A stretch of DNA of 64,000 nt from a virus: the IMG/VR virus record IMGVR_UViG_3300050014_000899; one strand, 5' to 3'. Shown here piece after piece: positions 1 through 64,000 of the stretch. Numbering within the stretch: the stretch's first letter is position 1; every line of letters begins with the position of its first letter. The notes beneath the pieces are model-generated. The model did no database searches. It saw only the letters and a program-made list of their open reading frames with translations, and was not told where the DNA came from. Position numbers and translations under genes: made by a program.

Positions 1-14
1 TATATTTTATAGCT

Positions 15-557
15 TTATGACAATGTATTATATATATTATAGAGAATATTTTTAATTTTTGTAATAAATTTTTCTTTTTTAGATTTATTAGGTCTTTTAT
101 TTATAATTGAATATAACTGTCCTACAGAAATTTTAATTAAACTATTCGTTGAAGTATTCTTTATAACTATTTGAGTATCAAATGAAAAACATTTACCCGT
201 CTGCCTGCTCGCCATCAGAATATAGTTTCTAACTTTAGGACCAAAATCATCAAGTTTTTCTATAAAAACTTCTTCTCCTAAAGTTGCAAGAATATCACTC
301 TGAAAATCCCTTAATTCTACGGTAACACGGCCGTAGTCAGTGAGGAAACGGCAATATGTTTCTACGAAATATTGAACATCTTGAGCACACTTATTAAATT
401 CAGCTTCTTCTTCGTGTGTTAATTGAAATAAAACTTCTGCACCTTTTAACTCTGGATCTCTTTGGTGAAAACAATCTAACTCGACATTTTCGCCGTATCT
501 AAATCTTTGAAGAGTATCGTTTATAAGGTCTGTATCCCATATTTTATTAAATGCCAT
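15..557 (-). CDS. terL: Terminase large subunit (T4 gp17-like), N-terminal fragment ending in an N-terminal split-intein part
   Basis: gp17-like KCAQDVQYFVETYC..LRDFQ and Walker A ASRQTGK, followed immediately by intein block-A-like CFSFDTQIV and a stop about 58 aa later. Confidence 0.8.
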   Translation of the reverse strand: MAFNKIWDTDLINDTLQRFRYGENVELDCFHQRDPELKGAEVLFQLTHEEEAEFNKCAQDVQYFVETYCRFLTDYGRVTVELRDFQSDILATLGEEVFIEKLDDFGPKVRNYILMASRQTGKCFSFDTQIVIKNTSTNSLIKISVGQLYSIINKRPNKSKKEKFITKIKNILYNIYNTLS

Positions 558-581
558 TTTTAACGGTTCTTTAACTATATA

Positions 582-1325
582 TTATTCTTCCAATTTGGGA
601 AGATCAAGATCCGTAATTAGAACTGGGGGTTCTAATATTATGGGGGGAGCTTCGGTTTCTAAAGTCAGCGGTTCTGTATTTAAAATTGCTTCAGGAATAG
701 CCTGTATATCTTCAATTTGTTGAGGAATATATCCAGCTTTGAGTTTTTTTGTTTCCCTTATGAGTTCTTTAGTTCCCAAAGCAATTAGCCCCTTACCATT
801 GCGAACAATGCCATTTTGACCTGGCCCTATTGCTTTTAAATCCTGATTTCTTTCTTTAATATCAAACTTGATGTCTTTGTAGGTGGTTTTTATAGCCTCT
901 ACAGTTTGTAGGAGTTGTTTATTTAGCTCTCCGATAGTCTTACTTAGTTGACCAAAGACCTCGAACATGCGATTGTGTGTCGCTCCGTTACGGACCTCCT
1001 CCATGAGAGTTTCTTGCATCATTTCATTTACTTTTAGCTGATAAAGCATCCCAGATAATGAAATCATATCCACAGACATTTTGTTTCTTAAATATGGGTT
1101 TTCTTGAATCATGTCGTCATCCAACATAAAACCAGTAGCATTTTTTATCATTCTCTTAGCTCTGCGATCACAATCTTTACGGATCTTATTAAAATCCATT
1201 GTAAATGTGGGTTCTTGATGAATTTCTGGTATTTCTCCCCCGGAAGGAACAACATTCTGACCCAGGTTCTCGTCAGCGTTGTCAATCATTTTTTCAAGTT
1301 CTTTTCTTGTATCTTTCTGATTCAT
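582..1325 (-). CDS. Probable terminase small subunit
   Basis: Directly upstream of terL; helical; RMFEVFGQL..I.ELN segment resembles T4-like TerS. Confidence 0.45.
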   Translation of the reverse strand: MNQKDTRKELEKMIDNADENLGQNVVPSGGEIPEIHQEPTFTMDFNKIRKDCDRRAKRMIKNATGFMLDDDMIQENPYLRNKMSVDMISLSGMLYQLKVNEMMQETLMEEVRNGATHNRMFEVFGQLSKTIGELNKQLLQTVEAIKTTYKDIKFDIKERNQDLKAIGPGQNGIVRNGKGLIALGTKELIRETKKLKAGYIPQQIEDIQAIPEAILNTEPLTLETEAPPIILEPPVLITDLDLPKLEE

Positions 1326-1336
1326 AATAATAATTT

Positions 1337-2986
1337 TTAGCGTTGTCTGGAGATATATGGATTGCTAAATCTTTCATCGGCATTATCCAAAATAAGAGCT
1401 TGATCTGCATCTTTGCTTAAATATGCTAATAATTCTAGTGTTTGATTTTCGTCTTCTATTGTAGTTTTAAATAATCTGATATTTGTAACATATCCATCTG
1501 ATTTATTCAAAGAATAACTATCAACGGTTATTCCTTCGGGAATAAATGAAATAGTCTTAGTAAAAAAGCTGCTTAGTTTGTCGCCAAAATCGGAATTTGT
1601 TGGTTGCCAAATATGTACGTTTAATTGACCCCAAGTATTTCCAATATTAACTACAACTCCATACCAGTTACTATCTAGCAATTTGGAATTTATAGGAAAT
1701 ACATGTTCAGTTGACCCATAAATTATTTTAACATATTGATTTGCATATACATCTACTCTAAAATTGTGAATATCTTTATTTATTCCATCAATCATGCTAA
1801 TAGGATTCTGAACTTTCATCTTGTAATTTCTTGCAGTAGTCCAATTAGCATTTAGAGAATTCATATAGACTTCAACATCATTATCAATCTTGCACCAATA
1901 TATTCCGTTTACCGAATCACTATCATTCATAACTACAGCATAGAAATTTAATGCACCCGGACGAGATATTACGAATGTATCTCCAATAGCAAAACGTTTG
2001 ATTCCGCTTACTTTAATGTGATAATTAGATGGAGGAGTTGTTAAATCTTTGTTGATTGAAATTACTTCATATTCTCTAGGATCTGCTGTTTTTGGCATAA
2101 TCCAAGACATAATAGCTCGATCATTGGTAACTTTGACAAGATCTGTTAAATTTTTGTAAATCACTGCATTAAATACTTCTGAAGTATTTAGATCGTAATA
2201 ACTTTGGGCAGCTATAACTCCGCTTATATCCAAATTATAAGGAACTATTTTAAGATCCTTATCTAGTTCTTTATAGAAATCTCTAGTAGTACTGTTGAAT
2301 GGGGATGTTTGTTTATCATCTACCAATTTTTCAATATTTGCTGCAATAGCTTCGCCAAATATCTCTTCTTCCCCAACAGTATACTTATCAATTGTTTCTT
2401 TGAGTGCAGGACTTTCTTTCCTGGAAGCTTCTGGTTGATATTTTTTAAGATTGCAAACCCAAGTAGTTTCCTGTTCCATAAATCCTCTTTTAAGATAGGA
2501 ACTTTCTACTTGATATAATTTATTGGGCATAGGAAGGTAAACAATATCTTTTTTCTGAGGAGCAGTTCCATAACCCGCTATTGATTCCCAATAAAGTTTA
2601 TCAATTTGAACTTCAGTCGGCATTTCATATTCGAGACCCATTAAATCATAGTTGTATTTACTATCAGGCCAGTTACCGCCAGCTACCATTACTTTTGGAC
2701 ATATAGGGTCGGCAACGCAAGAAAGAGTATATTCTTGAAAAATAACATCTTTAGATCTTTGTTGGGGAATAGCTCTAAACCAAACTGAATCAATTCCTAT
2801 CATTTGATTTACAGCTGCATTTAGTGCATTGTAATTTTGCATTGCAGCAAGTAGAGCCGTATTAGCATTGAAAATATTGGTTCCATTAGGATCAAAAGCT
2901 GGATTTACAACACTAGTATTAGCCTGCGGACCAGTAAAAGCTGCACTTAAATTTTGTCCTTGTGGATTTGTGATAGGATCGGCCAT
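1337..2986 (-). CDS. Neck/head-closure protein (T4 gp14-like N-terminus) with beta-rich C-terminal domain
   Basis: KDVIFQEY..SKYNYDLMGL..PQKKDIVYLPMPNKLYQV resembles gp14; structural gene context. Confidence 0.5.
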   Translation of the reverse strand: MADPITNPQGQNLSAAFTGPQANTSVVNPAFDPNGTNIFNANTALLAAMQNYNALNAAVNQMIGIDSVWFRAIPQQRSKDVIFQEYTLSCVADPICPKVMVAGGNWPDSKYNYDLMGLEYEMPTEVQIDKLYWESIAGYGTAPQKKDIVYLPMPNKLYQVESSYLKRGFMEQETTWVCNLKKYQPEASRKESPALKETIDKYTVGEEEIFGEAIAANIEKLVDDKQTSPFNSTTRDFYKELDKDLKIVPYNLDISGVIAAQSYYDLNTSEVFNAVIYKNLTDLVKVTNDRAIMSWIMPKTADPREYEVISINKDLTTPPSNYHIKVSGIKRFAIGDTFVISRPGALNFYAVVMNDSDSVNGIYWCKIDNDVEVYMNSLNANWTTARNYKMKVQNPISMIDGINKDIHNFRVDVYANQYVKIIYGSTEHVFPINSKLLDSNWYGVVVNIGNTWGQLNVHIWQPTNSDFGDKLSSFFTKTISFIPEGITVDSYSLNKSDGYVTNIRLFKTTIEDENQTLELLAYLSKDADQALILDNADERFSNPYISRQR

Positions 2987-3009
2987 AATACTCTCTTTTC
3001 TTTATATAT

Positions 3010-3315
3010 TTACCAGAATCTATATGGACATCCGAATATAGACTTTCCTTCAAAATCTATATCATAATCTCCACGGGTTTTTGGCTTAAGAGGGCATTTA
3101 CATATCGAACATAAGTTTAGATTTTTATCTCGATGTTCGCATTTTTGACATATTTCATATCTCTCATTAAAAATCTTTCTTTTTTGAGGATCCAAAAGAT
3201 CCCTCCATTCTAAAAAAAGATTTTTATAAGCAATAAAAATAATAAGGATTCTAATCTTTAATTTTTTAAACATGTTACCATTTTTTTGCTTGACATACAT
3301 AGATGTATTTTCCAT
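3010..3315 (-). CDS. Small Cys-rich protein (DUF6171-like)
   Basis: R..IC..C..C..C.C.L..K..CP..W pattern. Confidence 0.5.
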   Translation of the reverse strand: MENTSMYVKQKNGNMFKKLKIRILIIFIAYKNLFLEWRDLLDPQKRKIFNERYEICQKCEHRDKNLNLCSICKCPLKPKTRGDYDIDFEGKSIFGCPYRFW

Positions 3316-3580
3316 AGGGGTCTACATGATAAAAAGCTTTACCATCTTGATCCAGAGGATATATCAATGTTGCTTTAAAAGACATTCCGCATCCACAGAA
3401 TCCACAAGCTCCTCTATCGGTATACATTTCGCATCCTCGACAAATTGTAAGTCTTCTGTTTGCAAGAGCTAATTTAATATCTTGAGAAACCTCATCATAA
3501 GAAGGTTTCATCTGATTATTAATAGCATCCCATGTATATCCAGAAGGTAGTTGTTGGGGTGTTGGGGTTGGCGTATCCAT
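3275..3580 (-). CDS. Small Cys-rich protein (DUF6171-like), paralog of the neighbouring gene
   Basis: RRLTICRGC..CGFCGC..KA..C..KKW. Confidence 0.55.
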   Translation of the reverse strand: MDTPTPTPQQLPSGYTWDAINNQMKPSYDEVSQDIKLALANRRLTICRGCEMYTDRGACGFCGCGMSFKATLIYPLDQDGKAFYHVDPYGKYIYVCQAKKW

Positions 3581-4869
3581 TAGAATATTTTATTTAACAT
3601 GTAATCATCTGCTTTTTTGGGGAGATCGCTGGTATTTTTCATCTTGTTTATTGCAGCTTTATCACAGAACTCCGGATAAACCCACCAATCTTCATAACTA
3701 TTATATTTATCCGGAGCAATATTGCTAGCTACTAATTCATATCCAAGAGACTCTAAATACATTCTTGATTTTTCTCTAACCCCGCTATTTTCATCAGTAT
3801 AAAAGTCATGCTCAAATGTTATGACAGCGAATTTACAACGATCAAAAGGAATTTTCAATAATACTTCGTAGGAAACAATGGCTGGATCGCAATCAATCTG
3901 AAGATAATCATATTTTTTCAGAGTAAGAACATCATAGTTTAATTTTGTAGCATCCCCTGTAATAACTTTTGTTGGTCTTGCTTTTTTATATGCTTCGGTT
4001 AAATTTGGATCTATATCAATAGAAATTCCTTTCCATCCAAATTCCCTTTCAAGAAGATACGTATTATTTCCGTAAAATGGATCCCCTCCTCCTATTTCAA
4101 CAAAAGCCCCATTTTTCTTCCCCTTTATCATAGATAATACAAACATGTCCTGATAGCACTGAGAATAATTTTGAGTTATTTTATTGGATCCTTCGAACTT
4201 AACTTTCAGATATTCATACATTGTATCATGGTAAACAATTGGATCTTTCCAGTTATTGGCAAGATTTTTAATATTGTTTTTGGTAGCCGTTGTATGTAAT
4301 TCTAGCATTTTTGTATTCTTGATTAGCTTTCTAAAAAGATACACGGATTCATCAAATAAACCTATCCACCAGGCAGTAACAGCTCTTTCAAAAGTAAAGA
4401 CGTAAGGACCCGGATATTCTACATTGGAATTCAGCGAATCCAAATCCTTATCATTGCTGAACATTTTTTCTCCTAAAACTGCCCAAGTATATCCTTCTTG
4501 CCATTCCCTGTTAATTTCATAAATTCGGGACAAAAGAAAATAAGCTTCCGGTCTGTCAGGCAATAAAGATATGGCTCTTAATAAAACCCCCTTTATTGTG
4601 AAAATTCTAGATCCCTGACGTTGAAAACACAAAGACATTCTCAAGAGTGCTTCATACGATAGCAAATCATTGGAACTAAATTCCGCCGTTCTAAGATAAT
4701 AGGATGCCGCTGATGCTGTCTGCCCTAACTCTTCATAACATCTTCCCAGCGCAAAATTGTATCTCGGATTTTTTGGATCTAGTAAAAAATTCATTAAAGC
4801 GATGTTCAGAGGAAGCATATCAATAACTTCTTGAACGACGGGTTCATTATTTTGATTTTGATTTTCCAT
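3580..4869 (-). CDS. TPR repeat plus FkbM-family methyltransferase
   Basis: N-terminal TPR helices; YSQCYQDMFV, GAFVEIGG, NNTYLLE..GWKGISID, DYLQID, EDWWV. Confidence 0.8.
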   Translation of the reverse strand: MENQNQNNEPVVQEVIDMLPLNIALMNFLLDPKNPRYNFALGRCYEELGQTASAASYYLRTAEFSSNDLLSYEALLRMSLCFQRQGSRIFTIKGVLLRAISLLPDRPEAYFLLSRIYEINREWQEGYTWAVLGEKMFSNDKDLDSLNSNVEYPGPYVFTFERAVTAWWIGLFDESVYLFRKLIKNTKMLELHTTATKNNIKNLANNWKDPIVYHDTMYEYLKVKFEGSNKITQNYSQCYQDMFVLSMIKGKKNGAFVEIGGGDPFYGNNTYLLEREFGWKGISIDIDPNLTEAYKKARPTKVITGDATKLNYDVLTLKKYDYLQIDCDPAIVSYEVLLKIPFDRCKFAVITFEHDFYTDENSGVREKSRMYLESLGYELVASNIAPDKYNSYEDWWVYPEFCDKAAINKMKNTSDLPKKADDYMLNKIF

Positions 4870-5860
4870 AGTTTTCCAATTCTAAAATATTATCTATACA
4901 ATTTTTAGGGATTTTTAATAGATATGCTGCATTATCTTGAAATCCAAATGTAATCAGCAGATCTTCTTTGTAAAGAGTTGCTCCGCAACAAAATTCTATT
5001 TCCCCTGTCATAAAAGAGAAGGGCTCTGTTATTTTAACAATATTCCAATTTTGGTCCCATACAACGAATCTATGCATATATGTCGCATCTTTTTGTTCCA
5101 GCTTATTTCTGAAGAAATTCAGTTCATGGGTAATACAAATTCTAAAATCTTTATAAGGAATAACCTGCGAACTTCCTCTTAAATCAGGTAAAGGAATAAA
5201 AGTGTCTTTATCTGCTTGAAATACTGTTTCAGCAGCTAATTTCTGCATATCTACTTTAACAACTTCTGTTGGATTGGTCCATTTAACAAAATGATAGGGC
5301 ATATCCAAAATAGGCATCCAGTTTTTTTCACAATAATTGCTAGGATCCGTTGTCTCAATTCGGGATCTATTTATTTCTTTTATTCCGTTATTATCAACAA
5401 TGATTTCGGATAATTCCATGCGACTTTCTCCATTATCCTTAACATCTCTTCTACAACCAATTAGAAACATTTTATCATCCCATTTTGCAATTCTAGCATC
5501 TTCAAGACCTATAAATTCCCATACAGGCTCAATATCTAATTTGGACGTATCCACTTTTCCATAGTGTGTTACCATAAAAGCTTCCGGGTGAAGAACACAA
5601 AAGAAATTATTGGTTCTTAGATGTATGTCATTTTCGGGATTAAGATAGGCAAGAGGTCCCCATCGATTTTGAAATATTTGGCCCCCTTCGGAATGGTATA
5701 GAGTATAATTTACATGACGTAAATTCAAAAGCAATTCTTCTCCATCTAAAAATATAGAAGGATTCATTAATCCTGTTCCTTCGGTTTCTGTGCTTGGTAT
5801 GATTAAAGGGGTAAGAGTTCCTCCGCTATTTAAAATTTTCTTGACTAAATTTCTTTCCAT
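4847..5860 (-). CDS. GH130-like five-bladed beta-propeller glycosidase/phosphorylase
   Basis: NPSI, GLEDARI, EKNWMP, RGSS, IEFCCG, ITFGFQD motifs. Confidence 0.7.
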   Translation of the reverse strand: MERNLVKKILNSGGTLTPLIIPSTETEGTGLMNPSIFLDGEELLLNLRHVNYTLYHSEGGQIFQNRWGPLAYLNPENDIHLRTNNFFCVLHPEAFMVTHYGKVDTSKLDIEPVWEFIGLEDARIAKWDDKMFLIGCRRDVKDNGESRMELSEIIVDNNGIKEINRSRIETTDPSNYCEKNWMPILDMPYHFVKWTNPTEVVKVDMQKLAAETVFQADKDTFIPLPDLRGSSQVIPYKDFRICITHELNFFRNKLEQKDATYMHRFVVWDQNWNIVKITEPFSFMTGEIEFCCGATLYKEDLLITFGFQDNAAYLLKIPKNCIDNILELENYGKSKSK

Positions 5861-5910
5861 TTATTTGTGTTTAATAGATATAGCTTATATTAATAAATGT
5901 CTCCATAGTT

Positions 5911-6378
5911 TTACCCTGGTATAGCGCAGCTTTGAGTATTTCTTCCTCCTGATCCATTAGACCAATGCATATTGAGTGTTCCACTCCCCGATAACCCAGT
6001 TCTTCTTATGACAAAAGCACCATTTCCTCCTAGAACCGAGTTTCCTGCACCTCCTCCTTGTAATGCATTACCAGTACAACTAGTTATTTGAAAGTTACCA
6101 CTAGTTATAGCCACACTCCATGCACAAGTAGCAGTTACGTTAAATGTTTGAGAAGCATTTAGAGCTTTCCCCACCATTGAATAACTACTAGCTGGACTTG
6201 TTCCTTGGGTCATTGCTCTCATTGCACTTGCAGCTCTAGCTCCAGAAGTGGTATTTATAGTTGCAAATAAAGTATTATATGAATAGTTAGCTCCTGGCAC
6301 ATAGAGGTTACCCCACAAAACATAGGCCATTCCTCCGGCTGCTCCTCCTGGACTAACGTTTGTTCTATTGATTTCCAT
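5911..6378 (-). CDS. Gly-rich small structural/tail-associated protein
   Basis: Gly/Ser/Thr-rich ORF in the fibre operon. Confidence 0.4.
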   Translation of the reverse strand: MEINRTNVSPGGAAGGMAYVLWGNLYVPGANYSYNTLFATINTTSGARAASAMRAMTQGTSPASSYSMVGKALNASQTFNVTATCAWSVAITSGNFQITSCTGNALQGGGAGNSVLGGNGAFVIRRTGLSGSGTLNMHWSNGSGGRNTQSCAIPG

Positions 6379-6387
6379 TTTTTAAAA

Positions 6388-6750
6388 CTATAATATTTCG
6401 TCTGATTTCCAATCAGGAAATAAAGTGTTTACATAATTATAAGATCTTGCAAAAATATTTATATTTTGCATATTGCTCACCTCAAAATATGTATCAAAAA
6501 CAGTTTTGTCATCCGGGTATCGATTAGGATCCAGATAAAATCTTTTTTCAAATATAGGCTTTAACCCATTGATTCTTGAATTTTTATCCTTGAAAATAAA
6601 GACAAGGAATGAAGATGGATATATTCCCAAATAATTATCCTTGAATTTGTTTATAGTTACGGAATCTATTATTAAGTAAGGATTGTCGAATGATGTTCCA
6701 CATTCGTCTACATAACTTGTATTTTTCGAACTGTCGAGTATTAGTGCCAT
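6388..6750 (-). CDS. Hypothetical protein (possible fibre assembly factor)
   Basis: Tightly packed downstream of the tail fibre gene. Confidence 0.45.
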   Translation of the reverse strand: MALILDSSKNTSYVDECGTSFDNPYLIIDSVTINKFKDNYLGIYPSSFLVFIFKDKNSRINGLKPIFEKRFYLDPNRYPDDKTVFDTYFEVSNMQNINIFARSYNYVNTLFPDWKSDEIL

Positions 6751-6751
6751 T

Positions 6752-8527
6752 TTAAGTTATTTTATTTTTTATCTCATCTACTTCAGTTTTAAGCTCTTTT
6801 ATAGCTTCAACTATTAGAGGAATAAGTTTTTCATATTGAATGGTTAAGTAATTTTCACCGGATTTTGATTTACCGTTTCCATCATTATCAAATGGAGCTA
6901 ATTTAACACTTTCGGGTAATATTTCTTGAACTTCTTGAGCTAACAATCCAACTTGTCTTTCATAATTACGATAGCCAAAACTCTCTGCTAATTCATTTTG
7001 TTCGTAATACAAGCCATTTAGATTATTGACTTTATCCAAAGCATTTTCTATTTTTCCAAGAATATTTTTTAATCTTTTATCAGAATAATATGCTTGAATA
7101 TCCCCGGTACAAGTTAAAAGAATTCCGTTATATTGTAATCCTGAGTTTCCAAGAATTGTTGCCGCACTAGAACCCCCAGTTATAACATAATATTGACCCG
7201 ATCCAGAATATGTTGTGATACCTGCATTCGATCCGGTAGCTCCTTGTGGTCCAGTTCCTCCTGTATCTCCAGTTGAACCTGTTGCTCCCTGGGAACCGTT
7301 CGAACCATTTGCTCCTTGAGGCCCAGTTGCACCTTGTGGCCCAGCAGTGGCAGCACCGTATGTAAGTTTTCCATCTGCTTGATAATATACGGCATTAGCT
7401 CCTGTTAAAGAAGCCATTCCCTTCATCCACGTATTTCCTGAAATACTTACGTCCCCAGTTATAGTAGCTCCGGCTGGATTAGCTTGAATTCTTTCTACTC
7501 CAGCAACTATTAAACTTGCATTTCCTTGAGTTCCCCCTAATCCTGTGCTTGGACTGTTTGTATTGGTTACAAATACTGGAATAACAGCAGAAGCTTGATT
7601 ATTTACTAATCTATAATAACCTGCCGAACATGGTCCGAGATTTCCGGTTATAACTGCACCTCCTGATTTAAGAATATAAAGATTTAAAGAAGCATTTTTA
7701 GCAAATGCGGCAGTTCCAATAGAAGCATTGGTAGCATATGGATTTAATAAATTATCGACTTGAGTGTTGCTATAATAATTCGTTGAAGTTTCAAATGCCA
7801 TCGTTCCTAGGTCTCTTGAACCAACAGTAGACCCATCCCACATAAGACTTGTTAATTCATTTGGCAAGCTATTCACGATTGGTAAAAGCAATCCGTTGCT
7901 GGAAAATGTAAATCCAGCTGACGTATCATAACGGAAAGCAGCTTGATTCCAGAAAGGAATGCCGGAAGAAACAGGGCTATCTTCTCTAGTTGCGACAGCT
8001 TGAGTTGATGTATCTGAATAATGGATTGAAGTATCTAAGTGGGTAATTCCAATTCTAAAATTATGTTCATCTTGGTCAAATACAAATATATAAGGATCTT
8101 GATTTCCTCTTTCTACAACAATTCCCGATTGAAGAGATGCTGGTGGTGGGCCAATTAATCCAGCATTTAAATGGATATATCCTGTAGAAATTTCAATAGA
8201 AGTAACGTTTGTAGATATAAAAGAACCGTCTACTTCGAAAGTTCCGTGAACATGAAGATGTTGAGCAATGTCTACATCTCCTGCCAAAATAGAAACATCC
8301 CCAGTATTAACTTGGAACCCCTTATTAAAAAATAGAGTTCCGGTCATTGTATCCCCGGATATTTTAACTACGGAACCATCCAATGACTGATTAATGTTAA
8401 TAATCGAAGCATCTAATTGAGAAAGATGCGAAGAAACATCTGGCGGGAATAATATATTTGCAAAATATAAATTACCGCCAATATTTAACGATCCATCAAT
8501 GTTTATATAAGGTGACTTAAATGCCAT
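6752..8527 (-). CDS. Tail fibre with collagen-like repeats and C-terminal intramolecular chaperone (Peptidase S74)
   Basis: G-x-y run GPQGATGPQGANG; SDKRLKNI..GLLAQEVQEILPE..YEKLIPLIVEAIKEL. Confidence 0.85.
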   Translation of the reverse strand: MAFKSPYINIDGSLNIGGNLYFANILFPPDVSSHLSQLDASIININQSLDGSVVKISGDTMTGTLFFNKGFQVNTGDVSILAGDVDIAQHLHVHGTFEVDGSFISTNVTSIEISTGYIHLNAGLIGPPPASLQSGIVVERGNQDPYIFVFDQDEHNFRIGITHLDTSIHYSDTSTQAVATREDSPVSSGIPFWNQAAFRYDTSAGFTFSSNGLLLPIVNSLPNELTSLMWDGSTVGSRDLGTMAFETSTNYYSNTQVDNLLNPYATNASIGTAAFAKNASLNLYILKSGGAVITGNLGPCSAGYYRLVNNQASAVIPVFVTNTNSPSTGLGGTQGNASLIVAGVERIQANPAGATITGDVSISGNTWMKGMASLTGANAVYYQADGKLTYGAATAGPQGATGPQGANGSNGSQGATGSTGDTGGTGPQGATGSNAGITTYSGSGQYYVITGGSSAATILGNSGLQYNGILLTCTGDIQAYYSDKRLKNILGKIENALDKVNNLNGLYYEQNELAESFGYRNYERQVGLLAQEVQEILPESVKLAPFDNDGNGKSKSGENYLTIQYEKLIPLIVEAIKELKTEVDEIKNKIT

Positions 8528-8542
8528 TTTAGTTTATTTATT

Positions 8543-9337
8543 TTAAATGAAGCTTCCCTTCTCAATCCATATTCCGGAAACTCTTTTTTGAACGCTCAAA
8601 TTGCCAGAGGTATCTATAGTTAATCTCCAGGATCCATCAACAGTTTGATCCCCGATTTTTGTTGTTGAAGTATCTAAAACAATTGTGTATAAAGCATTTA
8701 TGGAACTCTCAATGGATGCTATCGATGAATCAAATACAGTCTGGGAAACTCCTCCCCCTCCTGCAGTAGAAACATCTAGATAACCTGCATTCCATACTAA
8801 TCCCGTTCCTAAAGAAGCATTCGGTAAGAATAAACTATAAGCATCTACAACATCATTAAGAGAAGCATCAATTCGTATAATTGAAGCATCTAACTGATTT
8901 AGTTGGCTCCAAATGTCAAATATTGAACTATCTATAGCAACTAAAGAAGCGTCAATAAATCCAATCTTAGTCCAAATGTCAAATATTGAACTATCTATAG
9001 CAACTAAAGAAGCGTCAATAAATCCAATCTTAGTCCAAATGTCAAATATTGAAGAATCGATGCTGCCAAAAGAAACGTCTAAATATTCAGCATTCCAAAA
9101 CAAACTAGTTCCAATAGAAGCATTCGGTAAGAATAAACTATATGCATCTACAACATCATTAAGAGAAGACCAATTTAAACTATTATCGGCATACCAAATT
9201 TGTTGATCCGTGTATTGATAAACCTGCATCCCTGGATACCAATAAGCTGAAACATCCATGTAGGTGTTAGCAGTATATCGGAGATCCAAAGGGATTTTGG
9301 CTTTGAGATCAAAATTATCAACTATGTTGATTGGCAT
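8543..9337 (-). CDS. Fibre/virion protein with internal repeats
   Basis: N-terminus NFDL..PLDLRY..YPGMQ shared with the 9340-12111 protein; 21-aa tandem repeats. Confidence 0.6.
   Translation of the reverse strand: MPINIVDNFDLKAKIPLDLRYTANTYMDVSAYWYPGMQVYQYTDQQIWYADNSLNWSSLNDVVDAYSLFLPNASIGTSLFWNAEYLDVSFGSIDSSIFDIWTKIGFIDASLVAIDSSIFDIWTKIGFIDASLVAIDSSIFDIWSQLNQLDASIIRIDASLNDVVDAYSLFLPNASLGTGLVWNAGYLDVSTAGGGGVSQTVFDSSIASIESSINALYTIVLDTSTTKIGDQTVDGSWRLTIDTSGNLSVQKRVSGIWIEKGSFI
8908..9053 (-). repeat. 63-bp (21-aa) tandem repeat, about 2.3 copies
   Basis: tccaaatgtcaaatattgaactatctatagcaactaaagaagcgtcaataaatccaatcttag at 8908 and 8971, partial copy at 9034. Confidence 0.9.
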
Positions 9338-9339
9338 GA

Positions 9340-12111
9340 TTAAAACTTGAATGTTATGTTAAATGTAGGTGTATTTACTTTGTTTTTAAGTAAATAAACC
9401 CTGTATCTTACATTATTAACCCCAACTGATACATCAACGTTTTGAGTTTCAAATCCGCTGGTCATATCAAATGTATTTTGGTCAATAATTTGAGTTAAAG
9501 TACCAAAATTATCAGGTGCTGCAATCGTATCAGGATAAGCGAATATGTATTTAACAAATCCACCTACTGAATTGTCAAAGGTTGCAAGTAAATTTGTTTC
9601 ACCAGTTAATCTCGAATTAACTAACCCCTTAATAATTGGAGAATTGATTTGGCCAATACTAATATCGCCTACCATTCCCCAGTATTGTCTGTACCAGAAT
9701 GTATAAGATTCTGATGCCCCAACTGCTGGTTGCGAATGTCCTTGACTGAGTTGATCATCGTCGATAGTTACATTATATGAAATCGTTCTGCTGATTCCTG
9801 CCCAGTTAGTAATACCTGTTCCATCTGTGTATAATCCGGATGCTGAAGGAACTAATCCAAGAGAAGCATTATAAATGACTCCTGCTGCTGTTTTAGATAT
9901 GTGAACATTATCAAGTAATGCAATTGGGTAATTTGCATTGGTTGAATTATAAGTTACATCTATTGAAGCGAATTGTGTTGAAGCAAGACCCTTTTCATAA
10001 GTTCCTGGAGCGACACTTGCACCAATTGATAAAGTAGGAACCTGATACTGATAAAGCATTTTAAACAATACCTGTTTTAAGGTTAAATTGTCCAAATTTG
10101 TTCCAGCTGGAATTCCATGTAAATCATTTGTTGTGGTTCCTAGAGATATATCCCACCAGATATTATTGGAATTTACCCATTTTGCAACACTTGTATCAAA
10201 TTCTGCTATTTGATGCTGAACAAGAGGTAATCCTAAGCAAACATCTGCTAAAGTTTGGAAAGATCCTGATATAGAAACGTCAAAGTATACAAATGAAGCA
10301 TCGTTTGTAATCATAAGATTTGAAGGATCTAATGATTTGAACGATCTAAACTGTAAATCCTGCGATGATTTCTGAAGGAAAATACTTGCATCCCCTCCTG
10401 CTACGTTAGAAGCCGAAATAATGTCTCCGAAAGTAGAAGAATCAAAAGATATTGTTATTGTGCTAGCATCTTGAGAAACTACAATTGCACCTCCAGCTTT
10501 TATTTCTCTGAATTGGAGATTCATTGAAGAATCAATTCCTGCAAATACTCCTGCTGAACCATCTCCAATGTTTATTCCTCCTTTTATAGAAGAAGCATCT
10601 TTTGCAAACAACTGATTAATGGAAGATTCAATATAAGTTATTGAAGAATCGATTGTATTAACTCTGTCAAATAAAGTGACAATAGAACCATCGATTCTTA
10701 TAATACTAGCATCAAGTTGTTGTCTTTGAGCATTAAGATATGCTATGGAAGTATCTCTTAAAGCTAAAGAACCATCAATGTATAAATAAAGATTGTTGAT
10801 AGATCCGTCTGAAGTTGGGATAGAACGTACAGTTCCATCTGGACCAACTACTAGCATTAGATCCGTACCGCCAGCATATTTTGGAAGATTTAAACTTGCA
10901 TCAAGTCTAAATACCGAACCATTATAAGTTAACTGAGTATAAGTATCGAATTTAGTTTCTGCGTCATTCCAAACTGCAATACCATTATTAACAATAATTC
11001 CCTCATCCTGTCTTGTTGCTACCGCTTGAGTACTTGCATCAAGGTATCCTGTAGATGTGTTGGCTGCAATCCCAATTCTAAATGTTTGATTGGTCTCGTC
11101 AAAAATGAATACGTAAGGTTCAGAAGATCCTCTTCCGATTATAATACCGGATTGTAAAGTTGAGGGTGGGGGTCCTACTAAACCTGTATTTAGATGAATA
11201 TAAGCAGAAGAAACATCAACTTGTTCAGTACCAACTACATATAAGGATCCGTTGATAATTAAATCTCCTTTAACCCCAAGGTTTTGATTAACATAAAGAC
11301 TTCCAAAAATAGAAGCATTTACTGGGGTAACTATAGATCCTACTGATAAACCGCCGGCTGTAATAGTAAGGGGTCCGGTCATAGTATCCCCTGCTTTCTC
11401 AACATACAATCCTAGAGAAGATTCTAATCCCGAAATAAGATTGTTAAGAGAACTTATAGAGGTATCTTGGTTTACATTCCAAAGATTTAATGTTCCAATA
11501 GAAGAATCCAGGGAAGCGTCCTTTGCTTGCAATATGGCAATGCTAGCATCCTGACTTATATCCCAATTATTTAAAAGCCCTAAAGAAGCATCGATGGAAG
11601 CGTCCTTTGCTTGTAATTTAGCAATAGAAGCATCCTGGCTAAGATTCCAATTATTTAAAAGTCCTAAAGAAGCATCAATGGAAGCGTCTTTTGCTTGTAA
11701 AGCTGCTATTGAAGCATCCTGCGAAGCATTCCAATTGAAAAGGTATCTTACTGATGAATCAAGTGTAAATACACTCCCGTCAAGAGTTTGAAGTCTTACG
11801 TAAATATCTCCAATTGAAAGATCAATTGCTTGAATAGAAGCATCTAAAGATGCAACCTGACTGCCAACATAAGTTGATAAATCTGTAACTATTGACCAAA
11901 GATCTCCTAAGCTAGCGTCCCCACCAAATTCATTCCAATTGAGTGAATTGTCACAATACCAAACAGTTTGTGTTGTGGTATCATAAGCCTGCATACCGGG
12001 ATATTTATATACGGAAATATCTGGATCGAATCGTCCTGCGCTTGGTACATATCTAATATCAAGGGGTAAATCAGTGTTTAATGAGAATTGGTCTACGATA
12101 AAAATTGCCAT
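9340..12111 (-). CDS. Long fibre/virion protein with coiled-coil repeats
   Basis: Shares YIHLN.GL.GPPP..LQSGI..RG..PY.F.FD..FRIGI..STQAVATR with the tail fibre; heptad DASI repeats. Confidence 0.65.
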   Translation of the reverse strand: MAIFIVDQFSLNTDLPLDIRYVPSAGRFDPDISVYKYPGMQAYDTTTQTVWYCDNSLNWNEFGGDASLGDLWSIVTDLSTYVGSQVASLDASIQAIDLSIGDIYVRLQTLDGSVFTLDSSVRYLFNWNASQDASIAALQAKDASIDASLGLLNNWNLSQDASIAKLQAKDASIDASLGLLNNWDISQDASIAILQAKDASLDSSIGTLNLWNVNQDTSISSLNNLISGLESSLGLYVEKAGDTMTGPLTITAGGLSVGSIVTPVNASIFGSLYVNQNLGVKGDLIINGSLYVVGTEQVDVSSAYIHLNTGLVGPPPSTLQSGIIIGRGSSEPYVFIFDETNQTFRIGIAANTSTGYLDASTQAVATRQDEGIIVNNGIAVWNDAETKFDTYTQLTYNGSVFRLDASLNLPKYAGGTDLMLVVGPDGTVRSIPTSDGSINNLYLYIDGSLALRDTSIAYLNAQRQQLDASIIRIDGSIVTLFDRVNTIDSSITYIESSINQLFAKDASSIKGGINIGDGSAGVFAGIDSSMNLQFREIKAGGAIVVSQDASTITISFDSSTFGDIISASNVAGGDASIFLQKSSQDLQFRSFKSLDPSNLMITNDASFVYFDVSISGSFQTLADVCLGLPLVQHQIAEFDTSVAKWVNSNNIWWDISLGTTTNDLHGIPAGTNLDNLTLKQVLFKMLYQYQVPTLSIGASVAPGTYEKGLASTQFASIDVTYNSTNANYPIALLDNVHISKTAAGVIYNASLGLVPSASGLYTDGTGITNWAGISRTISYNVTIDDDQLSQGHSQPAVGASESYTFWYRQYWGMVGDISIGQINSPIIKGLVNSRLTGETNLLATFDNSVGGFVKYIFAYPDTIAAPDNFGTLTQIIDQNTFDMTSGFETQNVDVSVGVNNVRYRVYLLKNKVNTPTFNITFKF
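11500..11740 (-). repeat. 84-bp (28-aa) tandem repeat, about 3 copies
   Basis: NW..SQDASIA.LQAKDASIDASLGLL repeated three times. Confidence 0.8.
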
Positions 12112-12135
12112 ATGATTAAGTTATTTTATTTCACT

Positions 12136-13866
12136 TTATATATTAAAGATTAATTTGAAGGGCGAAACGTTTACCCAATGGGTTTTAATATAAATTTTAT
12201 AGGGAATTGGGGAAGGCCCAATTCCTGTTAAATTAACATTTGTTGACTCAAAAGATGTTGTTACATTGAAATTATTTCTTATGTCAAATATTGAATTTAA
12301 AAATCCATATGAAGCATCATAAGCATAAATGAATTTCATTTTAATACCCATCGAAGGGTCTTTGATAAAATCTATTAGATTACTTTGTTTTGGTACAATA
12401 AGTTTATGCCCTCCATTGAGAAATCCCTTAATAATATTCTCTAAAATAACGGGATTCGTGCCAGTACTAATATCCGTCACGGTTGTATCTATAACTCCCC
12501 AAGTATATGGGTTTACAAAATTGATTGCTGCTGAAGCCTCAGCCGGAGGCATGATGATTGTGTCCACTTTATTATAAACTTTAATTGTATAAATGAGATT
12601 ATCCCAGTTCGGGCTTACAAAAGAATCTAAAAATGAAAATGTTCCCGCAGAAACATCAGGGTAAACTATTCTTCCAATACCTCCAGCTAAAGAAGAATAT
12701 GCAGATATATCTGTAATTCTTACTTTAACAAATTCGTTATTATTGAAAGTTCCATAAATGGAAACTTCCGGGGTAAATGGACTGTATTTTTCATAATATC
12801 CTTCTGATGCGGGAGCTATTGATAAGTTGATGTTTGGTGGAAAATACTCATAAAGCATTTTGGATAAAATCTGAATTGATGTAGACCCATCGAATCTATC
12901 CCCTCCACTAATTCCGCCAACATTAGCACTTACTGGAGTTGGATCTGTCCATAATTCCCCAGAAATAGATGCGTCAGCCGAAATAATTACTTGATCCCCA
13001 ATAGTATTAACAGTTAATCCTCCTGCTCCAGCAACAATTGTTCTGAATTGAAAATCTTCTCCAACTCTTTGTTTAAATATATTTCCTGCTCCTCCCCCAA
13101 TATTAACACCATTTAAACTTCCTAATAATGTAAATAATTGATTAATAGAAGCATCATCAACTGATAAGGTAATATTCCCTGCTGAATTATCCGAAATAAA
13201 CATTTTATTCCCGGCAAGAAGGGTCTTAAAGTAAATGGTTTTATCTACAGTATGAAAATAAACACCAACTCCCGGACCTTGGACATTAACAGCAGCTTGA
13301 ATGGAATTATTTTGAATAGCTCCACTTAAATTTGCTAAAATTTGTTCAAGATTCGTAACAGATGAAATAGGTTGTTCACCTTTTTGATTTGGTCTCCAAA
13401 GATAATAATCGCATCCTTTTCCGCAAAGAGTTTGAGCATCTGTTATATTAATGGTATCAAATACTTTAACAGTTCCTCCTAAGTCATTACATCCATCAGA
13501 TAGAATGTGTTTATCATCCATAGTCGAAACACCTTCAACTGGAGGAGCATAAACTTGGCCTGTTGCTGGGGTATAATTAAGAGAAAAAGAAGTACAAGTG
13601 CCTGTTCCCGAGGATACATATCTAACTTCGAGAAAAAGATATTTATTACTTCCAGTAGAAACTGAAACAAGATTTTCTTGATTTAAGGGGGTCCAGGAAG
13701 CCCAGTGAGTTCTATTAAAGGACCATCTAAATTCTTTCTTTACCCATCCAGCAGAAGACGAATTATCCTGACCATAAAGTATCTTTCCGACACTCTCTAT
13801 AGGTATTTCATTTACAAATAAAATGGTATTTCCGACTTGAGTTCTTTTAAATAGAGAAAAGATCAT
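12136..13866 (-). CDS. Virion structural protein (fibre/baseplate-associated)
   Basis: Repeated N.G.G.G.F....FR.L.AG units and a C-terminal KFIYAY..L..I.D.N.F domain shared with the 9340-12111 protein. Confidence 0.55.
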   Translation of the reverse strand: MIFSLFKRTQVGNTILFVNEIPIESVGKILYGQDNSSSAGWVKKEFRWSFNRTHWASWTPLNQENLVSVSTGSNKYLFLEVRYVSSGTGTCTSFSLNYTPATGQVYAPPVEGVSTMDDKHILSDGCNDLGGTVKVFDTINITDAQTLCGKGCDYYLWRPNQKGEQPISSVTNLEQILANLSGAIQNNSIQAAVNVQGPGVGVYFHTVDKTIYFKTLLAGNKMFISDNSAGNITLSVDDASINQLFTLLGSLNGVNIGGGAGNIFKQRVGEDFQFRTIVAGAGGLTVNTIGDQVIISADASISGELWTDPTPVSANVGGISGGDRFDGSTSIQILSKMLYEYFPPNINLSIAPASEGYYEKYSPFTPEVSIYGTFNNNEFVKVRITDISAYSSLAGGIGRIVYPDVSAGTFSFLDSFVSPNWDNLIYTIKVYNKVDTIIMPPAEASAAINFVNPYTWGVIDTTVTDISTGTNPVILENIIKGFLNGGHKLIVPKQSNLIDFIKDPSMGIKMKFIYAYDASYGFLNSIFDIRNNFNVTTSFESTNVNLTGIGPSPIPYKIYIKTHWVNVSPFKLIFNI

Positions 13867-13920
13867 TCTTCTTGATGGCTTATTTAGTCTATTTATTCTA
13901 TTAAAAGATGGAGGTATTCC

Positions 13921-13955
13921 AAAACAAAAAACCTCCTGCCGAGAAGCAGGAGGTT
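13921..13955 (-). terminator. Rho-independent terminator
   Basis: aacctcctgc/gcaggaggtt stem with a T tract on the minus strand. Confidence 0.8.
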
Positions 13956-13981
13956 AAAAAAAGAAAAAAGATATGAAAAAA

Positions 13982-14473
13982 TTAGAGGTTGAGTTCAGCC
14001 TCCGTGAGATTACTCATTGTATCAAATTTGGTAAAGTCATTGAGTTCATTGTAATAAGGATTCTTTTTGAACTCTTCCCTTTTTGTTGGCTTCATTTCTT
14101 GCATTAGTTTGATTTTCATATGACCTAAAACTATTGCATGTATTTTGTCAACATCGCCACCTTGACGGGAAATCCAGTCTTGAAATTTTATAACCAGACG
14201 AGCTGAAACAAATTCGTGTCCGTAAGCTCCCCAAGTTCCCCTTTTATTAAGTTTTGTGACTTCAGCCTTTCCAAGATCATGAAAGAAAGCTGCAAGAGCA
14301 TAATCAAGATTGCCGAATTCCCTGGCCCGATTATAAACTATTTTTATATGTATAAGCACATTACCTTCTGGGTGCCAAGTTTTACTCTGAGGAGTTTTTT
14401 CACAACGGGTGAACCACTCCTGAAGTTCTCTTGGAGCTATAGATAAAAGCTTATCGAATGTAAGTATTGTCAT
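13982..14473 (-). CDS. HD-domain phosphohydrolase (resembles the HD domain of CCA-adding enzymes)
   Basis: WHPEGNVLIH, AAFFHDLGK, YGHE, HM motifs. Confidence 0.8.
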   Translation of the reverse strand: MTILTFDKLLSIAPRELQEWFTRCEKTPQSKTWHPEGNVLIHIKIVYNRAREFGNLDYALAAFFHDLGKAEVTKLNKRGTWGAYGHEFVSARLVIKFQDWISRQGGDVDKIHAIVLGHMKIKLMQEMKPTKREEFKKNPYYNELNDFTKFDTMSNLTEAELNL

Positions 14474-14727
14474 AGTTTAAAACCTGAAAATTTTGAAATT
14501 AAATGTTTTTCCTGACCATCGGCAAAAACAACGATGCATTTACCATCATCCAAAACCTCTTTTACTACACCTTTTCCGAATCTTTTATGATCAAGCGGAT
14601 CTCCTACTTTTACAGTAATATCTGGAATAGGTTCTGCTTTATACGGTTTTGGTCTCATTAATTCATCAATGGCAGAACCCATTAAACTTATTTGTATTGG
14701 ATCTATTTTTTCCATTAGTCTTTCCAA
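14470..14727 (-). CDS. Stand-alone PcrA/UvrD C-terminal Tudor-like domain protein
   Basis: VGDPLDHKRFGKGVV..V.F..G.K.L. Confidence 0.55.
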   Translation of the reverse strand: MERLMEKIDPIQISLMGSAIDELMRPKPYKAEPIPDITVKVGDPLDHKRFGKGVVKEVLDDGKCIVVFADGQEKHLISKFSGFKL

Positions 14728-15065
14728 AATATTGTGTATTCATGCATTTGTCTAACCATACTCGAACAGGTATATCCTGTTTTAACTTTTTTTTCAGCAA
14801 GAAGAAGCTCTCTTATTTTATCTTTGTATTTCCAAGCATTTCCTCCCCCTGAATAATGTTCAGATCGATTATATTGCTCTAAATAATTACCGGAGTATCT
14901 TTTGGTAAACATTCTTGCATAAAGATCGTCGACCTTCTTTTCGAGTTCTTCGTCTTCCCAAACTCTAACCCATAAATCAAATCCCACACATCGTTCGCAA
15001 GGAAATCTTAAATTTCCGCTGCTATTTTTAGGGGATTTATACCAACAATTTGAGCAATCATTCAT
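14715..15065 (-). CDS. Hypothetical protein with N-terminal CxxC motifs
   Basis: ATG just downstream of a minus-strand TATATTTG box. Confidence 0.5.
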   Translation of the reverse strand: MNDCSNCWYKSPKNSSGNLRFPCERCVGFDLWVRVWEDEELEKKVDDLYARMFTKRYSGNYLEQYNRSEHYSGGGNAWKYKDKIRELLLAEKKVKTGYTCSSMVRQMHEYTIFWKD

Positions 15066-15095
15066 AAAGCAAATATACAAAAAAGAACCCAAATA

Positions 15096-15560
15096 CTACT
15101 CAACAGAAGCAATTATTTTTGAATCTGCTCCATATCCACATTTGGCTTCAACCTTCTTATCATCAATCCACATAACGCTTTTGCAAGGAAAAGCAAAATC
15201 ATCGATCCCTGCTTTATCAGCGGCTTCTCTCAGTAATTCGCCTGGATGATAGTCTACGGAAAGGGTAACGTATGTGTATCGTTCTTCATTGGGATATTGT
15301 TCATAACGTTTTTCTGATTGGGCAAATCTATTTCTTATACCCTCCATTAAAGTATCCCTAAATATGGTAACTTTTTCAGGAGTAATTCCCCTTCTTGCTG
15401 AAAGAGCGGTAGAATTTCCAAGCATAAACATTTTCATACCGATTTCTCTATCGGCAGCGGTTCCTTCTTTCCAGGCTCCATTATCCCAATTAAGTTTAGC
15501 TCCTGTAACTTGTTCAACCCACCAGTTTGCGGCGGCTTCGAGTAAATTTTGATTTATCAT
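15096..15560 (-). CDS. Conserved phage hypothetical protein
   Basis: AAANWW..LSVDYHP..L..A..AGI..FP.KS.M. Confidence 0.6.
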   Translation of the reverse strand: MINQNLLEAAANWWVEQVTGAKLNWDNGAWKEGTAADREIGMKMFMLGNSTALSARRGITPEKVTIFRDTLMEGIRNRFAQSEKRYEQYPNEERYTYVTLSVDYHPGELLREAADKAGIDDFAFPCKSVMWIDDKKVEAKCGYGADSKIIASVE

Positions 15561-15563
15561 AGT

Positions 15564-16100
15564 TTAAAATCTTAAGTTATGTTCCAACATTAAGGCATTA
15601 TTCTCATTAAGATGACATTTTTTATATTTCTTCCCACTTCCACATGGGCAAGTATCATTTCTTTGAACTTTTCGATAAATTGAAAGTTTCTGTCTAGCTT
15701 CCTCTTTAGCAGCTTCCCTTTCTTGAGCTCCTTTCCATCTGGCTTCCCTTTCGATCTTATCAATCTCCCTCTGACCAGCATCTGATTCAATAATATAAAC
15801 ATCAGAGCCAGGTTCAGAAAACATATGCATTATTTCTTTTATGTTTCTTTCTTCCTGAGTCATCATGAATTCACCAAACAATTTGGTATAACTCTCTTTT
15901 TGTTTTTCATTATATCGTTCTCTCTGTTCCAAAAGTTTTTCTTTGGGAATTTCTGAAAGTTTAGTTGGAGTATGAACGGTTCCACATTTCTTGCAAACTA
16001 ATTCTTTTTTACCCCTATCTTCTAATCCCCAAGGAAGTTCAAACAATTCCCAATCTTTGCACTTAGTGCACCAGAGTCTTTGATATTCAATCGTTGGCAT
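15564..16100 (-). CDS. SEC-C motif zinc-binding protein
   Basis: RNDTCPCGSGKKYKKCH plus an N-terminal CxxC pair. Confidence 0.8.
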   Translation of the reverse strand: MPTIEYQRLWCTKCKDWELFELPWGLEDRGKKELVCKKCGTVHTPTKLSEIPKEKLLEQRERYNEKQKESYTKLFGEFMMTQEERNIKEIMHMFSEPGSDVYIIESDAGQREIDKIEREARWKGAQEREAAKEEARQKLSIYRKVQRNDTCPCGSGKKYKKCHLNENNALMLEHNLRF

Positions 16101-16575
16101 ATCCGTTGACTAAATTGTTTAACATTCTAGAAACTAGTCCATTAGGACAAATATGAGGATTCATTCTTTTGAATTCTTCTTTATCACAAGCAAAGTAATC
16201 GGCAATAAATTGGCCAACTGCTCCACTACGGCTTATTCCTGCCGTACAATGAACTATAAAAGTTTTCTTATGCTCATTTCTTTTTATAAAATCCAAAATG
16301 TCCTGAGCCTGATAAGAATTAAAAGCTTCAACATGAATAGTATTTGTTGGGGACCACAAATCCATATCTGTCTCAACATCATCGAACCAAAGTCTTAAAA
16401 CATTATCGTGGTCTTCATCGAACCAGGACTGATTCCATTGTCCCATAGTATCATTAATCGAAATGAATGCAACATCAGGAAGTTCATGAACATTTTTATC
16501 ATTTATACCCAGTTTTCCTAATGCAGAATTGAATTGGGGTTTGCTCCAAATATGAACTTGTTTCGGCTCTCTCAT
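16087..16575 (-). CDS. Cys-based protein tyrosine/dual-specificity phosphatase-like
   Basis: VHCTAGISRS CX5R loop; LRLWFDD. Confidence 0.85.
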   Translation of the reverse strand: MREPKQVHIWSKPQFNSALGKLGINDKNVHELPDVAFISINDTMGQWNQSWFDEDHDNVLRLWFDDVETDMDLWSPTNTIHVEAFNSYQAQDILDFIKRNEHKKTFIVHCTAGISRSGAVGQFIADYFACDKEEFKRMNPHICPNGLVSRMLNNLVNGYAND

Positions 16576-16913
16576 GCTACAGTAGTTCCTATAAATTCGG
16601 GGGTTGCTGTGAAATATGCTTTTACTTCTTTTTTCTTTGGCTGTTTAGTTGTGAAAAATTCAATACAATCTTTGATTTCTTCAACAGTTACCAGGGTCCT
16701 TCTGTTAAGAATATCCCCATCTTTGGGAACCCAGCGAATAAGTTCTACTCTATGGGTTTCACAATCCCAATCAAGATATAATCCCTTGGAAAGCTTTTTT
16801 GTAACCAAAAACCATTCATAACCATTTTCTTTGAAAAAAATATTATCCGACTGGTCTTCTCTTTTGAATCCCAAATCGATAACTTCATGGTATAAAATTC
16901 CTCTTTCTATCAT
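16572..16913 (-). CDS. Hypothetical protein
   Basis: Overlapping start/stop packing. Confidence 0.55.
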   Translation of the reverse strand: MIERGILYHEVIDLGFKREDQSDNIFFKENGYEWFLVTKKLSKGLYLDWDCETHRVELIRWVPKDGDILNRRTLVTVEEIKDCIEFFTTKQPKKKEVKAYFTATPEFIGTTVA

Positions 16914-17149
16914 TTTGTAGTTCTAAATATTTTTTTAACACCAAATTTACACTCCGATTTATCAACCCAAGCAAAGCCTCCCATTTCAGGATGTTCCAGG
17001 GAAAATTCGCTTAAATGGTTAATTGCTTCATCAATTTTGCACCAGACATTTCCGTATCCCAATTCTACCCAATGACCTTTTATGATCATTGCATGAGTAG
17101 GAAAATTATGATGAATTGTTTCTTTGAAATATTCTTCTCCTTCTTTCAT
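16910..17149 (-). CDS. Hypothetical protein
   Basis: Operon packing. Confidence 0.5.
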   Translation of the reverse strand: MKEGEEYFKETIHHNFPTHAMIIKGHWVELGYGNVWCKIDEAINHLSEFSLEHPEMGGFAWVDKSECKFGVKKIFRTTK

Positions 17150-17343
17150 CTTATTATTCTTCTCTTGGGCCTTTACCCTCAGCTTCGTTAAATACTATTT
17201 TATCCACTTTAATAACATCATAAATATCTACTACTCCATTAGCATATTCTACGGATATTTTTATTTTGGCAGAAGCAAGATCATTAGCTACTTCTTCTTT
17301 AGTATATCCTCCACAGCTAAATACGTCTTTAGCGATAAATTTT

Positions 17344-17745
17344 CTAATTTTTTTTGCTGTCTTCATATATTTGTTCGAGTTTTTCAATTGCTTTTTTCCA
17401 TTGCTTTCCTGGCTTCATTTCATGAGTAAAAGTTGCCAATCCAACCCATGCATTCCATTCTTTTGGAATTTTTTCCTCAAGTATCTTTACGAGGTAATAA
17501 GCAGTTGGAAAACCATAGACCATTCCACATCCACGAGCTCCACAAAGAACGTTGCAGCTTCTTCTCTTAACGATACAGGCATCCATATTTCCAAGCCACT
17601 TAACAATGTACATGCGAGCTCCCATATCATAGCCAGAGATACCTATCTCAGTTTTTTGAAGTTGTTCATCAAAGCTTAAACGGTAAAGAACCCTTTTGAT
17701 TAAAGGATCTTCAACTTTCATAGGATCTTTTATTTCGTCGTACAT
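17344..17745 (-). CDS. Hypothetical protein
   Basis: TAATG coupling to the ligase stop codon. Confidence 0.5.
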   Translation of the reverse strand: MYDEIKDPMKVEDPLIKRVLYRLSFDEQLQKTEIGISGYDMGARMYIVKWLGNMDACIVKRRSCNVLCGARGCGMVYGFPTAYYLVKILEEKIPKEWNAWVGLATFTHEMKPGKQWKKAIEKLEQIYEDSKKN

Positions 17746-18914
17746 TATTTCCAGGTTTCAATGATTTGTTTAGCTTGTTTCAAATGATAAGTCATAGCCA
17801 ATACCTGTTCTTTTTTTCTTGTGGTGTATTCTTCTGGTTTTTCGATTTTAGTCCTAAAAAGACCAAAAAATGGTTCACGGTGTTTATCAGTAGCAAATTT
17901 ACCCCAATGCCCAGTATAGAATGAAGAGTTATATTCGTCCATCAATTTATCAACGCAAGAGTCAATATGAGCCATAAAATTATTGGTAGATTTAACTACT
18001 TTATCCACAAATAAGAATGCATCGGCGTCATCAACAGGATGCAACATCGACATAAGATCATCCAAAGCTTCGTTTAAATAATTGCAAATAACATAATCTT
18101 CTCTGAAAACATTTTCGGTTCTCAAACCATGCATTTTGAAATACCACTGAGTTTTAAGTTTGACCAACTGGCCATCTTCAAGTTTAAAAACCCAACCTTC
18201 TTTGGAGTCAATAGTTTTTGCAAGATCAAGATAATATTCCCAATCTCCGCCATAAGATTTTATCTGCATGATCGACTGAGGAATTCTATAAACATCCATT
18301 TCAGATGCCGTATGATATTCACCGGTGATATTATCACGTATTCCTATAAAACGAATCTGCGGGCAAGTATACTGTAAAACAACTCTATTGTCACGGGACA
18401 CATATTCAAACAATGGGGTATAGCCATCATTCAATAAGTTTTTAACCCATTCAACATGTTCTTCATTTTCATATAGAAGCTGATATGCAGCAGCAGACTG
18501 ATCGCTTGAAAAAGAACCAATGGTCTTAGAAAAAAGTTTTCCATCTGGAAGCATCATAAATGCTACCAAAGAACCATCTGCTTTTTCAGAAATATCAAGG
18601 ATTTTTTTGTCTTTGATTTTATCGTATTGAGTTGTCTCAACCTGATTAAGATTAAAGAATTTTGGAAGCATAAAAAATCTCTTCCATAGAGAACCATCTT
18701 TATTAAACACGAAGGTAGTTCCCCTCATATCAAAAGCTTTAACTTCCGGACGGTTTTTAAGCGGGATATCAAAATCATTATACCCACAAATAAAATAATT
18801 GAAGGTAACTAATTTATAGCCATCCCTCATGAAATCACTTGAATAGAAATGGAAGTTATTATACTTCTCAGCTATTTCTTGAGCGTCCTTATATGTGAGT
18901 AGATATTTTGACAT
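17745..18914 (-). CDS. rnlA: T4 Rnl1-family RNA ligase
   Basis: MRG..F, KFFNLNQ, motif I EKADGSL, TPLFEY..NRVV, EGWV, VKLK; start moved to the ATG after the promoter. Confidence 0.88.
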   Translation of the reverse strand: MSKYLLTYKDAQEIAEKYNNFHFYSSDFMRDGYKLVTFNYFICGYNDFDIPLKNRPEVKAFDMRGTTFVFNKDGSLWKRFFMLPKFFNLNQVETTQYDKIKDKKILDISEKADGSLVAFMMLPDGKLFSKTIGSFSSDQSAAAYQLLYENEEHVEWVKNLLNDGYTPLFEYVSRDNRVVLQYTCPQIRFIGIRDNITGEYHTASEMDVYRIPQSIMQIKSYGGDWEYYLDLAKTIDSKEGWVFKLEDGQLVKLKTQWYFKMHGLRTENVFREDYVICNYLNEALDDLMSMLHPVDDADAFLFVDKVVKSTNNFMAHIDSCVDKLMDEYNSSFYTGHWGKFATDKHREPFFGLFRTKIEKPEEYTTRKKEQVLAMTYHLKQAKQIIETWK

Positions 18915-18953
18915 TCGACAAATGTACAACTAATTTTCCAAATAAAAAAATAA

Positions 18954-19259
18954 TTATGAAAGTATTTCTATCGCATTCCATTCTTTTTTCCATGGCTGCC
19001 AAATATTTTGATAGGACCAGCCATCATCAAATGAAGTATGCCGGGTAATTATAAGCTGCTCTTTTAAAGTAACTTTTTTTAACCATCTAAATTTTTTGCC
19101 AATCCACCACGGACGGTATGCAAAGATTTCTCGAACCCTAGTATAATCTGTAACTTTATCTTCATAAAACCCTCGGTCAGTTTCTCCAGATATTTCTCCA
19201 ATAATGTTATAGGTAACCCCTTCAAATTTATAGGTAGTTGGTTTTCTAAACTTTTCCAT
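18954..19259 (-). CDS. Hypothetical protein
   Basis: ORF in minus-strand operon. Confidence 0.5.
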   Translation of the reverse strand: MEKFRKPTTYKFEGVTYNIIGEISGETDRGFYEDKVTDYTRVREIFAYRPWWIGKKFRWLKKVTLKEQLIITRHTSFDDGWSYQNIWQPWKKEWNAIEILS

Positions 19260-19593
19260 CTGTAATTCTTTTAACAAATTTTCTATTTTCTTTCTTGACC
19301 CATTTTTTCCAACTATCTTCTTTTGCTTTAGACCATTTGGCTAGATTCATATCCCCATCAAGAATAGGTCTTTTTAAAGCTCTTTTGACATATTTCATTA
19401 TGGTCTTTAGACTTTTAACATCTGGAAGAGCTTGTAATATATTTTGTTCTCCTGTAGCAACAGGTTTGCCATTTTCATAATGGACTTCAAATATTGAGAA
19501 ACCCCGTTATCCTGTTGAACCAGGCAGACCCGGAATCCATCTTGTTACTATGCGAAGATTCCAATAACGCTCCGGCTTTTTATTTTTTCCCAT
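19246..19593 (-). pseudogene. Hypothetical gene interrupted by one in-frame TAA (19507-19509)
   Basis: MGKNKKPERYWNLRIVT..STG*RGFSIFEVHYENGKP..KRPILD continues in frame to a TAG. Confidence 0.6.
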
Positions 19594-20372
19594 TATTTTA
19601 TATGTGTTAAACCAATTTTTCCGCAAAGATATTTATCTTTGAAGTGTTCCATAAAACGATCAAAGTCTTTGCTAGCTTTATCTTTTGACCAAAATGGTGG
19701 CCATATTTCTTTTGCTGCTACTTCTTTGATAGTTTCAATACTGATGTCTCTGAAGAAGGTCTGAACTGTTTTTAATCTACCTCCTTTATCTACTTCCAAA
19801 ATCATAGCTGTTCTTTTTTCATCTGCCGAGGTAAATGTTTCTTTTAGGTCCTCCGGATTAAATTTAGCATGAAATGCTTTATGATAGTCTTCTAAAAGCC
19901 AACAAAGATAGTCGAAGTTACTTTCCAATCGTTTACTTTCATAGATCCAGTCTCTTTTTCTTACTTTCCATTCATGTTGACAATCATTGCATTTATTGAC
20001 TTCGTTTGTGTCTAATTTGCCGTGACCCTCCCCATGAATTGATCCGCTGGTACCTCTTAAAAATCCTCCATCGAAATCTCCATCAATATAGCTATCAAAT
20101 TGTCCCTGTATCCTTTTTATTCTTTCATTGACATGTTTTGAACCACATTTGGGGCATTTGTCATTTAGAGTACTGCACCACCATTTATCGGTCTCATTTT
20201 GCTTGTCAGCTTCCTCATTTGCTCTTTTCTTAAGTATTTGAAACTCTGCTTTTATTTTTTCAAGCCGAACTTTCTTAGATTCTTCTGCAACTTCTTCTAT
20301 TTCTTTTTTCTGTCTTGCTATTTCTATTTTTTTAGCTGCAATAGCTTTTAATCCGAACCAATCAATTGACAT
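19593..20372 (-). CDS. Hypothetical protein with zinc ribbon
   Basis: CPKCGS..CNDCQHEW; first gene of the leftward unit. Confidence 0.6.
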   Translation of the reverse strand: MSIDWFGLKAIAAKKIEIARQKKEIEEVAEESKKVRLEKIKAEFQILKKRANEEADKQNETDKWWCSTLNDKCPKCGSKHVNERIKRIQGQFDSYIDGDFDGGFLRGTSGSIHGEGHGKLDTNEVNKCNDCQHEWKVRKRDWIYESKRLESNFDYLCWLLEDYHKAFHAKFNPEDLKETFTSADEKRTAMILEVDKGGRLKTVQTFFRDISIETIKEVAAKEIWPPFWSKDKASKDFDRFMEHFKDKYLCGKIGLTHIK

Positions 20373-20395
20373 AAGTTAGGGTTTTAATTTGGGAG

Positions 20396-20451
20396 CTAAT
20401 ATACGAACTATTTCCCATATAAATTTCTTTTGCCGGTTAAAGGCTCGTTAA
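20396..20451 (-). promoter_or_regulatory. Leftward promoter (TATATTAG -7 box) with TTAAC direct repeats
   Basis: gttaa at 20436-40 and 20447-51; proximal repeat 37 bp from the box. Confidence 0.6.
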
Positions 20452-20684
20452 AAATAGGGTATCTTTAATAGATGCGGTCGTTCGCGGGCGAGTGCGTGCG
20501 TATGAGAATAAAAAATTTGCGAGGATTTTATTAGTTCCATATAAGGTACCTTCTAAACTCTCTCTGGACACTCTTTTTATGCGACCCACGCGTTAAGTTT
20601 TGTTAAAACCGTTATTTTTTCGTTAAAAAGAATTTTGTAAAACTTTTTGTAGTACTTTTGTAAAATACCAAAATGTAGAAAATT

Positions 20685-20975
20685 ATGAAGAAAGAATTAC
20701 GTATTGATTTTAATAAAGGGGAAGACTATAAGATCGACCTCAAAATTATTGCAGCTCTCATTGCTAATAAAGAGTTTGAAAATAAAATGGAAGGCAACTT
20801 AGATGCTTATACAAACCGGATTGATGAACTCTTTGAAGATGAAATGCTCATCTTCGAACAAATCTGGGATATTCCATGGGATGTTTTAAAAGAATACGCT
20901 GTAAGAGTAGGTGGGCCCAACATCGGAAAAGAATGGGCATCCGGCGAAGCAACGGTTAGCGTAATTGAAAAATAG
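20685..20975 (+). CDS. Hypothetical protein
   Basis: First ORF after the strand switch; TACTTTTG box at 20653. Confidence 0.55.
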   Translation: MKKELRIDFNKGEDYKIDLKIIAALIANKEFENKMEGNLDAYTNRIDELFEDEMLIFEQIWDIPWDVLKEYAVRVGGPNIGKEWASGEATVSVIEK

Positions 20976-21199
20976 TTTCAAAAATATTTTTTAGTTTGGG
21001 GTTCTTTTTGTATATTTGCGAAACATTTACATATATGAATAAGCCCCCATTAGACATTATTAAAGTAAAAAAGGTTCTAAAATCCCCTATTTTTTCGGAT
21101 ACTCAAATTAGAAAGATCCGAACATTTTGGAAAACTGGGAAAATACAATAAGTGCAAAAGTGCCTGGATTTTATGAGATATATAAAATAAAGGTGATAA

Positions 21200-21922
21200 A
21201 TGTTTCATTATTGTTATTTGACTATTAATAAGATTTCAGGAAAAATTTATATTGGGTCGCATAGTTCCGAAAAGGAGTTTGATGAAATCTATTTTGGCTC
21301 CGGATTATTATTAGATAGAGCTATAAAAAAACATAGCAAAACTAATTTTATTTCTTTTCCTATAAAATATTATTCAGATCGAAATGAATCTTATAAAGAT
21401 GAGAAAAAATATATTCAACTTTTTGAAAGCTTGAATCCAAATGGATATAATACTCCTCCTAATGGAGGAGTATTTGCTCCAAATTTTCATGATGAAAAAA
21501 CCAAACAACATTTTAGCAAATTATATAAAAATGTATCTTGGGAACAAAAATTTGGTAAAGAAGAATCTGATAGAAGAAAGAAAGAATATAGATTACAAAG
21601 ATCTGGAAAAACCCTTATAGAAATATTAGGCGAAGAGGGGGCAAAAAGAAGAGGAGAAAAAATTGGAAAAGCTTTGCAGGGAATAAATCGTTCTTCCGAA
21701 ACAAAAGAAAAAATTAGAAAAAAATTAAAGGGGAGATCTTTTGAAGAAATCCACGGAAAAGAAAAATCGGATCAAATAAAACAAAATATAGGAACTTCTC
21801 TTAGAGGAAAAAAAAGAAGAAAAATGTCAGATCAAGCAAGAAAAAATATGAGTAATGCAAAAAAAGGATCCACCCCATGGAATAAGGGTTTATTAACAAA
21901 AAAAGTAGTTTCTTTATCTTAA
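21200..21922 (+). CDS. GIY-YIG homing endonuclease with NUMOD3-like repeats
   Basis: YCYLTINKISGKIYIGSH, YFGSG, NGYN, PWNKG. Confidence 0.88.
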   Translation: MFHYCYLTINKISGKIYIGSHSSEKEFDEIYFGSGLLLDRAIKKHSKTNFISFPIKYYSDRNESYKDEKKYIQLFESLNPNGYNTPPNGGVFAPNFHDEKTKQHFSKLYKNVSWEQKFGKEESDRRKKEYRLQRSGKTLIEILGEEGAKRRGEKIGKALQGINRSSETKEKIRKKLKGRSFEEIHGKEKSDQIKQNIGTSLRGKKRRKMSDQARKNMSNAKKGSTPWNKGLLTKKVVSLS

Positions 21923-21974
21923 TTAAAGATAAGTCCTTTACTGTTTTAATCAAATCTCGAAAGGAGGAATACAA

Positions 21975-22502
21975 ATGACGGAAAAATTAGTTTTCAAGAA
22001 AATGGACGGTACCATAATTGCCGACGTAAATCAGTATGTTAAGGAATGGGCATCAATAAACCCATTCGGAACTGTAACTATTGGTTGTGACTCTCAGGAG
22101 TTCGCAAGATACGTTAAGTATGCTATCGTTATTGTTATGCACGTAAAAGACAAGTATAATGTTGGACACGGAGCTCACGTCATTAACTGTACCCTTTTCG
22201 ATAAGGAAATTAAGGCAAAGAAGGTAGCTCCGAAGCCAGCTGGCGACTCGAAGGATTTCGACACTTCCAAACTTCACCAGAAGCTTTGGCAGGAAGTTGA
22301 ACTTACCATTCAGACTGCACAGATGCTTGAAGGCTGTACCAAGAAGGTTAAAATCCACCTTGACTACAACTCAGACGCTCACGAAATGTCCAACGTACTT
22401 TACGCTTCGGGTATTGGATATGCTCAGGGAATGGGATACGAAGCATGTGGAAAGCCATGGTCATGGGCCGCAACTCACACAGCTGATGCTCTATGTAGAT
22501 AA
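21975..22502 (+). CDS. RNase H-like YkuK/DUF458 family protein
   Basis: IGCDSQ, KLWQEVE, IHLDYN, KPWSWAATHTAD. Confidence 0.8.
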   Translation: MTEKLVFKKMDGTIIADVNQYVKEWASINPFGTVTIGCDSQEFARYVKYAIVIVMHVKDKYNVGHGAHVINCTLFDKEIKAKKVAPKPAGDSKDFDTSKLHQKLWQEVELTIQTAQMLEGCTKKVKIHLDYNSDAHEMSNVLYASGIGYAQGMGYEACGKPWSWAATHTADALCR

Positions 22503-22555
22503 AAAAAGTCCCCAAATTATTTTTTAGTTTGGGGATTTTTGTATACATTTGCAAT

Positions 22556-23320
22556 ATGAAAAACTTAGTTACACAGTTAAGACAGGGAAAGGCTCTCAAC
22601 GAGGTTAAAGAAACCAAAGGAGATATTGAAGATCGCTGGTTTGGCAGCCGAGGATCTACTTATCATGATGTAGACGGAGTTTCTCCATTTAAAAGAATCG
22701 AACGTATCTGCGAATCTTTTCTTGGCAAGCAGTTCGATAAAGCTTTTGCCGAATACTGCAAACAGGTTCCTGTTTACCAGCAGAAGTTCTTCCTTCAGGA
22801 GTTCGAGCCAAAAAGATGGCACAGCGAATACTGGGATTTTTACTATGTTGACAAACAGGGTAATATCCAGAAGAATCGTGGAACCCATCACAAAAAAGGA
22901 AAAAAAGTTTACTATTATTCCGATGATTATAAAACTGAACTTCGCCACAAAGTTACTGGTGAATCCAAACCTGAATTTTCATGGTTAATGAAAAAATGGA
23001 AATATAAAGATGAGGATTTTGTTCAGACCGTTGTTTCCGGATATGCTCGTGAGTTCAGCTCTGGCAAAGATCCAGAATTCATGAGACTTGTTGCTGATCA
23101 GAAAAAACGTAGAGCTAAAGAAGCTAGACTTCGGGAAAAAGAAGCTGCTGCAAAGGCTTATTCTTTCATCAGCATGACTGAAAAAGAAATTGAAAAAGAT
23201 AAAGCAAAAGATAGGGTCAAGATTGAAGCCAAAGGTTTTGATTATGAAACATCTTTCCGCAATGTTGGTATCAATCCTGATGCCATCAAAGAACACCAGA
23301 CTTTAAAAGATAAAAAATAA
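22556..23320 (+). CDS. Hypothetical protein
   Basis: ATG after TACATTTG box; long ORF. Confidence 0.6.
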   Translation: MKNLVTQLRQGKALNEVKETKGDIEDRWFGSRGSTYHDVDGVSPFKRIERICESFLGKQFDKAFAEYCKQVPVYQQKFFLQEFEPKRWHSEYWDFYYVDKQGNIQKNRGTHHKKGKKVYYYSDDYKTELRHKVTGESKPEFSWLMKKWKYKDEDFVQTVVSGYAREFSSGKDPEFMRLVADQKKRRAKEARLREKEAAAKAYSFISMTEKEIEKDKAKDRVKIEAKGFDYETSFRNVGINPDAIKEHQTLKDKK

Positions 23321-23608
23321 TGGAACAAGGAATGGAAGAAGGAATCCTGGTAATTTACGAAAAGTGTTGCGACGAAGTTCAAATTAATAATGAATATATT
23401 TGCACCATTTTTCAGTGGTTGATTGATAATGGTTATGATATAACAAAAAACATAAAGTAATGGAACAGGAAATTTGGTACAGAATGGAACAAACAAGCGT
23501 TCCCAGAAAAGTGACAATGGTCGTTGATCAGCTCGAATATCCTTCTAATACGTTGATCGAAGACTGGATCAGACAGAATTTAGGTTATGTTTATGATTGG
23601 TGGTGCTA

Positions 23609-24040
23609 ATGAAAAAAGAAATAAAAGATCGGAATATCCGGATAGCTGGATTTATGGGCTTCTCATATTTAACTGAGAATGTTTATAGATTTATCGGTGG
23701 CCCAATTGAGGGGGAAGAAGAATATATTGGCGATCTTGTTTCCAAAAAGCCATTAGATTCATATGAGAGTCACGGAACTACTTTTATTCGAAACCGATAT
23801 AATGACTATGAATATCTTTCTGACTATTGCAATTCTTGGGATGCTCTTCTTCGGGTTGTAAAAGAAATAAGGGGTCGTCAGCCTAAAAATGAAGATTACA
23901 AGCCTACCCATTTTTTCTTGGAATATCCATTTTATGTTACAGCAATAGATGAGGCTCTTTTGAAACTCGATATTGGATTAGTTCTAAAAGAAGTCCTAGA
24001 ATTTATTAATTGGTACTATAAATATGTAGATGAAAAATAA
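23609..24040 (+). CDS. Hypothetical phage protein
   Basis: N..IA.FMG..SWDALL.VV.EI..V.EFI.WY pattern. Confidence 0.6.
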   Translation: MKKEIKDRNIRIAGFMGFSYLTENVYRFIGGPIEGEEEYIGDLVSKKPLDSYESHGTTFIRNRYNDYEYLSDYCNSWDALLRVVKEIRGRQPKNEDYKPTHFFLEYPFYVTAIDEALLKLDIGLVLKEVLEFINWYYKYVDEK

Positions 24041-24150
24041 GGAGGAAACTTTTATTTGTATGGAAGGAGATATTATTGCTCTTATCAAAACAACAAATAA
24101 GGAGAAAGCTGCCAAAATATTTGCTAAACTAAAAAAGGAACAAAAGAAAA

Positions 24151-24483
24151 ATGGTTAAGATTCCTCTATATTTTTTAGATGGTATTCCTTTTGCATCCGG
24201 ATATGAACGTGTAGTTCATGGGGGAAGGGGAGCATACGTCGAACTTACTAGAGATCAAATCTTGGTTTCTCTTAAATCTCATTTTGATCAAGAAGTACCT
24301 GGCGAAATATCTCCGGAACCATTTTATTACTATTGGCTTGATCCCGAAGGAAGAAAGGAAAAGATCTATTGGCAAATTAACACTGTCAAGTATGCAGACT
24401 ATAAAATAGGATATTATTATATCTCCCCATCATTTTTACAGCCCTTTGTAGAAGTAGACCCTCATTCTACCCCCTTATTTTAA
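24151..24483 (+). CDS. Conserved hypothetical protein
   Basis: GYERVVHGGRGAYVE..Q..TV.YADYK.G.YYISP. Confidence 0.6.
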   Translation: MVKIPLYFLDGIPFASGYERVVHGGRGAYVELTRDQILVSLKSHFDQEVPGEISPEPFYYYWLDPEGRKEKIYWQINTVKYADYKIGYYYISPSFLQPFVEVDPHSTPLF

Positions 24484-24574
24484 TTGTTAAAGCTTGTTAA
24501 AATTTATCTCAAATAATTTTTTTATTTGGGATTTTTGTTGTACATTTGCCTAGTTAATTAAACTTATTCTCTCA

Positions 24575-24997
24575 ATGAAAAAATTATTTTTACTTGCAAT
24601 TGTATCGCTTTCTCTTTCATCATGCAGCATTTTGATGAAACAGCCTATGAGAACCATTTCAGTTTATGATCGCCAGTATTTTACCCCAGGCGAAGCTGTT
24701 AAAGATATTTATGCTCAGATTGCTTCTTTTGGTTTGGATTCTATTCCACTCAAAGATTGGATAACTCTGGAAGCTAATACCCCAGACACTTATGTTCTTC
24801 AGAGAACAGTTCGTTGTGCCGCTGATGCTAAAACGGGTTACAGATTTATCTACACCATCTTTGATAGCAATCGTTATGTTTTTAAAATTCTTTGTGATAC
24901 AAAAGAGAAAAAAGGAGTTCAGCCTGCCAAGTGTAAAAAAGTAGCTGTATTTTCTAATACAGAGCCTAAGAGTATTAACCCCATAGCTAGTAAGTAA
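24575..24997 (+). CDS. Putative lipoprotein
   Basis: MKK, hydrophobic stretch, LSSC lipobox. Confidence 0.7.
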   Translation: MKKLFLLAIVSLSLSSCSILMKQPMRTISVYDRQYFTPGEAVKDIYAQIASFGLDSIPLKDWITLEANTPDTYVLQRTVRCAADAKTGYRFIYTIFDSNRYVFKILCDTKEKKGVQPAKCKKVAVFSNTEPKSINPIASK

Positions 24998-24999
24998 TC

Positions 25000-25281
25000 A
25001 TGGCAGAAACTAAAATCAAAAAGTCGATAGGTTTTGACCAGATGTCAATATCCGCTAAGTTTCCGTCGGGAGCTAATTTTAGATTCTTTATTGGGAGGTC
25101 TGGGGAAAAACTCACTCTAGCATTTTCAAATGATACGAAGGAACTTGATGCACAATGTAAAATATTTGCTGATTGGATGAAACTTCGTAAAGGGGAAACC
25201 AATATAGATCGTTTCAACCGTCTTGAAGCTCTTTGCAAAAGATGTTCATCAGGAAAAGAACTCATTAATATAATGAAATAA
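25000..25281 (+). CDS. Hypothetical protein
   Basis: Operon packing. Confidence 0.55.
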   Translation: MAETKIKKSIGFDQMSISAKFPSGANFRFFIGRSGEKLTLAFSNDTKELDAQCKIFADWMKLRKGETNIDRFNRLEALCKRCSSGKELINIMK

Positions 25282-26396
25282 TGGGAAAAGGAAGTATTGG
25301 AAAATTGCCGGTACTGGGGGACATCGTTCTACCGGTACATCTTATGACTTATGATAATCGGGACAACCCCAAGCAGCATTTTCATTCCAATTTTGCTTTT
25401 TGGCACTCCGCTGATGGAGCTTCCGATGTATCCACCGATGAAGGTCAAATAGGAACTATTGGTGGAACCATGGGTGGTCATGTGGAAATGAATCGATATT
25501 ATCCCAATCTCGATAGATCCAAAGAACATACCAAAGAGGGATCTTATCGTCAATGGATTGAAGTTATCATTGATGTTCAGGATATGTGGAATCAAATCGA
25601 AGCTCTACTGGATACTCCCGGGGCTAAAGTTACTATCAATGGTCTTGAGGAAATTCAGGAAAAATATCAGGCATTAAAGAAGGCTGAACGAGAAGCAGAA
25701 GAAGTTAGAAAAGCTAAACTCGAAGCAGTACGCCAGATGCAACGTGAAGCCGAAGAAGAAGCCGAAAAGAAAGTGGCTATATCTAGTTTGGTTGGAGGAC
25801 TTTTAGCCGGAAAGAAGGAAAAAGAAAAGCTTGAAGAGAATAATAAAGTTAAATACTGGATTGGCGAATATGAAGTTATTGAAGATGGTGGATGGGATTT
25901 GACTGCCAAAATTGATACCTCGGATCATAATTACATGGAAGATGATGAGGATATATTTGATCAGAAAATCATTCCATTAAATTACGGAACTGGAATTAAA
26001 GTTATCGACAAGAAAGGAAAGATTTGGGTATCCGAGATTAAAAAGACAAAACATCCTGAGGTAACTCTTAAAATAACCTCATGGGTCGGAACTGCCGCTA
26101 TCGGAGCTATTCATTATTACGGAACTCTCAATTTTGGGCCTACCTGGCTTATTGATCCTTCCAGACCCAACTACACAACATCTACAAGAGATCTTCGAAT
26201 TTTTAATGGAAATAAAATTGCCCTCGCTCATGAACTCGAAGAATGGGAATTTAGGGATCACCCCGGTTCTTATGATGGATGGAGAGTTGGTGATTGGTAC
26301 TCGGGGTTCTATACCGAAGAAGATGTAATCAAATCGGCTCAGAAATTCTTTGACAATTATTTTGCAAAAGGTTGGAAACTTGTAATTGATAACTAA
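25281..26396 (+). CDS. Hypothetical protein with central coiled coil
   Basis: 371-aa ORF, TAATG coupling. Confidence 0.6.
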   Translation: MGKGSIGKLPVLGDIVLPVHLMTYDNRDNPKQHFHSNFAFWHSADGASDVSTDEGQIGTIGGTMGGHVEMNRYYPNLDRSKEHTKEGSYRQWIEVIIDVQDMWNQIEALLDTPGAKVTINGLEEIQEKYQALKKAEREAEEVRKAKLEAVRQMQREAEEEAEKKVAISSLVGGLLAGKKEKEKLEENNKVKYWIGEYEVIEDGGWDLTAKIDTSDHNYMEDDEDIFDQKIIPLNYGTGIKVIDKKGKIWVSEIKKTKHPEVTLKITSWVGTAAIGAIHYYGTLNFGPTWLIDPSRPNYTTSTRDLRIFNGNKIALAHELEEWEFRDHPGSYDGWRVGDWYSGFYTEEDVIKSAQKFFDNYFAKGWKLVIDN

Positions 26397-26986
26397 TGAA
26401 GAGTATAATTTTTACACTAAAGACTTCTTTAAATTTAAAGAAGGATATTCTTTACATCCTTTGGTGCTTCTCGGTTATTCCAATATTGATTATTCACGAG
26501 GGGCTTCATATTATAGCTATACTTTTAACTATGTGCGATATTTCAACTCCAGATAGATGGATATTTATAGAGAGAATTTCGAAAGACCAGATTAATGGAT
26601 TTAATTTTCCGATTACGCTTGAAGGTAAAAATCATTTTAAAAAATACTTAATTGCTTCTGCCCCGATACTGGGTTATCCAATAGCATTCCTTTTATGTCT
26701 ATGGGTTCCTATTCATTTTTTTCAACCACATAAATTAATTTGCATAACTCTAATCCAGCTGATGTTTTGTTATTTTATTTGGAATTGGGAAATTCTTGGA
26801 ATGAGTGAAGCGGATAAAAGAACCCAAAAATATTCTAAAAAAAGAATAAAATATAGAATAAAAATATGGCGTAGAAATTTTTTTATGTGGAGAAGAATTC
26901 GTATATTTGCCCTTGTCAACAAAATCAAAAATGAAAGAATTAAAGAAATCATTAGTAGTATTAAGGGGTTTACCTGGGTCAGGTAA
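26396..26986 (+). CDS. Membrane zincin-like metalloprotease
   Basis: IHEGLH, IASAP, transmembrane segments. Confidence 0.5.
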   Translation: MKSIIFTLKTSLNLKKDILYILWCFSVIPILIIHEGLHIIAILLTMCDISTPDRWIFIERISKDQINGFNFPITLEGKNHFKKYLIASAPILGYPIAFLLCLWVPIHFFQPHKLICITLIQLMFCYFIWNWEILGMSEADKRTQKYSKKRIKYRIKIWRRNFFMWRRIRIFALVNKIKNERIKEIISSIKGFTWVR

Positions 26987-27332
26987 GAATACCTTTGCAG
27001 AGCTTTTCAAAGCTCCTGTATGCTGCGCTGATGATTATCTTTATGATGCTAAAGGTAATTATGTTTGGACTCCGTATGGTGTTCGTATAGCTCATGAAAA
27101 ATGTGAAGCTAAATGTAAAGACTTAATGGAAGCCAACGAACCTTTAGTTATTGTTGCAAACATGAATGTTAAAGCTCGTGACTGGCGTGCTTATGGAAAA
27201 TTGGCTGAAGAGCACGGTTACATGGTTTTCACTGTGATAGTTGAAAATCGTCACGGAGGAAAAAACTCTCACGGGGTTACCGAAGAAATGTTAAAAGACA
27301 TCGAAGAACGTTTTTCAATAATGTTAAGATGA
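26931..27332 (+). CDS. AAA_33 P-loop kinase (polynucleotide kinase-like)
   Basis: LRGLPGSGKNT, CADD, ENRHGGKNSHGV. Confidence 0.85.
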   Translation: MKELKKSLVVLRGLPGSGKNTFAELFKAPVCCADDYLYDAKGNYVWTPYGVRIAHEKCEAKCKDLMEANEPLVIVANMNVKARDWRAYGKLAEEHGYMVFTVIVENRHGGKNSHGVTEEMLKDIEERFSIMLR

Positions 27333-27555
27333 TAAATAGGGAAACTATTACTAAAATAAAAATGAGAGATTTTCATGAAAATACTGAAACTCTTCATAGT
27401 AATATTTCTACTATTAGTCTATGCCTATGCGGCATGGAAGACCTCCGTCGATACTCGACCAATATGGGGATGGGCTTGCACAACTATTTTTGGAACTTTA
27501 TGTCTAATAGGACTTCACGAATTTTCTCATCAAAAACCTAAAAATACCGAAGAAG

Positions 27556-27753
27556 ATGGCACTACCAGTAGCGGATGAATTCAGAACAAACCCATTATCA
27601 TTAGTGCCCGGCGGACACACAGTTATTGTAACTTTCAGAGATGGATCCGAATTGGAATATGATAAAATTCACAACGTTTTCGCTTACGAAGAAGTTGCTT
27701 ATCTTAATCCGGAAGTATTGAGTGTTCGAGTTAAAAAACCAGAAACTGTCTAA
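27556..27753 (+). CDS. Hypothetical protein, paralog of 62397-62606
   Basis: Shared R.NPLSL..GG..V...Y motif. Confidence 0.6.
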   Translation: MALPVADEFRTNPLSLVPGGHTVIVTFRDGSELEYDKIHNVFAYEEVAYLNPEVLSVRVKKPETV

Positions 27754-27763
27754 AACTAAAAAT

Positions 27764-27958
27764 ATGGAAAACATGAATGAAGAATTGAAGATTGAGATTA
27801 ATGGGGTTTATAAAACTCATGTTGGTGACTTAGTAAAAATCATGGAAATCGACAAACCGAATGACAGAATTCATCTTTATAACATCTCGGATGGAGCTAA
27901 TCAATGGGTCTCATTATCAAGGGCTTTAACACATAAAATCCGGAGCAGGGTTAGATAA
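27764..27958 (+). CDS. Small SH3-like hypothetical protein
   Basis: ORF before a terminator. Confidence 0.45.
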   Translation: MENMNEELKIEINGVYKTHVGDLVKIMEIDKPNDRIHLYNISDGANQWVSLSRALTHKIRSRVR

Positions 27959-27970
27959 CCCTGCTTTTTT
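27945..27970 (+). terminator. Rho-independent terminator
   Basis: agcagggtt/aaccctgct plus T tract. Confidence 0.75.
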
Positions 27971-28048
27971 GTTAAAATTTTATTAAAAATATTTTTTTAT
28001 GTGGGAAATTATTCGTACATTTACTGAGTAATTTAAACCACAAACCAA

Positions 28049-28438
28049 ATGGGAGTATTTAAAGAACACGCACACGCATTCGAAGCAATCGAAAGAAATC
28101 AGAAAGCTATTTATAATGACGCATGTGATTTCGGTTTTCCTTATAACACTGCCAGCGCACCGCAGGATGTTAAAGCTCTTATTCATTATGTTAATGACCT
28201 TAAGGGAACAAACCTTATGGTAAACAGAACAGAATGGGGAAATAACAAAAATGGTGGCGTGAATGTTAAGATTCAGATTGGCTGGGAAATTGATGAAGGT
28301 ATGGAATGCGGATCAGAATATAATATTTCTTTTTGCAAGATGAATCCAAATCATCCTTCTCTTTTACAGAAAGGCTGCAATGCATTCATTTCGGTAACTT
28401 CTGGAAGATACAGAAAACCCGCAAAAAATAACAGATAA
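28049..28438 (+). CDS. Hypothetical protein
   Basis: ORF after promoter box at 28016. Confidence 0.55.
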   Translation: MGVFKEHAHAFEAIERNQKAIYNDACDFGFPYNTASAPQDVKALIHYVNDLKGTNLMVNRTEWGNNKNGGVNVKIQIGWEIDEGMECGSEYNISFCKMNPNHPSLLQKGCNAFISVTSGRYRKPAKNNR

Positions 28439-28443
28439 AACAA

Positions 28444-28962
28444 ATGGAAGATTTAAGACTTAAAATTTCAAAGCTTCAGGCTAGGATTGATGGACTTAAA
28501 TCCTTGAATCAAAAAGTATCTTTAAACCCACTTTACGAAACAAAGGAGAAAAAGCTCTGGCAATCATGGTCAGACGAGCTGGTAACCCTTACCGAAGGAA
28601 AAGGAACCTGGATCGATTACAAGATGAGAAATTCTCTTTTAAGAGATCTGCCTACTAATATTATATCCACCTGCGAAAGAATGATTCAGGAATACGAAAC
28701 CTGGATTGAAGGATGGAAAAAAGATCTTCTTTTGTTAGAATCCCAACCAGCAGAAGATCCCCTTAAATTAGTTTTGAAAAAAATCAATAAAGACGAAGCT
28801 GAACTTATTGGAGAAGGCCCATGGATTAAGGATGGAGCTTATCGTGTTTATAAAGTTGATGGAAAATTCTATACAATCATTGTTTATGATTGGCAGAATC
28901 TTTGGTTAATGGATGATACACTGGAAGAAATTAAAGAAGAGGAAATCGAAAACTATATTTAA
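28444..28962 (+). CDS. Hypothetical protein
   Basis: Operon packing. Confidence 0.55.
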   Translation: MEDLRLKISKLQARIDGLKSLNQKVSLNPLYETKEKKLWQSWSDELVTLTEGKGTWIDYKMRNSLLRDLPTNIISTCERMIQEYETWIEGWKKDLLLLESQPAEDPLKLVLKKINKDEAELIGEGPWIKDGAYRVYKVDGKFYTIIVYDWQNLWLMDDTLEEIKEEEIENYI

Positions 28963-29190
28963 ATGAATATAGTTTCATGAAAAACATCAAAATTATATTT
29001 AAATGAATATAGTCGAAGTCGAAAAAATTATCAATCATTTCCTGAATTGCGTGAATGTTGCGGATCTTGCTAAAAATACTGTCATCACTTTTACTGATGA
29101 CAAATATATTACAGGAACTACAGATTGCATTGAAGGAACAAAAATATTTATAATAAACGCAGATACTAAACGTATAATATCCTGGGTATA

Positions 29191-29812
29191 ATGACAGAAG
29201 AAAAAACAGCTATTCAAAAGCTCTACGATGATCCTAAAGCTAGGAACTTCGTTAATCACTTAATCAGATCTTATTTACCCGTTTATAAACCTGCCAAGGT
29301 TTGGGAATTTGAAGATAAAAAATCTCACAAATGCAATGTTTGCAATCATGATCTTATTGATCTGGGAACTGTTATAGGTCGTATGCAAACTTCCGAGGAT
29401 TTTATGAAAGATACAATTGAAGATCTGAAAAAAAGGAATTCAGGGGGAAGTCATTAAAAAAGAAGATAATGCAATGTATAAGCATATTTCTAAAGGAGCT
29501 ATTATGGCTTGGCAAGGGGAGAAAACAACTACATATCTTTGTCTTGATTGCATAAGAGAATTACTTGATCTAGTTACAACCGGTTTGCTAATGGGTGATA
29601 AAAACATTACATGGATTATCAACCAAACCAAGAGGGATCAAATTTTTACAACTTTCAAAGAAAGCCCGGTTCTTAATGAAGAAGAAAAAACAAAAGTTGA
29701 AGTTATTAAGAAACAAGCTGATAAAAAGAAAATGACTTTCGGCGATTTGGGGGTTTTACAAGCACTTAAAGAAAAAATGGAGAAGGAGGAAGCAGATGGC
29801 TTGGAGAAGTAA
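29191..29812 (+). pseudogene. Zinc-finger protein split by a frameshift in an A7 run (ORFs 29191-29457 and 29474-29812)
   Basis: Removing one A at 29428-29434 gives DLKKGIQGEVIKKEDNAMYKH and joins CNVC with CLDC. Confidence 0.6.
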
Positions 29813-30044
29813 AAAATCAGATTTGAGAATTCTCCGAAAGACCAATCGGGTAGAATTTGAATATAAAGGAAACTTTTATGTTTATGAGTTTCGTTCAGAT
29901 TCTTCCTCGGGATTTGCTTTTATATTTTCTGCTGGTCAAAAAATTTATGGGCCTTATAAAACCGATACAACTCCACTAGGACAAGAAGTCTATGATGCTC
30001 TATATAAATTGATACATCCAGTTCACCAAAACTATTCAAAATAA
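29796..30044 (+). CDS. Hypothetical protein
   Basis: Operon packing. Confidence 0.5.
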   Translation: MAWRSKKSDLRILRKTNRVEFEYKGNFYVYEFRSDSSSGFAFIFSAGQKIYGPYKTDTTPLGQEVYDALYKLIHPVHQNYSK

Positions 30045-30046
30045 AT

Positions 30047-30102
30047 TTAACGGATTTTTAACAAGAAATATCAAATTTTTAAAAATATTTAATGTACATT
30101 TG
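30047..30102 (+). promoter_or_regulatory. Promoter with TTAAC-N6-TTAAC and TACATTTG
   Basis: ttaac at 30047 and 30058; -7 box at 30095. Confidence 0.75.
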
Positions 30103-30119
30103 CCTCACATTTATTAACA

Positions 30120-30890
30120 TTGGACAAAATGAAGATTGTAATTTACACTCCTGAACCTGAAGTGATTAATATCTTTAATCGCTATTCTAAGGTATCAGCG
30201 AGTAATGCTGGGTATGGGAAAGGTTCAATCACTCTTCAGAAAGCTGACGCTGAAGTTATTTCAGTTAGAACTGAGCGTGTTCTTTTTGATCTTATTGCAG
30301 ACGATACAATAGAGGGATTCGCTATTCATACTCCGGCTTCATTTGCTAAAAAAGCAATAGATTTTATAAAGAGAAAATCCCCTTATATTCCAATTGTGCT
30401 GTTTGGAACTCTTGATGGTCTTCTGGAAGTTACAGGAGCGGATATTTATATGCCATTCGCGGTAGGAACTGATATGTCTACTTCTTATCAGACATTATAC
30501 GATGTCGTTATCAGCAATATTTCCAATTATTCAAAGAGCTTTGATAAGCTTAAAAAACTTACAACCAAAATGGCTGAAGTTATTGAATTTGGAAATTGCA
30601 AGTATGATCCGACCAGAAGAACCTTATTCTTCAAAGAAAAAGAAGTTAAGAAACTCTCGGCTAAAGAAGGCGGCATCATGGAAATCCTTTCATCCAATTA
30701 TGGCGAAGTAGTTAAGAGAGAAATCATACTTGAAAAGGTTTGGCACAAAGATGACTATTTTGCTGGCAGATCAATGGATGTATATGTTACGAATCTGCGT
30801 AAACTCTTCGGAGCTAAGAAAGTAAATCTCAGCATTAAAAATATTTCAGGCGTTGGATTAATACTCGAACATGAACCGGTCAACAAGTAA
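30120..30890 (+). CDS. OmpR/PhoB-type winged-helix regulator with degenerate receiver-like domain
   Basis: LSAKEGGIMEIL..VVKREIILEKVW..GRSMDVYVTNLRK..IKNISGVG. Confidence 0.85.
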   Translation: MDKMKIVIYTPEPEVINIFNRYSKVSASNAGYGKGSITLQKADAEVISVRTERVLFDLIADDTIEGFAIHTPASFAKKAIDFIKRKSPYIPIVLFGTLDGLLEVTGADIYMPFAVGTDMSTSYQTLYDVVISNISNYSKSFDKLKKLTTKMAEVIEFGNCKYDPTRRTLFFKEKEVKKLSAKEGGIMEILSSNYGEVVKREIILEKVWHKDDYFAGRSMDVYVTNLRKLFGAKKVNLSIKNISGVGLILEHEPVNK

Positions 30891-31215
30891 TTCAGAACAT
30901 TTTCTTGAAACCCTTAAAAGACTCTTTGATAATGGAGCTCGTGGGTTTACTTTGAAAGTCACTTACATGGCAGATCCGGAAGGCCATTATCGTCGATGGA
31001 GCCCCTTTACACCAAAGTCTTATATTATGTCTTATGAACTAGAGCCGATAGAAGCTGAAGAAATTCCCACAAATTTTTATGATCCGGAATTATCTGAAAA
31101 GATTACAGAGGAGGGGAGAAGACTGATAAATCGTTTAAACAATCAGAATCCAATCTGCAATTGTTCAGCGGAGGATGTTCCTCATTATCATAATAAAATT
31201 GATGAAAACAATTGA
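30871..31215 (+). CDS. Hypothetical protein
   Basis: ORF. Confidence 0.45.
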   Translation: MNRSTSNSEHFLETLKRLFDNGARGFTLKVTYMADPEGHYRRWSPFTPKSYIMSYELEPIEAEEIPTNFYDPELSEKITEEGRRLINRLNNQNPICNCSAEDVPHYHNKIDENN

Positions 31216-31370
31216 TATGTACCGTCTTTTAAAAAAGACAAAATCCTATAATAAGAAGCTAGAAAAACTCACTAAACAGCTTATAAAAATATTGGATTCT
31301 CATCTTTAATTTTAACGTTTTTTAACGGTTTAGATTTTTGTACTTGGAAAGTATTTTGTACATTTATCTT

Positions 31371-31453
31371 GGCTTAGCTCCGATTGGATTATAGCCCAAA
31401 CGAGAGGCCGGGAACGATAAAAAGCTGAGGGTTCGAATCCCTCCCAAGCCACA
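31371..31453 (+). ncRNA. Isolated tRNA-like RNA with no clear anticodon arm
   Basis: ggcttag/ccaagcc acceptor, gaggg-ttcgaat-ccctc T arm, ACA end; directly after a promoter. Confidence 0.55.
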
Positions 31454-31474
31454 AACCAACTAAAAAAAGTAAAA

Positions 31475-31930
31475 ATGAAACGTACAATTTTAATCGCATC
31501 TTTAATTTTCCTTTCTCTGACCGTAATGGCTCAGGTGAATCTTGAATCTGGAGCATATAAAGCTTTTTATGGTGAAATAACCAAAAATGGTACAAAAGTT
31601 CAAAAAGGCCCTTCTAATTTGGTGGTTTATTTTGCAGGTAATGCAATGCTTACTAATTTTCCAAAATCAAATCCGGCCCGTATAATTCACTTCAATACAA
31701 AAACAATAAAAGAAGGAGTTATCAGCGGAATTAAAACCACGACTCTTCAAGGTATGGACGTAGATGGAAAACATTGCTTACTTTCTATAGGATATGATAG
31801 CATTAAAGAAATCTATTTACTTTTTCTCCAGTATCCGGAATACGGCCTTTATTATGAATGTAAACCCACAACTGACAGACCATGGTCCTTCACTCCTGAA
31901 GAAAAAGAACCTATCATAGCATTATTCTAA
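31475..31930 (+). CDS. Secreted hypothetical protein
   Basis: Signal peptide MKR..VMA-Q typical of Bacteroidota. Confidence 0.6.
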   Translation: MKRTILIASLIFLSLTVMAQVNLESGAYKAFYGEITKNGTKVQKGPSNLVVYFAGNAMLTNFPKSNPARIIHFNTKTIKEGVISGIKTTTLQGMDVDGKHCLLSIGYDSIKEIYLLFLQYPEYGLYYECKPTTDRPWSFTPEEKEPIIALF

Positions 31931-32250
31931 TGAATGAAGAAAAAAATACCATTATAGAATTGATCCAGTCTTCTCTCATGGGGAAGCTGGATCCTTCAAC
32001 GAACTTTAGCCCCCAAGCCCTCGCAGATGCTCTGATAACGAAAATAGACTTCAATCGCCCAATCAGTGAGGCTGGGTGGACTAAGTTAAATGATACCCGA
32101 AATAAACTTAATGAAGCTATCGGAACTCTGGATGCCAGTATGAAAGCCGAGATGAAGCTTCTTAAACCTGAAGAAAAACTTTTTGCTAATTTCATCCGTG
32201 GAAAACTTACAGCGTATGCTGAAATCCTGGATGTTTTAACTCGAATTTAA
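31930..32250 (+). CDS. Hypothetical protein
   Basis: TAATG coupling. Confidence 0.5.
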   Translation: MNEEKNTIIELIQSSLMGKLDPSTNFSPQALADALITKIDFNRPISEAGWTKLNDTRNKLNEAIGTLDASMKAEMKLLKPEEKLFANFIRGKLTAYAEILDVLTRI

Positions 32251-32457
32251 AATGGACAAGAAAAAAATTGTAGCGGAGATTCAATTTGATATTGAACGTG
32301 GAATCTATGATAGCTTCCCAAAATTAAAAAGCCGATTATTATTCATATCGGAAAAACTGATCAAGTCCATTTATATCGTCAATCAGGAAGCTCAACTTTC
32401 ACGAAATGAAATGGAAACTCTGATCGAAAACGAATATGTAAAAAAAGAAGATTTATA

Positions 32458-33567
32458 ATGACTTATACAATAGAAGATCTTAGATCACAGGGCCTTATAA
32501 TAATGGAATCCAGAATGGGTTCTCATGCTTATGGTACGTCCACTCCAGCGTCAGATGTGGACTTGCGGGGCGTATTCGTCCAGCCATTGGATGATGTTCT
32601 TAAATATGGTTTTGTCGATCAAATATCCGACAAAACCAATGACGTAACTTTTTATGAACTTGGAAGATTTGTTGACCTGGTTATAGGAAACAACCCGAAT
32701 ATAATAGAGATGCTTGCCGTTCCGGATGATTGTATGATACTTAAACATCCTCAATTCAAAAGAATCGAATCTCTTAAGCCTCAGATACTTACTAAGAAAG
32801 TTCGCTGGACTTTTGCAGGTTATGCAGTTGATCAGATACAGAAAGCAAGAGGGTACAATAAGAAGATGAACTGGGAAGAAGCTCAGATGACTCGTAAGAC
32901 TGTTCTGGATTTCTGCTATGTTCTTAAGGACGGAGGAAGCATGCCATTCAAACTTTGGATGGAATATGAACCCCTGATGAACACTCGTATACTCAAGAAC
33001 TTTGCAACTCAGAAAAATTTTGGTCTTGCAGCTATAGATCATGGGCACGATCTTTATGCAATGTATTACAATCCTGCTCCAGAATGGGGGATAGTTTCTG
33101 ATGAAGAAGTTGCTAACGAAGTTCAGCTTTGGTCAATACCCAAAGGTCTGGATCATATAGGTTATCTTTATTTCAACCAGGAAGGTTATACTTCTCATTG
33201 CAAGAAATATAAAGAATATCAAACCTGGCTTAAGGAACGTAACGAGAACAGATTCAAAATGAACAAGGAGCATGGTAAGAACTATGACTCCAAAAACATG
33301 ATGCACACTTATCGTTTACTTCTCATGGCTCAGGAACTTGCTGAGGGGAAACTATTGGTTCGAAGAACTGATGATCAGATAGACAAACTCATGAAAATAA
33401 GAAGAGGTGAATATGAGTATGAGGATCTTCTTGCTGAAGCTGAAGGCATGATAACCGGCCTCGATGCTCTTTATGCAGCTTCAACACTTCCCGAACATGT
33501 CAATAAAGAAGTGGTTTTGAATACATTGCTCGATATGAGAAGACATTTTTATTTCTCAGAAGCATAA
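32458..33567 (+). CDS. Pol-beta superfamily nucleotidyltransferase (YcgL/RlaP-like)
   Basis: GSHAYGTSTPASDVDLRGVF, NNPNIIEML, YDSKNMMH..RLL, IRRGE. Confidence 0.85.
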   Translation: MTYTIEDLRSQGLIIMESRMGSHAYGTSTPASDVDLRGVFVQPLDDVLKYGFVDQISDKTNDVTFYELGRFVDLVIGNNPNIIEMLAVPDDCMILKHPQFKRIESLKPQILTKKVRWTFAGYAVDQIQKARGYNKKMNWEEAQMTRKTVLDFCYVLKDGGSMPFKLWMEYEPLMNTRILKNFATQKNFGLAAIDHGHDLYAMYYNPAPEWGIVSDEEVANEVQLWSIPKGLDHIGYLYFNQEGYTSHCKKYKEYQTWLKERNENRFKMNKEHGKNYDSKNMMHTYRLLLMAQELAEGKLLVRRTDDQIDKLMKIRRGEYEYEDLLAEAEGMITGLDALYAASTLPEHVNKEVVLNTLLDMRRHFYFSEA

Positions 33568-34006
33568 TGGGAATAATTAATCATTTTGCGGACGAAAAAG
33601 AAGAGGAAGAAGACGACAATTACAGCGGAGTAATGGCTTCTCACTGGCATAAAAAATACAAGGAGGAAGGGATCGATGATGAGATTGGCCCCTTCTCTCA
33701 TTTGAAAGATGAAAAGCCAAAGGAAAAACCAAAAAAAGAAGATTTTTCATTATTTAAAAGATATAAAGATGTGGATTAAAAGAGAAAATTGTCAAACAGT
33801 AAATACTGATTTAGTTCAGACAATATACAAATCCGGTTCGGGGGGTTCCTGGAGTGTTAATTTTTTTCCAGTTCGTTCTCAGAGTTCCGTTATTGAATAT
33901 TTTTTCAAAACTAAAGAAGCAAGAGACGAATATTATGAAGCCGTAATGTTAAATTTAGGCGCAATAGATTTGTAAAAGGGGATTCAACTCGATAAATTAA
34001 TTTAGC

Positions 34007-34582
34007 ATGGAACCAAAATTCAATAATAGACCCAATGAAGAATTGAAACTTCAGGATCGTATTGTTTGGCTTAGCCGTAGTGTAGCTATTGTCGGAATTG
34101 TCTTGGGAAAATTTATGGGAGACACTTATGTCTTAATTGAAGAAAGATCCCAGACTATGATGGATCAACCCGGAAAATGGTGTCTTCCGTGTGGATATAT
34201 TGATTGGGATGAGAATGGATTGCAAGCTATTACTCGGGAGCTTTATGAAGAAACTTCCCTTTATCTTCCAAAATATAACAGGTTTCTTGTCAATGCAAAT
34301 AAATGCGAACCCTTTCGGGTTAATACGGAAGCTACAGAAAACAGACAAAATATAGTTCTATACTTTGGATTTGTTTATGATTTTAATAAAGAAGGTTTGC
34401 CATTAGAACCCCTATCCCATATTGATCATGAAATATCGGATGTTAGATGGGTTAAGCTGAACGAAGTCAATGATTATAGTCTTGTATTTGGTCATGATTT
34501 AAGAATTGTTCAGGCTGAAGAATATTTTTACAAAAGTCTATTACCTTGGTGGAAAAGATGGATTAAAAAGTTATTTTGCTAA
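34007..34582 (+). CDS. NUDIX hydrolase
   Basis: WCLPCGYIDWDE..AITRELYEETSL. Confidence 0.85.
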   Translation: MEPKFNNRPNEELKLQDRIVWLSRSVAIVGIVLGKFMGDTYVLIEERSQTMMDQPGKWCLPCGYIDWDENGLQAITRELYEETSLYLPKYNRFLVNANKCEPFRVNTEATENRQNIVLYFGFVYDFNKEGLPLEPLSHIDHEISDVRWVKLNEVNDYSLVFGHDLRIVQAEEYFYKSLLPWWKRWIKKLFC

Positions 34583-34623
34583 AACTTTTATCCCCCTCCC
34601 CTCTAAAATATAAAAACATAATT

Positions 34624-35580
34624 ATGAGCGTTGTAACAGATCTGTTTACAGAAAAATACCGTCCCAAAAAATTGGAGCAGCTTATTGCTCCCCCACGAAT
34701 TAAGAAACAGCTGGAAAAGGGTCTAATCCAGAATATCTTACTTTATGGCTCTCCGGGAACTGGCAAATCTTCTACTCTTTTTATTATTGCTCAGGGTCAT
34801 CCATATCTTTATATTAATGCGTCGAGCGAGCGTGGAATAGAAACCATGAGAGAAACTATTCCTAGTTTTTGTTCCTCAATTTCTTTATTGGACGGAGAGG
34901 AACATCTAAAATGTGTTATATTAGATGAGCTTGATGGAGCAACCCCTGAATTTTTCGGTGCATTTAAATCGGCAATGGAAAGATATTCAGCTACAACTCG
35001 TTTCATCGCTTCCTGCAATTTTCTTCCTAAAATTCCGGCCGCTATTAGGGAATCCAGATTTTTGGAAATAGCTTACGACCCCATTAATGAACAGGAAAAA
35101 GTATATCTTATAGGAGAATATAAAAAGAGAGCTGCAGCTATTTTAAAAGCCGCTAATATTTCTTACACAGATCCAGATTTGGAAAGATTCGTTTTAAACG
35201 ATTTTCCGGATTTAAGAGCGATCATGAATAAAATACAGTCTCTTTATTTAAGAGAAGTATCCGAACTGACCATAGAAAATATGGCCACAGCTTCGGATTT
35301 TCAGGAATTATTTCATCTTTGTCTTGAACCGCCAAAGAAACCATGGGATAATTATAAAATGGTAGTTAATCAATATGGTTCAAGGGTAGACGAAGCTTTA
35401 TCAGCTTTAGGAACTGATTTTCCAGAATATCTTAAAAATATGGCTCCTGCCAAATTAGATAAGATGCCAGGAGTTATCATTGAAATAGCCGACTATCAAT
35501 ATCGGAAAGCATTTGTCATTGATCCACTCATAACTCTTCTAGCTTGCATTTTTAGACTTCAACAAATACTTGAAAAATAA
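34624..35580 (+). CDS. Sliding clamp loader large subunit (T4 gp44/RFC-like AAA+)
   Basis: EKYRP, GSPGTGKS, INASSERG, ILDELDG, FPDLR. Confidence 0.9.
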   Translation: MSVVTDLFTEKYRPKKLEQLIAPPRIKKQLEKGLIQNILLYGSPGTGKSSTLFIIAQGHPYLYINASSERGIETMRETIPSFCSSISLLDGEEHLKCVILDELDGATPEFFGAFKSAMERYSATTRFIASCNFLPKIPAAIRESRFLEIAYDPINEQEKVYLIGEYKKRAAAILKAANISYTDPDLERFVLNDFPDLRAIMNKIQSLYLREVSELTIENMATASDFQELFHLCLEPPKKPWDNYKMVVNQYGSRVDEALSALGTDFPEYLKNMAPAKLDKMPGVIIEIADYQYRKAFVIDPLITLLACIFRLQQILEK

Positions 35581-35643
35581 AATTTCCATAACCGCGAACT
35601 TTTAATACGACTGTTTGAATATATAGAATAAATATTCAAACAA

Positions 35644-36372
35644 ATGAAAAAATATTATTATATTTATGAAACCAAAAATATCTTAAATAATAAATTATAT
35701 GTTGGATTTCATTCTACCGATAATTTGGAAGATAATTATTTAGGAAGTGGTAGATTTTTAAAAAGAGCTATAAGAAAATACGGAAAAGAAAATTTTGAAA
35801 AAAACATATTAGAATTTTGTTCTGAAGATAATTGGCAAGAAAAAGAAAATTCCTGGATTAAAATAAAAAATACATTTTCTCCATTCGGATACAATCTTAC
35901 GTTTGGTGGGGAAGGAACCCCGGGTATGATTGTTCCTCAGGAAAGAAAGGATCAAATTAGTAAAACTCTTAAAAAAGATAACAAATTAAAAGGAATCAAA
36001 AAATCCGAAATTTGCAAAAAAAATATGAGTTTGGCTAAGAAAGGAAAACCTTCCGGGTATAAGGGGGTTTCTCACTTGCAAAAATTGATAATGGCTTATG
36101 GCGAAAAAATCGGGAAAATAAAATATGAGAAATTTTTAGAAAATCAAAGTAAAAGCCATTTAGGAAAAAAATTAATCAGGGATGTTTGGAATAAAGGGAT
36201 TTCATGTTCAGAATTGCACAAAGAAAATTTAAGCAAATCTTTAAGAAATAAGAAACATAATATGAAACTGGTGGTTTGTCCTCATTGCGGGAAAAAAGGT
36301 AAAGGGGGAAATATGACTCGCTATCATTTTGATCATTGCAAATTTAACGAGAATTTAACCTCAATAAAATAA
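35644..36372 (+). CDS. GIY-YIG homing endonuclease
   Basis: YIYETKN..YVGFH, YLGSG, GYNLT.GGEG, C-terminal CPHCGK..RYHFDHCK. Confidence 0.88.
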   Translation: MKKYYYIYETKNILNNKLYVGFHSTDNLEDNYLGSGRFLKRAIRKYGKENFEKNILEFCSEDNWQEKENSWIKIKNTFSPFGYNLTFGGEGTPGMIVPQERKDQISKTLKKDNKLKGIKKSEICKKNMSLAKKGKPSGYKGVSHLQKLIMAYGEKIGKIKYEKFLENQSKSHLGKKLIRDVWNKGISCSELHKENLSKSLRNKKHNMKLVVCPHCGKKGKGGNMTRYHFDHCKFNENLTSIK

Positions 36373-36412
36373 AAGATGAATATATTTTTCGTACATTTGA
36401 TAAAAAATAACT

Positions 36413-37597
36413 ATGACGAATGCTATTTTTGATTTAAGTAATATGTTTTTCCGGAGTTTGTTTATCGTAGGAGGTTATGGGTCGAAGCAGTATACTTTTC
36501 ACAGCCAGTCCGAATTGGATCAGCTAATGAGAAAGGTTGCGACAGATGTTTCTCAGGTTATCAGACAAGTAAATCCTTCTCGTATTCTTTTCGCTATGGA
36601 TTCAAAATCCTGGAGAAAAGGAATTTCTATTGACGAGAACGAAGGTTATAAAGGTCAGAGAACAAAATCTGAAAATATTAACTGGGAAGGGGTATTTAAG
36701 ATTATGAAAGAATTTTCTGATATTTTGCAAACTAATGGATTCATCGTATCCCAGTTTGAGAAAGCTGAAGCAGATGATCTTATTGCATTATGGAGAGATG
36801 AATTCCTTTACAAACAAAATCAGCATGTTATTATAGTATCAGCGGATGAAGACGTACGCCAATTGGTTGCATACAATTCTAATTGTCCAAAACCAGTAGT
36901 TTGTACAGTTTTCAACCCATTTACTCAGGGGAAAAATGCTTCTAAAAAGCTATTCGTTCCTAGAGAATTTTTTGATTGGATAAAAGACGAAGATAATGGA
37001 GATATTTTTGACCGTAGTATTGATGTGGATAAGGAAGATTTTCAAAGGATCTCGAACGACGGAAAAGTAAAAGTTGAAGAAGTATTTGGTCCGGAAATTG
37101 CTCTGAAGAAAATCTTCTGTGGCGATGATGGGGATAATGTTCCAGCAATTTATACTTGGATTGTTAAAGATAAAAACGGAGAAGATAAGGAAGTTCGAAT
37201 AACCGATTCAAAATATAAAAAAATCATCGAACATATTGGTGCTAAAGAACCTAAAGATCTGGTTGGAAAATCAAAAGAAATTTATGACGAAATAGCTCTT
37301 ATATGCGGTCATCAGCCATCTTTTAATCCCGAAGATCGTTTAATGAGACAGATGAAATTAGTCCTTCTTTTGGATTCTAATATATTTCCTATAGAAATAA
37401 CTTCTGCATTTAAAAATAGAGTTACAGAAGAACTTTCTAAACCCCAAATTCATCCTCAAAGTTGGAATATGCTTTCAATACTTGAAGGAACTAGATATGT
37501 AACTCCGGGAGGAAAATATAAACCAAATACAGGTAAGGAAGCTTCTATATTTGGGGATACAGATAAAATGATAGCTAAATCTAAATCATTATTCTAA
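36413..37597 (+). CDS. T4 RNase H-like 5'-3' exonuclease (FEN/PIN fold)
   Basis: D.SN, SWRK, YKGQR, EADDLI, SADED, GDDGDNVP. Confidence 0.85.
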   Translation: MTNAIFDLSNMFFRSLFIVGGYGSKQYTFHSQSELDQLMRKVATDVSQVIRQVNPSRILFAMDSKSWRKGISIDENEGYKGQRTKSENINWEGVFKIMKEFSDILQTNGFIVSQFEKAEADDLIALWRDEFLYKQNQHVIIVSADEDVRQLVAYNSNCPKPVVCTVFNPFTQGKNASKKLFVPREFFDWIKDEDNGDIFDRSIDVDKEDFQRISNDGKVKVEEVFGPEIALKKIFCGDDGDNVPAIYTWIVKDKNGEDKEVRITDSKYKKIIEHIGAKEPKDLVGKSKEIYDEIALICGHQPSFNPEDRLMRQMKLVLLLDSNIFPIEITSAFKNRVTEELSKPQIHPQSWNMLSILEGTRYVTPGGKYKPNTGKEASIFGDTDKMIAKSKSLF

Positions 37598-37854
37598 TGG
37601 CAAGTTTACAAAATAAAGGGGTTCGACTAATGGATTTAGCCGGATATGAGCGGGATACCAGGGATCTTGACGATCTTAAAAAATTCGAACAATCACATTT
37701 ACAAACACAAAATACAATGGAAAAAACAGTAAAACCAGTTTATAAGATCTTCAATATAAAAGATCTCTTAGCTGAATTAAATTTCGAAGGAAGAGGTAAG
37801 GGAAGCAAAACTGAAGATTATCTGGAAAGCGTTTTTGCAGAACATCAAACCTGA
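37597..37854 (+). CDS. Hypothetical protein
   Basis: TAATG coupling. Confidence 0.45.
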   Translation: MASLQNKGVRLMDLAGYERDTRDLDDLKKFEQSHLQTQNTMEKTVKPVYKIFNIKDLLAELNFEGRGKGSKTEDYLESVFAEHQT

Positions 37855-37893
37855 AGAGAAAAAATAGGTAACACCTAGAATCTCCAAATATTA

Positions 37894-37932
37894 AAAAGCC
37901 CTGTCGAAACTAGTTATTTCGTCAGGGCTTTT
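37894..37932 (+). terminator. Hairpin terminator (possibly bidirectional)
   Basis: aaaagccctg..cagggctttt. Confidence 0.7.
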
Positions 37933-37949
37933 ACACTTTTAACAAGAAA

Positions 37950-38264
37950 ATGATGAATAAAAAAACAATTAAAGAAATTAAAAAAATATCGCCGACATTT
38001 AAGGAATATTTTGATGCCAAACGTATTGTGGAATTATATGAAAAAATGGAGAAATATAATAAAAAATTTTACGTACAAATGCCATTTAATTTTTACAGTG
38101 TAGGAACTTTTGGTGGTTGGGAAAATGGGTGTTTTATGTTGAAGATTGAAGATGTGGAACCCTATTCTCACATAAAGGATTCCCATTATGTTTGTACACC
38201 GATTGAAGATGTTTTTGAAAAGAAGCAAAAATCAATGAAACATTTACATGTTGGTATTGAATAG
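37950..38264 (+). CDS. Hypothetical protein
   Basis: ORF. Confidence 0.45.
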   Translation: MMNKKTIKEIKKISPTFKEYFDAKRIVELYEKMEKYNKKFYVQMPFNFYSVGTFGGWENGCFMLKIEDVEPYSHIKDSHYVCTPIEDVFEKKQKSMKHLHVGIE

Positions 38265-38328
38265 CAAGTTAAATTAACGAGAAAAAACGTATTTTTAAAA
38301 TTATTTTTAGTATATTTGTCCATCGGAG

Positions 38329-38949
38329 TTATTTAAAACGACAGTTATTATTATGCCATCTATTATAATTTCCAACATTAGTTATTTTATGACAATGAGG
38401 GCATTCTTTTAATTTTTTAGCTGATTGACTCATTTTATCTCGGGATTTTTCGGGAATATGTTCTTTGATTTTTTTCATTTTATCTATGGATTCTGTTGAA
38501 TGGGTATGGTTTTTAAAAGCTGAAACTTTACCAAACATGGGGTGATTTATTCCAAGACGTTTTCCTTCTAGAGATTTAGCTATCTTTTCTTTTGTTTTCT
38601 CATTATGATGTTTTCCTAAATGAGAGTTAGCTATTTTTTCTCGAGTTTTTTCAGATATAGGATTAAATGTAAAAGTATCCCCTCCTTCCCCTCCTAAAGC
38701 AATATTATATCCGTTAGGCTGAAGGGAGTTATTATTTTTAATCCAGAATATTTCCCTTTCATTAAGGGATTCGGCAGAACAATATTCTAAAATTTCTTTA
38801 GAAAAAGATTCTGCTCCGTATTTTTTTATAGCTCTGGAAACTATTTTTCCCGAACCCATATAATTATCTAATTCATTTTCGGTAATGTGTTTTCCAATAT
38901 AAATTTTATCATTATGAATATTTTTTATTTGATATACCAAATACTTCAT
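38329..38949 (-). CDS. GIY-YIG homing endonuclease inserted antisense to its neighbours
   Basis: LVYQIKN..IYIGKH, YMGSG, NGYNIALGGEGG, NUMOD3, CPHC..RWH..C. Confidence 0.88.
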   Translation of the reverse strand: MKYLVYQIKNIHNDKIYIGKHITENELDNYMGSGKIVSRAIKKYGAESFSKEILEYCSAESLNEREIFWIKNNNSLQPNGYNIALGGEGGDTFTFNPISEKTREKIANSHLGKHHNEKTKEKIAKSLEGKRLGINHPMFGKVSAFKNHTHSTESIDKMKKIKEHIPEKSRDKMSQSAKKLKECPHCHKITNVGNYNRWHNNNCRFK

Positions 38950-38976
38950 TTAATTTCTTATTTTTAATATATATCT

Positions 38977-39402
38977 ATGGAACTTTTCCAGTTAACTAAA
39001 GCTATGTTTGAATCTCCAGGTACTTATTCTGGAGCAACCAAAGGCGACAAACGAAAAAACTTCTTCATGATTCAAAGAAGAATGGCTATTCAATATCCTA
39101 TCCTAGCTAATATGCTTCAACGTGTTAAGATCAATCAGGAAGCCGTTGTAGATTTATGGCAACGATATTTAAGATCAAATCAACATTATACTAAGACCCC
39201 ATTTTGGATGTACACAGAGGGGGTTAAAAAAGCTCAGGAGAAGAAGGAAAAGAAAATAAACATCTCAAATGAAACAGTATTCGAATACTGCAAATTTTAT
39301 CAGCAGGACCCCAAACAAATAAGAGATGCTATTAAGTTCTATCCAGCTGAAATGGCTAAAGAACTTAAAGAATTTGAAAAATTACAACTTGAAATTCGGT
39401 GA
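38977..39402 (+). CDS. Hypothetical protein, possibly clamp-loader small subunit (gp62-like)
   Basis: FMIQRRM..A..L..W..K..EYCKFY pattern; near gp44. Confidence 0.4.
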   Translation: MELFQLTKAMFESPGTYSGATKGDKRKNFFMIQRRMAIQYPILANMLQRVKINQEAVVDLWQRYLRSNQHYTKTPFWMYTEGVKKAQEKKEKKINISNETVFEYCKFYQQDPKQIRDAIKFYPAEMAKELKEFEKLQLEIR

Positions 39403-39605
39403 CAAGTATAGCTAAAACCAGGGATGTTATCAAAGCTTATAGAATAGCTAAAATGCCTGGGGTCCTTCAATATCTTCTAAGAGAGGATTTAGAATTTGAG
39501 GAAAATACTTGGGTTGCCAAAGCAAAAGAACTAGCGGTTAAAAACCAGTTATTAAGTTTAGAAGAAGAAATTAATTTGATTATATATAAATTTAAACTAT
39601 AGAAG

Positions 39606-40133
39606 ATGAAGGAGCAGAAGGAAGAACGAATTCTTAATTATACGATTAAGGATTTATCAATAAAAGAAATTTGTCCAAATTCGATCGATAATGTTATTAT
39701 TTCCATATCCGATGACAGCCAATATCATATGGATTTGCCCTCTACCATGGTTGGGGACAGTTTTAAAAGATGGCTACAAGGAATAGGGGGAATTTTCAAA
39801 AAAGATATATTTAATTTTCTTAAAGGAAAGCCCCATGGCAAATATATCCTTATGGAAGGCCCCGATGAAAGATCTATTCTTAGATTAATTGAAGATGAAG
39901 AATTTCCGGATTTTGAATTAAAGCATCTCGTTCATGGAAAAGTTAAAGATAAACCCTATATGATCCTGCGTACACTTGGACCAGACCAGAGCTTGACAAA
40001 TAATCAAAGATATATATTAGAGAACCCTATCATTGAGGAACCCGAAGAAGAGGTTTCTGATGAAAATGATAATATGCCTCCAAAGAATGAGGAGGACAGT
40101 TTAAGCCATTCAGTATCCCTGTTCACGGATTAA
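39606..40133 (+). CDS. Hypothetical protein
   Basis: ORF. Confidence 0.5.
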   Translation: MKEQKEERILNYTIKDLSIKEICPNSIDNVIISISDDSQYHMDLPSTMVGDSFKRWLQGIGGIFKKDIFNFLKGKPHGKYILMEGPDERSILRLIEDEEFPDFELKHLVHGKVKDKPYMILRTLGPDQSLTNNQRYILENPIIEEPEEEVSDENDNMPPKNEEDSLSHSVSLFTD

Positions 40134-40230
40134 ACTTCTAAATTCCCAAACTAAAATAATTTTGCACTGACTTCGATGGGAATACTATTCGCAGCTGGGT
40201 AGAGTTATACACTAAACTAAATTGTAAATT

Positions 40231-48508: not shown

Positions 48509-48749
48509 AGAAGCTGCCTCGTTTAAGTGTTATCCATGCAGCAAAAGCACGTCAGCAACTTACGGAGCTGAAGGTCCGGTCATCATGGATCCCCGGGAAA
48601 CGAGCGAATATTGAAAAGAAGAGGGCTGATAAAGCGACTTCAATAGAAGCGTTGAAACAGCTGAAGAACCGGTTGGGGTTCTTGGGATAGTCTTAATGAA
48701 AGTTAAGTTCCCGGTGAGTACTCGTTCAAGAGGTTTTCTGAAATCAAAT

Positions 48750-48830
48750 GTTGCGTTATACAAGCGGTCAAAGTGGCCAGACCTTCAATCTGGTTCTTAC
48801 GATTCGCGGGTTCGAATCCCGCACGCAATA
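48750..48830 (+). tRNA. tRNA-Glu(TTC)-like with C33 and extended variable region
   Basis: gttgcgt/acgcaat, ccaga-ccTTCaa-tctgg. Confidence 0.65.
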
Positions 48831-49009
48831 CAAAGTAATAGTGTAAGAAACCCCAAAGCACAAAGGAGTCATGACTGGAGTGTAAGTAGGTACGAGTTCC
48901 AATTACGTTTTTGATTTGTGTACAGAATTAAACTCGGAGCTATTGGAAAATGTGAAAGCACAACAGGAGATCCCTGGCGGGTCCGGTAGAATTCCGGTTA
49001 CTTTACGAC

Positions 49010-49097
49010 GCTCAGATGGTGGAATTGGTAGACACGTTGGTTCGAGGGGCCAATGCTCGTAATGGGTTTGGGGGTTCGACTCCCCCTCTGGGTACCA
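49010..49097 (+). tRNA. tRNA-Leu(GAG) with C33, CCA encoded
   Basis: ttggt-tcGAGgg-gccaa, long variable arm. Confidence 0.85.
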
Positions 49098-49122
49098 ATA
49101 TATAGATAAAATAAGCATCTAT

Positions 49123-49491
49123 ATGAAAAAACAAATTAGGATTGATAGGGAGAAAGAAACTCCTGGCGTTCTTTTCCAAATTGAAACAGGGGAACTTGAA
49201 ATTAAAGGAAGATCATTTCCAGCAGAAGGGGATACATTTTATAAACCTATCATAGAAGCTGTAGACGATGTTACTTCCGATAGTATTACAGTAAAACTTG
49301 AATTTGAATATGCCAATACTTCTACTGTTCGAGAAATTGTTAAACTTCTTAAAAAAGTTAAAGCAGCGAACAAAAAATCAAAAGTCATCTTTGTTTATGA
49401 AGAAGGGGACAATGATATGCAAGAATTTGGTGAAGATCTAGAATCAGTTTCGGGATTACCATTTGTTTATGTGATTAATCCTGAAGACTAA
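49123..49491 (+). CDS. SiaC-family (DUF1987) regulatory phosphoprotein
   Basis: TP.V.F..G.LEI.GRSFP..FY.PI..EY.NTST..W/Y.E.D.DM.E.GED. Confidence 0.8.
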   Translation: MKKQIRIDREKETPGVLFQIETGELEIKGRSFPAEGDTFYKPIIEAVDDVTSDSITVKLEFEYANTSTVREIVKLLKKVKAANKKSKVIFVYEEGDNDMQEFGEDLESVSGLPFVYVINPED

Positions 49492-49586
49492 GATATACCT
49501 GGCGCATCTCTACGGGAATCGGCCGATTTCCAAAACGATGTATGGGTTGACCTTGATAACACTTCGGCCGAGGGGTTAAAGGGGAA

Positions 49587-49659
49587 TTTTCGGTAGTTTA
49601 GTGGCAGAACACCCGCTGCGAAAGCGGGGGACATGGGTTCGAATCCCATTCGGAGAGCA
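49587..49659 (+). tRNA. Degenerate tRNA (anticodon loop tgcgaaa, identity uncertain)
   Basis: D arm, cccgc/gcggg stem, atggg-ttcgaat-cccat; GU-rich acceptor. Confidence 0.45.
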
Positions 49660-49663
49660 ATAT

Positions 49664-49737
49664 GCTCGGTTCTTCTAGTGGTAGGAAGGGTGCTTCTCAG
49701 GCATCAGACAAGGATTCGATTTCCTTACCGAGTACCA
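49664..49737 (+). tRNA. tRNA-Glu(CTC), CCA encoded
   Basis: gctcggt/accgagt, loop ttCTCag. Confidence 0.85.
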
Positions 49738-49780
49738 CCTTTTTCGCCTCGTTTTGACGGATATATAAATAAAATATATC

Positions 49781-50419
49781 ATGCCAAGACGAGAGAAAAA
49801 TAAATTTAATTTTATTTATAAAACTACTAGCTTAATTAATGGTAGATTTTATATAGGTATGCATTCAACAAATACTTTGGAAGATGGATATTTGGGATCT
49901 GGAAAACTTTTAAGATATTCTGTAAAAAAATATGGATCAGAAAATCATAAAATTGAAAGATTAGAGTTCTTTGAAGATCGAATAAAATTAGCAGAAAGAG
50001 AATCTGAAATTGTAAATGAGAGTCTTTTGAAAGATCCTTTATGCATGAATTTAGGATTAGGGGGTCAAGGAGGAATTCTTAATGAAGAACATTCTAAAAA
50101 TCTTAGACATGGTGCTTCCATTTTTTTAAAAAATCAATGGAAAGAAAATTATAAAAAGATGTGTCAGCAAAATTCAGAAAAAGTTAAAATAGCTCATAAA
50201 AATGGATCTTTGCGATACGATAATATGCTGGGAAAACATCATTCAGAAGAATCTAAAAAGAATATTGGTAAGAGCAATTCGGTATCTCAAAAAGGAGAAA
50301 AAAATTCTCAATTTGGTACATGCTGGATTATTCGATCAAATGAAAACAAAAAAATTAATTTATCAGAATTAGAATCCTATTTATCTCAAGGTTGGATAAA
50401 AGGAAGAAAATTAAAATGA
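49781..50419 (+). CDS. GIY-YIG homing endonuclease (Seg-like)
   Basis: FIYKTT..FYIGMHST..YLGSG; NSQFGTCWI..GWIKGR. Confidence 0.88.
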   Translation: MPRREKNKFNFIYKTTSLINGRFYIGMHSTNTLEDGYLGSGKLLRYSVKKYGSENHKIERLEFFEDRIKLAERESEIVNESLLKDPLCMNLGLGGQGGILNEEHSKNLRHGASIFLKNQWKENYKKMCQQNSEKVKIAHKNGSLRYDNMLGKHHSEESKKNIGKSNSVSQKGEKNSQFGTCWIIRSNENKKINLSELESYLSQGWIKGRKLK

Positions 50420-50423
50420 TAAT

Positions 50424-50498
50424 GGCCCGTTCGTCTAGATGGCTCAGGACATCGCCCTTTCACGGCGGAGATCATGGATTCGAATTCCATACGGGCTA
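50424..50498 (+). tRNA. tRNA-Glu(TTC)
   Basis: ggcccgt/acgggct, loop ctTTCac. Confidence 0.92.
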
Positions 50499-50652
50499 CA
50501 CATCATAGCCCTATCAAGAAGCTGTTGATAGACCACTTTGCCATCATTCCATCAAAGACAGGAGTGTCCCAAATTGGGGTTAAAGGAAATAAGACAAGGT
50601 TATGATTATTTTTGCAATACTCTAACGCGTTTGCGAGATATATAAAGTAAAA

Positions 50653-51285
50653 ATGTATATTTGTAAATGTGGAAGAGAATTTGAAACTCCAAATTCGTTA
50701 AATGCTCATTATTCTCATTGTTTAATTTATAGAGAGGGTAAAGATCCAATTAACAGATTTAAAGGAAAAGAAAATTGGAATAAAGGATTATCCAAAAAAT
50801 TAGACAAGAGGGTTTCCCAAAATGGCAAAAGTTTATCCGATAATTTTAAATCAGGTAAAACAATTCCCGGATTTTTAGGAAAACATCATGATAAGGAAAC
50901 AAAAGAGAATCTTAGTTTAAAACAATCCCTTCATCCTTCTGGGGGAATATGCAAATGGATTGAATATAAAAAGAAGGACGGAAGTGTTATACATCTTCAA
51001 GGAACTTGGGAAGTTAAATTTGCAGAATATTTGGATTCTAATAATGTTGAATGGGTAAAGCCTGGATGCGGCAAATTAATTTATTCTTTTTTCTGGATAG
51101 ATGATTTAGGAATAAGAAGAACATATACCCCGGATTTTTATGTTTTTGATTGGAAGAAATATTTTGAGATTAAGGGATATTGGAGAGAAAAGGATAAGAT
51201 CAAAATGAAAAAAGTTTTAGAACAAAATAAAATTAATCTTCAAATTATTGAAAAGAAGGGGATGAAAGAATTGAATTTAATTTAA
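50653..51285 (+). CDS. PD-(D/E)xK endonuclease with NUMOD3 (free-standing homing endonuclease)
   Basis: GTWE..FA..LD, YTPDFY..YFEIKGYW; FLGKHH. Confidence 0.8.
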   Translation: MYICKCGREFETPNSLNAHYSHCLIYREGKDPINRFKGKENWNKGLSKKLDKRVSQNGKSLSDNFKSGKTIPGFLGKHHDKETKENLSLKQSLHPSGGICKWIEYKKKDGSVIHLQGTWEVKFAEYLDSNNVEWVKPGCGKLIYSFFWIDDLGIRRTYTPDFYVFDWKKYFEIKGYWREKDKIKMKKVLEQNKINLQIIEKKGMKELNLI

Positions 51286-51288
51286 CAC

Positions 51289-51371
51289 GCCCTCATGATG
51301 GAAATGGGTAGACATACGGGACTCAAAATCCCGTGCTTTTTAGCGTGTGGGCTCGAATCCCACTGAGGGCA
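51289..51371 (+). tRNA. tRNA-Leu(CAA)
   Basis: gccctca/tgagggc, cggga-ctCAAaa-tcccg. Confidence 0.92.
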
Positions 51372-51520
51372 CAATTTTTTAACGATTTTTTAACAAAAAA
51401 CATTTTAGTATTTGGAAAACTTTCTGTATATTTGATCTATTAAAACAAACAAACGTTCTTTAAGAATTCATTTATAGGATAAGCGGATTAGTACGATTAT
51501 TAACCAAAAAATCCTAAAAA

Positions 51521-51736
51521 ATGAAAGCATTCTTATTTTTCGTAACTTCTGATGACACTTGGGAACTTTGCGAATCTATTTATACGGTAACTGCTGAATC
51601 GAAAGAAGAAGCGGAATCGATATTTAAGCTTCGAGAAGGAGGATATTTTTCATCGGAAAAAAGGATCACGAATATCCAGGAAATAGATTTATCTGTAAAA
51701 GGACAAGTCCAAATCCAGGAATATATGATCGAATAG
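51521..51736 (+). CDS. Hypothetical protein
   Basis: V.AESKEEA motif. Confidence 0.5.
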   Translation: MKAFLFFVTSDDTWELCESIYTVTAESKEEAESIFKLREGGYFSSEKRITNIQEIDLSVKGQVQIQEYMIE

Positions 51737-52033
51737 GTTCTTTGATTAAGCCGTTCGTATTGTAGAGTTGTTTAGGAGCCATGACGGTTACCAGGCTGAT
51801 AACATCTCTTCACTTTATTTTTATGCTGGTGGAAAACTAAGCAGGAGAGTCAACTGAGCTGCGGGATATTAACATACTAGGAAGTAAATCCAGGAGCTCT
51901 TTTAAAATCTAATCTGGGAGGGATGAATGCTTATACCTGATGCAACGACTGGCCGGTCACTGCGTTATAGGTCCAAAAATGGTTCAAGTCCATACGCCGG
52001 TGCTATTATCAAATGTTCTTTGAAAAAATTATA

Positions 52034-52333
52034 ATCCGTAGTAAGTTAAAGAGTTACTTCGACTAACGGCCCAAAGGTAGTACCGACACCGCGAGGTGCC
52101 CACGAATACTCAGAAGGGTATCGTTTCACAGATCTCTCGTAGATGCTGGAGACGGGTAACGATGGAACATATAGAAGTTTTTTGTATAAGTCAGGAGGAC
52201 TAATAATCCGTATACACTGTGAAAATGAAAAACAACAGGCCTGGGTTTAAAACTGATAGCAATATTAGTGTGCCTATAAAGTTCCAAGCGACCGGCCACC
52301 CAAGATAATCACTCTAAACAAGGATTCTCGGAT
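52034..52333 (+). ncRNA. Y-RNA-like scaffold copy 4 with about 245-nt structured cargo
   Basis: atccg-TAGTAAG-ttaaagag-TTACTTCG..cactctaaac-aaggATTCT-cggat. Confidence 0.65.
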
Positions 52334-52341
52334 AACATTAC

Positions 52342-52416
52342 AATTCGTGGTAAGACAAAGGGTTACTTCGCCATCTATGTATAGCCAAAACACACTCTAG
52401 TCAAATTTCCCGGATT
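52342..52416 (+). ncRNA. Y-RNA-like scaffold copy 5
   Basis: aattcg-TGGTAA-gacaaaggg-TTACTTCG..cactctagtc-aaaTTTCC-cggatt. Confidence 0.65.
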
Positions 52417-52432
52417 CAATTCTAAAAGAAAC

Positions 52433-52510
52433 CCATGGTGAGACAAAGAGTTACTTCGTACAATTCCTAAAAAACTGTAATAAAAGATCATCTCTAGTCA
52501 ATTTCCTGGT
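52433..52510 (+). ncRNA. Y-RNA-like scaffold copy 6
   Basis: cca-TGGTGA-gacaaagag-TTACTTCG..ctctagtc-aaTTTCC-tgg. Confidence 0.65.
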
Positions 52511-52533
52511 AATTCTTTTCTTTAAAAAATACG

Positions 52534-52630
52534 CGGTTTCCTGCCTGTTAGTACGCAAGCTTTGGCAGCTCTGATATAATATTAGCTATAAAAATCAGAT
52601 GAGGGGTGTGAATCCCCGGAACCGAGACCA
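52534..52630 (+). ncRNA. tRNA-like RNA ending ACCA
   Basis: cggtttc/ggaaccg, gggg-tgtgaat-cccc T arm. Confidence 0.45.
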
Positions 52631-52968
52631 TACGGCAGCCTCCGATGAGAGAGACATTCGGCCCCAGTTCAATATTGGCCATAAAAACTGGGAGATGGGT
52701 TAAAATCCCAGGGTCGCCAGACCACAAGGAAGATCACGCAGCTTCGTACTGCAAGCCGGAAGTTTACTTCCAGATCTTCCCTCTGAGCACGGTGCCTGTG
52801 TCAAGCACAGGATCTAGTTATAGACAAATAGCCGCTTTTTAGCCTTCTCGATAGTGTGCGTAACAAATCGGGTCCAGCGTGATAAGCTCTACGGACAGGC
52901 TTAAGGTTAGCTTCAATCTTCTAAGATTTGCAGTCATGAGCATAAAAACGGTTCGAAAGGTTTTTGGG

Positions 52969-53002
52969 AGAGGTTCTTAAATAAATTAGGACCTCTTTTT
53001 TT
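52969..53002 (+). terminator. Terminator closing the RNA island transcript
   Basis: agaggttct/aggacctct plus T tract. Confidence 0.75.
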
Positions 53003-53363
53003 GTGGTCCACAACAAAGAGCATTAAAAATGCTCTGTCGTTATAGGTGATTTCTAAACAAATTTATTTTATTGCTGAGGTAGATGCGATGCATATCGAAG
53101 GCCCTACTTTGGATGAGTATTTTGATGGTTTACAAAAACATTTATCAGAATGGCAAAGGAATATCGGGAACAATCCTCGGAAGTAAAGAAGGTCATTTAT
53201 GACTTAGCCTGCGAGTTTGGTTTTGAACATTATTCAACCCCAGAAGAGATCGATTATAAGTTCTGGGAAGACATTCCAGCCGAGTGGATTGCCATTGCAC
53301 TTGCTCAAAAACTCGTCGCTAAGTCCAGTTCTTAAGATTTTTTGGATTTATATATACTTAAAT

Positions 53364-53419
53364 TTAACAATATTTTAACAAAAGCATAAGATTTTCTACA
53401 GAACTTTATCGTATATTTG
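53364..53419 (+). promoter_or_regulatory. Promoter for Y-RNA-like copy 7 and the Ro60 region
   Basis: ttaac at 53364 and 53375, TATATTTG at 53412. Confidence 0.75.
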
Positions 53420-53454
53420 CTCTATAGAAATCAAACAAACATTTTAAAGATTTC

Positions 53455-53514
53455 GTTGTAGTAAGAGAAGGGTTACTTCGTTTCAGAAAAAACACTCTTT
53501 TCAAGTTTCTCAGC
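53455..53514 (+). ncRNA. Y-RNA-like scaffold copy 7 (minimal)
   Basis: gttg-TAGTAA-gagaaggg-TTACTTCG..cactcttttc-aagTTTCT-cagc. Confidence 0.7.
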
Positions 53515-53551
53515 TAAATTTGCATTTATTTTTTATACTATTTAAATATGC

Positions 53552-53587
53552 AAAAACCCGAGAGACTTATGTCGCCCGGGTTTTTTT
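53552..53587 (+). terminator. Terminator after Y-RNA-like copy 7
   Basis: aaaacccg..cgggtttt plus T tract. Confidence 0.7.
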
Positions 53588-53614
53588 ATGAATTTAATTT
53601 TAAAACTAAATAAG

Positions 53615-53839
53615 ATGGCTAAAGCAACTGAAAAAACAACAACTGATGAACTCGTTTACAGTCCAGTTGAAGACAATGGTAAGAATATTGCCAACAGTCC
53701 TATTTGGAAGAACGCATGGCACAGGGATGAAATAACTCCCGAAGCTCTTAATAAATTTCATAATTGGTGGGAATATGCCATTAGATTCGACGGGTTAAAG
53801 CCACAACAGCTTTTAAAAGTTAAAAAGGTTCTTTTATAA
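53615..53839 (+). CDS. Hypothetical protein
   Basis: ORF upstream of the Ro60 region. Confidence 0.5.
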   Translation: MAKATEKTTTDELVYSPVEDNGKNIANSPIWKNAWHRDEITPEALNKFHNWWEYAIRFDGLKPQQLLKVKKVLL

Positions 53840-53840
53840 T

Positions 53841-54458
53841 ATGTTTAATGTTTATCTAACAACAAATTTGATTACGGGGAACCAATACGTCGGTGACCAT
53901 GATATAAATGCAAAAGAAAAAACTTTTTACATTGGAAGTGGAATAGCTTTAGAGGATGCAATTAAAAAATATGGTCGACATAATTTTTTCAAAGAAATTT
54001 TAGAATGGTTTCCAACAAGAGAGAAAGCTTTTAATGCTCAGGAAAAATACATACGACTTTATAAAACACATGTTTCGCAAGGAGGATATAATATAAGTTG
54101 GAAAGGCGGATTAAATGTCCAAGGATGCATGTGTGATGAGATTCGAGACAAAATTAGCAAAAGTAATCAAATAGCTTGTTCCGGAGAAAAAAATGGAATG
54201 TTTGGTAAACATCATTCCGAAGAAACCAAATTGCAGCTTCAGGTTCCGAAATCAGAAGAGACAAAGAATAAAATAGGAACTGCAAATAAAGGTAAAAAAT
54301 CATGGGAAGGAAAACACCATACATCATTATCAATATTGAAAATGCAAGCTTCTCATCAAAATATGTCCGATAAGACAAAAGAAAAAATGAGTAAATCGCG
54401 TAAAGGAAAAGAACCCTGGAATAAGGGATTAAAAATAAATTCTTTAATTAAAAATTAA
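53841..54458 (+). CDS. GIY-YIG homing endonuclease with NUMOD3
   Basis: VYLTTNLITG.QYVG, YIGSG, GGYN, MFGKHHSEE, PWNKG. Confidence 0.88.
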   Translation: MFNVYLTTNLITGNQYVGDHDINAKEKTFYIGSGIALEDAIKKYGRHNFFKEILEWFPTREKAFNAQEKYIRLYKTHVSQGGYNISWKGGLNVQGCMCDEIRDKISKSNQIACSGEKNGMFGKHHSEETKLQLQVPKSEETKNKIGTANKGKKSWEGKHHTSLSILKMQASHQNMSDKTKEKMSKSRKGKEPWNKGLKINSLIKN

Positions 54459-54465
54459 TAGTAAG

Positions 54466-56169
54466 ATGTCAAAGTACAACACAAAAATTGAGCCGGTAGT
54501 TCAGAAGACTACTACTCTACAGGGAGGCCCAGGGCTTACTCAGAGACCTGAGGCAGAATTAATTTCTATTCTTGCAACCGGAATGGGAAATAACTTTTAC
54601 GAAAAGGAAACCGAACGTGAAAAGCGTTTTAAGGAAGTACTTGGTAAGGTAGCTAAGAAGAACCCGACATTTGCCGCAAAGGCTCTTATTTATGCTCGTA
54701 CCGTATTTGGTCAGAGATCAGTAACTCACTTCGGTGCAGTTGAACTTATCCCTTTCCTTCAGGGTAACGAACTTGGTAAGAGATTCTTCTCCAAGAGAGA
54801 TAAGAAGGCCGAACGTGGTGGAATCATATGGAGAATTGATGACATGGCTGAAATTCTTGCAGCTTATATCGCTAAGAATGGCATCAAGCAGGAAGATAAG
54901 TGGACTCTTCCGAATTCAATTAAGAAGGGATTCAAGGATGCTCTCGAGCATGCAGACACTTATGAACTTGCAAAGTATCAGTTAAAGAACCGTGGTGTAT
55001 CACTTGTTGACATCGTCAACCTTGTTCACCCAGTTGAAACTCCTAAGAACGGTTTCATCTATGTAACTGAGGAAGCATACAAGAAGGCAGTTGCAGGAAC
55101 TAAGTTTGCAAACAAGGAATTTAACAAGAATGAAAAGGGAGAAGTTCAGGTTCCGGCCGTTCGTGCTCTTATTCTTGGAATTCTTAAGCAGTTCAACACA
55201 GTTGAAGATAAGAACACCGAGTCAGGAAAGGTTGTTGCAGAAAAGGTTAAGTCAGGTGAAATCACCAAGGAACAGGCTGCAACTGAGCTTAACGAAGCTA
55301 AGACCGAAAACTACAAGGAACTTATCGAGGAAAAGAAGATTGGATACCTTGCATTACTCCGTAACGTAAGGAACATTCTTAAGACAAATGATATGGATTT
55401 ACTTGACAAGGCTTGCGATTTACTTGTCGAAAAGGAATTCATCAGAAAGTCACTTGTATGGCCACACCAGATTGACCTTGCCCTTGAAGTTATGACACTT
55501 GAATTCAACGGAACACAGTTGAGGAAGGTTGCAACAGCACTCGACAAGGCATATGAACTTTCAATTCCTAACTTGGAGCATTTACTTCCGGAAGGAAGAA
55601 CTGCTATCGTATTCGATACATCAGGTTCGATGGATGGTGCAAACCGTATTCCAATTGATGCTAAGGATCCGAAGAAGACTATCAACAAGAAGCCAGCTGA
55701 AAAGGCTGCTCTTATTGCCGCTACACTTGCAAAGGGTGTTGGCGGAGATGTATATCATTTCGCATCAGGTTCTGAACAGATCACCGGCTGGAACCCAATC
55801 GATTCGATTAATACTCTTAAGCAGAAGTTCATGTCCTACAACGGACGTCAGGGTCACGGAACCGACTTCGGTGCATGCTTCAAGTTATTCGAAAGAATGA
55901 ATAAGCAGTATGACAGGGTTCTTATTATCTCCGATGAGCAGGACGGATACGGAAACGTTGAGTCTAACTACAAGGGATACTGCCAGAAGTTCGGAACCCC
56001 ATACGTATACATAATCAACGTAGTTGGTTATGCCCCAACCGCTCCGATAAAGAACGGCGACAGGGTCTTCAGACTATACGGTTACACGGCCGATATATAT
56101 GAAAAGATACCGAGATTGGAAATGAATGTTAATGAGGTCATCGACGCCATTAACAGGATCGAAATCTAA
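54466..56169 (+). CDS. rsr: Ro60/Rsr-like TROVE plus vWA RNA-binding protein
   Basis: FYE..R, YAR..GQRS, YELAKY, L.DIVNLVHP, YLALLRNVRNI, S.VWP, DTSGSM, GTDF, IISDEQ. Confidence 0.92.
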   Translation: MSKYNTKIEPVVQKTTTLQGGPGLTQRPEAELISILATGMGNNFYEKETEREKRFKEVLGKVAKKNPTFAAKALIYARTVFGQRSVTHFGAVELIPFLQGNELGKRFFSKRDKKAERGGIIWRIDDMAEILAAYIAKNGIKQEDKWTLPNSIKKGFKDALEHADTYELAKYQLKNRGVSLVDIVNLVHPVETPKNGFIYVTEEAYKKAVAGTKFANKEFNKNEKGEVQVPAVRALILGILKQFNTVEDKNTESGKVVAEKVKSGEITKEQAATELNEAKTENYKELIEEKKIGYLALLRNVRNILKTNDMDLLDKACDLLVEKEFIRKSLVWPHQIDLALEVMTLEFNGTQLRKVATALDKAYELSIPNLEHLLPEGRTAIVFDTSGSMDGANRIPIDAKDPKKTINKKPAEKAALIAATLAKGVGGDVYHFASGSEQITGWNPIDSINTLKQKFMSYNGRQGHGTDFGACFKLFERMNKQYDRVLIISDEQDGYGNVESNYKGYCQKFGTPYVYIINVVGYAPTAPIKNGDRVFRLYGYTADIYEKIPRLEMNVNEVIDAINRIEI

Positions 56170-56181
56170 GACTGAATAATG

Positions 56182-56207
56182 AGTCCCGGAACGTTTCCGG
56201 GACTTTT
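56182..56207 (+). terminator. Terminator
   Basis: agtcccggaa/ttccgggact plus T tract. Confidence 0.75.
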
Positions 56208-56236
56208 ATTATAATTAAATTAAATAAATCAATTAA

Positions 56237-56431
56237 ATGAAAGAAGGAACAGTAAAATTCTTCAATGAAACCAAAGGTTTTGGATTCATTAGAGACAATG
56301 CCGACGGAAAAGAGTACTTTGTACATATTTCTGGAGTGAAGGAAACGACACTAAACGAAAATGACGAAGTTCAGTTTGATCTAGTCGAAGGAAAAAAAGG
56401 TTTAAATGCAGTTAATGTAACGTTACTATAA
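56237..56431 (+). CDS. csp: Cold-shock protein
   Basis: GTVKFFNETKGFGFI, FVH.S, GKKGLNAVNV. Confidence 0.95.
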   Translation: MKEGTVKFFNETKGFGFIRDNADGKEYFVHISGVKETTLNENDEVQFDLVEGKKGLNAVNVTLL

Positions 56432-56519
56432 GCATCTTTTTTAACCAGAATTTAACGCCCGGAAGTTTTTACTTTCGGGCTTTTTTTGTATATTTGTCTT
56501 TCACAAAGTACAAAATCTA

Positions 56520-56744
56520 ATGAACTCAACAGAAAGAATTATCATAAAAAGAGTAATTGGCAACTTAATAGGTTCCACAAATACCCCCTGGTCAAATGGG
56601 GATTTTGCTCAATGGACTAAATATGCCAAAGATGAAAAAGCAATGATTCTATCTTCGGTTTCAATACTGGAAGGACTCTGCGATGCACCGGATATGGTTG
56701 AAGAAAAGAAAAATACTAAAAAAGAAGAGGATCTTCTAGGATAA
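56520..56744 (+). CDS. Hypothetical protein
   Basis: After promoter at 56489. Confidence 0.5.
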   Translation: MNSTERIIIKRVIGNLIGSTNTPWSNGDFAQWTKYAKDEKAMILSSVSILEGLCDAPDMVEEKKNTKKEEDLLG

Positions 56745-56928
56745 TGACAGAATTTGACGAAGCATATACAAATGCAATTAAAAAACTGACTAAGATACCA
56801 GATCAGGGATATGGAGGGATAGCTTACTTAGCTTGTTTTGCCGATGGACATTGCGAGATTAATCTCGAAGATCGAGTTATTGAAGACTTTGATGATATTG
56901 AAGAATTTATCACTTATATGGAAAGATT

Positions 56929-57174
56929 ATGACAACACAAGAAGATGTTAGAAAATGGATCCAAGAGGCTAAGGAAAGAAAAGCCAAATTTATGATCGTT
57001 GTAGTTGATTCATTTGACTACGAAGATTATCCTGTATTCTGCTTGACAGAAGAGGAATGTAACGAAAAATATCACAATCCAGGTCAGATGCAAAGGGTGA
57101 TGGAAATTTATGATCTTAGTTTGGATACGGAAGATCAGATAAACGAAGTTAGAGCATTCCATCCTCCAAAATGA
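56929..57174 (+). CDS. Conserved phage hypothetical protein
   Basis: MIVVVDSFDYEDYPV..MQRVMEIYDL. Confidence 0.6.
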   Translation: MTTQEDVRKWIQEAKERKAKFMIVVVDSFDYEDYPVFCLTEEECNEKYHNPGQMQRVMEIYDLSLDTEDQINEVRAFHPPK

Positions 57175-57506
57175 ATCTGCACGTAGAACCAATGAAAGAA
57201 CCCATGATGTGGGCAGAGAACAGAACCATCATTAAATTAAATGGGTATGCTTTCGTAGATGAGTTTGGTTCTTGTCATATCATCGTATATGGAGAAGGAC
57301 TAAGAGATGCTTATTTAAAATACTTAAAAGAAATAAATGAAAACTAAAATTTTTTACACTTCCGATGAAACCGGAACCCGTATGGAAACCCAAATGAATG
57401 AGTGGTTTGCCGAAAATCCAAACATTAATATCGAAAAATTTGAACCTCTTACAAACAAATATTGTTTCTGGATTGTTATTGTCTATACTGAAAAACCGCT
57501 GGTGTA

Positions 57507-58028
57507 ATGGCAGAATTGAAAGATTGGGAAAAAGCCAGGGAGTTTGCTTTAAAAGCTCATGCCGATGTTAATCAGATGTATCGGGATAAGCCTTACAGCT
57601 TTCACCTTGAACAGTGTGATATGTTATTTGAAAGATTCAAACATTTGCTTCCTCCCGAAGATGTAGATGATGCTCATGGAGGAATGTGGTGTCACGATAC
57701 AATAGAGGACACAGGAAAAACTTTCAATGATGTTAAGAAAGCTACAAACGAAACTATCGCTGAGTATGCTTATCGTCTTACCAATGAAAAGGGAAGAAAC
57801 CGTCACGAAAGAGCTAATGAAAAATATTACCGGGAGATTAAGGAGTACAAACATGCTGCTTTCGATAAATTAATTGATCGGATAGCTAACATTACTTTCT
57901 CCAAAATTAATGGGGATTCCATGTTTAAGACTTATCAAAAAGAACATCTCTTCATGGTTCAACACATGTACACGGAAGGAAAATATGAGGAACTTTGGAA
58001 TGCATTATCTAACTTAATCTATTCATAA
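57507..58028 (+). CDS. HD-domain hydrolase (SpoT/Mesh1-like)
   Basis: A..FA.KAH..Q..PY..H, HDTIEDT, KLIDRIAN. Confidence 0.8.
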   Translation: MAELKDWEKAREFALKAHADVNQMYRDKPYSFHLEQCDMLFERFKHLLPPEDVDDAHGGMWCHDTIEDTGKTFNDVKKATNETIAEYAYRLTNEKGRNRHERANEKYYREIKEYKHAAFDKLIDRIANITFSKINGDSMFKTYQKEHLFMVQHMYTEGKYEELWNALSNLIYS

Positions 58029-58237
58029 TGTACGAATACAAAATGATTGTTTTAGCTGCCGATGGCCATTGTTTCCTTGATGCTAAAATAGCCGAACTTC
58101 AGACCCATTTTGATCAAGGATGGGACTATGTTGACAAACTTTTTCAGCCGGTTTCAACCGGAGGAGGGAGCTATCATGAAACTGAAAGATCAGAAGTGAT
58201 TGTAATTATCAAACGTAAAAAATCCGATTTAATCTAA
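58028..58237 (+). CDS. DUF4177-like small protein
   Basis: YEYK..GWDYV..IKR. Confidence 0.55.
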   Translation: MYEYKMIVLAADGHCFLDAKIAELQTHFDQGWDYVDKLFQPVSTGGGSYHETERSEVIVIIKRKKSDLI

Positions 58238-58428
58238 TGGACTACGAATTTAAAGTTATAAAAATGTGTGGTGCTGGAAATAAAGCTGATTCCGCATCGT
58301 TGGATTCTCTTCAAAAATGGTTTGACGAAGGATGGGAATATGTTGACCATATTAGTCAAAGAGGTGTCGAATATCCTGCCATGGGAGTAATTATCAAAAA
58401 ACTTAAACCTAATAAAGACTTAATTTAA
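58237..58428 (+). CDS. DUF4177-like small protein (tandem paralog)
   Basis: YEFK..GWEYVD..IIKK..DLI. Confidence 0.55.
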   Translation: MDYEFKVIKMCGAGNKADSASLDSLQKWFDEGWEYVDHISQRGVEYPAMGVIIKKLKPNKDLI

Positions 58429-59165
58429 TGGAAGAATTAAAAGTGGATGTAGGGGATTGGGTAGTACTTAAAACGGGTCGAATTGCCGGAAGTATTGTTC
58501 AAATTACATCCGATGATATGCCAGATGTTCCTTATGAAAATATTGAACGTCATGCTACTAAAGAAGAAATTCTTAGAGCTGGAGGAACTCCAAAAGATCT
58601 TGAAAAAAAGATTTATGTTTTTGTTCCTTACAATATTTCGGATAAGCAAAAAGGAATTCAGGCTCTTCACGGCGCTCAAAAATACGATAGAAAATATGAG
58701 GGATCCACGATGCTTCATGATTTCATCGATAATCACATGACGTGCATCATGCTTGATGGGGGAACAACTAATTCACATCCCGAAAGATTAGGAACTCTTA
58801 ATTTAATTCTTTTGGCAATTGTTGAATTTAATAATGGTTCAGAAAAAGAATATATTCCATATTCATTTTTTGAAGAACCGGATATTAATGATGCTCTTAC
58901 TGCCGTAGCTTTTATAGCTGACGAAAGAGTATTTGATTTTAAAACATATCCTGAATTCTACGATTGGTATTCTGAGCTGACTTCAAAGCTGACTTCAAAT
59001 TCGCCAACTACTCTTCCTATAAATCCTTGGGCTCTTCGAAGAATGTCGCCCGAGGAACAGAAAGAATTACTCCCGGATTATTATAAAAAATGGGTCAATG
59101 AAGTTCTTGGAGGAGATCATATTGAATTATTAAGAAATTTAATCAGAGGTAAAAAATTAGCATAA
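58428..59165 (+). CDS. PTH2-like peptidyl-tRNA hydrolase family phage protein
   Basis: S.KQKGIQA.H, LDGG, F.EPDINDALTAVAF. Confidence 0.6.
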   Translation: MEELKVDVGDWVVLKTGRIAGSIVQITSDDMPDVPYENIERHATKEEILRAGGTPKDLEKKIYVFVPYNISDKQKGIQALHGAQKYDRKYEGSTMLHDFIDNHMTCIMLDGGTTNSHPERLGTLNLILLAIVEFNNGSEKEYIPYSFFEEPDINDALTAVAFIADERVFDFKTYPEFYDWYSELTSKLTSNSPTTLPINPWALRRMSPEEQKELLPDYYKKWVNEVLGGDHIELLRNLIRGKKLA

Positions 59166-59695
59166 TGGAAACACTATTAGGAATTACTTTATTTGGAAGT
59201 ATATTTTGGGGAATAGCTGCTTTAGTTCTCCTTATTATTTTATTCTTTTATGCGGATGCTATAAAAGAAGGATTTGCCGCAACATTTGTTTTTATTGTTG
59301 TAGGACTGCTATTTTATTTTTGGGGAAAGGATACATTCAAACTTTTCGTTTCTCTTCTTACATTTACAAATCTGGGTATTTACTTTGGAGCAGGATTACT
59401 CCATGCATTTATTAGAATCTTTTTTCACGGGAGAAAGGAAATGATGAAAGTTAATGAACATAGATTAAGAGAAGACGATTATTATGAACCTTCTATTGAT
59501 CGAGATGTAAAAGAAAATGTATTCAGATGGTGGTTCCTATGGCCGATCTCTCTTATTAATTGGTTTATTTCAGACTTAGTTAGGGATCTTTACAATTGGT
59601 GCTACGACAAGTTAAGCCGTCTATTTAATTTCGTTCTAGATCTCGGAGTTAAATCAGTTAAAGAAGTTCCTAAAAAAGAAAAGAAGAACAGATGA
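59165..59695 (+). CDS. Membrane protein
   Basis: Several hydrophobic segments; WWFLWPIS. Confidence 0.65.
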   Translation: METLLGITLFGSIFWGIAALVLLIILFFYADAIKEGFAATFVFIVVGLLFYFWGKDTFKLFVSLLTFTNLGIYFGAGLLHAFIRIFFHGRKEMMKVNEHRLREDDYYEPSIDRDVKENVFRWWFLWPISLINWFISDLVRDLYNWCYDKLSRLFNFVLDLGVKSVKEVPKKEKKNR

Positions 59696-60048
59696 TAGCA
59701 TATAGAATTTGTGAGAGAAGAGGGGAGAAGTTGCTAACATTGTTTCATGCTTTAAACGGTTCAAGAGTTCTCCCGATTGGCATATGGTTAAAAGCTACAA
59801 TCAAACCTGTTTACGATGGTTCCCATAAAACTGCTAAGGAGTATTTGTCTGGGTTTCATGTATTAGCTGACCTTAATGAATGTCGTGCTTTTACAAGTAA
59901 ATTTAGAGCTAACAGGGATCTCGTTATTGTTAAATGCGATATTAAGGGAAATAGAACTAAAGATCACAGTCCGTCAAATATCATATTGGCTGATGAAATG
60001 AAGTTAATTGAAGTTGTGGAAAAAGTTAAAATTAAAAATCATGACTAA
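59692..60048 (+). CDS. Hypothetical protein
   Basis: Y.SGFH motif; overlap packing. Confidence 0.55.
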   Translation: MIAYRICERRGEKLLTLFHALNGSRVLPIGIWLKATIKPVYDGSHKTAKEYLSGFHVLADLNECRAFTSKFRANRDLVIVKCDIKGNRTKDHSPSNIILADEMKLIEVVEKVKIKNHD

Positions 60049-60751
60049 AGAAGAAGCTGTTCGTATATTTAAAAAGTATGCTTCCAAACATTATAACTAT
60101 TATAGTGCCGGTAGGGATATTTTTGAAGCTGCTTGGTATTCTCAATTTTGGAATGGCAAAGGAAATCCAGGAAGTCATACAAAAAGGGATTGGATGACTG
60201 ATGAAATCATTGAAGCTTTCAATTGGTATCTTGATGGTGTTGGGAGAGATAACGGATGGGGTAAGGATAGGGATACTAAAATGATACCCGTAAAAGAAAT
60301 GGATGCTATCGAAAGAGAAATCAATGAATATTGTCGAGAGAGGGAACATAAAAAATGGGAAACTGACAGAAAATCTCGAGAAAAAAGAGAAGCTAAAATT
60401 CAAGCTCAGGGTAAAGCATTTCAAGAAGAAATGAAAGTTGGCGATGTTTGGATGGTTAAATTCGATGATTACTGGAGAGAAAGAGGAATATTAGTTATGG
60501 AAATCGATCCGGGATCTATTTCAGGATTCTATCTGGATAATGTTTATAAAAGAATTCCAGCTGATTCTCCAAAAAAAGAAGGATACCTTTATACTAAGCC
60601 AAGTAAATATCAGGGGGTTAAAGTTGGAGATGTCTGGATTGATGGTATGGGAGAATGGGACGGAAAAACATTCAAAAGAACTAGATCTTATGAAACCAAG
60701 ATGGCCAAATTCCTTAAAAGAAAAATTGAAAACCCCGTAATTAAGAAATAA
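60041..60751 (+). CDS. Hypothetical protein
   Basis: Long ORF. Confidence 0.55.
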   Translation: MTKEEAVRIFKKYASKHYNYYSAGRDIFEAAWYSQFWNGKGNPGSHTKRDWMTDEIIEAFNWYLDGVGRDNGWGKDRDTKMIPVKEMDAIEREINEYCREREHKKWETDRKSREKREAKIQAQGKAFQEEMKVGDVWMVKFDDYWRERGILVMEIDPGSISGFYLDNVYKRIPADSPKKEGYLYTKPSKYQGVKVGDVWIDGMGEWDGKTFKRTRSYETKMAKFLKRKIENPVIKK

Positions 60752-60975
60752 TGCCAAATCCTTGTCCTTATTGTGGTATAAGAGAAACCCAAAAAGATGC
60801 AAATGGGTTTTGCAAAAAATATGGTTGTGCAGAACGTCATAAAGAAGAAATGGGGAAACAGGAAAATCATTTATTTGCAATACATCCGATAGCTTATAAA
60901 ATCAAAAGAGTCATAACAACGGAGACATATAATTACGGAAAATTAGTTAAAACAGAAACAACTTATTCTTAAAAT

Positions 60976-61482
60976 ATGAGAAAAATAATTAGTAACACGA
61001 TTAATGGTCAAGGTGACAAAGATGGAGCATTTGAATTTGCTTCATTAGATGAATCTAATGGTCATCTCTATATTCGAAATACCCCATTGGTAGCATCGGG
61101 CAGAAGTAATTCTCTTTCTTTAAAAAATGGGGTTTACCGTATAATTGAAGGGGTTCTTTATATCAAAGCGACCCAGCTGTTTTATGAAACAGTAGATCAT
61201 TTTGCTGAAAAATTGGACAAGTGGAGTCTTGCCAGTTATATTTATCTTATGGATCAGGAACAACTTGATGCTCTTGAGAATCCTCCAGTTCTTAAAGATA
61301 TACGTATTAAGCATTGGTTAAAGAAAGATGAATGGATTCGGGGATATGAAATTCCTTATTGCGGAGCATATAGTCCAAGAACTCGGGAGGTAGAAGATAT
61401 GAAATGGTTCAAATGTAAGTTGGAGAATCCATTTGAGTGTGCTTTAAGTAACTTTATTTTAAGAGAAAAAGATCCGGAATAA
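60976..61482 (+). CDS. Hypothetical protein
   Basis: ORF. Confidence 0.5.
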   Translation: MRKIISNTINGQGDKDGAFEFASLDESNGHLYIRNTPLVASGRSNSLSLKNGVYRIIEGVLYIKATQLFYETVDHFAEKLDKWSLASYIYLMDQEQLDALENPPVLKDIRIKHWLKKDEWIRGYEIPYCGAYSPRTREVEDMKWFKCKLENPFECALSNFILREKDPE

Positions 61483-61832
61483 TGGCTAGAATTTTAACAA
61501 TTTATGGAAAATGTTCGGATCTTTGCTGTACCGAATATAAAGTGGATGGTAAGTCCCTTAAAGAAACTGATGGTTATGCTCCTGAAATTCCTGGAGTTTG
61601 CGGAGGAGATGATATTCAATTTGATCTTGATTTAGATACGGGAAAGATACTTACATTTAAACCCATAACTCATGAAAAAGTTTTGGAAGCTCTTGGAGAA
61701 GACGAGGATGAAAATGATGAAAGTCATATTCCCGAAGGATTTTATGAGGATGCAGATGGAAAACTTGTTGGCATTCCTCGTATAGAACTGGATGCAAGTA
61801 TCAATAAGATGCTTGGTGAAATAAATTGGTAA
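61482..61832 (+). CDS. Hypothetical protein
   Basis: KCSD..DGY.P..GGDDI..DLDTGKI. Confidence 0.55.
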   Translation: MARILTIYGKCSDLCCTEYKVDGKSLKETDGYAPEIPGVCGGDDIQFDLDLDTGKILTFKPITHEKVLEALGEDEDENDESHIPEGFYEDADGKLVGIPRIELDASINKMLGEINW

Positions 61833-61834
61833 AA

Positions 61835-62341
61835 ATGAGTCAAATGCACGATGTATTTATGAAGACGGCTTTTCTCTTTGCAGAGAAGAGTCATTGTGTT
61901 TCCCATCATGTGGGAGCAGTAATTGTAAAAAATGGGAGAATTATTGTTACGGGATATAACGGAACTCCGGAAGGTCTCGGTAACTGTGATAACCATTTTG
62001 ATCCTACAAACTTCGATAGGGAAGCCCATCATGTTTGGTCAAGAGATAATGAAATTCATGCTGAAATGAATGCCATTGCTTTTGCCGCAAAGAACGAAGT
62101 GAATATTGATGGTACAGATATGTACGTAACTATTTCACCTTGTAACGATTGTTTGAAGAATGCTATACCAGCAGGGATCAAAAATATCTACTATCTTTAT
62201 CTTTATGATAAGATCAATTTGAACCCTGTTTTACTTAAAAGAATCAACGTTCAGGAGGTTCCCGGAGCAGAGGAAATCAAGGAATTTGTAGAGAGAAACA
62301 ATTTACTTTATGTTTCCTCTCAACGAAAAATTAACGGCTAG
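61835..62341 (+). CDS. dCMP deaminase
   Basis: VGAVIV..TGYNG.P, HAEMNAI, SPCNDC. Confidence 0.92.
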   Translation: MSQMHDVFMKTAFLFAEKSHCVSHHVGAVIVKNGRIIVTGYNGTPEGLGNCDNHFDPTNFDREAHHVWSRDNEIHAEMNAIAFAAKNEVNIDGTDMYVTISPCNDCLKNAIPAGIKNIYYLYLYDKINLNPVLLKRINVQEVPGAEEIKEFVERNNLLYVSSQRKING

Positions 62342-62396
62342 ATATTTTTTATTTAGGATATTATTCGTATATTTGTAATAATTAAAAATTAGAGAT

Positions 62397-62606
62397 ATGG
62401 CACAGAATAAATTTTATGTTGATGATAATTACAGAATAAATCCGCTTTCATTAACCAGCGGTGGAAAAGATGTAGAGATCTTTTTTGGCAATAAACAATC
62501 AAGAATTTATTCAAATGTAAAATCCCCATATAAATTCTGGAAGCAGGCAAAGCTTGACGATCCAACAATAAGGGGGTATAAAGTACTAGGAGATTCTTCC
62601 AAATGA
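62397..62606 (+). CDS. Hypothetical protein, paralog of 27556-27753
   Basis: YRINPLSLTSGG. Confidence 0.55.
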   Translation: MAQNKFYVDDNYRINPLSLTSGGKDVEIFFGNKQSRIYSNVKSPYKFWKQAKLDDPTIRGYKVLGDSSK

Positions 62607-62803
62607 GTGCACCAGACGAAAGCTTAGAAACATTACAAGCTGACATAAGGAATAAATTAACCCCAACTAAGAATCTTTTGGCTTTGTTGGATCTCTATTT
62701 TAAAGAGACTGATGAAACTAAGAAAGCTAAGTTAGTTAGTTTTATTGAGAAAGAAAGAATCAAGGTTAAAGAAAACGTAACATATTTATCAAATATATTA
62801 TAA
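62603..62803 (+). CDS. Small HisKA-like helical hairpin protein
   Basis: ADIRNKLTP...LL.LL resembles the H-box HDIRNPLT but lacks the His. Confidence 0.4.
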   Translation: MSAPDESLETLQADIRNKLTPTKNLLALLDLYFKETDETKKAKLVSFIEKERIKVKENVTYLSNIL

Positions 62804-64000
62804 TGGTTCCATCAATTCACCAAATCAACACAGTTACCGGAGATATAGCCCGGAACACTGAAAAGATCAAAAAATGGATTCTAGAAGATTCTAAACATGG
62901 ATCTTTTCTATCTATATTTCCGGAGACTGCTATAACTGGATATATGTGTGGATCGCTATGGGATCGTGAAGATTTTATAAAAGACCAAGTAGCTGAGGTT
63001 TATGGAATTCGTACTTATTTGGAGGAAATTGATTATAAGGGAACTGTTATTCTAGGCTTCATTGATTTTCTTGGAATGAAGAAAAACGGATTTCCGAAAT
63101 TGAAAAATGCTGCTGCTATTATTGATAAAGTTAATGTTCGAATTTATCATAAACAACTTCTTGCATCCGCTGATCATCACGAAGATAAAAAATATTTTGA
63201 ACCAGGAGATCATTCTTTAGTTTTTACGTGTAAGGTTGGGGATGAAACTAGGGAAGTTGGTGTTTTAATTTGCGAAGATGCTTGGGTATCGGATCATCAA
63301 AGAAATATACCAGACGAAATGTATTCTTTGGGGGCTGAAATATTGGTTCATATTAACCAATCCTATTTTTATTACGGCAAACAGGAAAAGAGATTAGCTC
63401 TTGGAAAAACAATAGCTCGAAATTATAAAATACCATTTGTCTCTGTAAATGCTATTGGTGTTGGGGACATTCTTAAGAATATTGTTATTTTTGATGGAAA
63501 CTCTTTCATCATTGATGATGAAGGGAATTGTGCTTTCGTAGCCCCAGCTTTTACCGAATATAATGGTAAAGCATCCATATCTGATTATAACATGTATTCT
63601 CCTCCATCGAAATATAAAGAGATCTGCGATGCTCTTCTTTTTGAACAGAGAGAATTTTTCCGTTTATGCGGAATTTCGAAAGCTCAGGTTCATGTTTCTG
63701 GAGGATTAGATTCTGCTATTGTTGCAGCTTTGGTAGCTAAATCAATGGGAAAAGAAAATACCATTCTTATTACAAATCCTTCAGATTTAAATACCAAATC
63801 TTTAAAATATGTTGAAGATCTTGCAAAAGGTTTGGAGATGGAATATTTTACATTCCCTGTTCAGAAGATTTATGATACCTTTGTAACAGAATTTGTTGCA
63901 TCATTTGGACAGCAACTTCCTCTATCAGGATTATCTTGTGCTCAAGCTACTCTTAGAAGCGTACAAGGATTAGTTGCTAATCATCTGTTTAAATCGGGGA
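62803..64000 (+). CDS. nadE: Glutamine-dependent NAD+ synthetase (truncated by window end)
   Basis: Translated by hand: QIN..TGDI..N, FPE..ITGY, ICEDAW, FDGNS, SGGLDSA. Confidence 0.88.
   Translation, partial: MVPSIHQINTVTGDIARNTEKIKKWILEDSKHGSFLSIFPETAITGYMCGSLWDREDFIKDQVAEVYGIRTYLEEIDYKGTVILGFIDFLGMKKNGFPKLKNAAAIIDKVNVRIYHKQLLASADHHEDKKYFEPGDHSLVFTCKVGDETREVGVLICEDAWVSDHQRNIPDEMYSLGAEILVHINQSYFYYGKQEKRLALGKTIARNYKIPFVSVNAIGVGDILKNIVIFDGNSFIIDDEGNCAFVAPAFTEYNGKASISDYNMYSPPSKYKEICDALLFEQREFFRLCGISKAQVHVSGGLDSAIVAALVAKSMGKENTILITNPSDLNTKSLKYVEDLAKGLEMEYFTFPVQKIYDTFVTEFVASFGQQLPLSGLSCAQATLRSVQGLVANHLFKSG

What the first reader, a model, noticed from the sequence alone, without database searches (positions are those of the whole stretch)
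52034..52333. Copy 4 carries an unknown 245-nt multi-helix RNA domain
The GC-rich cargo has GNRA-capped hairpins (cacc-gcga-ggtg, ctgata-gcaa-tattag), long-range helices (tttcacag/ctgtgaaa, ggaac/gttcc) and no convincing ORF. It sits first in a tandem trio of copies 4-6. It could be a large effector-binding or catalytic module delivered by Ro60.
Basis: partly seen in the sequence, partly recalled or inferred. Interest (0 to 1): 0.7.

Follow-up and report, generated by a model that had tools for sequence, protein, structure and literature searches.

The report
Phage Y RNA carrying 23S rRNA mimic
The 245-base insert in this phage small-RNA gene is a shrunken, rearranged copy of the part of ribosomal RNA that joins the two ribosome halves, mounted on the handle that binds the RNA-surveillance protein Ro60, so the phage probably uses a ribosome look-alike where known Ro60 partner RNAs use a tRNA look-alike.

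Summary
Window 52034-52333 is a non-coding unit of the repeated Y-RNA-like scaffold, 2.1 kb upstream of a Ro60 (TROVE) gene in an uncultured peat phage.

Its cargo is not an unknown fold. It is a circularly permuted miniature of the 23S rRNA domain IV junction (helices 67, 68, 69 and 71), opened in the helix 69 loop, where the scaffold is attached.

- **Sequence:** relatives share up to 23 consecutive bases with E. coli 23S 1912-1934, plus CACGAAUGG (1965-1973).
- **Architecture:** helix order, bulges and two G.U wobbles match the Rfam 23S structure.
- **Covariation:** in 8 distinct phage or metagenome copies, 22 pair columns are 98.8% paired and 18 carry compensatory double changes.
- **Other families:** Rfam gives no match, and there is no intron or ribozyme match.
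- **Expression:** a sediment metatranscriptome holds a 94%-alike copy as an adapter-flanked insert of about 283 bases at depth 124. Neighbouring DNA is at 3.7 or lower.

The best reading is an rRNA look-alike adaptor or decoy on a Ro60 handle. Its partner is unknown; it could be the 30S interface or a 23S-specific factor.

This scan has already noted helix-69 look-alikes on Y RNAs of other jumbo phages. I found no paper describing this. New here are the permuted H67-H71 architecture and the RNA-level evidence.

The parts
52034..52061 (+). Y-type scaffold, 5' arm. It holds the closing stem AUCCG, the GUAGUAAG bulged stem, AGAG, and the invariant UUACUUCG motif, which is the probable Ro60 contact.
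   Evidence: The same arm occurs at 44182, 44437, 47110, 52038, 52347 and 53458, and in 18 Ro60-linked loci, always on the Ro60 strand. RNAalifold pairs it with the 3' arm.
52062..52065 (+). Linker ACUA, a remnant of the 3' half of the helix 69 loop. Relatives L001, L003 and L148 keep the full AACUAUA.
52066..52071 (+). Helix 69 3' strand (ACGGCC; 23S ACGGUC, 1919-1924).
   Evidence: It pairs with 52294-52299. There are 4-6 bp in all 8 copies, with compensatory changes; L150 reads GGUUGU/AUAAUC.
52072..52081 (+). Junction strand CAAAGGUAGU, equal to 23S 1925-1934 (CUAAGGUAGC). CYWAAGGUAGU is invariant in the family.
   Evidence: blastn against E. coli 23S: 23/23 identical in L001/L003 and 16/18 in the window. 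Rfam LSU consensus structure.
52082..52100 (+). Hairpin in the place of helix 71, capped by a GCGA tetraloop.
   Evidence: All 5 stem columns show compensatory changes.
52101..52106 (+). CACGAA, equal to 23S 1965-1970 (the junction strand after helix 71).
   Evidence: CACGAAUGG is identical in L148. L003 matches 17/20 over 1962-1981.
52107..52119 (+). Extra small hairpin (UACUC-AGAA-GGGUA), present in 5 of 8 copies and absent from 23S.
52120..52125 (+). Helix 67 strand corresponding to 23S 1972-1975.
   Evidence: It pairs with 52158-52163. The helix covaries in all copies: GGUA/UACC, GGCA/UGCC, CGGUAA/UUACCG.
52126..52157 (+). Cap that closes helix 67 in place of the rest of the rRNA. It contains the invariant hairpin AUCU-CUCGU-AGAU.
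   Evidence: The hairpin is invariant in 8 copies, apart from the middle loop base and one closing base in L148, and is not rRNA-like.
52158..52163 (+). Helix 67 strand corresponding to 23S 1830-1833.
52164..52285 (+). Helix 68 stand-in. The stem GGAAC/GUUCC encloses a 112-base insert with a block that is near-invariant in W, L081 and L080 (AGUCAGGAGGA..AAUAAUCCGUA) and a GCAA-capped hairpin.
   Evidence: All 5 stem columns covary. In 6 of 8 copies the base of this helix repeats the 23S pattern: 3 bp, a 2-nt bulge, 2 bp, an A bulge, then a stem that starts with G.U. The window and L081 lack that base. The insert's substructure is only weakly resolved.
52286..52293 (+). Linker AAGCGACC. It replaces the helix 68 base strand A-NN-GRC of the other copies.
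52294..52299 (+). Helix 69 5' strand (GGCCAC; 23S GGCCGU, 1906-1911).
52300..52333 (+). Y-type scaffold, 3' arm (..GAUAAUCACUCU..GGAUUCUCGGAU).
   Evidence: The cDNA contig of a relative ends at the equivalent of about 52335.
54466..56169 (+). Ro60 (TROVE) protein gene, the presumed partner of the scaffold.
   Evidence: Pfam TROVE E = 5e-8. PDB 9l5y/9kop 'TROVE domain-containing protein' E = 6e-20. 18 related phage loci.

Best explanation
Copy 4 is a phage Y-type RNA. Its two ends form the scaffold that is repeated seven times around a Ro60 gene. Its cargo is a circularly permuted miniature of the 23S rRNA domain IV junction.

Read from the scaffold, the cargo order is:
1. helix 69 3' strand;
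2. the 1925-1934 strand;
3. a helix 71 stand-in;
4. CACGAA(U);
5. helix 67, closed by a foreign cap hairpin;
6. a helix 68 stand-in;
7. helix 69 5' strand.

The scaffold therefore sits where the helix 69 loop would be. This parallels YrlA, where the scaffold replaces the anticodon loop of a tRNA look-alike.

**Shown here:** the sequence and architecture match to 23S, conservation with compensatory changes, and accumulation of a close relative as a discrete abundant RNA.

**Inferred:** Ro60 binds the scaffold, and the cargo acts as a look-alike of the subunit-interface face of the 50S subunit. It would then either tether Ro60 (with any exonuclease it recruits) to whatever recognises that face, or soak up that partner. 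Candidates are the 30S bridge surface (h44/h45/h24) or a 23S-specific enzyme or factor, such as those that modify 1835, 1911-1917 and 1962.
For: - **Context.** A Ro60 gene lies 2.1 kb downstream on the same strand. The same scaffold occurs seven times here and in the Ro60-linked loci of related phages. A sibling copy at 44437-44590 carries a permuted tRNA-like cargo, as YrlA does (Chen 2014, PMC4201824).
- **Match to 23S, sequence.** The only E. coli genome hits of relative L001 are the 23S genes, with 22-23 exact bases. The hit at 23S 1912/1915-1934 is the best or joint-best for 7 of the 8 copies and third for L150.
- **Match to 23S, architecture.** CACGAAUGG sits in the correct relative position. 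Helix order, the 3 bp / 2-nt bulge / 2 bp / A-bulge / G.U-first stem of helix 68, and the G.U second pair of helix 69 all match the Rfam LSU structure.
- **Covariation.** 22 pair columns are 98.8% paired, and 18 carry compensatory double changes. None of 2000 column shuffles reached either value. RNAalifold independently recovers the helix 68 base, the helix 71 stand-in and the scaffold stem.
- **Expression.** In RNA run X15, a 328-base contig at depth 124 reads adapter + 52053-52321 (+14) + adapter and is 94% alike. The next units are at depth 3.7 and 52660-53600 has none.
- **Linkage to Ro60.** The 323-kb phage contig that holds copy L080 also encodes Ro60.
- **Precedent.** A phage Ro60 binds nearby Y-like RNAs and host PNPase (PMC12135203).
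Against: - No binding data exist for Ro60 or for any partner.
- The scaffold motif (UUACUUCG, often followed by AA) only partly matches the published GNCGAA(N)G / CGAA motif, and no Rfam family, Y-RNA families included, matched these units.
- Primary-sequence similarity to 23S is significant only for 1912-1934. It is modest for 1962-1981.
- The six 3'-side segments scored (helix 68 3' strand and helix 69 5' strand; the script stopped before L148 and L150) were no better than shuffles, so their assignment rests on topology and pairing.
- The window's own copy and L081 lack the rRNA-like base of helix 68 and carry two mismatches within 1917-1934.
- My helix alignment was curated by hand to fit the model, and only 8 related sequences exist.
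- The cDNA contig starts at 52053, which is 19 bases inside the predicted 5' end.
Confidence: 0.68

Rival explanations
1. It is a Ro60-independent decoy. The rRNA look-alike soaks up a host enzyme, toxin or defence nuclease that acts on the helix 67-71 region of 23S rRNA. The scaffold serves only as a stable clamp or processing signal.
For: The conserved rRNA-like strands are ones that carry or flank known 23S modifications; this rests on general knowledge of E. coli 23S and was not tested here. The RNA is very abundant in the one RNA library that holds it. tRNA-like siblings could be decoys too.
Against: The scaffold is specific to Ro60-encoding phages and lies beside the Ro60 gene in every long contig. 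The helix 70 loop, a known toxin target, is deleted from the copy.
Confidence: 0.15
2. It is a new ribozyme or ligand-sensing domain. Its likeness to 23S rRNA is convergent or incidental, and its function lies in the invariant cap hairpin and the GNRA loops.
For: The cap AUCU-CUNGU-AGAU is invariant and not rRNA-like. Several GNRA loops suggest tertiary packing. No known family matches.
Against: A 23-base identity plus matching helix order, bulges and wobble pairs is hard to obtain by chance. The RNA contig spans the whole cargo uncut. No ribozyme family matched.
Confidence: 0.07
3. It is a captured rRNA gene fragment, or a relic of a homing-endonuclease target site (the I-CeuI-type site at 23S 1912-1937), with no function as RNA.
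For: The best-matching stretch coincides with a classic homing site; that is my own knowledge of I-CeuI. The region is full of GIY-YIG and HNH endonuclease genes.
Against: The order is circularly permuted and always sits inside the scaffold. The helices are kept by compensatory changes, not by sequence. It accumulates as a discrete RNA. The window's copy has diverged inside the would-be DNA target.
Confidence: 0.03

Closest known systems
YrlA-type bacterial and phage Y RNAs bound by Rsr/Ro60 (Chen et al. 2014, PMC4201824; 10.1101/312249)
   Same: It is encoded beside a Ro60/TROVE gene. The 5' and 3' ends form a stem with a conserved 5'-strand motif containing CG(A)(A). The cargo is a circularly permuted look-alike of a translation RNA, with the scaffold replacing one hairpin loop. 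A sibling copy in this window carries the tRNA-like cargo.
   Different: The cargo copies the 23S rRNA helix 67-71 junction, not a tRNA. The unit is 300 nt. The scaffold motif is UUACUUCG rather than GNCGAA(N)G. No Rfam family, Y-RNA families included, matched these units.
Deinococcus radiodurans Yrn1 / RYPER, and the Thermus phage phiLo Ro60-Yrl1/2-PNPase complexes (PMC12135203)
   Same: The model is a Y RNA acting as a tether between Ro60 and a second partner. It provides a phage-encoded Ro60 precedent.
   Different: Those cargos are simple loops that bind PNPase. Here the cargo is a large folded rRNA copy, and the partner is unknown.
23S rRNA domain IV, helices 67-71 (Rfam RF02541 consensus; E. 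coli 1830-1975)
   Same: Up to 23 identical bases (1912-1934) plus CACGAAUGG. The helix order, bulges and G.U pairs are the same.
   Different: It is circularly permuted at the helix 69 loop. The helix 70 loop is deleted. The helix 71 loop and the distal part of helix 68 are replaced. Helix 67 is capped by a foreign hairpin. It is 240 nt standing alone in a phage, not part of an rRNA gene.
rRNA mimicry in ribosomal-protein leader RNAs (Meyer 2018, cited in PMC8058203)
   Same: A non-ribosomal RNA copies an rRNA site in order to engage its binder.
   Different: Those are small cis-acting mRNA elements that copy a protein-binding site. This is a trans-acting RNA that copies a multi-helix junction.
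Earlier notes of this scan on other jumbo phages (e1-5378725, e1-5378704, e1-5402321)
   Same: They describe Y-type RNAs beside phage Ro60 genes that carry helix 69 or other 23S look-alikes.
   Different: They are on different DNA; a sequence look-up with a 57-base piece of the L001 copy found no shared stretch. The permuted H67-H71 architecture and the RNA-level evidence were not described there.

Membership tests
Y RNA (YrlA-type, Ro60 partner) | Encoded next to a Ro60/TROVE gene | tested here: met
   The TROVE gene is at 54466-56169 on the same strand. Units sit in the Ro60 loci of relatives.
Y RNA (YrlA-type, Ro60 partner) | 5' and 3' ends pair into a stem that carries the conserved 5'-strand motif GNCGAA(N)G / CGAA | tested here: inconclusive
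   The stem is present and covaries. The motif here is an invariant UUACUUCG, followed by AA in many units but by AC in the window's copy 4 (PMC4201824; PMC12135203).
Y RNA (YrlA-type, Ro60 partner) | tRNA-like cargo (T arm, D arm, closed acceptor stem) | tested here: not met
   The cargo of copy 4 is 23S-like. The tRNA-like cargo is found in the sibling copy at 44437-44590.
Y RNA (YrlA-type, Ro60 partner) | Match to an Rfam Y-RNA covariance model | tested here: not met
   No such hit at E <= 10 on 44170-44600, 51300-53700 or the L001 unit. I did not check separately which Y-RNA models the library holds.
Y RNA (YrlA-type, Ro60 partner) | Physical binding to Ro60 | not testable with these tools
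   This needs RIP, EMSA or a structure.
23S rRNA domain IV (as a copy, not as an rRNA gene) | Sequence of the universally conserved 1912-1934 and 1965-1973 strands | tested here: met
   23/23 in L001/L003, 22/23 in L148 and 16/18 in the window. CACGAAUGG is exact in L148.
23S rRNA domain IV (as a copy, not as an rRNA gene) | Helices 67, 68, 69 and 71 with the rRNA's connectivity and irregularities | tested here: met
   Met after circular permutation at the helix 69 loop. The window and L081 lack the helix 68 base pattern.
23S rRNA domain IV (as a copy, not as an rRNA gene) | Part of a large-subunit rRNA gene | tested here: not met
   No LSU match in the window or on the unit. It is therefore a look-alike, not an rRNA gene.
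Group I intron / known ribozymes | Match to the family model, or signs of cleavage or splicing | tested here: not met
   No Rfam hit. The RNA contig spans the cargo without a joint.

The most novel reading that the evidence does not exclude
The cargo is a stand-in for the 50S side of the central inter-subunit bridges: helix 69/71 to h44/h45, and helix 67/68 to h24/h23. It docks on free 30S subunits and places Ro60, attached where the tip of helix 69 would touch the decoding centre, next to the single-stranded 3' tail of 16S rRNA. The phage could then block subunit joining, mask the anti-Shine-Dalgarno sequence, or feed the 16S 3' end to an exonuclease. The conserved AGGAGGA at 52193-52199, shared by W, L081 and L080, would fit pairing with that tail.
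Probability: 0.15. Interest if true: 0.92.

Novelty: new variant of a known kind. Interest (0 to 1): 0.78.

Why it matters
Known bacterial and phage Y RNAs carry simple loops or a tRNA look-alike, and what those cargos are for is still open.

A Y RNA that reproduces the multi-helix core of the ribosomal subunit interface, kept by selection and made in quantity, links phage Ro60 directly to the ribosome. It gives a concrete bait for finding the partner: 30S subunits, rRNA-modifying enzymes, assembly or rescue factors, or host toxins.

It also shows that a large rRNA junction can be miniaturised to about 150 nt (copy L148) and probably still fold, which is useful for structural work. It adds to the evidence that huge phages interfere with host translation through RNA as well as through proteins.

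Tried and rejected
**Known RNA families.** Rfam at gathering and at E <= 10 gave nothing on the unit: no intron, ribozyme or riboswitch, and no LSU hit even on L001.

**Folding energy.** The single-sequence fold is not better than shuffles.

**Database searches**
- Phage GenBank blastn of 51700-53100: no match.
- Pattern scan of 185,579 genomes: 6 hits, all chance matches in GC-rich coding DNA or a tRNA.
- Loose pattern scans of IMG/VR produced mostly chance hits and no members beyond five contigs.

**Ideas from reading the sequence by eye, dropped**
- 5S rRNA loop E or helix III likeness: the hairpin there is variable.
- 11-nt tetraloop receptor (CCUAAG): the partner strand is wrong.
- Bulged-G motif: the key A is not conserved.
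- FMN riboswitch (ACCGGCGG): no Rfam match.
- Group I R/S boxes.
- Kissing between the cap loop CUCGU and GCGAG: broken in L080 without compensation.

**Other rRNA likenesses**
- H66-like CGUAUAC..UGUGA and A-loop-like CUGGGUUUA in the helix 68 insert are short matches at chance level and in the wrong topology.
- The six 3'-side segments scored (the script stopped before L148 and L150) are not significantly 23S-like in sequence.
- Other large cargos and neighbouring structured stretches show no similarity to E. coli 16S, 23S or 5S.

**Not informative**
- Ro60 was not found on the short loci of L081, L147, L148 and L150; these are fragments.
- RNA run X21 held nothing.
- MAFFT misaligns the variable parts, so I did not build a covariance model.
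- Promoter-like boxes before copies 4 and 5 are no more frequent than in shuffles.

Full report
**Setting**

The window is from an uncultured phage. It has tail-fibre genes, an Rnl1-type RNA ligase, a nucleotidyltransferase and an exonuclease. It also has 18 tRNA genes at 44-51.4 kb and homing-endonuclease genes between them. The DNA comes from peat metagenomes.

ORF 54466-56169 is a Ro60 homolog. Pfam TROVE scores E = 5e-8, and PDB 9l5y/9kop 'TROVE domain-containing protein' scores E = 6e-20 over residues 245-554. Eighteen related phage loci encode the same protein at 67-79% identity.

**The scaffold**

One scaffold is repeated at 44182, 44437, 47110, 52038, 52347, about 52437 and 53458, always on the + strand. 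It consists of:
- a covarying closing stem;
- GUAGUAAG opposite AAAUUUCUC;
- AGRG opposite CYCU;
- an invariant UUACUUCG.

The same scaffold fills the Ro60 loci of relatives, typically with one short unit 450-650 bases upstream of Ro60.

The unit at 44437-44590 carries a T arm, a closed acceptor stem and a D arm in permuted order. That is the YrlA layout (weak permuted-tRNA-like hit; Chen et al. 2014, PMC4201824).

The published Ro60 motif is GNCGAA(N)G (PMC4201824), or CGAA for a phage Ro60 (PMC12135203). Here UUCG is invariant and is often followed by AA. No Rfam family matches the units. I therefore call them Y-type RNAs by context and layout. Binding to Ro60 is inferred.

**The observation**

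Copy 4 spans 52034-52333.
- Both GNRA hairpins and the ggaac/gttcc helix are present and covary in relatives.
- tttcacag/ctgtgaaa occurs only in the window and its near relative L081 and cannot be tested.
- No reading frame is shared among copies.
- Folding energy is at chance level (z = -0.52).

**Homologs**

Pattern scans found eight distinct copies, every one inside the same scaffold:
- the window;
- L081, close to the window;
- L080, on a 323-kb phage contig that also encodes Ro60 at 68% identity;
- L001;
- L003 (= L004);
- L147, L148 and L150 (= L154), from metagenomes.

Unit length ranges from 185 nt (L148) to 308 nt (L080). The scan of one genome for each of 185,579 species gave only chance hits.

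**What the cargo is**

After the scaffold, L001, L003 and L148 read AACUAUAACGGUCCUAAGGUAGU. I recognised this as 23S rRNA around helix 69 and then tested it.
- blastn of the L001 unit against 5,426 E. coli genomes hits only the 23S genes, a median of 7 places per genome, with 22-23 exact bases.
- Against one rrn locus, the hit at 23S 1912/1915-1934 is the best or joint-best for seven of the eight copies and third for L150. L001/L003 are 23/23 (E = 2e-5), L148 is 22/23, L147 is 19/20, and the window is 16/18.
- CACGAAUGG (1965-1973) follows the next hairpin. L003 matches 17 of 20 over 1962-1981.

I took the consensus structure of this part of 23S from the Rfam LSU model aligned to E. coli. It reads: H67 CGCC/GGCG; H68 GCC-CG-GU-GCCGG ... 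CCGGU-AA-AC-GGC; H69 GGCCGU-AACUAUA-ACGGUC; then C-UAA-G GUAGC; H70/H71; UGCACGAAU.

The cargo reproduces this as a circle opened in the H69 loop:
1. H69 3' strand.
2. CYWAAGGUAGU.
3. A GCGA-capped hairpin where H71 sits. The H70 loop AAAUUCCUU is deleted.
4. CACGAA(U).
5. In five copies, a small extra hairpin.
6. The H67 strand.
7. A cap with the invariant hairpin AUCU-CUNGU-AGAU.
8. The other H67 strand, followed by 0-1 nt (U in 23S).
9. An H68 stand-in.
10. The H69 5' strand, then the scaffold.

In six of the eight copies the base of the H68 stand-in repeats the rRNA's irregular pattern: 3 bp (GCC/GGC or GUC/GAC), a 2-nt bulge, 2 bp, a single A bulge on the other strand, then a stem whose first pair is G.U. 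The G.U second pair of H69 is also kept in 7 of 8 copies.

The window and L081 lack the H68 base pattern. They have an 8-nt linker instead, and they carry a 112-nt insert in H68.

**Structure support**

Across the H67, H68a/b/c, H69 and H71 stand-ins there are 22 pair columns. They are 98.8% paired, and 18 show compensatory double changes. Examples:
- H69: GGUUGU/AUAAUC in L150 against GGCCGU/ACGGUC in 23S.
- H67: GGUA/UACC, GGCA/UGCC and CGGUAA/UUACCG.

None of 2000 within-column shuffles reached the observed pairing or covariation. RNAalifold on three copies independently returned the scaffold stem, the whole H68 base and the H71 stand-in.

Caveats:
- The alignment was curated by me to the model.
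- There are only eight related sequences.
- The six 3'-side strands scored (the script stopped before L148 and L150) are not significantly 23S-like in sequence, so their assignment rests on position and pairing.

**Expression**

A sediment metatranscriptome (X15) contains a 328-base contig at depth 124. It reads Illumina adapter, then 52053-52321 plus 14 more bases ending ..CUCGGAC (the end of the scaffold's 3' arm), then adapter, and is 94% alike. A second, more diverged copy is present at depth 10.

The following units are at depth 3.7, and 52660-53600 is not covered. This fits a discrete, abundant RNA of a close relative, not contaminating DNA. Adapter orientation would place the RNA on the + strand if the library is of the usual stranded kind. 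The left boundary at 52053, which is 19 bases inside the predicted 5' end, is unexplained; it could be an RT stop, processing or trimming.

**How it probably works**

The parallel with YrlA is close. In both, the scaffold replaces one hairpin loop of a folded copy of a translation RNA: the anticodon loop there, the helix 69 loop here.

By established knowledge of the ribosome (not tested here), helices 67-71 form the centre of the 50S interface. They contribute to bridges B2a, B2b, B2c, B3 and B7a, which contact 16S h44, h45, h24 and h23. They also carry a cluster of modifications: m2G1835, pseudouridines 1911/1915/1917 and m5C1962.

The likeliest role is therefore an rRNA look-alike adaptor. 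Ro60 would sit on the scaffold while the cargo engages something that normally reads this face of the 50S subunit. Candidates are the 30S subunit or a 23S-specific enzyme or factor. The effect would be either tethering of Ro60 (with a recruited exonuclease, as in RYPER and the phiLo complexes, PMC12135203) or sequestration of that partner. Which partner it is remains open.

**Rivals**

The rivals are a Ro60-independent decoy, a new ribozyme or aptamer with an incidental likeness, and a relic of an rRNA fragment or homing site. The last two fit poorly with the permuted but precise architecture, the compensatory changes and the intact abundant RNA.

**Novelty**

Full-text searches found no paper on Y RNAs that copy rRNA.

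After I had reached this reading, a look-up showed that this scan had already noted helix-69 or other 23S look-alikes on Y-type RNAs of other jumbo phages: e1-5378725, e1-5378704, e1-5402321 and e1-5402310. Those lie on unrelated DNA and do not describe the permuted H67-H71 layout.

I class it as a new variant of a known kind: a Y RNA with a new class of cargo.

Noticed in passing
window 51833-51998 (within the ORF-poor stretch 51740-52033): In RNA run X15, a 230-base contig at depth 108 reads 51895-51998, then 34 foreign bases, then 51833-51923. Its two ends overlap by 29 bases (window 51895-51923). That is the signature of a roughly 200-nt circular RNA or of a tandem repeat in a relative. 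The stretch ends in a T-arm-like GGUUCAAGUCC and has no Rfam or rRNA match. The phage encodes an RNA ligase.
   Followed up: partly
window 52534-52980; also L003:3400-3800, L147 and L150 downstream of their copy-4 units: Further GC-rich non-coding stretches follow the Y units. They share a motif AGAUG.GGGUGAAAAUCCCC and have no Rfam or rRNA match. RNA run X15 covers 52529-52620 only thinly.
   Followed up: partly
L002:18695-18925 and L015:19161-19440: Y-type units in related phages carry a different large cargo of 230-280 nt, which shares ..CAAGGGUUUG.GG.CUUCGG.CU... It has no similarity to E. coli 16S, 23S or 5S. It may be another look-alike of something else.
   Followed up: partly
window 52054-52059 against 52075-52081: The invariant scaffold motif UUACUU is complementary to the rRNA-like AAGGUAG of the cargo. 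RNAalifold prefers this pairing to helix 69. It could be an alternative fold that competes with Ro60 binding, but both strands are invariant, so it cannot be tested by covariation.
   Followed up: no
window 52193-52199: A perfect Shine-Dalgarno-like AGGAGGA lies inside a roughly 40-nt block that is near-invariant in W, L081 and L080. No start codon follows at the right spacing. L001 has AAGGAGGU in a different place and L003 has none.
   Followed up: no
window 47110-47225: A scaffold variant (UUACAUCG) carries an unpermuted tRNA-like cargo, which ARAGORN calls tRNA-Phe at 47123-47208. One phage thus mounts permuted tRNA, unpermuted tRNA and rRNA look-alikes on one handle.
   Followed up: no
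window 52006-52035 and 52315-52344: TATAAT and TACAAT boxes with -35-like hexamers end right at the first bases of copies 4 and 5. A conserved ..ACGUUCUUUAAAA.. lies about 25 nt upstream of many units. The count of such boxes is no higher than in shuffles.
   Followed up: no
window 17745-18929 (-), 32458-33567 (+), 36413-37597 (+): An RNA-handling kit lies near the Ro60 locus: an Rnl1-type RNA ligase, a nucleotidyltransferase (possibly CCA-adding) and an exonuclease.
   Followed up: no
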